A model generated the notes under the pieces. That model made no database searches. It saw only the letters and a list, made by a program, of their open reading frames with translations, and was not told the DNA's origin. From the NCBI RefSeq assembly GCF_001194135.2, contig NC_068992.1:47847069-47911068 (forward strand): a stretch of 64,000 nt of DNA. The letters run 5' to 3'. Below, piece after piece: positions 1 through 64,000 of this stretch. The DNA is from Octopus bimaculoides (lineage: Eukaryota). The stretch's first letter is position 1. Each line of letters starts with the position of its first letter. A program made the position numbers and the translations under genes.

Positions 1-1
1 G

Positions 2-206
2 TGTATAAGGGATGACCTCTAGGTGGACATCCAATATGCTAGAAAGAAGTCATCAACGACCCAACCACAAAGAAAAATAATGTTCTCCAGAAAAGATTTC
101 GCAAAAACACCAGAATAGGACAAAATGAGAAATATACCGGTGATTGGGTCGTTGATGACCTCTTTCTAGCATATTGGATGTCCAACTAGTGATCATCCCT
201 TATACA
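2..206. repeat. Long inverted repeat / foldback element (67-bp arms, 71-bp spacer)
   Basis: Arm 2-68 versus reverse complement of 140-206: 62/67 identical by manual comparison. Confidence 0.9.
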
Positions 207-326
207 TGTGTAGTTCAATTTTTTCTGAATTTTCAGATTTCTTTATGTGCTAGGCCACTTGGTTTTAAATTGAATTAATATTCAATTTATCACTTTATCT
301 ATATAAATAATAATTTATATATATAC

Positions 327-357
<31 letters not shown>

Positions 358-864
358 TCCATATACATCCCATTAATCCATACATAAAGACTTTCTTACC
401 ACTCTCTCTGTCTGTTATCTTACCCTCTCCTTCTTTCTCATCTTCTATCGTTCATTCCTATCTTTGAGAAAATATGTGAGGCTTCTGTGTGGCAGATATC
501 AGTCTGTGCAAGTGTTTTCCTGTATGTATGTGTGTGTGTCTGTATGTGTGTGTGTGTGTGGCCGTGTCCGTGTGCATGGGTGTATGTTTGTGTGTGAGTG
601 CTTGCATGTGTGTGTATGTCTGTGTAAGTACACATGTGTGTGAGTGTGTGGTATTGTCTTTCTAATGAGGGCCACATGTTTCGAGTTCTAAATTTCAAGA
701 CTGTATGCCACCATAGTAGTAATATGTGTATGTAAAAGCATGTGTAAGTGTGTATGTATGCATGTGTGAAGTTGTGTGTATATATGTATGTGGCTGTTTA
801 GTAGATGTGTGACATGTATGGCTAAGTCAGTGTGTAGATACATTCGTGGGTATGTGTGTGTGTG

Positions 865-895
<31 letters not shown>

Positions 896-1519
896 ACATG
901 AGGGTGTGCTTTGTTATTTCTTCATACAGGTGCACACAAGACAGTAAGAGAGAAACAAGAGAGAGAAAAAAGAGAAGGATGAAAGAGAAGAGGAGCCGGA
1001 TTTGGAGAGGAGGAGAGTGAAGATGAAGGGAGGGGTGGAGGAGAAGAAAGAGGAAGAGAAAGAGAGAAGAGGGCTCTGTGACTAATTTATCTAACAAACT
1101 CAACCTGAAGTAAAAACCTTCACTATATTCAAAACAGGGTTCATTTGATATCAGAAAAGAGGGAGCAGACAGTAGTAGCTACATAGACACATAGTGTGGT
1201 ATACTTTACTGTTGTGTATCCTGGGGTGTTTTTATGAAGTAAACTTGATCTGCAAAACATAGCAGTGAAATAACCCTTAACAAACTCCCTTATTGTCTTT
1301 AAAATGAGATCAGAATGAACGAATGAGAGATTTTCTTGTCACTCAATAAAGCTGTTATTTAAAAGTTAATTCCCCATCAACTAACTCCCTGTGGTCATTA
1401 GAATAGGGATTATATGAGTCTTTGTAATTGTCCCGGTGTAACCAGTTGATCTGTTTGAAGTAGTAAGGAAATATCGTACCAAAAAATTCCCTGCTGTTAT
1501 CAAAATTAAAAACTGCCAA

Positions 1520-1720
1520 ATCCAGGAGCTTTTTATGTAGATGCCATGGTAAATGATATATCCTTTACATGATCAGTCAATCAAGCTGCTAGAAATACCA
1601 GCCAAATCTACATTAAATCACACCCTCCCAAAGACATATTGGAGAATGCAATTCCATATTCTCAAGGTTTGAAGAAAGAAATATCAGTCAGTAGTTACAC
1701 AAAAGAGATGCTCGTGACTG
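1520..1720 (+). repeat. Dispersed repeat family F (core ...TGCTAGAAATAGCAGCCAAATCTCCCTCAAATCAC...), degraded copy
   Basis: The same core recurs at about 25310-25555, 42250-42480, 58330-58545 and 62680-62890 (+), and 37335-37505 and 40600-40797 (-). Class not determined. Confidence 0.6.
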
Positions 1721-2984
1721 GAACCTGTATTTAAGCATCTAACAATTAGCTGAATATATTTGTCCAAGTCCATATAATGTTAGAAGCACTGAACCTTTGA
1801 GACAATGATGGAGATGTAAAAGTACCAAACTGATTAGTGAGGTGACCCTCTACAAACACATACAGTACTGAGGTCCGTGTTAAAATCAAAAGGGTCACTA
1901 TATTTCGTGCATGGTTGACTGATTTGATAAAGATACTAGGCCTCCAGCTAGATTGTCTACAATATGTACCATGTTACTAGTGCTATGTTTTATCTGTAAC
2001 CAAGACATTTCTTTCTCAATTGCTCAGTCAACCTATCTGTAAGTACATGTCATAAGGTTATATGTAGTTTACATTGGTCAAAGATCTTAACTCTCAGTGA
2101 CTCAGACCATCTAGTTGTATGTAGGTACCAGAATACTATGCCCATGGCCAAGACACTTAACTGTCTAACAGCCCAGTCTACCTAGCTGTATACAGATACC
2201 ATTGTGTGGTATAATTCACACTGTGTAAAAGCCATGACACTTAAGTCTCAACAGTGTGATATTGTTGGCTACTCTACATAATGCTAGTACTGTAAAACTG
2301 TCAGATGCTTACTGACTTGGAGTGCCAAGTTTAATTCTTGTGGTGAGGAAATCAACCCTTAATAGACTAGCATCTTATCCTGGACATGTGTTTCTTATTC
2401 ACTGAATACAATGGAAACTAGATAGAAGCACAAACCTTTTAATTCACAACAGTGATGTAAATATAATTAAATGTAAATTAACTATTTCTAACACTCCACC
2501 TAACACTAGTCTCTTTGCTTCAATGATACAAAACATCCCATTTTAAAAAGACTGTGTTTAATTAAAATTTTCCACAACAATTTCATGGAAGAATCCTTTT
2601 GTTAAGTTCCATACAACAGTTTAAAAATAAAAGTTGTTATTTTCCTGAATCCCTCCAAATTCTTGGTTATTTTAAAACTTAATTGAAACATCAGATATTT
2701 CATTCGAAATAAAATCAAGGAAAAGGTGAAGCTGGGGAAATATGAGAATCTCTGCAAACTTGACTCCTTGGAAACATTCTGAAGATATTTTACATAACTA
2801 TACATAGCAACCTGTCATACAGTCACATGCTATGTCCATTGCAGAAAAGCTTTGGTGAATATTCATTCCACTTGCAAAGCATAATTAGTCACATTATTAA
2901 CCTCATCAAATATTTTATTATTATTGTATTTAATTACTCAATGGTTTCTGCTTTTATTTTATCTCTTTTTTTGTATAGTTTCTT

Positions 2985-3049
<65 letters not shown>

Positions 3050-3169
3050 NNNNNNNNNNNNNNNNNNNNNNNNNNNNNNNNNNNNNNNNNNNNNNNNNNN
3101 NNNNNNNNNNNNNNNNNNNNNNNNNNNNNNNNNNNNNNNNNNNNNNNTATATATATATATATGTGTGTG

Positions 3170-3207
<38 letters not shown>

Positions 3208-3901
3208 AATGTATTTATTATTATTATTATTATTGGTAATACAAGAATTTCTGATCATCTTACAGTGAAACCTTAATTATATATCCTTGGAGATTAAAAA
3301 CTAAATAAACACACGACAGCAACATGCCACATTTGTAGAATTGAACAATTGGAACACTGGGTAATTAAATATAATCATAATAAAAACGCATGACAAGGTT
3401 AATTGCTCTCGCTAATTATTTCTTGCATAATCCCTCATCTTAAAATCATCAAATATGTACCAAACTCAATACACAGTCCGGTGTATATGAGCTGATGACA
3501 AGGTGGGATCTCAGTGACCACAGAGGTCACACCTCACATCCCCATTTACTGGAATGCTGCTTATTGTGTCAGAGCGTATTAGACAAGACATTTGTCTTAC
3601 AGTGCTGGTCCAAAAACAGGTAATGTATTTTCTGGCATGCATGAATTTTCCAGACAAAGGTCTTTTGACTTAAATATTAAGATGACTTTGGAAAACTAAA
3701 AATTTCTGCAGCTGAATTTGAGAAGATAGTGACGTGTGCCAGAAAATGCTGAGCTCCCATAGATAGGTGGGTAGGTAGGCAAGTAGGGAGTTTGGGCTAA
3801 ATTTGACGATGTTTATGCCTCCTTTTTACAGGAACAACTTGATGTATTAGAGAACAGTGAAAAGGGCTGGATAGCATAAAGTAGTAGTAGAGAAAAGGTA
3901 G

Positions 3902-4292
3902 TGGAGGCACAATGGCCCAGTGGTTAGGGCAGCGGACTCGCGGTCATAGGATCGCAGTTTCAATTCCCAGACCAGGCGTTGTGAGTGTTTATTGAGCGAA
4001 AACACCTAAGGCTCCACGAGGCTTCAGCAGGGGATGGTGGCGAACCCTGCTGTACTCTTCCACCACAACTTTCTCTCACTCTTACCTCCTGTTTTTTTTG
4101 TGCCTGTAATTCAAAGGGTCAGCCTCGTCACACTGTGTCACGCTGAATATCCCCGAGAACTACGTTAAGGGTACACGTGTCTGTGGAGTGCTCAGCCACT
4201 TGCACGTTAATTTCATGAGCAGGCTGTTCCGTTGATCGGATCAACTGGAATCCTCAACATCGTAAGCGACAGAGTGCCAACAACAAAAAAAA
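3902..4292 (+). mobile_element. Full-length tRNA-derived SINE (family B)
   Basis: A-box-like TGGCCCAGTGG and B-box-like GTTTCAATTCC in the head, (CAA)n/A-rich tail, and a candidate 11-bp TSD (AGAGAAAAGGT 3889-3899, AGTGAAAAGGT 4293-4303). Confidence 0.85.
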
Positions 4293-4311
4293 AGTGAAAA
4301 GGTTATTTTAC

Positions 4312-4525
4312 ATGGAGGACTGGAAGCCATCTGAATATCAGAAGAGAGTAACCTGTATGATGATGATTTGTGTTGGGTATCACAATGTTGATATCATGAA
4401 TGCTGTTCAATAACCTGCGAACATTGTAAAGGTTGTAAGATGTAACAAGGGCAGCTGCAATGGAGATTATAAAGCCATGGCCATCATGAAGGGACACAGT
4501 AGGTGTTCTGATTGCTGGGATTCAT
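4312..4525 (+). pseudogene. Decayed N-terminal fragment of a Tc1/mariner (maT-like) transposase
   Basis: Translates MEDWKPSEYQKRVTCMMMICVGYHNVDIMNAVQ*... then (frame change) SCNGDYKAMAIMKGHSRCSD, resembling the N-terminus of maT transposases as I recall them. Contains a stop and a frameshift. Confidence 0.45.
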
Positions 4526-4754
4526 CCAACAACTGATGAACAGGGGCCCTAGGCTCAGTTTGAGACAAAAAAAAAATATAAAAATTTTATTACACAGTGA
4601 ACCTTGTCAATATTTTTTTATTTTTTAAAATACTTTTATTTTTGGATGGAATATTTCGTTTTCTTTCCTTTTATGCAAACTGTCAAATTTAACCCAAACA
4701 CCTTAGAGGCAGATATTTTGAGAAGTGGGAAGGTGTGTCAAAACTGCTGTTGAG

Positions 4755-4969
4755 TTAAGCTTTTTGGTACCTGCCTGGAACTGCCCCTAGTCCTATGATA
4801 TAAAATCCATTCTTTAAAATGATTTAAATTAAAATATCCAATGAAGTTTCATGTTAATTTATGTTCCAAACATCAGCTTAAGTTATTTCATTAAATTCTT
4901 CATTATTCTAAAAATTAATTGAAATAAAGACCGTGAATTTCATTAGAAATATGGTAATGAAAGGATTAA
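4755..4969. mobile_element. TTAA-flanked MITE (piggyBac-like, family G1), degraded
   Basis: TTAA at both ends (4755-4758, 4966-4969); internal sequence similar to the copy at 56688-56918. Confidence 0.6.
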
Positions 4970-5516
4970 GCAGGTGAACAGAGAAGTATCTATTGTTGTA
5001 GTTGTCAATGTTTTTTGTTGATATTACCATTTCCAATTGCTTTTCTTGTTGTTGCAATATTTATTGTTGCTGTTGTTGTTACTGTTTAGCCTGAGGCAGA
5101 CCCTTATCAAATAGACACGCAGCAGACAGATAACTACTCATACAAAAGTTGTCAATGTGTATTGAGGAACAAAGCAGCAAAAGAGAATTTATAACGGAGT
5201 TGAGCAAAAATTAAGTAAAATAGTTATCTTTCAATACCCAAAAGGAAGTAAATACTTAAAAAATTTCTATTATTATTCCAGTAATTTATCTCAGAATTTA
5301 CACCTGTAATCAGCAGTTGGAACAAACACAAATCTTTCAGTTAATGTCACACACTTTCACTATATATATATATATATACATGCATGCAATGCATAGGTAT
5401 ATATATGTATATGAATGAATACACACACATGTACATACACACAATATACATCTATGCATATACGTACACACAATATATATATATATGAACATACATGTCT
5501 ATATACATACATATAC

Positions 5517-5548
<32 letters not shown>

Positions 5549-6199
5549 NNNNNNNNNNNNNNNNNNNNNNNNNNNNNNNNNNNNNNNNNNNNNNNNNNNN
5601 NNNNNNNNNNNNNNNNNNNNNNNNNNNNNNNNNNNNNNNNNNNNNNNNNNNNNNNNNNNNNNNNNNNNNNNNNNNNNNNNNNNNNNNNNNNNNNNNNNNN
5701 NNNNNNNNNNNNNNNNNNNNNNNNNNNNNNNNNNNNNNNNNNNNNNNNNNNNNNNNNNNNNNNNNNNNNNNNNNNNNNNNNNNNNNNNNNNNNNNNNNNN
5801 NNNNNNNNNNNNNNNNNNNNNNNNNNNNNNNNNNNNNNNNNNNNNNNNNNNNNNNNNNNNNNNNNNNNNNNNNNNNNNNNNNNNNNNNNNNNNNNNNNNN
5901 NNNNNNNNNNNNNNNNNNNNNNNNNNNNNNNNNNNNNNNNNNNNNNNNNNNNNNNNNNNNNNNNNNNNNNNNNNNNNNNNNNNNNNNNNNNNNNNNNNNN
6001 NNNNNNNNNNNNNNNNNNNNNNNNNNNNNNNNNNNNNNNNNNNNNNNNNNNNNNNNNNNNNNNNNNNNNNNNNNNNNNNNNNNNNNNNNNNNNNNNNNNN
6101 NNNNNNNNNNATATATATATATATATATATATATACATACATACATAGATGCAAGAGTGGCTGTGTGGTAGTAGCTTGCTTGCTAACCACAGTTAAGTC

Positions 6200-7900
6200 G
6201 ATCCCTATAACATAGTCTCTCTACCATGAGGATTTGATAATTTATGCATATATTCATGTTCAGCCTTCCCTTAAATAAATCTGATGTTAAATGTTTGCAA
6301 GTTTTGCTTGTTTGTAATATATGCGGCCAGCCTAATCTCACAGCATGACTAATACAGTAATTAAGCAATTACACCTATCACAACAATAACAATCAATTGT
6401 TTTTTGGAAATTTTTAACCTCACAAACTTTTTGGGGAAAACTTGAAACTAGAATCTCTGAGTCACTTAATATGGTTTCAGAATCCACTAGTTAAACTTTA
6501 AACTGGTAATCTTCTAGGATTGCAATGAATCCCCTTACCTGAGCTAATTCTGAAGCACTCCAATCCTCTGGATTTTCTTTGAAAATAGCTGAGAATTCAG
6601 TAATTTTGTTGGACAAAATGAATACTTGCCCCAATGAATAATTTAAATGTTTCTCTGGTAATTTTGGAAAGTTTGATCCAACAATTTCATCTTGTAGGGC
6701 TGCTTGAGCTCCCAACTTTGAGAAAAAAATTGAAATTTCTTTTAAAGTTCGGAAGAAAATTTGACCTTCGCAAGTATTTTAAGCCAATTAAGAGAGTACC
6801 AAGTTAATTGAGTGTGCATAACAATGTACAAATATGACAGTCACACCAAAAAAATCTCCTATATTCTTGCTTGTATCCATTCAAATGCCCAGTCATCATA
6901 CTCACTCCATCAAAAAGTTTACCCAATGAATTTTTGACCACAGTTGAATTCATTAACAAATGTTCAATCTTTTGCCAATGTTGTTAGCTTTTCTATATTT
7001 ACTGACATTGACATATATCAAAACTCTTTCTAGAGATTTTCCTTCTCATTAACAAAATGCACAATGTGTAACAACTGGAATTTCGTTTGAAGATCCATAG
7101 TCTCATCAAACATAACAGCAACAAAAAATGGGGTTTTTTTTGGGGGGGGGGGTTTCAATCATTGCCTTAATTTTACCTTCAATTGTAGCAGCTATACAAT
7201 TAATGATCTCATTTTGAATATCACTTTGAAAGTTCAGAAAATGTGCAGTTGACATTTTTCTTCACAAAATCTAAATGCAATCTTAAATAATCATTGTATT
7301 CCGCTACTGCTTCACATATAGCAAGAAAATTACCCTTATTGTTTGGTTCTTCTGTTTCATCGTGTCCGCCAAATGGTAATTCTTGACAAGCCGAAATTTC
7401 AATACTATGAATTAACCTTTTCAATATATCATGATTTTCCTCCACTGATCTATTATGGAACTGACTCAAAGCTGCTTTCCAGTGATTGATTACTTCATCA
7501 ATCCATTGTCAGCCAAAGATTTTCAGAGCAATTACAGAATTCAGATGGTTCTGAGATTTTTGTGTTTTGTCAAAGCTGTAATCAAATTGTGCGAATTGCA
7601 ATAGCCAGTAGTTGTCCATGTGTTCTTATCCTGACAAAATAACAGACATTGGAAACAGAACAATTTGTTCAGAATGGGACATCCTATCATAATACTTGGA
7701 ATCAAAATAACGATGACATTCTTTGCTGTCTACTTAGGTTTTAATTTTCAGTTCAAGCTCTGGCATCTCTTTTCTGAGAATAATATCCTTCTTCTCTTCA
7801 AAGTTGCTTCTTGTAAAATGTCAGGAAAGCAGAGAGGAAACTGCCATCCTGGGGTTGAGTGAAAGTCTGAAATATTTTACTGGGTTATAATATTTTTAAA
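6200..7900 (-). pseudogene. Decayed hAT-superfamily transposase (ZMYM1-like, ZnF_TTF + DUF4371)
   Basis: The minus strand gives FCFQCLLFCQDKNTWTTTGY...KHKKSQNH (TTF-type zinc finger), ELPFGGHDETEEPNNKGNFLAICEAVAEYNDYLRLHL (DUF4371 motif) and FVAVMFDETMD (first catalytic Asp region). Many stops and frameshifts; no TIRs identified. Confidence 0.85.
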
Positions 7901-8179
7901 TGGATTGAAGCTTTATTCTGACAAAAAATTTAGGTGCTGGTTTTCTTTTTTATATAACCTTTTTAAATAATTTCGAATATTTAAAATTCAATTTTAGAAG
8001 TATTGGTATGGACAAATGGATGAAAACATTACTTTTTAATCACAAAAAAATTAACTTTGCTGGCTGCTTCTTTTCACCTCAAGTGTGAACTAGCGAAGAA
8101 GAAAACTCTGGGTAGTGGTCGCATGATTGGATTTAGGTCTTAAGAAGGGATCAAGAATACGGGTAAAATCTTTTTAAAA

Positions 8180-8548
8180 AGCAAGCACAGCTGTGTCTTA
8201 AGAAATTTGCGTCACAACCATATGACTCTGAGTTCAATTCAACTGTGTGGCATCATGAGCCAGGTGTCCTCTTCTATAGCTTCAGGGTGGTCAATGCCTT
8301 GTGAGTGGATTTGGTAGACAAAAATGGAAAGAAGCCTTGGGGTGGGGGGCATGTGCGTATCCAACACCACCACTTGACAATCATTGCTGGTGTGTTTATG
8401 TAACTTAGTGGTTTGGCAAAAGGAGCTGATAAAATATGTATGAAACCTAACAAAAGTACTGGGGTCAATTCATTCAACTAAATATTCTTCAAGGCTGAGC
8501 CTTAGAATGGTCATAGTCTAATGACGGAAACATGTAAAAGAGTAAAAT
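8180..8548 (+). mobile_element. SINE family A, diverged near-full-length copy
   Basis: Collinear with 9216-9620: head, CCTTGTGAGTGGATTTGGTAGAC block, CCAGCATGGC-like block and GTAAAAGAG tail. Confidence 0.8.
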
Positions 8549-9215
8549 ATACACTCTTCTGTACTGAATAATCATATGAAATAAACCAGAATCAGTTATA
8601 AAACAAAGATACAAATTGATTAAACATGCATTTCTTGTCTAAATACGTCTGGCAATGAGAAAAGCTGTAAGTCTTTTGAATCGGCAATTCTTTGATCTTT
8701 GCTGCACAGGATGGTAAAAACAACAGCACTTCAGGATAAAATATTTTGACAGCATGTCTGCCGGCTTAACATGGCTGAAAGGCAAGCAATAAAATTTCTG
8801 CCTTTTCCTCTTTCGTCTCCCTTTTGCATGCTACCTTCTCCAAGAGAATAACAAAATACAAAAGAATTAACAACACTGCTTTTTCTTACTATACTGAAAG
8901 CAGAAAAAATTCTGCTTTCATCTGCCTTCCTCTCAGTGAATTCCCACATCTTTGTTGTGTCTTTTTTTCTTTCATGCTCCCTGCTCAAAAGGAAGCAATT
9001 AATTCATTGCTTTCACTTCTTTTCTCACTCAGCAAACAGGATCTTCTTCTACATATATACTTTTTAAATAATATCAATTGTTTATAATTTATACTAAGAA
9101 ATGAAGGAATGGGAAATGCAAAAAGTATCATGTGTACAAGGAGGATAGTTAAGATTATCAATAATTAATTTTATATAACTCAAAAATATTTATCCTGGAA
9201 AAGAAAAGTAAGGAA

Positions 9216-9620
9216 AGCGTAGGAGTGGCTGTGTGGTAAGTAGCTTGCTTACCAACTACATGGTTCCGGGTTCAGTCCCACTGCATGGCACCTTGGGCAA
9301 GTGTCTTCTACTATAGCCTCGGGCTGACCAAAGCCTTGTGAGTGGATTTGGTAGACGGAAACTGAAAGAAGCCCGTCATATATAAGTATATATATTTATA
9401 TGTGTGTGTGTCTGTGGTTGTCCCCCCAACATCGCTTGATAACCGACGGTGGTTTGTTTACGTCCCCGTAACTTAGCGGTTCGGCAAAAGAGACCAATAG
9501 AATATGTACTAGGCTTCCAAAGAATAAGTCCTGGGGTCGATTTGCTTGACTAAAGGTCGTGCTCCAGCATGGCCACAGTCAAATGACTGAAACAAGTAAA
9601 AGAGTAAAAGAGTAAAGAGT
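9216..9620 (+). mobile_element. SINE family A, full-length young copy (tRNA-like head, internal TA/TG microsatellite, (GAGTAAAA)n tail)
   Basis: A-box-like TGGCTGTGTGG and B-box-like GGTTCAGTCCC; near-identical in reverse complement to 28981-29413 and 47812-48203. Confidence 0.9.
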
Positions 9621-10410
9621 GCATGAGTCGCATACTTACACCCTTCACCCCTGGTATAAATATGCCTATATGTGTGTTTATATATGTATATATANNNNNN
9701 NNNNNNNNNNNNNNNNNNNNNNNNNNNNNNNNNNNNNNNNNNNNNNNNNNNNNNNNNNNNNNNNNNNNNNNNNNNNNNNNNNNNNNNNNNNNNNNNNNNN
9801 ATATATATATATATATATATACACACAGATATACACAGGCACATACTTAAATTATAGAAACCAGTCAGTTCATGTAACTAATAGTTTCAAAGTCACTCAT
9901 TATCATGAGATTTGGTTGGCTCATACCATTGTTTCACTTAGTTTTCTACCAAATTCCACTCATATGGTACTGGTCAAGCAGAGATCAAACTAGGAACTAC
10001 ATGGTAATAAAGACAATTTCTTCACCACACATCATGATTCCATTCAACAAAGATTTGCTTCTACATTATCTGTAGTAATTATATTTACATCCAATGATTT
10101 GAGTGAGCAAATTCTGATAATCATATAGAACACGATGCTGTTCTAGAGACAGGCCTTGCACTACCGACCTCTGACCTCATGGATCATTATGCAGTAGCTT
10201 AGCCATGTGGCTATTAACATCATCATTCACCCAGTGGCATCAAGACTCTTTATTGGTCAATCAGACAATAACTTTTTACTTTAGTGTAATCTAGATTGGT
10301 CAGTGTCCAGTATCTACAACATTATGTCAAATATACTAGTCATTTCATACATCATTATATATCATTATATATACATATATATTGCATGTATATATATATG
10401 TGTGTGTATG

Positions 10411-10446
<36 letters not shown>

Positions 10447-10690
10447 NNNNNNNNNNNNNNNNNNNNNNNNNNNNNNNNNNNNNNNNNNNNNNNNNNNNNN
10501 NNNNNNNNNNNNNNNNNNNNNNNNNNNNNNNNNNNNNNNNNNNNNNNNNNNNNNNNNNNNNNNNNNNNNNNNNNNNNNNNNNNCAGAGAGGGGGAAACAC
10601 ACACACATATATGTTGATGATATACACAAGTATTCATATTTCACAGAATGTTTTGGAGGTGCATGCATGACTGTATGCTCACACACACAT

Positions 10691-10736
<46 letters not shown>

Positions 10737-10860
10737 GATGGTATACTTGTCAGTAGAATCATGTACCAAGCACATCATAAAACTATGAACAAAGTATAAA
10801 AACTCAGTACTAAGAGTAAATATTTATAAACACACATTATAGATACAAATAAATACCTAC

Positions 10861-10913
<53 letters not shown>

Positions 10914-12015
10914 CACACATGTATACATATACATATATATATATATATATATGCATAAATGTATTTCTTTATACAGGTATAGGTGTGTATTTATGTATAT
11001 GTGTGTGTGTGTGTGTGTGTGTATATAATTATACACACAGATACATGTAATGTAATTTGTTTGTGTATGTATATGTGCATGCATGTGTTTGTGCGGTGTA
11101 TTTTCAATTGCATTCAGTTTCACCATGTTCGTTCGGTCCAGTCTAGTCCACCATTCCAACTGCACTAACCATTCTCAATATTCCAGTAAGTTGATATATC
11201 TCCTTATGGTCATTTAGTGTTAAATACAATACCATGTTGTCAAACTATTTGATTGATAAGATACTGCTCGTTTTATTCGCAGCCAATACGGATTATGGAT
11301 TACAGTGAAGAATATGGATAAACAAGACAAAGAAAAAACAAAAACAAAAACAAAAAGCGAAATACAAAAATAACAACGTGATGAAGTAGTGGAAGAAGGG
11401 TTCGGAGATTAGCAAATTCAACAAAGGGTTAGAGACTATATACTTGGTTCATGAATATTAACTACATACAATATGCAGCAACTGGAATTTTGCTTGAAAC
11501 TGTCCCCTCTGTCCATTTTAGTTCTATCTCATTCATTTTTATTCTGTTTTATTGTATTTTTAAACAGATATCAATCAAACAGAAGCTAGAGGGTTGTTAG
11601 AATCATTGTCTTTTTTTTTTTTACTGTTTCTATTTTCTAATTTTTTTTTTTTTTTTGTTCTGACCATTGGAGAAGTAAAAGTCTCAGTTATTTGTTAATG
11701 AGATTCAGGCATAGAGAAATTCTGCACGACAGCTTTCATTTTGAATATTCATTACATCTCAAGAGAGAATTATTTCACTAATAATAATAAGAGGATGTGT
11801 AAACATCTCCCCATTTTCTTCTCTTTTCTTTTTGTGTTGTCTTTTTCTTGTCTTTTTGTACTTTTCCTGTTTTTGTTTTACCTTTTTAATGATTTTTTTT
11901 TTCTTTTATTGTTGCTATCTTGATGTGAAGTTTGATTTTGGCACTTTTTCCGATTCCTCCCTAAAATGCAGTAGCAGTATTAGAGGTGATAGTAATAGTA
12001 GTAGCAGCAGCAGCT

Positions 12016-12016
12016 A

Positions 12017-12076
<60 letters not shown>

Positions 12077-12090
12077 CAGCAGCAGCTGTT
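12016..12090. repeat. (AGT)n/(AGC)n microsatellite
   Basis: Direct reading; source of the spurious poly-Ser ORF. Confidence 0.95.
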
Positions 12091-12394
12091 GCAGCTCAGT
12101 AAGTTTCTTTTAAACATCATCAAAGTGCTCTCAGGTAACAGCTGCAGTGATTGGCTCTGTTTTTCCTTTCATTTTTTTTGTTTGAATTCATGAAACAGAT
12201 AATAAATAAATCTTCTATGGGATAGGAAGATAGTCTCTTATTGGAGATAATGTTTACAAATGATCTGGAGGCGCGTACGTGAAATGGGGTTGGGGGATAA
12301 TATCAATTTAAGTCTACTTCATAAATACATGGAATACAGCAGCAGCAATGAATTTTAACAGACCATCTAGGATTTGGTGGGAGCTTTTTCGGTA

Positions 12395-12880
12395 ATGTAA
12401 CTACTGAATGTGATAGTTCAACACAGTAGCCACTAAATGTATTGACCAAGTGGGTTGGTAGTTCAATATTGTAGCCACTGAATGTATGAGTCAAGAGGTT
12501 GATAGTTCAATATTGCAGCCACTCGGTCTATGGATGGGTAGCTTGGTAGTTCATTACTGTAGCCACTGAATGTATGAGTAGATAGGTTGATAGCTGATTA
12601 ATGTAGCTGCTAAATGTATAGGTCGGTAGTTCAACAGTGTAACCACTGAATATAGTTGTTCAATACTGTAGCCACTGAATATGGTAAGTGGTCAAAATGT
12701 TGGTGGGTAGATGTATAGTTCAATAATATAGCTACAGAAAGTATGAGAGGATAGGCTTGTTGTTCAATACTGTAACCACTGAATGAATGGGTGAATATTC
12801 TAATTTTTCAATAATGTAGCCACTGAATTGGGTTGTTCAATACTGTAGCCATTTGGTAGTTCAATATTGTAGCCACAGCA
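12395..12880. repeat. Degenerate minisatellite: about 26-nt core RTAGTTCAATAYTGTAGCCACTGAAT, about 12-13 copies with variable linkers
   Basis: Cores visible near 12413, 12458, 12501, 12546, 12590, 12626, 12655, 12715, 12759, 12802, 12832 and 12856. Confidence 0.85.
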
Positions 12881-12919
12881 TCGTCATATCTCTATGTAAT
12901 AAGGGCTAACACTCAACCT

Positions 12920-26120: not shown

Positions 26121-26884
26121 TAGCTGGTTAATAACTGGCTAATAAAACACAGTTCACTGCAATAGCAGCAGAATTGGCTAAGAAAGGAAACAATGAAAGA
26201 GCCCTGTGTTTGGGTTAAAAACACACCTTTTTCTATTGATGAGAAATCTTCTAAATAAAACTAGAGGAACACACAAGCATAAATAAGATACATATGCATA
26301 CATTATATGTATGTATGTATAAATATATGTAAGTATGTATTTGTACATGGCATAGGAAAAAGGATGTTAAATGATGGCAACAATGTATATATGTGTGTAC
26401 GTATAATGTAAATTGAACAGGATGACTAAAAGGTTTCCTGCAATCAATCTTATGGTCAGCTGTACATCAGTAGACTAAGCAAAAGTGATCAATAACAGTT
26501 GAATGGTTTAAATAGTATTTGGTGCTTTCAAATATTTTATATGGTTTCTGACATTAATTGCTATTAATCATAAGTTAGGTAGGACTATGTTAACGACCAT
26601 GGGGAAGAATTTGAACCTGTTCCAGTTGGCTGAAATAAACTCCTTTCCTTTTTTTGTTTAAGTCCCTAATAATGCAATTAATTTTAATTGAACCTATAAA
26701 TGAAATTAATTTATTTAAGGTAAAAATAAAAAGTGTGGTTAGAGAAAAACATAATGAGGATGTAGATAACATTGTGTAACAGATTTTTGTACTTGGGCAG
26801 GAACTGTTTTTTCCTATTTGCTTATTCTCAACAAAGTATGAAAAATGGCTAATATTTCCTTCAAATTTTGCTTCTGTTACATTA

Positions 26885-27065
26885 ATTCAAACTGCCCCCA
26901 AAGAATCCTTCTCAACACATGGCTATGATGCTCCCCCACTACTCCTGATCAGAAATGCACATATTGTTGGCAACTAAGGGAAATGCTAGGGTGGTGAAGA
27001 TCAAGCAACAGACAAACAAACCTGGCATTGAGCAGAATATTTGCTACGACAATATTTCTGTCTCA
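26885..27065 (+). repeat. Probable dispersed repeat fragment (CTCAACACATGGCTATGATGCTCCCCCACTACTCCTG...)
   Basis: Recognised from memory as an octopod interspersed repeat; single copy in this window, so not verifiable internally. Confidence 0.35.
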
Positions 27066-27223
27066 GCAACTCAACACTGAACCTATCTCAAATGTAATGG
27101 AAAATAGGTCAGTTTCAAAACAGGTCACAAAAGCAAAGTTTGAAGGGAATAGTAGTCACTTCCTTCGATTTCTAGATAGAAGCAAATAAGAAATAACACT
27201 TAATGACCAAAGACAAAAAAAAT

Positions 27224-27732
27224 TTAACCCCATAACATTGGTTTACCTAAATTTATGGGTGCTGTGTACTTGCTTTGGAGCAGATGATGAAAATATACAC
27301 AGCCCTACCTGTTTGTGTACTGGTTGATATAAATATCCGCTATTACACACAGAATCGATAATAGAGAATGCCGTACAAATTTCAAGGAATCTGATAGGTT
27401 TGTTTGACTCTTCATGTAAATATTTCCAACTCAGTTCAAGACTTCATCACCATAATAGTATAAAAGCAGCAGTTTTTGGCAGTTACACTACCATTTCCAC
27501 TATGACTTCCTATCAAATTCGTTCATATTCATCAAATTTTTCTGGTCCTTCATGGAATTTACAGTCGTATCCAGCCATGCCAGTTTCATCGAATTTACAC
27601 TTTTCGCAGTGATGACAGTTTAGATAAATAAACAGTGCATGTTTTGTTATGCGCTGATTGCTAATCTCGGCTGAGATGATTATTGTCACTGTAACCTAGT
27701 TGCCTGATAAAAAGCCATTTTCATAGGGTTAA
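27224..27732. mobile_element. Candidate piggyBac-like non-autonomous element (501 bp between TTAA sites)
   Basis: TTAA-CCC at 27224-27230 and GGG-TTAA at 27726-27732; first 16 nt of the ends are 11/16 complementary. Confidence 0.45.
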
Positions 27733-28004
27733 AATTTGTTACAGTGTAAACAAATTGAATGAATTTACAGATCTGTTGTCAATATAATTTCATCTAAATT
27801 TTATGAAATTTGAATCAAGCAAAAAAAAAAAATACATTGTGTGTTAAATGATGGGTGCAAACATATTCCTGAGGGCTGTTGAGTTTGCTTCAGGCATCAT
27901 ACTTAACAGTTATTCTAAAAGAATAATGTGCTGCAACTACAAAATTTACAAAACTTCAAATTCCTTCTTTCACTCTATTTACATATTGCTAGTAAATACT
28001 CATA

Positions 28005-28392
28005 AATTTGTTTACCAATGACTATCTCTCATTCACATGATTCAGGGTTCAATTCCACTGTGTGACACCTTGGGCAGGTGTCTTTTACTATAGCCTTAGG
28101 TCAGCTAAAGCCATATGAGTAGATTTGGTAGATGGAAACTGAAAGAAGATTGGTGCACACATGTGTGTGTGTGTCTTTGTGTCTGTGTTTGATCCTCACC
28201 ACTGCTTGACAACAGGTGCCGGTGTGTTTTTATCCTGATAATTTAGTAGTTCAGCAAAAGAGACCTACAGAATAAGTCCCAGACTTAAAAAAAAAAAAAA
28301 TAGTAAGTAATGAGGTTGATTCATTCGACTAAAAATTCTTCAAGGTGATGCCCCAGCATGGCCTCAGTCTAGAGACTGAAGCAAGTAAAAGA
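28005..28392 (+). mobile_element. SINE family A, diverged full-length copy
   Basis: Collinear with 9216-9620. Confidence 0.85.
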
Positions 28393-28980
28393 TACACTAC
28401 AACAGCTCCCTAGTATTTATTTAATCTTCTTTTTATTTGTACCATATGTGAATTAGCATTTTCTTCATATTTCTCCCTTACCCTAATCTTAAATATTTAC
28501 ACACAATTTTTTATCAATACCAGAACTAATTTATAATTACCTATTTCCTTACCTCTATCAGATTATATATGATTATATATGCTTATTAACCATAAGATAC
28601 TCATAACTTATCATACGTGCTCATTATATTTTCACCTAATGCTTCCAACCTAATGTCGTCCTCATAGTAGTAATCTTAGTTACTCTGAGAAATTTTCTCA
28701 CCAACTACTTTATTGTTATTATTAATGACTTGTAGGTACACAGTATTACATAACAGCTCCTGAGTATGTGTTTAATATGTAAACTGCTATATACAGTGGT
28801 TATTTAAGCAATGATTTCGTGGATGATTAATAGGTTAGATGGTTGCTGATGAAGGGGCAAAAACTCAGGAAATTTGGCTTATATGCCCGTTACCCGTTTT
28901 TTTCATTTTCAATCTCATTGTTTGTTTACATCTGATGTCTCAGATATGAAACATCATAACAAAATCAGTGCTGGCTACAA

Positions 28981-29194
28981 TTTACTCTTTTACTCTTTTA
29001 CTTGTTTCAGTCATTTGACTGCAGCCATGCTGGAGCACCGCCTTTAGTCAAGAAAATCGACCCCAGGACTTATTCTTTGTAAGCCTAGTACTTATTCTAT
29101 CGGTCTCTTTTTGCCGAACCGCTAAGTTACGGGGATGTAAACACACCAGCATCAGTTGTCAAGCGATGGTGGGAGGACAAACACAGACACACAA

Positions 29195-29258
<64 letters not shown>

Positions 29259-29413
29259 GACGGGCTTCTTCCAGTTTCCGTCTACCAAATCCACTCACAA
29301 GGCTTTGGTCAGCCCGAGGCTATAGTAGAAGACACTTGCCCAAGGTGCCATGCAGTGAGACTGAACCCAGAACCATGTGGTTGGTAAGTAAGCTACTTAC
29401 CACACAGCCATGC
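28981..29413 (-). mobile_element. SINE family A, full-length young copy
   Basis: Reverse complement of 9216-9620, with an expanded internal (TA)n. Confidence 0.9.
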
Positions 29414-29436
29414 AATTTATACAGGGTAACTTTACA

Positions 29437-29654
29437 TTAACTTGTTTGCATTTAAACTGGTTATATCTGGTGCAAAATATTCTACTTGTTTTACATTGAA
29501 ACTGATTAGATCCAAACTCTCACAATGCCATTCTAAAAATACAGAATCACAAAACTGAAATCTCAAGGCTTCAAGACAATGCATGATTAATTCAAAACAA
29601 TGTGAATAAATAAGCATTACATTTGACAAAGTAATTTGAACACTAACGAGTTAA
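29437..29654. mobile_element. TTAA-flanked MITE (family G2)
   Basis: TTAA at 29437-29440 and 29651-29654; ends are degraded versions of TTAACCCTTTAGCATT...AATGCTAAAGGGTTAA. Confidence 0.65.
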
Positions 29655-29956
29655 GGAGCGGAACGTGCGACTTCCTGAAATTCAGACTGCCTCATGGTCC
29701 CAGCAGACAAAATAGAAAAGGCGTGGGTCCAGAGGATGGTGAGAGAGAGTCAGTGGAATAGCCTCTGTGGCTTACAGGGCTCACACTTACGGATAGCCAC
29801 CTCCGCCCCGGGAGTGGTTCACAGGGATGAGGTTCCAGGGCTGGGAATACCAGAGGTCTCCACTGTCACAGGCTCGACCATAGACCTGTCAGAGAATAAC
29901 CAATACCTTGACTGTTCGCTTTTCTCAGCCTGACAAGCAGCCGAGGCAAGGCTATA
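29651..29956 (-). pseudogene. 3' end of a CRE-clade non-LTR retrotransposon ORF (restriction-like endonuclease C-terminus)
   Basis: One minus frame reads YSLASAACQAEKSEQSRYWLFSDRSMVEPVTVETSGIPSPGTSSL*TTPGAEVAIRKCEPCKPQRLFH*LSLTILWTHAFSILSAG, matching the CRE/REL motif A..AE..K..KY..L..RY.FEP.AVET.G..G....L..LG.........WLFQRLSLA..RGNA.SIL. Two in-frame stops; GC-rich relative to the flanks. Confidence 0.75.
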
Positions 29957-30459
29957 CGTTTTAGCATTATACACACATCATTATGTATTTTCTAACATCT
30001 AAATTATTTTTCCTAGCTTATTAAAATTCTGGCAGAATTATTGGCACATTGAAAGAAGCACTTAGCAGCATTTCTTCTGGCTCATTACATTGTGAGTTCA
30101 TATTTTGCCGAGACCAACTTTGCCTCCCCTTCATTTTGTGGTTGATAAAACACAAGAGNNNNNNNNNNNNNNNNNNNNNNNNNNNNNNNNNNNNNNNNNN
30201 NNNNNNNNNNNNNNNNNNNNNNNNNNNNNNNNNNNNNNNNNNNNNNNNNNNNNNNNNNNNNNNNNNNNNNNNNNNNNNNNNNNNNNNNNNNNNNNNNNNN
30301 NNNNNNNNNNNNNNNNNNNNNNNNNNNNNNNNNNNNNNNNNNNNNNNNNNNNNNNNNNNNNNNNNNNNNNNNNNNNNNNNNNNNNNNNNNNNNNNNNNNN
30401 NNNNNNNNNNNNNNNNNNNNNNNNNNNNNNNNNNNNNNNNNNNNNNNNNNNNNNNNNNN

Positions 30460-30538
30460 AGAAGAAGAAGAAGAAGAAGAAGAAGAAGAAGAAGAAGAAG
30501 AAGAAGAAGAAGAAGAAGAAGAAGAAGAAGAAGAAGAA
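30460..30538. repeat. Pure (GAA)n tract abutting an assembly gap
   Basis: Direct reading; true length unknown because of the N-gap at 30159-30459. Confidence 0.95.
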
Positions 30539-30539
30539 G

Positions 30540-30740
30540 GCGGCAGCAATGGGCTGATAGGAAACTTAGCCTGCATTTCATCCATCTTTACATTCTGAGT
30601 TCAAATGCTGCCAAGATCAACATTGCCTTTTGTTCTCTCAGGGGTTGATGGAATAAATACCAGACAAATACTTGGAGGTCAATGTGATCAACTATTCCCC
30701 TTCCTCAGAATTTTAGGCCTTGTTCCTGTAGTTGAATTAC
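30540..30740 (+). mobile_element. SINE-like family C, diverged
   Basis: TTACATTCTGAGTTCAAATGCTGCCAAGATCAACATTGCCTTT block. Confidence 0.7.
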
Positions 30741-31311
30741 TCTTCGCAGCAGTAGTAACAGTAGCAGTAACAGTAGTAGTAGTAGAAGCAGCAGCAGCAT
30801 CCCTGCTATCATGACTCTTTATCAATCATTTACATTATCTTTATTTTTGCTATTATTATTATAAGCATTATACTATTGTTATTATTATTATTATTTTATG
30901 AATCTGAACATAACTTTAAACTTTGTTCTTGTATTACGCATATTTTATATTTGTGCTATTTTTTTTCTTTTCTTTTACCATATTTTTATACTTTATAATG
31001 ATATTAGTTTTAAAATTATCTATATAGTCAGACTTCTAAAATTCTGTATGCTTAAATATATATTTTGTAATAGATCTTAAGAATTCAATTACGAAATAAT
31101 TTGGTGAATTCCTCTCATCTTTGTAAGCTTTATAAATTAGTATTCATCGATATTTTATGTTGTTATGTTGTATATTTAATTTATATTCAATTGTACAAGC
31201 AAACTATTGGCTATAGTTTTAGTTGTTTTCTTCATGAATATGTCTTATAGGGTTCGATCTGTCTTTAAAGCAGAGCAATTCATTAGTATATACTACATGT
31301 AAATAATATAT

Positions 31312-31532
31312 ATCTTTTATCTTTTACTAGTTTCAGTGATTTAGACTGGGGCCATGCTGGAGCACCACCTTCAAGAAATTTTTAGTTGAATGAATCGACC
31401 CCAGTACTTTGTCTATTTTTTAAGCTTGTTACTTATTCCATCAATCGCTTTTGCCAAACTGCAAAGTTACGGGTCGTAAACACATCAACACCCTTGTCAA
31501 GTGGTGGTGGGGGGTCAAACAGAGATACAAAG

Positions 31533-31560
<28 letters not shown>
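31312..31560 (-). mobile_element. SINE family A, 3' half
   Basis: CTTTTACTAGTTTCAGT...GGCCATGCTGGAGCACC...GACCCCAGTACT. Confidence 0.8.
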
Positions 31561-31573
<13 letters not shown>

Positions 31574-31661
31574 CATATATATATGGATTGTATGTAGAAA
31601 ACAAATCCAGAGAAGAAGCACACTGAGATGTAGAGCAGTAAATATTAAAAATGGAGAATAC

Positions 31662-31726
<65 letters not shown>

Positions 31727-31740
31727 TATATATAATATAT

Positions 31741-32140
31741 AGGTGTAGTCTTGGTTGTGTAGTAAAAGCTTGCTTCCTAACCATATATTGTTCCAGGTTC
31801 AGTCCCACTGATGGCACCTTGGGCAAGAGTCTTCTACCATAGTCTTGGGCTGATCAAAGCCTTGTGAGTGAATTTCAGAAACTGAAAGGAACCCATCATA
31901 AATATATATATCCGCACGCATATGTGTGTGTGTGTGTTTGAGTCTGCATTTGTCCCCTATTACCATTTGAAAACCGATGTTGGTGTATTTATGTCTCCAT
32001 AACTTATTGATTGAGCAAAAGAGACCAACAGAATAAGAACTAGGATTAAAAATAAGCCCTCGGGTCAAATTGTTTGACTAAAAACCCTTCAGGGTAGTGC
32101 TCCAGCATGGCAGCAGTCAAATGGCTGAAACAAGTAAAAG
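31741..32140 (+). mobile_element. SINE family A, full-length diverged copy
   Basis: Collinear with 9216-9620. Confidence 0.85.
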
Positions 32141-32340
32141 TTACAAGATATATACATGTAAATTGTTCTTGTGGCACCAACACTATGTATAAACTTATAT
32201 ATCATCACCAGTTAATGTCTATGTTACAAGCTGTCATGGGTAGGATATTTGAAAGAATCTGATGAATCTATGGACTATGCTATGTAGCATTGTCTGTTTT
32301 GGCATGGTCTCTATGGTTAGATGCCCTTCAAAAACAGCAA

Positions 32341-32371
<31 letters not shown>

Positions 32372-32419
32372 TTCTGTCTTGTCAGACTTGTACTCCACAG
32401 CAGAAATGTTAAGACCGGT

Positions 32420-32717
32420 GCCCCTCGTGGTGAGGATCACACTGCAAAAGACCTGAGGCACATAAAAGTGCCCATGCGGCAACACATAAAAGCACCCATG
32501 TGGGGACCATGTAAAATCACCCATGTGGTGCCACATAAAAACACCCAGCACACTGCTGAGTGGTTGGCAATAGGAAGGGCATCCTGCCGTAGAAACCAAC
32601 CCAAATCAGACGAGAGTCTCTGGTGCAGCTCCCCAGCCTGCCAGCTCTGGTCAACTGTCCAGCCCATGCCAGCATGGACAACAGACATTGAACAATGATG
32701 ATGATGATGATGATGAT
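32420..32717 (+). mobile_element. Repeat family D-related 3' portion with (GAT)n tail
   Basis: GAGTGGTTGGCAATAGGAAGGGCATCCTGCCGTAGAAAC...CCAGCCCATGCCAGCATGGA...(GAT)n. Confidence 0.8.
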
Positions 32718-33470
32718 AAATTCACATATAATTCAACAAGTGAACCAGTGCCTACAATTTTGTCACCTATTATCTGAATGTATTTGTTAAAGGATTTAAT
32801 TTGTCAGAGTCACGGAGTACACTACATTATATTGTGGTTTTATTTCATTTGTCTATTGGTAAGAACTAACACATATATATATACATATACATGTGTATGC
32901 GTGTGAGTGTGCAAATCTATGCTATATATCATTAATATATTTAATATTTTTCTGGTTCTTTTCAAGTAATGATATTTCTGATTATATAGTGGGTGGGGGG
33001 ACTTGAGTGTATTTTTTGTATACTATAATATTTTTCCAATTTGTTTCTTATGTGTACATGTGTGTGATGCATAGCTATGTGTATGTTTGGATGTGATTAT
33101 ATATTCTGTATGCGTGCATGTGTGTGTGTGTATGTATGTGTGCGTGAGTAGGTATGTGTATACGTGTATCTCTTCCCTTTCTTACTCTCACCACTTTCTC
33201 TCCCACCTTTCCCCCCACCTCTCTGTCACCCGCTCGCATTTCACTTCATTTCCATGCTAGTAAAGTTACACATATGTATTTCTTAAGCATTATTTTGCAG
33301 CTGGATACCTTGTTTTGTTGCTAACCCTTACTGGTTTTTCAAAAAATGGGATCTTTTCTTCTACGCATTTCCAAGAGCACAAAGAGTGTGGAAGATGTGT
33401 CGACAATAGGAATGATAACATCATCTCTTGTAACTTACAAAGAACTACAATTATAAACAAAACACACCTC

Positions 33471-33537
<67 letters not shown>

Positions 33538-33598
33538 TTATATATTTATACATATATATATTATATACACACATATTACATACATATTCATATATATA

Positions 33599-34305
33599 CA
33601 TGGTTCAATGGGTAAAATGTCACCATATTATATTTTTAATTTCGCGCATGTGCCTTGTTTTTGATTTTGTTGACTACACAGTACGGTGGGGTCAGTTGGG
33701 CACTGTCTGTGAGAAAACCGGCACCATGACGCGATTCACTATGACAGAAATTTGGGAATGACATGCTGTACTGCTTGGCATTCATGCTAAAAGCTCCAAT
33801 GCAAACATTTCAGAGTGTTAGGGTGTCAAATCTGAGGACATATAGTGAGAGTGATAAAAATCAAACATCCAGTCAACATCATGGTGTCTGGAATGATCAT
33901 TAGCAATGTTGACGTTATGCCTCCATTCATCTCCCCACACAGCCTCACACTCAATACGGAGGCCTATATCAATTGCCTGGAGGAGGTAGTGCCACCCTGG
34001 GTCAAGAGGGTGACTGCTGATAGACCCTATGTCTGGCAGCAGCACTCTGCACCATGCCATACAAGCATGAGAACCCAGTCATGGCTGTCAGACAATTTCT
34101 GTGACCACATCACTCTTAACATCTAGCTACCTAACTCCCCAGACTTCAACCCTCTTGATTATTATATGTGGGGTGCATTTGAAAGAGCGACCAACAAAAC
34201 TCCTTGTAACACAAAGATGAACCGAAGACAAAGATTATGGCAGCATTCACCAACTTAAAGAAGGAGACCATCCAGAAGAGTTTCAGGAAATTCCAAAGTC
34301 ATCTG
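33599..34305 (+). mobile_element. Internally deleted, inactive maT (DD37D) Tc1/mariner transposon
   Basis: Starts after a (TA)n run; ATG at 33726 gives MTRFTMTEIWE*HAVLLGIHA, then jumps to KHPVNIMVSG...DVMPPF...EAYINCLEEVV.PW...RPYVWQQHSAPCHTS...I*LPNSPDFNPLDYYMWGAFE. There are 37 residues between the second catalytic position (D mutated to H) and the final D; W has become a stop; the 3' end is truncated. Confidence 0.9.
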
Positions 34306-34611
34306 TTCCATAAACTGTAAAGCCCTCAAAAAGTGTAAGCCTTGCCAGAATTAAAATCTCATGAAGGACGAACACACAAAACGAACCTTGGTTCTTTTCC
34401 CTAATACTATATATTTATATTTTATACTGTGAAACTTAATTTAATTTTAATTTTTAATAAATTGAATTTAATTGAGCTTTTACCTGTAAATTTGCATTTT
34501 TATCCCTAATAATATNNNNNNNNNNNNNNNNNNNNNNNNNNNNNNNNNNNNNNNNNNNNNNNNNNNNNNNNNNNNNNNNNNNNNNNNNNNNNNNNNNCAC
34601 ACACACACACA

Positions 34612-34768
34612 CAACGGAAGATCTTTCAGTTACCGTCTACCAAATCAACTCACAAGGCCTCAAGAGTTTGGTTGGCTCAGGAGCTATAATAGAAGACACT
34701 TGACCAAGGTGCCGCACTCTGGAGTGAACCCAGAAGCAAACTTCTTGCCACACAGTCATACCTGCACC
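34612..34768 (-). mobile_element. SINE family A, 5' half
   Basis: CCGTCTACCAAATCAACTCACAAGGC...AGAAGACACTTGACCAAGGTGCC. Confidence 0.8.
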
Positions 34769-34944
34769 TACAGTGACACACACACACACACACACATGCA
34801 TACATATGTACTTGTATGGTTATTATGTATAAATGCCTGATCTTTCTTACAGTAATACCTTATCTCTTTAGATTATCAGCTATAATTGCCTGTATCAATA
34901 GACATTTCCTATATACGAGTATCTCTTCCCGTTCTTACTCTCCA

Positions 34945-35167
34945 TCATTATCATCATCGTCGTTTAACGTCCGCTTTCCATGCTAGCATGGGTTGGACGA
35001 TTTGACTGAGGACTGGTGAACTAGATGGCTACACCAGGCTCCAATCTGATTTGGCAGAGTTTCTACAACTGGATGCCCTTCCTAACGCCAACCACTCCAA
35101 GAGTGTAGTGGGTGCTTGTACATGCCACTGGCGCGAAGGCCAGTCAGGCAGTACTGGCAACGGCCAT
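34945..35167 (-). mobile_element. Repeat family D, truncated young copy
   Basis: Near-identical to 25735-25960. Confidence 0.9.
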
Positions 35168-35538
35168 TTTCCATAATTCATACATGCAACTACTACAGTA
35201 GAAACCAGTGGAATTTTTTAATTCTGTCTTATATAAAGGTATCCCTTCCTTAATGATGCTTTGTTTTAAATCAACAAATTCAAATTTAATAAAATTTGAA
35301 GAGAAAGACTTAACACCTATTTAAAATCTTGTACACTGATTCTCTAAATCATTGTTTCAATTTCCTTCAACAATACCTTTTTTAAGTGATATATATATCT
35401 TTCATCTATTGCTTTTAATCTCCATCAAAAGCTGTTTTATTAGTGACTGCAATTTCTTTTGTTTTATGTTTTACTTTTCTTTTGTCTTAGACAACTTTCG
35501 GCCAAGTTTAACTTCTTTATTAAATTTTTGTAACTTTA

Positions 35539-35595
35539 GTTATCTCTGATGAGGCAGAATAACTGAAACAAGTAACTGCTTACATATAAGATAAC
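35539..35595 (+). ncRNA. Type I hammerhead-ribozyme-like motif (partly degenerate)
   Basis: Stem I GTTATCT/AGATAAC; core CTGATGA 35546-35552; stem II GGC-AGAATA-ACT; GAAA 35565-35568; stem III 6/8 paired; AUA triplet with predicted cleavage after 35588. Confidence 0.6.
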
Positions 35596-35865
35596 ACAGA
35601 ATAAATACAATGTACTCCATTACAGGCACTGAGTTCTTTCTTTAAATTTCTACATTCCTTCTTTGAGCAATCATGTTCACCTATCAGTCTATTTCTTTAT
35701 CTCTCTATCTATCTCTCTTTCCGATTCTTTATCTAAATACTTCTCTCTTCCTATCTCGCTCTCCACACACACACACACATGTTTATATACATAGACACAT
35801 GTATACCTGTATGTTTAGATATGTGTGTGCGTGTATGCATATGCCTATGTATGTAGGTGGTATCC

Positions 35866-35868
35866 ATA

Positions 35869-35912
<44 letters not shown>
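35866..35912. repeat. (AGAT)n microsatellite; a complementary (TATC)n tract lies at 36818-36900
   Basis: Direct reading. Confidence 0.95.
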
Positions 35913-36818
35913 CAAGATAGATATCTCATTATATAAGGGGGAAATAACCATGACAGAGAAGATAAAAGATTCTATTGTTCTACCAAGGATAAAAAGCAGG
36001 AAATCTTTCAGAATTACAAACACAATGTAATTTTGTTTTGTCTTATGTATCCTTTTTTCTTGCTTTGTTTTTTAGTATGGAAATACTTGAAGTAAAAATA
36101 CGTATGATACCGCATTATATATATATACATACNNNNNNNNNNNNNNNNNNNNNNNNNNNNNNNNNNNNNNNNNNNNNNNNNNNNNNNNNNNNNNNNNNNN
36201 NNNNNNNNNNNNNNNNNNNNNNNNNNNNNNNNNNNNNNNNNNNNNNNNNNNNNNNNNNNNNNNNNNNNNNNNNNNNNNNNNNNNNNNNNNNNNNNNNNNN
36301 NNNNNNNNNNNNNNNNNNNTATATACATATATATACACATACATGTATACATACACACACATATGCACACACACATTATATATGTGTGTGTGTGTGTGTG
36401 TGTGTATCATTAGATATTATATGATATGGAAAGAACAATATTTGCAAGCTAGTAATCTTTCAAATGGTTGTTGCTTAATAAATCAAAATATCAACCGATT
36501 CCATGCCAACTCTATCTGTTGAAGATTTCTCTATCCCTTGCCAATCTCTTGCACGAATAAACATTAAATTGGAAAGCTATGCCTGATGATGCCTTACAGT
36601 GAGACGGGGAATAAATTTGATATAAATGTTATATTTTGTCTATATGTTATAATTTCATATATGTAGGTTCATATTTACATTTTGTTGTTGTTGTTGTTAT
36701 TGTTCTTGTTTATTGTAGTCTTCACCCACACAGATTTTCTGTAACGGAATATATATAGTTGTTTAGCCTCTTGGTCAGAATTTGATAGTATGTGTGATGT
36801 GATGTGTGTGTGTATGTC

Positions 36819-36885
<67 letters not shown>

Positions 36886-37119
36886 GTATCTATCTATCTG
36901 TTAACAAAAACATTCCAATGATGACCATTCCATATTTTGATTTATGTGTTATTCTTAAACATAGGTAACCAGCAATATATTTTCCCAATGTATCCATTCT
37001 TGTATTTGAGGAAGATTCGGATGCTATTTCTAAGCAAATTTGTGTCCCACGTAATGGTTTCCTTGTCAGATCAACTGTGAATGTTTTTGGTTTTTTTTTA
37101 TTATTATTGTAAGAGCAAT

Positions 37120-37325
37120 GGAGCTGGCAGAATTGTTAGAACCTGGAAAAAATGCCATATTGTATTTCTTCTGGCTCTTCAAAGTCTGAGTTCAAATCCT
37201 GCCAAAGTCAACTCTGCCATTCATCTCTCAGGGGATAATAAAATAACATATGAATCTAGTGTGAGGATTCATATTGACTGATCCTCTCCCTTCAAAATGG
37301 CTGTTCTTGTGCCTATATTAGAAAC
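37120..37325 (+). mobile_element. SINE-like family C, diverged
   Basis: GAGCTGGCAGAATTGTTAG...CTGAGTTCAAATCCTGCCAAAGTCAACTCTGCCATTCATC. Confidence 0.75.
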
Positions 37326-37576
37326 AATGGTTAATGTTGTTGTTGTTGTTTAGTCTCAGCTCAGTCCTGATCAACCAGATGTATCATCAAAGATGTTCTA
37401 GATGTGACATTCACACCTAGAACATTATCCAATTGTGACCAAGAATGTAAGAGAGCTGTGGTTGTCATTTCTAGCAGGTTCATTGATGACATAGAGGTGG
37501 AAGGGGTATAGTCCCTCTTTTTCAGTTATAATAACATTGCATTGATATAACTTCATTGCTTAGCACTCCCTCTCCG

Positions 37577-37650
<74 letters not shown>

Positions 37651-38019
37651 GGTGGGTATATATATATGTGTATATATATGCATTTTGACATTAATCTAGA
37701 CATGTTATTTTTCTCTCCATTTTCTATCCTCATTCCTTTCTATTGAAAAGCATAGGTTCGGAACATCAAAGATGTTTCCATTTTACCTGAGCATCAAACT
37801 AATATCCCTTGTTTGTTGTTTCCTCACCTACTTCGGTCTTTTGCTTTCCGTACATTTGAATCATATATGTATACATATATATATATATGCGTGTGCATGT
37901 GTGTGTGTGTGTGTGTGTATCTATTGTGGAATCACTTGTCATAGGCAGTAGAGAAGGGTTCTGCAATTTCTTGCTCAACAACCTGCACAGGTGATTTGTT
38001 TATAGCAATTAAATGTTTG

Positions 38020-38225
38020 TGTTGGCACATTAACTCATTCCCTCCATCAAATCAACATTACTTGTTCAGGTGCACAGTCTGCTGCATGTTAGATGTTAAA
38101 GTAGGCACTGAGCAATGCGAGATGAAGTGTTTTGCTCAAAAACACAAACCCCATGCTTGGTCTGAGAATTGAACCCATGTCTCACAATTATGAGTGTAAC
38201 ACACTACCACTAGACCACACACCTA
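38020..38225 (-). mobile_element. tRNA-headed SINE, degraded
   Basis: GAATTGAACCC...CACTACCACTAGACCAC is the reverse complement of B and A boxes; TTTGCTCAA block shared with 62240-62566. Confidence 0.55.
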
Positions 38226-38648
38226 AAACTATCTTCCTATNNNNNNNNNNNNNNNNNNNNNNNNNNNNNNNNNNNNNNNNNNNNNNNNNNNNNNNNNNNN
38301 NNNNNNNNNNNNNNNNNNNNNNNNNNNNNNNNNNNNNNNNNNNNNNNNNNNNNNNNNNNNNNNNNNNNNNNNNNNNNNNNNNNNNNNNNNNNNNNNNNNN
38401 NNNNNNNNNNNNNNNNNNNNNNNNNNNNNNNNNNNNNNNNNNNNNNNNNNNNNNNNNNNNNNNNNNNNNNNNNNNNNNNNNNNNNNNNNNNNNNNNNNNN
38501 NNNNNNNNNNNNNNNNNNNNNNNNNNNNNNNNNNNNNNNNNNNNNNNNNNNNNNNNNNNNNNNNNNNNNNNACTTTTTAACTCCTTTCAGCTCGAGAGCT
38601 GCAGTCATGCTGGGGCACTACCATTGAGTGTGTGTATGTGTGTGTGTG

Positions 38649-38711
<63 letters not shown>

Positions 38712-39129
38712 GCACACATGCATACAGTGGGTATGAAGATGCGTATGCAGGAATAGATAGTCACCTTGATTGGTGACAGTCAAATTCTTAAAAATCCAAC
38801 TTCTTAATCAAAGTAAGGTACTCCAAAAGCAGGTAAATTCGTTGGAAGCAAAGACATTGAAGCAAATATCAAAGAAGAGAGATGAACAAACAATCAAAGG
38901 TGTATGAAATAAATTTACATCAATTTACATAATTTAATATAACTTACATAATGATACATAATTTAACATAATTTTACATGCTATAATCATGTGACAACTC
39001 AAATTCTACACACCTATAATTGTTGATTGATTGATAGATAGTCTGACTGACTGACAGACAGTTATAGTACATCTAACATATCTTGAAGTTTGGCATATTT
39101 GGAGAACTATATTTAGTATGCATTCATAG

Positions 39130-39725
39130 TACTAGATCTGGTGAATCTAGACCATTAGATCTGGTATATCTAGCCCATTAGATCTGGTATATCTAGACCA
39201 TTAGATCTGGTATATCTAGACCATTAGATCTGGTATGTCTAGACCATTAGATCTGGTATATCTAGACCATTAGATCTGGTATATCTAGCCCATTAAATCT
39301 GGTATATCTCGCCCATTAGATCTGGTATATCTAGCCCATTAGATCTGATATATCTCACACATTAGATCTGGTATATCTAGACTATTAGATTTGGTATATC
39401 TAGACCATTAGATCTGGTATATCTATACCATTAGGTCTGGCAGATATAGACCATTAGATCTGGTATATCTAGCCCATTAGATCTGATATATCTAACCCAT
39501 TAGATCTGGTATATCTAGACTATTAGATCTGGTATATCTAGACCATTAGATCTGGTATATCTNNNNNNNNNNTATCTAGACCATTAGATCTGGTATATCT
39601 ATACCATTAGGTCTGGTGTATCAAAACCTTTAGTTATGGTAGATCTAAACCTTTACTTCTGGTTGGTCAAGACCATTAGATCTGGTATTTCTACATCATT
39701 AGATCTGGTAGATCTAGACCATTAA
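39130..39725. repeat. Tandem minisatellite, 23-bp unit TAGACCATTAGATCTGGTATATC, about 25 copies
   Basis: Direct reading; homogeneous centre, degenerate edges, 10-N gap inside. Confidence 0.95.
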
Positions 39726-40799
39726 ATCTAGTATAGCCAGAGAACAATATTTGTGTATCACACCTTGTCCCTACAACAGAACTACTTATGTACTCACAGG
39801 TTTTCAAGATAAGGGTTGGCTACAGCTACACATCAATAAAAACAATTTTATCAACAACTATAATAACAATAACAACAACATCAACAACAGTTGCAACAAC
39901 AGAGTTAAGTAAGTTTCCTAAGAATACTGCTATGAAGTGATAATATATAGACAGATAGTTTGATAGTTTGGCAGCTAACCATCAGTGTGTCGTTAAAACT
40001 ATCTTAATTTAATGATATTGCCCTCCACAAAACAAACCCCCTGTCATGCCCTTCACATTCTTAACCTCCCATAAATTATAGTCATAAACATAAACCGAAA
40101 CATTTAACTCCCATAAATGCAATCCTAACAAAATTCCATAGATATTGCCGTCCATTAAATACAATATGAAATGAGATGCTGTTTGGTTTGTTTTGTTTTT
40201 AATTTATATTTATATTCTCCTGTTTTTCTTTTCTGTTATTAATTTATCGTTTGTTGCTTTTTTTTTAAAAAATTCCAACTGTATAAACATTGTCTATATT
40301 TCATGTCTGTGAGATATGAGACGAGACAGAAAATATTTCCATTGTGCATTTGTAATGTTGTGTAAATGCTTCATGACCCTAGAGGGTTGGGTCAACACAG
40401 AAGGTTTTTATCTACATATGTTGTTATACTGTGGCCAACATGCTAAGTGATATTATCCACTCCACTCCTCTGACCACATCTACAGCCTGATATTGCTGTT
40501 TGCGGTGAGGAATCAGTAACTAAAATTTAAGCAATTAAACTACATACTCACAAATTTTATGGACAAAAAATCTATAGTTTTAGATGTGGGAAAAAGATGT
40601 AATATTGTTATTTAACACCAGAACAACCATCATTGATCAGTTATGATCAAAGACACTCCAACCATGACCATTTCATGTTGTCTTTTACAGATATCTCAAA
40701 CTACATTATCTAATATTGTCCTTTCTTAATAAAAATTATTGAATGCAATTTAAGTAAGATCTGGCTACTATTCCTAGCAAGTCAAGTGATCGCATAAAG

Positions 40800-40880
40800 C
40801 AGTGTTTCTCAACCCTTTTTAACCTATGGATCCCCTTAGATTCCCATTTTACTCACATGGCCCCCTCCTAAACAGTCAAT
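40800..40880. mobile_element. hAT (Charlie-like) terminal fragment
   Basis: CAGTGTTTCTCAACC terminus; partner end not found. Confidence 0.45.
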
Positions 40881-40924
40881 GTTTTAAAAAGTCATATATC
40901 TTTATAATTATATATTGTTAGACA

Positions 40925-41298
40925 TTTTATCTTTTACATGTTTCAGTCATCTGACTGCGACCATACTGGAGCACCAATCTGAAGATCTTTTAGTCATATG
41001 TATCAACCCCAGTACTTGTTACATTTTTTTTTAAAGCCTGGTACTTACTCTGTCGGTCTCTTTTGCTAAACTGCTAAATTACGGGGACATAAACACACCA
41101 ACACTGGTTGTCAAGTAAAAGTGGGGAGGACAAACACACACACACACATATATACATATATATGTTGAGCTTCTTTCGGTTTCCATCTATCAAATCCAGT
41201 CACAAGGATTTGGTCGGTCCGAGACTACAGCAGAAGACACTCGCTTAAGGTGCCACACAGTGGAACCATATGGTTGGGAAGCAAGCTTCTTACCAGAC
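40925..41298 (-). mobile_element. SINE family A, near-full-length
   Basis: Reverse complement collinear with 9216-9620. Confidence 0.85.
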
Positions 41299-42122
41299 AA
41301 GAAGAATAACCAATTTATTGCAGATAAATTTTAACAACAAATTCTTCTGGCATAAAGGCTAACACTGTAGTTGTGATATTTTAGTTTTCTTAGAGAAAAA
41401 GAGAAACTTGACTGATGTGAAAACCATTCCAGCGCTGAGTAGAAATATAAGTTACAAAATAAACACCCAACTGTAAAGAGTACCACCACACAGTAAGTAA
41501 CAGGAGTATTGTATAATTGGTAAAACTGAGTTGAAAGATAATTCTGGGGGTCCTTATGGTATGGGTGGTGGTGGTGGTCATGAAAGAAATGAGGGTGTAA
41601 GGAAGTGCTGTTGGTGAAGGCTTGGATTGTAGTTGGAATGGGACTAGCTTGATCAATCAGACTAATGACTGATAGCATTCCAGCTTTGACAATCCCTTCT
41701 TTTCATGCATCAACAATTATAATGTCCAACAAGGTACATTTGTTTTAAAAACAGCAGGTAGGGTATGCTGATATGAAGGAGATTTGGTTGCTGTTTCTAG
41801 CATGTCTAGCGGCGGTGGTGGCGGCTGCTGTGGTGGCAGTGTTGGTGGTGGTGGTGGTGTTGGCTGCAGTGGTGGTGGTGGTGGTGTTGGNNNNNNNNNN
41901 NNNNNNNNNNNNNNNNNNNNNNNNNNNNNNNNNNNNNNNNNNNNNNNNNNNNNNNNNNNNNNNNNNNNNNNNNNNNNNNNNNNNNNNGAAATCCAGCCCA
42001 TCCTGTTCTTGTAAGAACCATCACAGAATGGTAAGACATGTCTGACATGTAAACTAATGAAATTATTATTAGTTCCAGTTGAGTTGTTTAGCAACAGTCA
42101 ACAACTCCCTAAATAACAGAAG

Positions 42123-42155
<33 letters not shown>

Positions 42156-43397
42156 ATAAACCAGGGCTGCTCTTTTGGGAGGGCACTGAAAAACTACCAT
42201 GTTTATGTAGTGTGACATGGTTGAATAAACAAATACAAGATATTCCCAGGGAGACTACAAACCAAGGAGGAAGCTTCTACATGGTCGCTAAACCTGCTAC
42301 AAATAGCAGCTAAATCATCCTTAAACTGAACCCCACCATTGCATTTTACATTGTGGCTATCCTAATATAAGATATTAGGATAGCCACAATGGAAATGTAG
42401 TATTAGGTGGGATGGTCATGGCTGGAGTACTTTTAACGACAGAGCTGCTCGATCAGGATCAGCCTGATGTAAAACAACTGTAATAATAATAATACTATAA
42501 ATGGGGGAGGGAGTAAGTGGCATTGGTATGAGATGTTGAAGCATTCATGCATTTCTTTTGAGTACGAGTGATGGAAGTGAAGTCAATGGCTCCATCAATT
42601 AAAAGAAACTCAAGTAACAAACTCACCTTGACTAAGTGTTTATCTCAATTTAACAGAACTCAACAGAACGGTAAATATCTCTCTCCTGCACACTCCACAC
42701 TTAATTCCCTTCCTTTAGAATCTCATTAACTACAAGGGACATACTCAGTGTCAGTGGGGAATCCTTATTTGAAAATATCTTCATATTATGTGCGTTTAAT
42801 CAGCAATGTGTTCTCTCTTACATTAACTCGAGTTATATATCTCATTAAGTCAGAGATCAAAGGTGGTATAAATTTGGGAAATGATACATAAGGGAGAATC
42901 TAGTTTAAACATATATTTACGCTATGAATTTGATACTTTTGAAATTCTTTCTCTTGGTTCCTGGCTTAAGTTAGATATGTTAGTTTAAGCTTCACTTAAT
43001 TAACCGATATCAAACCTGTATTACATTGATAATGGAATTAACATATTTCGTCTGGCGTTTAATTGCAACAGCATCTCATTAATGCCTGTTGTGTAACTGA
43101 TTTTATACAAAAGCTGGACAGGCATTGCAAGAAGCTATTTCGGTGAGACAGAATTAAGAATCTTAAAATCAACATATTTATGCTCAATAAGCCCAGACAA
43201 CACCAACACATAGAGAGGGTGTCTAGTTATCCATTCATCACCTTCACACTGTGTCCATTCAGCCAACACCTATAACGTAATAAATTATATACTTCAGCAC
43301 ACATTATATAACGTAATTATTATGTGTGCGTATATAAACATCCTTTAATGTTGTTGTGAAAATTGTTTAAGGTTAAAATTCCAGCTATTGATTGAGA

Positions 43398-43462
43398 ACA
43401 CATGACCAGGAACTGGACTATAAGGATTTCAAGCCTTATTAGACTCTCTTCAGATCATGTGT
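43398..43462 (-). ncRNA. Hammerhead-ribozyme-like motif, degenerate stem III
   Basis: Minus strand: ACACATGAT-CTGAAGA-GAGTC(TAATAA)GGCTT-GAAA-...-GTCATGTGT; intact core and 5-bp stem II enclosed by a 9-bp helix. Confidence 0.45.
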
Positions 43463-43731
43463 ACCTGAGTGATAATATTCTCTCTGATATAGCCATAATG
43501 CTTTATAAACACTACAGTAGTCAGTGTTAGTAAAAGATTTTAACCTTCCCTCTTGAGATGAGACTAAATCTCTCAGTCCAGCCTCCATAACATTGCAAAC
43601 GAATGTGATGGTGCTTTAACAAACATCAGCCATTGTGAATTATATCTTTCACAATGCAGTGTATGGTGTAATATATAATGTGTAGATAAGTGTATTTGTA
43701 TGTATGTATAAATTTGTACATGAAATTCAGT

Positions 43732-43773
<42 letters not shown>

Positions 43774-43803
43774 NNNNNNNNNNNNNNNNNNNNNNNNNNN
43801 NNN

Positions 43804-43857
<54 letters not shown>

Positions 43858-43975
43858 TTTCATGTTTGTATTAATTGGAGTCTTAGCTAGACTGTTTACA
43901 TATATATGATGCACATGAACATAGTGTCTGCTTAAACAGTGTACACGTACACACACACACACACACACGCACGCA

Positions 43976-44019
<44 letters not shown>

Positions 44020-44274
44020 AGCATGAGGATGCAGGATATCAGGCTTTACTACTACAATTAAAGCTGATATCCTCCATCGTCGTGTTATATTATTCTTATA
44101 TTCATCTTATTCTGCAGTAGGATATTTTCCAGGGCTGGATACACATGTGGAACTCCTCTATGCATAACACGTGGTAGCCAAATAATGACATAAAAGTTCT
44201 TAAATGCACAGTATGAAGATTTTACCCAAACTATACTAAACATATATATGTATATCCAGTTCACATGTAGCTCT

Positions 44275-44580
44275 ATCTCCCCAGTCAACATATACACACT
44301 GTGTCTATCTACCCTGTCAACTTCTACAAATTGTGACAATCCATCCAGTCAATATCTATGCACTGAGTTTGTCGATCCAGTCAACATCTATGCATTGTGA
44401 CTGTCAATCCAGTCAACTTTTACATACTGTGTTATCCAGTCAACATCAACTCAGTGTGTCATCTTACCCTGTTAACATTATCTACACACTATGTCATTCT
44501 ATCCTGTCAATATTTCTACACACTGTGTTTCTCTATCCAGTCAACATTTACACACTTATCTATGCATACAGTAAATATAT
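44275..44580. repeat. Degenerate minisatellite, about 30-35-bp unit (TATCCAGTCAACATCTACACACTGTG-like), about 10-11 copies
   Basis: Recurrent CC(A/T)GTCAA core read directly. Confidence 0.8.
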
Positions 44581-44769
44581 ACAGTCTGTGAGTCGCATAG
44601 GATGAAGAGAAAGTGGATGTGCTTCATCAGGTTTACTTAGCCATCAATAACACTATGTGTGTAGCTAGATTAGCTTCTACATGTATACTACATCACTAAC
44701 CACTGTGTTTGTGTTTATGGGTATCTGTATGTATGTATATCACATTAGAAATTAACCATGAAGAGATTC

Positions 44770-44830
44770 ACTTACTTGTATTATTCCAAATTTGGGACTT
44801 ACCTGCAAAGGAAAATAAAAAGAAACTTTA
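44770..44830 (-). promoter_or_regulatory. Candidate recursive splice site with a 27-nt RS-exon/microexon (44802-44776)
   Basis: Minus strand: AACTAAAGTTTCTTTTTATTTTCCTTTGCAG|GTAAGTCCCAAATTTGGAATAATACAA|GTAAGTG. Confidence 0.55.
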
Positions 44831-45185
44831 GTTATATTATTCTTGAGGATTAAAGAAATGTTGGAGAGATCTGCATTGATTAAACAAACAAAACTACTGT
44901 ATTAATTAATTGTATTAATTAATTTTTGAAAGTTGTTGTTGTTTAAACCAAGGTGATTCCTCATTCAACAGCTCAATGATTAAAGGGGTTCCAGCTATGA
45001 CCATCCTGCATTTTATTTCCAAACAAGCAGTGAATCTGGATGGTCAACTGGCAAAATTATTAAAGCATTAGTCAAATACAGCATGACATTTAATCCAGCT
45101 CATTGCCTTTGAGTTCAAATCCAACTAAAGTAAACTTCCCCTTTTATCCTTCTGGAAGAGGGCATGCAATATAATAAAAAAAAAG

Positions 45186-45330
45186 GGTGGCAAGCTGACA
45201 GAATCATTAGCATACCGGGCGAAATGCCTAGCAGTATTTTGTCTGCTGTTATGTTCTGAGTTCAAATTCCGCCAAGGTCAGCTTTGCATTTCAACTTTTC
45301 GGGATCACTTAAATAAGTACCAGTGGTGGT
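45186..45330 (+). mobile_element. SINE-like family C, truncated
   Basis: GGCAAGCTGACAGAATCATTAGCATACCGGGCGAAATGC...GTTCTGAGTTCAAATTCCGCCAAGGTC. Confidence 0.85.
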
Positions 45331-45387
45331 GGACAAACATAGACACAAATATAACCACACACACATACACATATACACACATACACA

Positions 45388-45444
<57 letters not shown>

Positions 45445-45607
45445 ATATGACAGGCTTCTTTTCATTTTCTGTCCACCAAATTCATTCACAAGGATTTGAT
45501 CAGCCCGAGGCTATAGTAGAAGACACATGCCCAAGGTGCCATGCACTAGGACTGAACATAGACCCATGGGGCTTGGAATCAAGTTTCTTACCACATAGCT
45601 ATGCCTA
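45445..45607 (-). mobile_element. SINE family A, 5' half
   Basis: GAGGCTATAGTAGAAGACACATGCCCAAGGTGCCATGCA. Confidence 0.85.
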
Positions 45608-47811
45608 TGATGAAGAATAAATTTTACAACCATGGTAAGAATATATTTAACAAAAAAAAAAAACGATATTTAACAAAAACACTTTATTTAGTCCAGTATA
45701 TTAATTCTGGCACCACCATTCCACTACTAGTCATGAGGTGCCAGAAAGATTAACAGACTTAAAAGCACAGAGAGCTTTTGACAATTCTAGTTTCAAATTT
45801 GAAAGAACACTTGAGGAAGAAATAAAGCAGAAAAGCTGTCATCACTTTTAATGAAAACCAACTGTAGTTTCCGAATAAACCAGGCAGAATATGAAATACG
45901 CAATAATATAAATATCATCACAAGGTTTTTTTTCATAACTCACACTTAGCAAGGAGACCTAGCACTGGACAGCTGAATGGGTGAGCAGCTGGAAGTCTAA
46001 GAGAGGCTGTATAGTTGAGGTGGGCACCCGCCTTGCTTCAGTGTAAAGTTTGTTTTATAACTTCCCTCTTTAACTCACCATTAACTTGTTTATCAGCATT
46101 TGTCAGCTCTCATTACAAAATTCGAGCTTTATCTCAACTGAATTCTACTCTAGTTACAAGTGAAGTATATGAACAATATCAGTGTGCATGCATGTACGTG
46201 TGTGTGTGTGTATATATATCTGTTCATGTGTCTGTAGATGTATGTTAATTCATGTGTGTGTGTGTGTATGCGCAAATATTTACATGTGTGTGTGGATATA
46301 TATTCTGTGAGTACGAGAATGCATTTTTCTAAAAGTTAAGGGTTGGGGTAGAATTGTTAAGCTATCATAGCTTCTTCTTTCCAATTATCACCACCACCAC
46401 ACTACCACCATCACCACCACAAAAACAACATCTTGTCTAAAACGTTAAGTATATTTTATTCGAGATGAGCAAAGCTTCCGCAATCTCATAATGTAACATA
46501 CATTCCCCAACATTTATTCGTTGTTATGTTTTTACATGCGCATACTGCAAAACACAGACACCTACTCATAAACATTCACATGTGTGCGTGTATATTTATA
46601 TATACATATGTACGTATTTACCTACATATATATATATATANNNNNNNNNNNNNNNNNNNNNNNNNNNNNNNNNNNNNNNNNNNNNNNNNNNNNNNNNNNN
46701 NNNNNNNNNNNNNNNNNNNNNNNNNNNNNNNNNNNNNNNNNNNNNNNNNNNNNNNNNNNNNNNNNNNNNNNNNNNNNNNNNNNNNNNNNNNNNNNNNNNN
46801 NNNNNNNNNNNNNNNNNNNNNNNNNNNNNNNNNNNNNNNNNNNNNNNNNNNNNNNNNNNNNNNNNNNNNNNNNNNNNNNNNNNNNNNNNNNNNNNNNNNN
46901 NNNNNNNNNNNNNNNNNNNNNNNNNNNNNNNNNNNNNNNNNNNNNNNNNNNNNNNNNNNNNNNNNNNNNATATATATATATATATATATAGTATGTATAC
47001 ATATATGCAAGTATGTGTGTATGTATGTCTGTATATATGTAAATGCATACATATATATACACACTGTTTCTCACTCATCTCTTGACACACATTCACCTAC
47101 ACAGATGCACACTTGAATATTTGAGTGTGTATGTGGAGAAATATATTTAAATGAATATAAAAATGTGTGTTTGTGTATGTGTGCATGTACACACACACAC
47201 ACATATATATATATATTATGTCTACACAAATATACATACATACATATGTAAGTATGTATGTTTAAATTTAATATGTGTTTACCCATGCAGTAATGAGTTA
47301 AAGAGGTTTTCTACACAACATATCACCACATATCTTGATCTTGTATCATCTCATCTGTAAAGACCATTCACACATTCCTATAAAGTGAGATTGGCTCAGT
47401 GGGTAAGGTACTGGTCTACCTACCTAGACAACATGAGTTCAAGTGTGTTACAGGTACTACAATTTCTGAAGGGAATATTCTATTTGGTCCACCAAATTCC
47501 TTAGTAATAGACAGTAAAACTTGTGATGAAAATTGTTCCATCCATTGGCCCCTAATCTTTTCTTTCCAGTATAGTGGATCTACAAATACATTATGCTTCA
47601 TGTACATTCCTTTTTAAGAGGGTAGGGTGTGAATTGATTGCTATTTCTAGCATGTCAAACAACCACAAAGAGGCTCTCTCAGAGAGGTTGGTGAGTAAAT
47701 AAACAGACTGTAGCAATTGTCTAAATGTAACATATACGGTTGTATGTATGTATATACACACATACATATAAATCTATGCACATGTATGTACGTATGTGTA
47801 TGTTTGCTGTA

Positions 47812-48203
47812 TACTCTTTTACTCTTTTACTTGTTTCAGTTATTTGACTGTGACCATGCTGGAGTACCACCTTTAGTCAAGCAAATCGACCCCAGGACTT
47901 ATTCTTTGTAAGCCTAGTACTTATTCTATCGGTCTCTTTTGAAGGAACCGCTAAGTTACGGGAACATAAACACACCACTATCGGTTGTCAAGTGATGTTG
48001 GGGGGACAAACACAGACACACAAACATACATATACATATATACGACGGGCTTCTTTCAGTTTCCGTCTACCAAATCCACTCACAAGGCTTTGGTCGGCCC
48101 GAGGCTATAGTAGAAGACACTTTGCCCAAGGTGCCACACTGTGGGACTGAACCCAGAACCATGTGGTTAGTAAGTAAGCTCCTTACCACACAGTCACTCC
48201 TGT
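47812..48203 (-). mobile_element. SINE family A, full-length young copy
   Basis: Near-identical reverse complement of 9216-9620. Confidence 0.9.
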
Positions 48204-49219
48204 AGTACCTGTAACATATTTGTATATATATATATATATATATNNNNNNNNNNNNNNNNNNNNNNNNNNNNNNNNNNNNNNNNNNNNNNNNNNNNNNNNN
48301 NNNNNNNNNNNNNNNNNNNNNNNNNNNNNNNNNNNNNNNNNNNNNNNNNNNNNNNNNNNNNNNNNNNNNNNNNNNNNNNNNNNNNNNNNNNNNNNNNNNN
48401 NNNNNNNNNNNNNNNNNNNNNNNNNNNNNNNNNNNNNNNNNNNNNNNNNNNNNNNNNNNNNNNNNNNNNNNNNNNNNNNNNNNNNNNNNNNNNNNNNNNN
48501 NNNNNNNNNNNNNNNNNNNNNNNNNNNNNNNNNNNNNNNNNNNNNNNNNNNNNNNNNNNNNNNNNNNNNNNNNNNNNNNNNNNNNNNNNNNNNNNNNNNN
48601 NNNNNNNNNNNNNNNNNNNNNNNNNNNNNNNNNNNNNNNNNNNNNNNNNNNNNNNNNNNNNNNNNNNNNNNNNNNNNNNNNNNNNNNNNNNNNNNNNNNN
48701 NNNNNNNNNNNNNNNNNNNNNNNNNNNNNNNNNNNNNNNNNNNNNNNNNNNNNNNNNNNNNNNNNNNNNNNNNNNNNNNNNNNNNNNNNNNNNNNNNNNN
48801 NNNNNNNNNNNNNNNNNNNNNNNNNNNNNNNNNNNNNNNNNNNNNNNNNNNNNNNNNNNNNNNNNNNNNNNNNNNNNNNNNNNNNNNNNNNNNNNNNNNN
48901 NNNNNNNNNNNNNNNNNNNNNNNNNNNNNNNNNNNNNNNNNNNNNNNNNNNNNNNNNNNNNNNNNNNNNNNNNNNNNNNNNNNNNNNNNNNNNNNNNNNN
49001 NNNNNNNNNNNNNNNNNNNNNNNNNNNNNNNNNNNNNNNNNNNNNNNNNNNNNNNNNNNNNNNNNNNNNNNNNNNNNNNNNNNNNNNNNNNNNNNNNATT
49101 CAATTACACAGGAAGGTATAGGAAAAACTGAAGACAAAAAGATGAGAGAAGAATTTACAAGATTTGATATCAGAATAGTGGACCTTTCAGCTTACATAGG
49201 AAAGATAGGAGAGTGATCC

Positions 49220-49730
49220 AGAGACAAGAGCAACAGAGGTGTGAGCAATAGAGGCATGAGTGATAGAGGTATGAGTGATAGAAAGTCATGAGTCATAGAG
49301 ACACAAGTGATAAACAGGCATGACTTACACATACAGGCATGACTGACAGAGACAGACATGACTGACACAGACAGACAGGCACAACAGACATGATTGAGAC
49401 AGGCAAGTACAGCTGAGACTGACAGGCATGAGTGAGATGGACAGCCATAAGTAATAGACAAGCATGAATAGTAAAGGTATGTGTGATAATGGCTTGAGTA
49501 ATTAATAAGCATGACTGATAAAAGCAATAGAGATGGTTGTGAAAGAGGTGTAAGTAAAAGGGCAATAAGTGATAGGGAGAGGAGTGAAGGAGGCAGAAGA
49601 AATAGTGATTTGTGTAATAGGGGGCATGAATGGTAGAGATAAGAGGGATGCAGGAAAGAGAGATGACTAATGACAGAAGGCATCGTGACCTAGCAGACAA
49701 AGTGATGACAGAGGAAGAACCAGGAGGTGA
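49220..49730. repeat. Low-complexity degenerate repeat built from GACAGGCATGA / GAGTGATAGA motifs
   Basis: Recurrent short motifs read directly; explains the spurious Leu/Ser/Cys-rich ORFs. Confidence 0.7.
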
Positions 49731-49769
49731 TGATGTGTGTGATTGCATGGCAAAAAGAGAGAGAGAGAG

Positions 49770-49832
<63 letters not shown>

Positions 49833-51654
49833 ACACACACATGCATGTGTTTGTCTAAGTGATTTCTAATGAGATGTAGAAACACAAAACTTGTCAGATG
49901 CTCAGTGTGAAAATATAACGAACTGAATAAACCACTGGAAATTGTTACGGTGGTTTATCAACAGTTAAGATTTTCACAGAGACATTACATTAGATACGTT
50001 TGCGAACCATATACTGTATATGATTTCCTAACCCTACTGTGTTAATACATCTGTGTGTNNNNNNNNNNNNNNNNNNNNNNNNNNNNNNNNNNNNNNNNNN
50101 NNNNNNNNNNNNNNNNNNNNNNNNNNNNNNNNNNNNNNNNNNNNNNNNNNNNNNNNNNNNNNNNNNNNNNNNNNNNNNNNNNNNNNNNNNNNNNNNNNNN
50201 NNNNNNNNNNNNNNNNNNNNNNNNNNNNNNNNNNNNNNNNNNNNNNNNNNNNNAATATATCCATTTGACATAGAAGATATCCCTGATAACATATGGCAAC
50301 ATACTTTGCAGAAAATTGGACTAATTTTAAGAGAAAATATTTCAACATAAAACAATTATCGACCCATGACTTCGCCAAACATGAATAACTAAAAACATCA
50401 GTACCAAAAATTTTTTTTTAAATGCATTCATTCTGCAAGATCTTAGAAATTTTTAACAGGCATGTCCAGATCGGTTTCTTCAAGGAAAACGTTAAAAAAT
50501 TAAATTGCAGTCAAAAAGCAACCTTCCAGGTCATTAAACAAGCAATTTACGTTTACAAAGAAGATATTTGTGATGAGAATCTACCAAGAGCTTAAGAACT
50601 TTTTCATTGATAAGCCTGGTGGATCAAAGAAATCTGTTCTGTACAGTATGATTCTATCAGATTCTACAAACAAGACAGCTAGATGAGACAATAGCAACTG
50701 CCTTGTCCTGTTGCCACATATAACAAAACACGTAAGTGGAAATTTCTTTGATATCATTTATTCTCCATTACATGTGTTTCATTTACTAATAAGAACTACT
50801 GAATTTTATATGTTAAATAAACATGCAAGAAATTTCCTATTAGAAAATTTTCAGGCAAAGAAAAAAAAGTATATTATATACATAATAGATAATACCAAAA
50901 ATTTTCCACTTTCATGTTTTGTTATACAAATAACACTGCAAATAATATTTCCATAATTCTCGGTTTTAATATGTATTTAGACTAACATACAGCAGCAACT
51001 GTGACCACATATTGGATTGTAGTAATGAAATAAGCAGACGCACTTCAAGGGAAAACAGCTGGGATTTACCCTAACTACCTGTGTTACACACACACACACA
51101 AACACCTATATATATTCTTTTACTCTTTTACTCGTTTCAGCCATGTGGCTGTGGTCATGTGATATATACATTTATATATGAAGTACTTACACAAGGCCCC
51201 TCAGTGATGACGTCATATCACTCCCTCAATCTTAACTATCACCAATCACAAGTACTATCCATCATTCTCTGTCTCATTCATTATTCCTCTATCAGTCATT
51301 GTTGACACACATCTCTCTCTCTCTCTCTCTTTCTCTTCTGTTACACTCCCACTTTCTGGGACTGTATCAGTTTAGATCAACAAAACTTCAGTGCCTTACC
51401 AAAAAACTTAAGAGCAGAGAGAGAGGACTTATAGAAAAATCATTCAATCTGAGACTTCAGACAAAACTATGTCACAGCTAGAAATGCATGTGAAAACAGA
51501 GGTCTTAAGACTCTTCATTCATCAGAGACCAACTACAAAGAGAGGATAGTGGAAATGTAAGGGATAACAATGGCAATGCACCAGCTAGCATGGCAGCCAA
51601 TAAGCTGAAGCAAGCAAAACACTAAAACCCACACACACCTATGTATATGTATAT

Positions 51655-51722
51655 CATCATCATCATCATCATCGTTGTTTAACGTCCGCTTTCCATGCTA
51701 GCATGGGTTGGACGATTTGACT
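51655..51722 (-). mobile_element. Repeat family D, 3'-terminal stub
   Basis: Near-identical to the (CAT)n end of 34945-35010. Confidence 0.85.
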
Positions 51723-51725
51723 ATA

Positions 51726-51796
<71 letters not shown>

Positions 51797-51912
51797 ATAA
51801 TACATACACATCTGTACATGCACATCCATAGCTGTGAATGGGTATGAGTGTGCATATATGCATATATATATATAAACATGTATATATACAGACATAGCTC
51901 TATCTATACACG

Positions 51913-51946
<34 letters not shown>

Positions 51947-52420
51947 TATATATATATATATATACATATGTATATATATATATATATATGCATATATACA
52001 CACATAGCATAAAACACACAAAATAACACAGAGTGTTTGTAATTGTGCATGTCACAGAGGACAGTATGTTATTCAAAAGAAAATTAATGTAAACAAAATA
52101 TGAAATATATAATTTCACTTAAATAATTCTATTTAAATTGAATTAATCCTTCGAACATACATCGTTCTCAAAGATTTACATCTTATCTTCATTCCTGTGT
52201 TCTTGTACTTAGGAAACCCTTATCGGATTCCAATTCCAAAGGATTTAGCAAATATGTAAAAATAATTTTCTCCACCTCCTTTACCATCTTTCTATTTTTC
52301 TCAATGATTTTCTCTCTTTCACTTGCCTCTTACTATATATGTGTATGTCTGCACATATGTACACACACACACACACATGCATATATATGTGTATTATATA
52401 TACATATGTATATATATGCA

Positions 52421-52511
<91 letters not shown>

Positions 52512-52987
52512 GTACATATATATTTATGTGTGTGTGTGTGTGTGTGTGCGTGTACATATATGTTCATATGTATATACATATAGATACACACATATATTCA
52601 TATATATGAGTACATCTTATTGTACACGTGCAACCTTATAGATATGATTGAATGTGCTCATACACACAGAAAGAGTCTATTCACACACACCTACACATAT
52701 ATGTGTATATAAACATATCGATATCAATGAGTGTGTATACATATATACATGTACATTATGTTTGTGTGTATGTATGTATGTATGTATGTATGTATGTGTG
52801 TGTGTGTGTATGTATGTATACTCATTACATACGCACAAATGTGCTAGAATAAACAATTTTCAAAAGAAATCAGAAAGAGAAATTAGTCAGTGTACATCTT
52901 CATTGAACTCGTGTAAAATTATATTAATATTTATGAAGATAATGATAAATATTTATATACACCCTACTCCTTTACAGATAAACATAT

Positions 52988-53058
<71 letters not shown>

Positions 53059-53689
53059 TTCTTGTACATATGTTTGTGTATTCATATACACACACATAAC
53101 ATACATTATATACATGCATGCATTCAAATACACTTATTGATATATTACAGAATGAAATTCTAGGCTTTCCTATCAACACTGATATCAGATGAATGAGCAT
53201 TGGAGATCGTTGCAGTTTTTGACTGGAATCATTCCTCGTTGGCCTGCTGGGTAAAATGCTTAGTAGCATTTTGTCCATGCTTATGTTCTGAGTTCAAATT
53301 CATTTTCAGATTGTGTTTTTAATTCCCACATCAGTGGTATGTTTTATTCTTGACAAAAATTCTTCATCTCATGTTACTCCAGTTTACTAAGCTGTAACTG
53401 GGTAATCCTGCAACAGACTGGCATTCCATTCAGGTCGTCTGTTGTGATCTCAGTCACTTATTCACCATGGAAACAAGGTAACTGTTCCTATGAGTTTGAA
53501 GATACAAGACACTAATGTTCAAGGGTTACTTTAATATGGATCATAATGAGAGATATTAGACACAATGCAGAGCCATGGAAATATAGGAATAACCTATGAC
53601 CAGTGGTACTAGCAGCTGATTTTTTATATGAAATGTTCACTCTGTTTATCCATCTGTGTGTATACTTATTATTGATAAGGAAGTTAAAG

Positions 53690-53900
53690 TGGGGAATTGG
53701 CAGAATCCTTAGCACACTGGACAAAATGCTTTGCAGTATTTCATTTGTCTTTACATTCTGAATTCAAATTCCATCAAGGCTGACTTTGCCTTTCATCCTT
53801 TTAGGATGGATAAAATAAGTACATGTGCAGGGGTGAATGTATTTGACTAGCCCTATCCCCAAAATTTCAAGCCTTGTGCCTATTGTAGAAAAGATTATTG
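53690..53900 (+). mobile_element. SINE-like family C
   Basis: TTGGCAGAATCCTTAGCACACTGGACAAAATGCT...CTTTGCCTTTCATCCTTT...AAATAAGTAC; a short head-only copy lies at about 53240-53300. Confidence 0.8.
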
Positions 53901-53999
53901 ACAAGGAAGATTCAGTTTTGGGATTAATTTCTAGCCTTTTTATGGCAATAATATGTTACTTGTTTAAATTTTACACTCATGCACATACATTTATAAGCA

Positions 54000-54260
54000 C
54001 ATCTATGTGAATGTATGTGTATATGTCCATGTATGAGTATCAAGCACTAACTGTAAACAAATGTCACAATCATATGAGTGGTGCCAATCATTTGCAATCT
54101 TTCATGAAAACTTGTCAGGTCATTATGATGTTCATGTTCAAAGAATTTAGAGAAATATTACCTAGCTTGGAAGTAGATGAGGGTTAGCAAAAAGAAGAGC
54201 AACCGGCTATAGAAAACTTGCCTCAATGAATTGTCTGCCCCAAGCAAGCATGAAAAAGCT
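54000..54260 (+). mobile_element. SINE family E body/tail
   Basis: Shared with 19540-19810. Confidence 0.6.
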
Positions 54261-54894
54261 GCTTTTGGTGTTAGTGTCATTGCAGTTTTTGTAGTTGTTG
54301 TTGCTGTTGTTGTTGTTATAGCTACTCTCACTTATTCTTATTACTGTCATCAGTCTAATGATGATGATGATGAAGGACAATGATGATGATGACAATGACA
54401 ATGATTATGATGATGATGATGATAACAATGGTGACTACTACTGTTGTCAACAATGTTGATGATCGTGATGAACAATAGATATTACATTCATGTGCAATCA
54501 TTACTCTATATAGTATCATGACTGAGAAACAGAGAAGTAGCTTTAGTCTTTAGTCAAAACACTTAGTACTGATACTCTATGCAGGAGAAAAGTAAAAAAA
54601 AAGAGAAAAATGATAACATCCATCATTGAAGCACACAATCAACAAATATAGAATGAATGCATGACTAACATGGGAAGTTTTAGGGCAATTATTATAGACA
54701 AGATATTAATTTCAGGGATTTCAGGTGCTGAAACAAATGTCTACATTTACAGACCTACTCAACTCACACCATCTCAAGGGGAAAAAAAATCATAAATAGA
54801 TAAATAAAGGCATAAAGGAATAAATAATTAGAGAGTTGACAGAAAATGGAAGACACATAATATAATTGTCTCTCACGAGTCTCAACAGAAATGC

Positions 54895-54938
<44 letters not shown>

Positions 54939-55883
54939 TAATAATAATAATAATAATAATAATGAGTGTGTGAGTGTGTAAAGAATAAAAACCTATAGTA
55001 ATGACAACTGAAGAAACAATATCGTGATTAGCTAAATATGAATCTTTTTCTAAGATGTAATCAACCATAATTTCTTTGCTTTCATCTCTTTGATGTCATC
55101 TAGTTTTTACTCCTCCCCTTCCTTCTTGCCTTCTTTTATTCTCACAAACCCCCTTTTTCTCTTTTCTCTTTGTGTTTACTCTCTCACTTTCTCCCCCCCC
55201 TCTCTCTCTCTCTCTCTCACACTTTTTCTCTCCCCCTTCTTTTTCTTCAGGACACTTTGCTTCTTTTCTGCAATTGTTGATTTAGAAAATAAAGGTGTCC
55301 TCATTGTTGCTATTGTTGTCGTAATTTTTGTTGTTGTTGTTAATCTTTTTCCTATTATTGTTTTATAGTTATCATTGATATAATTGTTACTGTTGCTGTT
55401 CCTGCTGTTGCTCTTACTGATGTGATTGTTGTTGTTGTTGTTGTTGTTGCTGTTGATACTGTTGTTCTTGTTGCTTTATTGTTGCTATGGTTCTAGTCAC
55501 TGTTGTTACAATAATTGATGTTGTTGTTGTTGCTGTTGATGTTTTAACAACGTACTTCCTCTCGCTTTGATTTAGCTTTACTATTTTTATTGTTATTGTT
55601 GCAGCAACAGCAACAACAGCAGTAGTAGTAGCAATGGTGGCAAAACTGCAGTCATTGTTGATGTTCTTGTCATTGTTGTAGTAATACTTTTGGTGCTAGT
55701 GTCATTGCAGTTTTTGTGGTTGTTATTGTTGTTGTTGTAACTACTCTTACTTATTCTTATCAGTCATCAATCTCACTCGCTGCGTAGTACATTATTTATT
55801 TATTCATTTATTTATTTGTATTTATATTTATAGAGTTCAGTCATTCTTTCTCTCTTTCTTCCACTTCCTTCCCCCTTCTATTG

Positions 55884-55917
<34 letters not shown>

Positions 55918-56188
55918 ATCTATCAATCTAGCTTACTCTCTCCCTCTCACCCTTTCACTCCGTCCTACTTTCACTTTCTTTCCAGTTGAATAACAAAAGA
56001 ATCCTCATTTGGGTAGATTCCATAATTTTTCTTAATTGTCTTTGATTGAACACTTCCAGACTGTCTGAGTTTCCAAACTAAAACGGATTGTCATGTCTTT
56101 TTACAGTAGATACACTTCCCATTTCTCTCCCCTCTCTTTCTCACCATCATTGTCTTTCCTCTTACCTCCATTACATATGTGTGTATGC

Positions 56189-56219
<31 letters not shown>

Positions 56220-56475
56220 TACATACACACACACACACACACATATTAATACATACATAGGTATATACCAACATGAGTATGTTTCTGTGTATATCTGTGT
56301 GCATATGTGTTCAAACCTCACACACATATATATATTTATATACACATATATATATATAATTATCATATATTGTTAGAAACAGAAGTTTCCTGAATCATAA
56401 CTCTGAGTATTATGTTGCTAATTACTTAAATATTTCGAGAAGAGAGGCAACATCACAATAATTAACCCTTTTAAG

Positions 56476-56687
56476 GAGGTGAGCTCGCAGAAATGTTAGC
56501 ACACCAGATGAAATGCTTAGTGGTATTTCATTTGTCTTCACGTTCTGAGTTCAAATTCCGCCAAGGTCGACTTTGCCTTTCATCTTTTCGGGGTCGATAA
56601 ATTAAGTACCAGTTGTATATTGGAATCGATCTAGTCAAGTGGCCCTCTCTCCAAAAACTTCGGGCCTTGTAGAGTAGAAAAGAATAT
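56476..56687 (+). mobile_element. SINE-like family C, full-length
   Basis: GGAGGTGAGCTCGCAGAA...GTTCTGAGTTCAAATTCCGCCAAGGTCGACTTTGCCTTTCATC...GGGGTCGATAAATTAAGTACCAG. Confidence 0.9.
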
Positions 56688-56918
56688 TTAACTCTTTTGA
56701 TACCTACCTGTTTGAAACCACTTCTGCCTCTGTAGAACAAATGTCTTGTTTTCATGAGTTTTCAATTAAAATCTTCCACTAACCCATAGTCACAATTTAT
56801 GTTCCTAACACCAGCTTAATAACTCCTAAGTTATTTTACTAAATTCTTTTTTCATATTTAAAATTAATTGAAAGAAACACAGAACATCTCAAAATGAATA
56901 CAGCAACAAAAGGGTTAA
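56688..56918. mobile_element. TTAA-flanked MITE (piggyBac-like, family G1)
   Basis: TTAACTCTTTTGAT... / ...AACAAAAGGGTTAA terminal inverted repeats. Confidence 0.75.
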
Positions 56919-57229
56919 TCAAGAATTTTCATAAACACAACATAATCTGAATAGTCATTGTGATTTGATTTGTTACCAACAACCTTTAGAAAATGTAGGG
57001 TTTACTGAAAATCAATTTAAGAGGAGATTCTAGCAACATATACATATATTCAGATACTCTGGAAGATACCTCACCATCTCACTCTTCAAATAAATCTGGT
57101 AGTTGAAAGATGATGATTTTTAACTATCATCAAAGCAACTGGTCCATTTCAGAACAAGAGGTCTCCAAATAAATGGCTATGAAAGTTGTACTCCTTGTTT
57201 CTCTGAAAACTACAATTTAATATAGTCAT

Positions 57230-57680
57230 TTGAAACTATGGGCAAAAAATTTGAATTGGAGATTCCTCACAGGCATCTCCATTGACATTTTGAGGAATAT
57301 CCAAATAGCTAGGTAATTTTCTCTTTTCCACACTACATCTGATCCCTCTATTACGGAATTTTTCTCTAAGCTTCTTCATGCTCAGATGTTTTGTTACATA
57401 TCTAGAAGAATATCTCTGCGTGATTTCTTTCTCTTCTCGAACTGCCCATATTTTGTTACCATCCAGAATCACACTTTGTAGACAAGTATCATACATCCTA
57501 TCTTTCATTACAAAAGAAAATTTCAGTGTTGCCAGCAAAGATAATACTTAGCAAACTTTTCACACCTTGCTCTTATTCTGACATCTCTCCACAGCTAATT
57601 AAGTTACCTAGGAATCAGAAACTATTAAGATCATCTACGGTGCCTTTGGAGAATTTGAAAAACTGTCACAGATGTTGCTA
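57230..57680 (-). pseudogene. RTE-clade LINE ORF 3' fragment
   Basis: NSF*FLGNLISCG ... KDRMYDTCLQSVILDGNKIWAV ... KLREKFRNRGIRCSVEKRKL matches RTE-type DSFCYLGD.IS.G / KGRLYDACVRS.ML.GSETWA / LREKLGIRGIRC.V..RRL. Confidence 0.8.
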
Positions 57681-57749
57681 CTACTAATTGTGTCAGTGGA
57701 TTTACTACATACGTAAGCTTTTCTCTGTCAGCCTGCCTTGAAACTCAAA

Positions 57750-57870
57750 ACAGCGCTTGACTTAGTGGTTAGGGTGTTGGACTCATTATTGCAAGGTTGT
57801 GGTTTCTATTCCTGACTGGGCAATGAACCATGTTCTTGAATAAAATACTTCATTTCACATTGCTCTAGCC
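57750..57870 (+). mobile_element. tRNA-like SINE head, truncated
   Basis: TTGACTTAGTGGTTAGGGTGTTGGACTC...GGTTTCTATTCC; related to the head of 62240-62566. Confidence 0.65.
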
Positions 57871-58110
57871 TGGCCCAAGTGGGGAACATAAAGATGAGAG
57901 AATACAGGAAACCAGGCCTATGGATCAATATGACTTAGAAAGGAACTTTTTTTCCCTTTTTTTAAAAAATCCTTTTGGAACTCACAGCATCATTTGGTTA
58001 CATTTGGTGCACAGTGCAGTGGCCCTAACTATTCCTTTCTTGCATATTGAAAATGACCACCTCTCTCATTGCAGCAGGGTCCTATCTCCTTTCCTAATGA
58101 TAACATCCCA

Positions 58111-58189
<79 letters not shown>

Positions 58190-58717
58190 TGTATGTATAC
58201 ACACACGTACAGACACAGTTATCCTGCCTGTCTCTCTCTCTCAGCCTTCATTTTCTTTAGTGCTTCATACTTCTTCAACACCATCATCACTACCATTACT
58301 AACACCAACACCACTAGTGGCCAACAACAATCATCTTAACATGGGTGTCTCTATGTGGTCATTGATCTTCTAGAAATAGCAGCCAAATAAACCTCAAATT
58401 ACATACTATCACCTTAAGAAAAAGTTTATGTAGGCAAACATAGTCCTGAATTCTTCTCCATATAGAAAAAAAAGATGGAATGGTCATAGTTGGAATGTCT
58501 GATCACTGGAATGCTTAGTCAGGGATGACCCGGAGCTAAAACATCAACCACCACCACCATTTTCACTACCACCACCAACAACAACAACACCTGTATTACC
58601 AATAATGCCAGCACTTTATATTATAGTTTAGAATCAGTTGTTTTTAAGCATATATTTACCATTCTTCAATTTGATGCAAATGAACAGTTGTGAATGAACA
58701 CACATATATATAAATAC

Positions 58718-58793
<76 letters not shown>

Positions 58794-59687
58794 TTCAAAG
58801 CCATCTGTTTCTATTCTATTCTCAGTCTATTAGCAACTATTGTTCTCTCAATCTCCTACTCCACACTCTTACTGTCACTGATGCAGACTTTTATATATTG
58901 TTATATTGTTCTATAAATGTTAGTTGATGGAGATGGAGAAGGTAGTGGTGGCATTGGTAATGGTTGTGGCGGTGGAGGTGATGCTGATGGTGATGCTGGT
59001 GGTGATGGTGATGTGATTTTCATGGTAGTTTGTATTTGAGTTGAAGGCAGTACTGGTGGTTGTTGGGATTATGATGATGGAGTTGTGATAGTGGTGGTGA
59101 CAGTTGTGGTGGTGGTGGTGGTGGTTGTTGTTGTTCTTAAGGTGAAGGCAAAAATAGTCATTGCGATGATGGTGACAGTAGTGGTGGTAGTAGTGAGTGG
59201 TATTCTGATGGTGATGGTAATTAATTTTGATGGCAGTTGCAGTTATGCTAATGTGGTGATGGTAGTTATGAGATGGCGGTGCCTGTTAACATAATGGTAA
59301 GTGAATATTAATGAAAAATAACAATTCTAAAAACCAATGTTTCCACTTCCGTGCCATATTATAATTTGTGTATGTGTGTGCATCTATCTTTCTCTATGCG
59401 TGTGTGTGTGTGTGACTATAAGTAGTGCTCTTTATTAGAATTCCCTTCTAATCTATAGAAATCACTGTGAAATAAAAGCTATAATGTTTTAGCCATGATT
59501 ACAAAAACTCTTGAGATTGTTTGTTGATCCACCCCTTGAACACCCCTGTTTCACATAGCATTGTCATGTACAAGGGAGGGCTGAAAAGTTTCTGACTTTA
59601 GGTAAAAGAAAATACAAGAAGATCATCATTTAATTATGATCTTCTTCAGCATGTTCCCCTCTCAGATTCACATACTTATATCAACCC

Positions 59688-60068
59688 CAGTGTTCAACTG
59701 GTACTTATTTTATCGATCCTGAAAGTGTGAAAAGTAAGGTCGACTTTCGCAGAATTTGAACTCAGAACATAGCGATGGGCAAAATACCACTACGCATTTC
59801 ATCCAGTGTGTTAACAATTCTGCCACCTTGCTACCTTGATGATAATGATGATGATGATAATGATAATAATATTTCATGTAAATATTATAAATAATGGTTT
59901 GAAATTTTGGCACAAAGCCAGCAAGATCAGGTGATACTTATTTCACCAACCCTGAAAGGCTGAAAAGTAAAACTGACCTCAGTGGAATTTGAACTCAGAA
60001 TGTGAAGACAGACGAAATACTGTTAAGCATTTTGTCCAGCATGCTAACGATTTTGCCAGCTCACTGCC

Positions 60069-60123
<55 letters not shown>

Positions 60124-60162
60124 TGATGATGATGATGATGATGATGATGGTGATGGTGATGG

Positions 60163-60199
<37 letters not shown>

Positions 60200-60420
60200 A
60201 ATATTTCATGTAAAATATTATAAATAATAGTTTAAAATTTTGGTAAAAGTCCAACAAGAACAGGTGATATTTTATTGACCCCAAAAGGATGAAAGGCTAA
60301 GTCGACCTCAGCAGAATTTGAACACAGATTATAAAGCATCAGAAGAAATGTTACTAAGCATTTTGTCTGATGCACTAATGATTATGCCAGCTTGACACCT
60401 TAATAACAATAATAATAATA
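59688..60420 (-). mobile_element. Three head-to-tail copies of SINE-like family C separated by (AAT)n/(GAT)n tracts
   Basis: GAATTTGAACTCAGAA block at about 59753, 59986 and 60314; each copy ends ...CCTT(A/G)AT(A/G)ATAAT on the plus strand. Confidence 0.85.
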
Positions 60421-61536
60421 ATAATGATAATAATAATAATTATAATAATAATCATAATAATTATTATTATTGTTACTATAGGGAAGGGAGAGAAGTGGGT
60501 ATTTCTTGTTAATTGCAGTGAAATGTTTCATTATTGATGAAACACAATGCAGGGTGGAGGAATTATAAAAATCAGGGTAACTACATCAGTTTGTTTTGAG
60601 GAATGCTATGTCCATTGTTGTTACAGTTAAACCAATCAGAGTGAAGTCAACACATGACAAAGGAACCTGGGTGAATGAAGTTGATTCGCTTATCCTTTGT
60701 TATTTATACTTTTTTTTGCTCCTTTTTTGTTTGTCTTTTTTTTTCCAATGGGGCTGGAAAGGAGAGTAAGGAATAAAGCAATGAAATGAGATGAGAGATG
60801 GGATGAGAGAGATGAGTTGGGATAATAAACCATACAATTGATGTGATTCTCTTTGGCAGTAACCATTATGAACTCTGAAATTCTCCATGTGCGTGTATTT
60901 TTTATATTTTTCTTTGTATGTGTGTGTTTGCTGTTGTCAATTCTGCAGAACCATTAGTCTTCAAGATTCTGAGTTTAAGGGATTTTTAAAGAATTTAAGG
61001 GCTTTTAGCCTAATTACAGTCAGTTTTTGAAATCAATTCTGTATTAATTGAAGCGCCTGATTACTTGATTGAAAACAAAAGAGACAAACAGAAAACAAAC
61101 ACAAGAGAAAGGCATCAAATTTTCATGATTCTCTTCTGTTTAAATGGCAAATTGGTTTCATTCCTGCCAACCCACATCTACCAGCTGGAACCTCCACCAC
61201 ACCACCGCCACCAGTGCCACCACTGCCACCACCATCACCCTTTCTAAGTATTGATCCATTGGCATTATGCAGTGTTTATTCTATTATATTTCAGTGATTT
61301 TCGTTAATATTTTTGAAAGTAAAGATCCACTTATAATTTCCAGTCATGTCTGACTGATATCTCAGAGTTCTGTCTGTCTATTCCTGTCTGTCTGTCTCTC
61401 TCTCTCTCTCTACTACTACTATTACTAATACTACTACTACTACTGCTATGGCTCCTCAACTAGCTAACAACGCACCTCAGCCCCCTTGACGTTCACTCAT
61501 CATCTCTAGTGTTTCTCACCTTACAATGCTCTACAC

Positions 61537-62146
61537 CAATGATTCTCAACCAAGCTTCGTATGGCCCTTGAAGGTACATCGTCATCATCATCATCATCAT
61601 TTAACATCCACCTTCCACGCTCATATGAGTAGGATGGTTTGACAGGAACTGACCAGGCAGAAGCCTGCACCAGACCTCCAAGACTGTTTTGGCAGGATTT
61701 TTACTTCTGGATGCCTTTCCTAACACCGACCACCCAGCAGAGTGGACTTAGTGCGTTTTACATGGCACAAGCACAAGCAAGGTCAGTTTTGACAAAGTTT
61801 CTACAACTGGATACCCTTCCAAATGCCAACCACTTTACAGTGTAGACTGGATGCTTTTTAAGTGGCATTTGCACTGACAGGGTCACCAAGTAACTTGCAA
61901 CACAAAAGACCTTTGAGGGGGGAGAGGGCATGGATTTTTGTTCTTAAAATTCATCTGTAATAAATTGGTTACACCTCTACAATATTCAAAATATTTTAAC
62001 AATTGTTTTTTTTTTATACAATTCCTAATAATAATTGATAAAAAGATAACATGGTATTTTTAAATATCGAATGGCTAGGAGGTTTTATCCCAGTAAAATT
62101 AAGAATCCAAGAGATTCACTGGTAAAAAAATGGTTCAAAACCACTG
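61537..62146. mobile_element. hAT (Charlie-like) non-autonomous element with 8-bp TSD, interrupted by a family D insertion (about 61577-61905)
   Basis: TIRs CAATGATTCTCAACC / GGTTCAAAACCACTG (11/15 complementary); flanks CTCTACAC (61529-61536) and TTCTGCAC (62147-62154), 6/8 identical. Confidence 0.75.
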
Positions 62147-62239
62147 TTCTGCACTATACACTTCTCGTATTTTCTTCCCTTGTCTTTTATTGTATCAACT
62201 GGAGACTGTGGAGGGAGAGGGAATGAAACCACTACTAAC

Positions 62240-62566
62240 TGACACTCTGTCTGTTATGACAATGAGAGTTTCAGTTGATCCAATCAACGGAATAGACTAC
62301 TTGTGAAATTAATGTGCATATGGCTGGGTATTCCACAGACACAGACACGCATACCCTTAATGTAGTTCATTGGGAAATTCGGTATGACAGAGTATGACAA
62401 GGCTGGCCCTCTGAAATACTGATACTACTCATTTTTGCCAGCTGAGTGGACTAGAGCAACATGAAATAAAGTGTCTTGCTCAAGGATGCAATGCTTCACC
62501 AGGAATTGAACTCACAACCTTGCAATCGTGAGCCAAATACTCTAACCACAAAGCCACATGCCTTCA
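62240..62566 (-). mobile_element. Full-length tRNA-headed SINE sharing its 3' half with family B
   Basis: GGAATTGAACTCAC...TCTAACCAC (reverse-complement B and A boxes); 62240-62420 is homologous to the reverse complement of about 4110-4280. Confidence 0.8.
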
Positions 62567-62899
62567 CAACCACCACTACAACTATGCAACAAATACTATC
62601 AGAAACTCCATTAGTTACCACCACAACTACTATAACAAACAGTCACTACAACCACCATCATCACCAACACCATTGGTAATGTTTTGATGAAGGACTCTCA
62701 AAGCAAGGACTTGACCTGTCAGAGATAGCAGCAAGATGTCTCTCAATCAAACCCTAGAATTTCAAAAGAAAGACACACTGGATGTGATCCTGGCTACTGG
62801 AATCGATGGGGGTGGTTGTGGATGGATTGTCTTTGATCGTAAGTCAGCTGGATCAGGCTTGACCAGGATTTAAACAACAACAACAACAACACAAACAAA

Positions 62900-63630
62900 T
62901 TATTACAGTTATACCACAAACACCACCACCACCACCAGCTCAACTACACCAGGACCCCCCCACACACACATACACCAACAGATTGAACATCAACCAAAAC
63001 CATCACCATCACATCAGAAGCGCCAACCTCTCAACCACCACCAATACCACTACTAAGTCAGAAATATTATTAGCTCTACCATCATTGCTATTACTACTAA
63101 CACCAACACAATACAAGAAATACTACCAGTGCTACACCAGCACAAACTACTACCATCATCATCAACATCACTAGCACAAAGACACCTTTGCTAGCACCAA
63201 CACGAAACACTGCCAACTACAGACACAACACAAGACAAACCACTACCACATTCAACTCTACTGCAACCACTTCTCCTACCACACCAGAACACAACTCTCC
63301 CCCACCACTACCACTACCATCAAGAGAATTGCCAAACAAAAAACATCGACACCACCACCACCACTACAACTGCCACCATGAACGTTACTACACTAAACAC
63401 CACTACTGCAACTACTACACCACAACCATCATCACCGGTGCCATCACCACTGCCATCATGAATATTACCATGCAACAGACACCAATACCACCACCACCAC
63501 CACCACCACCACCACTACAACTGCCACTACTGCAACTATCACACCAACACCACCACCATGTAACACACACACACCTCCTTCAAGAACAACGTCCCCTCAC
63601 CCCCACCATCATGATGCTTTTGCCAATACT
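62900..63630. repeat. (CAC/CAA/ACT)-rich low-complexity region
   Basis: Direct reading; a complementary (GGT/GAT)-rich tract lies at about 58925-59280. Confidence 0.85.
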
Positions 63631-63814
63631 ACATTGCAAAGGTTAAGGGAGTCTGCTACAGTGCTATCTGTTGTGAAATCAGCTGTTCTGATGTGTAATA
63701 ATGTGTTAATATGATTCAGTAGCAAAGCACAACTAATAGGAGTAAAATGTTGTTTGTTTTATGGTTGATTTACTCAGAGTTTGCTATTGGTGGCGCAAGG
63801 AGGAGTATGGGATT

Positions 63815-63845
63815 TCAGAGCTATTATTATCATTATTATTATTAC

Positions 63846-63891
<46 letters not shown>

Positions 63892-63951
63892 CATCATCAT
63901 CATCATCATTATTATTATCATCATCATTATTTATTATTATCATCATCATCA

Positions 63952-64000
<49 letters not shown>
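63815..64000. repeat. (ATT)n/(ATC)n compound microsatellite
   Basis: Direct reading; similar tracts at 20115-20185, 22360-22505, 54898-54963 and 60070-60200. Confidence 0.95.

What the first reader, a model, noticed from the sequence alone, without database searches (positions are those of the whole stretch)
44770..44830. Candidate recursive splice site with a frame-preserving 27-nt RS-exon
Seen: on the minus strand a strong acceptor (branch-like AACTAAA, about 20-nt pyrimidine tract, TGCAG) is immediately followed by a perfect donor GTAAGT, and a second perfect GTAAGT lies exactly 27 nt later. It is in non-repeat sequence and is the only such juxtaposition I found. Established: YnCAG|GTAAGT is the ratchet-point consensus in long Drosophila and vertebrate introns, and a competing downstream donor defines an RS-exon. 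Inference: the window lies in a very long intron of a minus-strand gene that is removed stepwise, with optional inclusion of 9 codons (VSPKFGIIQ in phase 0 or xKSQIWNNT in phase 1; phase 2 gives a stop). I am not aware of recursive splicing having been described in cephalopods.
Basis: partly seen in the sequence, partly recalled or inferred. Interest (0 to 1): 0.75.

Follow-up and report, generated by a model that had tools for sequence, protein, structure and literature searches.

The report
Unvalidated recursive-splice-site-like motif
The sequence really does contain a textbook "recursive splice site" motif on the minus strand, but nothing available here shows that this DNA is transcribed, spliced or conserved, so it stays an untested and more likely fortuitous candidate.

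Summary
On the minus strand a CTAAA branch-like element, an 18/19 pyrimidine tract and CAG (ending at 44803) abut GTAAGT (44802-44797). A second GTAAGT follows exactly 27 nt later (44775-44770). It is the only AG|GTRAGT-type site with a good pyrimidine tract on either strand. It lies in a 150-nt single-copy island. The chance expectation is about 0.003-0.02 per window, or 1-5e-4 with the second donor.

The interpretation could not be tested. No host exon was found on either strand by Pfam or protein searches. There is no coherent strand asymmetry and no CpG island. No orthologous or transcript sequence was retrievable, so gene membership, strand, conservation and use are all unknown.

If this is an octopus genome of about 2.7 Gb, composition alone predicts hundreds of such juxtapositions and about 5-25 with a double donor. 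The literature calls that genome mostly intergenic. In humans only about 1% of motif-plus-conservation candidates gained junction support.

My estimates:
- fortuitous pseudo-site: about 0.55
- genuine ratchet point: about 0.28
- ordinary or regulated 27-nt microexon: about 0.10

If real, it would be a new member of a known kind. I found no paper describing recursive splicing in cephalopods or molluscs.

The parts
44827..44831 (-). Branch-point-like CTAAA. It matches CUAAY / yUnAy at 4 of 5 positions. The putative branch A is at 44828, 25 nt upstream of the AG|GT junction.
   Evidence: Read directly. The distance falls in the 20-50 nt range reported for recursive sites (PMC6110456). No functional evidence.
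44807..44825 (-). Polypyrimidine tract TTTCTTTTTATTTTCCTTT, 18 of 19 pyrimidines and U-rich.
   Evidence: 18/20 pyrimidines in the scoring window. Only 10 YAG sites in the window, both strands together, reach 18/20.
44803..44805 (-). Acceptor CAG, preceded by UG so that it reads UGCAG.
44797..44802 (-). First GTAAGT, directly abutting the acceptor. This is the putative ratchet-point donor. CAG|GTAAGT is 9/9 complementary to the 5' end of U1 snRNA (established knowledge).
   Evidence: It is the only AGGTAAGT in the window on either strand.
44776..44802 (-). 27-nt interval GTAAGTCCCAAATTTGGAATAATACAA, the putative RS-exon or microexon. GC is 0.30. Two of three frames are open.
   Evidence: Its composition equals the intron-like background. 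No protein homology is testable at 9 aa.
44770..44775 (-). Second GTAAGT, in the context CAA|GTAAGTG. This is the putative RS-exon donor.
44755..44904 (.). Single-copy island that contains the motif. It lies between a microsatellite-like stretch (about 44651-44754) and a roughly 100-bp interspersed repeat (44905-45019).
   Evidence: Self-BLAST. TRF.

Best explanation
The motif is most likely a fortuitous pseudo-splice site. A short T-rich tract ending in CAG happens to be followed by GTAAGT, with another GTAAGT 27 nt on. It sits in AT-rich, repeat-laden non-coding DNA that is not transcribed as minus-strand pre-mRNA, or in which the site is not used. On this reading it does nothing.

Shown: the motif exists, it is unique in the window, and it is improbable per window.
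Inferred: that it is non-functional. This follows from genome-scale expectation, the low prior of lying in a sense-strand intron, and the absence of any supporting signal.
For: - Genome-scale expectation. With the window's own frequencies the chance rate is 0.0034-0.017 per 60 kb for the juxtaposition and 1-5e-4 with the second GTAAGT. Over an assumed 2.7-Gb genome (about 45,000 such windows) that is about 150-790 and about 5-24 sites from composition alone.
- No exon, domain or protein homologue of a host gene on either strand.
- No other recursive-site-like motif in 64 kb.
- No coherent strand bias. GTAAGT is 26(+)/10(-), but GTAAG is 56/48, AATAAA is 75/62, and acceptor-like sites are 28/24. 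GC and TA skews after repeat masking are not significant, p = 0.46 and 0.21.
- The 27-nt interval has background composition, GC 0.30.
- The O. bimaculoides genome is described as mostly intergenic, with over 85% of CpGs intergenic (PMC9476566). This applies only if the window is from that genus, which I did not verify.
- In human, motif plus strong 3' splice site plus conservation gave 36,870 sites, of which 342 had junction support in the cells studied (PMC6110456).
Against: - Per window the configuration is rare: 0 of 300 simulations and an expectation of at most 0.02.
- Every informative position matches the ratchet-point consensus: branch-like element at -25, clean AG-free tract, CAG|GTAAGT, and a downstream donor as needed for RS-exon definition.
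- The site lies in a unique island rather than a repeat.
- The region is not locked in RNA structure (z = +1.1).
- Uniform CpG depletion (o/e 0.29, with GpC 0.98) could mean a germline-methylated gene body. In octopus, methylation concentrates in gene bodies (PMC9476566).
- If the minus strand is transcribed in a long intron, signals this strong would probably be recognised.
Confidence: 0.55

Rival explanations
1. A genuine intronic ratchet point.

Proposed mechanism: the window is part of a long intron of a minus-strand gene. The 27-nt RS-exon is defined by the acceptor at 44803 and the donor at 44775. The upstream exon is spliced to 44802, which regenerates a 5' splice site (exon end + GTAAGT). 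That site then competes with CAA|GTAAGT.

If the upstream exon ends in the usual AG or G, the regenerated site is the stronger one. The 27 nt are then removed with the rest of the intron, which is zero-nucleotide recursive splicing.
For: - The motif is perfect and unique in the window, and the per-window chance is low.
- A downstream donor is present, as required for RS-exon definition and donor competition (PMC8605326; PMC6110456).
- The branch-like element sits at the expected distance.
- The window has no exons in 64 kb and is CpG-depleted throughout. That is compatible with a very long intron of a methylated gene body.
Against: - There is no evidence of a minus-strand gene, of transcription or of conservation.
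- The 27-nt RS-exon is shorter than the roughly 50-nt fly cryptic RS-exons. From my own knowledge, it is also below the usual size for exon definition.
- The downstream donor is almost as strong as the ratchet donor, so efficient skipping is not guaranteed.
- Genome-wide chance sites may equal or outnumber real ones.
Confidence: 0.28
2. A conventional, possibly neuron-specific, 27-nt cassette microexon that happens to begin with GTAAGT. A variant is an expressed RS-exon like the Ubx microexons. Either way it would be included in mRNA as 9 codons, VSPKFGIIQ or xKSQIWNNT, perhaps depending on an SRRM/eMIC-type activator.
For: - The length is 27 nt, a multiple of 3, and two frames are open.
- UGC lies immediately upstream of the AG, the pyrimidine tract is long, a CUAAY-like branch site is present and the donor is strong. 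This partly matches the eMIC-microexon cis code (PMC8797185).
Against: - The chance that a true microexon starts with GTAAGT is about 3e-4, so this class should be rarer genome-wide than fortuitous sites.
- The tract is U-rich rather than UCUC-rich, and the AG-free zone is only 21 nt.
- Exon composition is not distinguishable from intron.
- No host gene was found.
- A 9-aa peptide cannot be searched meaningfully.
Confidence: 0.1
3. The motif is part of a low-copy transposable element or another non-splicing element. Examples are the plus-strand AATAAA at 44814-44819 or the CArG-like palindrome CCAAATTTGG at 44786-44795. On this reading the splice-like appearance is incidental.
For: - The island is flanked on both sides by repeats.
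- The window is dense in SINE-like, hAT and mariner remnants.
- The complement of the pyrimidine tract contains AATAAA, and the 27-mer contains CC(A/T)6GG.
Against: - There is no paralogue of 44755-44904 in the window.
- AATAAA occurs 137 times in the window.
- By my own composition estimate, not computed with a tool, several CC(A/T)6GG are expected per window by chance.
Confidence: 0.05

Closest known systems
Drosophila intronic ratchet points with cryptic RS-exons (e.g. Ubx, kuz, Bx; PMC8605326, PMC6110457)
   Same: Both have a juxtaposed acceptor and donor with a long U-rich tract, CAG|GTAAGT, and a downstream competing donor that delimits a short RS-exon. Both fit the donor-competition logic.
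   Different: - Fly sites are ultraconserved and sit in annotated long introns, with saw-tooth or junction evidence. None of that is available here.
- Fly cryptic RS-exons are about 50 nt and generally out of frame. Here the interval is 27 nt and in frame.
- The downstream donor here is as perfect as the ratchet donor.
Vertebrate recursive splice sites and RS-exons in long neuronal genes (Sibley et al. 2015 as cited in PMC8605326; PMC6110456; PMC6224609)
   Same: Both have an AGGT core, a strong 3' splice site, a branch point 20-50 nt upstream, and a downstream 5' splice site that defines an RS-exon.
   Different: - Human sites were accepted only with conservation plus junction or saw-tooth evidence.
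- 68% of human RS-exons carry a premature stop. Here one of three phases does.
- Status here is unknown.
Expressed RS-exons: Ubx microexons mI/mII (51 nt, conserved, frame-preserving; PMC8605326)
   Same: Both are short, frame-preserving exons with a regenerated donor at the 5' end and their own donor at the 3' end. Inclusion and skipping are both possible outcomes.
   Different: The Ubx microexons are deeply conserved across all 51 nt and are documented in mRNA. Here there is no mRNA or conservation evidence, and the composition is intron-like.
eMIC/SRRM4-dependent neuronal microexons (PMC8797185)
   Same: Both are at most 27 nt and a multiple of 3, with UGC next to the 3' splice site, a long pyrimidine tract and a CUAAY-like branch site.
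   Different: The tract is U-rich rather than UCUC-rich. The AG exclusion zone is short. There is no host gene, no neural inclusion data and no orthologous microexon.
Intronic or intergenic pseudoexons and decoy splice sites
   Same: Both show consensus-quality splice signals with no evidence of use, and both occur at rates predictable from composition.
   Different: This example is unusually strong, with a perfect acceptor plus two perfect donors.

Membership tests
Recursive splice site (ratchet point) | Juxtaposed strong 3' splice site and 5' splice site around AG|GT (Yn-NCAG|GTAAGT) | tested here: met
   There are 18/20 pyrimidines followed by CAG|GTAAGT. It is the only such site in the window.
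Recursive splice site (ratchet point) | Branch-point motif 20-50 nt upstream, with an AG-free interval to the acceptor | tested here: inconclusive
   CTAAA matches CUAAY at 4 of 5 positions, with the A at -26. The only intervening AG abuts the branch A. This is a sequence match only.
Recursive splice site (ratchet point) | Downstream 5' splice site that defines an RS-exon and competes with the regenerated donor | tested here: met
   CAA|GTAAGT lies at +27. However, 27 nt is shorter than the roughly 50 nt typical in flies.
Recursive splice site (ratchet point) | Location on the sense strand inside a long intron of an expressed gene | tested here: inconclusive
   No exon or host gene was detectable on either strand. 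The window's ORFs are absent from the assembly index. Strand-asymmetry tests were null. No annotation is available.
Recursive splice site (ratchet point) | Evolutionary conservation of the acceptor|donor core above its flanks | not testable with these tools
   No orthologous cephalopod DNA could be reached. The local-ORF protein search was empty and an exact 39-mer was absent from the metagenome contigs.
Recursive splice site (ratchet point) | RNA evidence: junction reads to the site, saw-tooth intronic coverage, and lariats of the partial introns | not testable with these tools
   No RNA-seq access.
eMIC/SRRM4-type neuronal microexon | Length of at most 27 nt, frame-preserving | tested here: met
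   The interval is 27 nt and two frames are open.
eMIC/SRRM4-type neuronal microexon | UGC close to the 3' splice site, a long UCUC-rich pyrimidine tract, a strong CUAAY branch site and a long AG exclusion zone (PMC8797185) | tested here: inconclusive
   UGC is present (UGCAG) and the tract is long, but it is U-rich. The branch site is CUAAA rather than CUAAY. The AG-free zone is only 21 nt.
eMIC/SRRM4-type neuronal microexon | Inclusion in (neural) mRNA of a coding gene, with an orthologous microexon in relatives | not testable with these tools
   No transcript data are available, and a 9-aa peptide is too short for homology search.

The most novel reading that the evidence does not exclude
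The site is a genuine ratchet point in a very long intron of a cephalopod gene, which would probably be neuronal. In the papers I could search, that would be the first recursive splice site described outside insects and vertebrates. Its 27-nt, frame-preserving RS-exon has a UGC-flanked acceptor. That would link recursive splicing to a regulated microexon, with either Ubx-like optional inclusion of 9 codons or a poison outcome in one phase.
Probability: 0.28. Interest if true: 0.5.

Novelty: not a real feature. Interest (0 to 1): 0.25.

Why it matters
If validated, it would extend recursive splicing to lophotrochozoans and cephalopods, whose genomes are large and repeat-rich. It would also give a concrete locus for RT-PCR and minigene work. 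My library searches found no paper on recursive splicing in octopus, cephalopods or molluscs.

The mechanism is already established in flies and vertebrates, so this would be an expected extension rather than a conceptual surprise. As it stands it is one motif match. The informative experiment is a genome-wide one, not this locus alone.

Tried and rejected
- **Host-gene exons.** I scanned all non-low-complexity ORFs of at least 45 aa on both strands against Pfam. The only hit was a weak DUF4371 (hAT) match.
- **Packed protein searches.** ORFs within about 700 nt of the site gave no hits. All minus-strand ORFs of at least 48 aa gave no hits at 1e-5.
- **Recovering the source contig.** Exact look-up of three window ORFs found none on record.
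- **Taxon.** TE ORFs matched only unnamed Logan (SRR8281670/71) and Tara Oceans contigs. The run accessions appear in no paper. The cephalopod origin therefore stays unverified. From memory, the SINE at 45444-45607 resembles the abundant octopus SINE, which is a lead and not a test.
- **Exact 39-mer search.** The site's 39-mer was absent from JGI metagenome contigs.
- **Strand-of-transcription inference.** Cryptic donor, poly(A)-signal and acceptor counts and GC/TA skews after TRF masking gave no usable signal. The GTAAGT imbalance of 26 vs 10 is not shared by related hexamers.
- **Splice-signal exon scan.** It found 5 candidates on each strand, as expected by chance. The best plus-strand one, 47570-47690, has no relative among 1.84 billion representatives.
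- **Rfam and tRNA scans.** Both were empty.
- **RNA folding of the site.** It is no more structured than shuffles.
- **MaxEntScan-type scoring.** The model tables are not available offline, so I used consensus and U1-complementarity arguments instead.

Full report
**1. The observation**

One search gives the minus strand around the finding as:

...AATAATATAACTAAAG-TTTCTTTTTATTTTCCTTTGCAG|GTAAGT-CCCAAATTTGGAATAATACAA-GTAAGT-GAATC...

- The acceptor G is at 44803.
- The abutting GTAAGT is 44802-44797.
- The second GTAAGT is 44775-44770, so the interval 44802-44776 is exactly 27 nt.
- CTAAA lies at 44831-44827, which puts a candidate branch A 25 nt upstream of the junction.
- The only AG between that A and the CAG lies immediately next to it. 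From general splicing knowledge, that is too close to a branch point to be used.
- Two of the three frames of the 27-mer are open (VSPKFGIIQ and xKSQIWNNT) and the third has TAA.

**2. Is it more than chance?**

- It is the only AGGTAAGT on either strand.
- In a relaxed scan for AG|GTRAG-like sites, it is the only one with at least 14/20 upstream pyrimidines. It has 18 and the runner-up has 12.
- First-order Markov simulations give about 2.1 AGGTAAGT per window, but 0 of 300 simulations had one behind a tract of at least 16/20 pyrimidines.
- The window really contains 52 acceptor-like sites at >=16/20 pyrimidines plus YAG, and 10 at >=18/20. Combined with the measured GTAAGT frequency of 3e-4, this gives 0.017 and 0.0034 expected juxtapositions per window.
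- Adding a second GTAAGT within 100 nt gives 5e-4 and 1e-4.

So the motif is a real outlier within this window. Scaled to an assumed 2.7-Gb genome, about 45,000 such windows, composition alone predicts about 150-790 juxtapositions. It predicts about 5-24 with a double donor.

**3. Repeat status**

Self-BLAST shows that 44755-44904 has no paralogue in the window. It is a 150-nt island between two repeats:
- a CA/TA microsatellite-like stretch at about 44651-44754
- a roughly 100-bp interspersed repeat at 44905-45019, with copies at 25471-25568, 42410-42502, 62810-62911 and elsewhere

Whole-genome copy number is untested.

**4. Surroundings and gene context**

The window looks like gap-ridden, repeat-rich animal DNA:
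- GC is about 0.32.
- It has 17 N gaps, 4,053 N in total.
- It has many microsatellites and SINE-like repeats.
- A decayed hAT element lies at 6423-8160 on the minus strand. It is 80% identical at the nucleotide level to intact 722-aa transposase genes in Logan runs SRR8281670/71 and in a Tara Oceans contig.
- A mariner-like fragment lies at 33836-34123.

I could not verify that the organism is a cephalopod. The run accessions appear in no paper. My recollection that the SINE at 45444-45607 is the abundant octopus SINE is only a lead.

No host-gene exon was found:
- Pfam on all non-low-complexity ORFs of at least 45 aa on both strands gave only the hAT DUF4371 fragment.
- Protein searches with the local ORFs and with all minus-strand ORFs of at least 48 aa returned nothing.
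- A splice-signal exon scan gave 5 candidates per strand, which is the chance level.
- The best plus-strand candidate, 47570-47690, has no relatives among 1.84 billion representative proteins.
- Rfam and tRNA scans were empty.

The window's ORFs are not in the assembly index, so the flanks could not be fetched.

**5. Strand of transcription**

If the minus strand were a long-intron sense strand, one might expect depletion of decoy donors and poly(A) signals, or a mutational skew.
- GTAAGT is 26(+)/10(-). Related strings do not follow: GTAAGA is 9/22, GTAAG is 56/48 and GTGAGT is 19/17.
- AATAAA is 75/62, and acceptor-like sites are 28/24.
- After TRF masking, GC and TA skews are -0.02 and -0.01 on the plus strand, with p = 0.46 and 0.21.

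There is no usable signal in either direction.

CpG o/e is uniformly low at 0.29, ranging 0.18-0.41 per 4 kb, while GpC o/e is 0.98. There is no CpG island. In O. bimaculoides, methylation concentrates in the bodies of a subset of genes, and the genome is described as mostly intergenic (PMC9476566). The depletion might therefore hint at a methylated gene body. Without a genome baseline this is only suggestive, and it says nothing about strand.

**6. Comparison with what defines recursive sites**

Fly ratchet points are juxtaposed acceptor|donor motifs. They are ultraconserved and lie in long introns. Each has a short cryptic RS-exon of about 50 nt with its own downstream donor. That exon is generally out of frame and poorly conserved. 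The outcome is largely set by competition between the two donors (PMC8605326; PMC6110457).

Human pipelines require an AGGT core, a strong 3' splice site, a long intron and conservation. Of 36,870 such putative sites, 342 had junction support and 16 showed a saw-tooth pattern. Branch motifs lie 20-50 nt upstream, and 68% of RS-exons carry a premature stop (PMC6110456).

Here the sequence-level criteria are met: the motif, the branch-like element and the downstream donor. The criteria that actually discriminate could not be tested: sense-strand long intron, conservation and RNA evidence.

Two details are atypical. First, the RS-exon is only 27 nt. Second, its donor (CAA|GTAAGT, 8/9 to U1) is nearly as strong as the regenerated one would be. 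Skipping is therefore not assured.

The 'frame-preserving' property has a 1-in-3 chance. If anything, it points towards a cassette or expressed RS-microexon rather than a cryptic RS-exon.

The UGC next to the AG, the long pyrimidine tract and the CUAAY-like branch site partly resemble the eMIC-microexon code (PMC8797185). However, the tract is U-rich and the AG-free zone is short.

RNA folding shows no special structure, z = +1.1.

**7. Weighing**

The number of real recursive sites in a cephalopod genome is unknown.
- With fly-like numbers (hundreds), real sites of this quality would roughly equal the chance expectation.
- With human-like numbers (tens to a few hundred), chance sites dominate.

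Combined with the absence of any supporting signal, my estimates are:
- fortuitous or unused pseudo-site: about 0.55
- genuine ratchet point: about 0.28
- conventional or regulated 27-nt microexon: about 0.10
- other (TE-derived or an unrelated element): about 0.05

The novelty label 'not a real feature' follows from my best explanation. If the site proves real, the correct label is 'new member of a known kind'.

**8. Novelty**

The library holds no paper that combines recursive splicing with octopus. Its only co-mentions with cephalopod or mollusc are incidental. A validated site would therefore be a first for the group. It would still be an expected extension of a mechanism known in flies and vertebrates.

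The most informative test is genome-wide: sense versus antisense enrichment of Yn-CAG|GTAAGT in long introns. It should be paired with total RNA-seq junction, saw-tooth and lariat evidence at 44802/44803 and with octopod alignments.

Noticed in passing
window 6423-8160 (minus): A decayed hAT-superfamily transposon with DUF4371 and TTF-type zinc-finger-like ORF fragments. It is about 80% identical at the nucleotide level, and 67-70% at the protein level, to intact transposase genes of 553-722 aa. Those genes are in Logan assemblies SRR8281670/71 and in a Tara Oceans metagenome contig.
   Followed up: partly
window 45444-45607; copies at 9220-9382, 29254-29413, 48039-48193, 31758-31894, 8185-8337, 41169-41295 and others: An abundant SINE-like repeat in both orientations, usually followed by a CA/GT microsatellite. 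Its copies create spurious ORFs such as ...YQIHSQGFGQPEAIVEDTCPRCH.... From memory it resembles the common octopus SINE; this was not tested.
   Followed up: partly
window 45186-45327; copies at 56482-56616, 16250-16387, 59697-59835, 59932-60061, 53698-53822, 60268-60399: A second interspersed repeat family of about 135 bp, lying next to the SINE-like unit.
   Followed up: no
window 44905-45019; copies at 25471-25568, 42410-42502, 62810-62911, 37339-37408, 58465-58551, 40605-40671: A roughly 100-bp interspersed repeat that ends about 100 nt upstream (in the minus sense) of the candidate acceptor. It bounds the single-copy island.
   Followed up: partly
window 44272-44563: A minisatellite with a period of about 32 nt and about 9 copies at 68% match. 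It produces a spurious 121-aa open frame on the plus strand.
   Followed up: no
whole window: Uniform, strong CpG depletion with normal GpC (o/e 0.98). CpG o/e is 0.29 overall and 0.18-0.41 in every 4-kb block. There is no CpG island. This is a signature of historical cytosine methylation. It might mark a methylated gene body, but no genome baseline was available.
   Followed up: partly
window 44786-44795: A perfect 10-bp palindrome CCAAATTTGG, of CArG-box form CC(A/T)6GG, lies inside the 27-nt interval. The complement of the pyrimidine tract carries AATAAA at 44814-44819 on the plus strand. Both are probably incidental.
   Followed up: no
window 47570-47690 (plus): An exon-like segment: acceptor ttctttccag, a 121-nt open frame, and donor GTGAGTA. 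It has no Pfam hit and no relative among 1.84 billion representative proteins. It is probably fortuitous.
   Followed up: yes
window 33836-34123 (plus): A mariner/Tc1-like transposase fragment (...RPYVWQQHSAPCHTS...). It is 46% identical to a 345-aa protein with a DDE_3 (PF13358) domain.
   Followed up: partly
whole window: GTAAGT occurs 26 times on the plus strand and 10 on the minus strand (binomial p = 0.011). GTAAGA shows the opposite bias (9/22), and GTAAG overall is balanced at 56/48. I did not check whether repeat copies cause the imbalance. It is not evidence of transcription direction.
   Followed up: partly
17 N runs, e.g. 5549-6110, 17619-18332, 48244-49097: Assembly gaps totalling 4,053 N. 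Several of those inspected are flanked by TA/CA microsatellites. This is typical of a short-read scaffold, and sequence is missing within 1 kb downstream and 2 kb upstream of the site (43774-43803 and 46641-46969).
   Followed up: no
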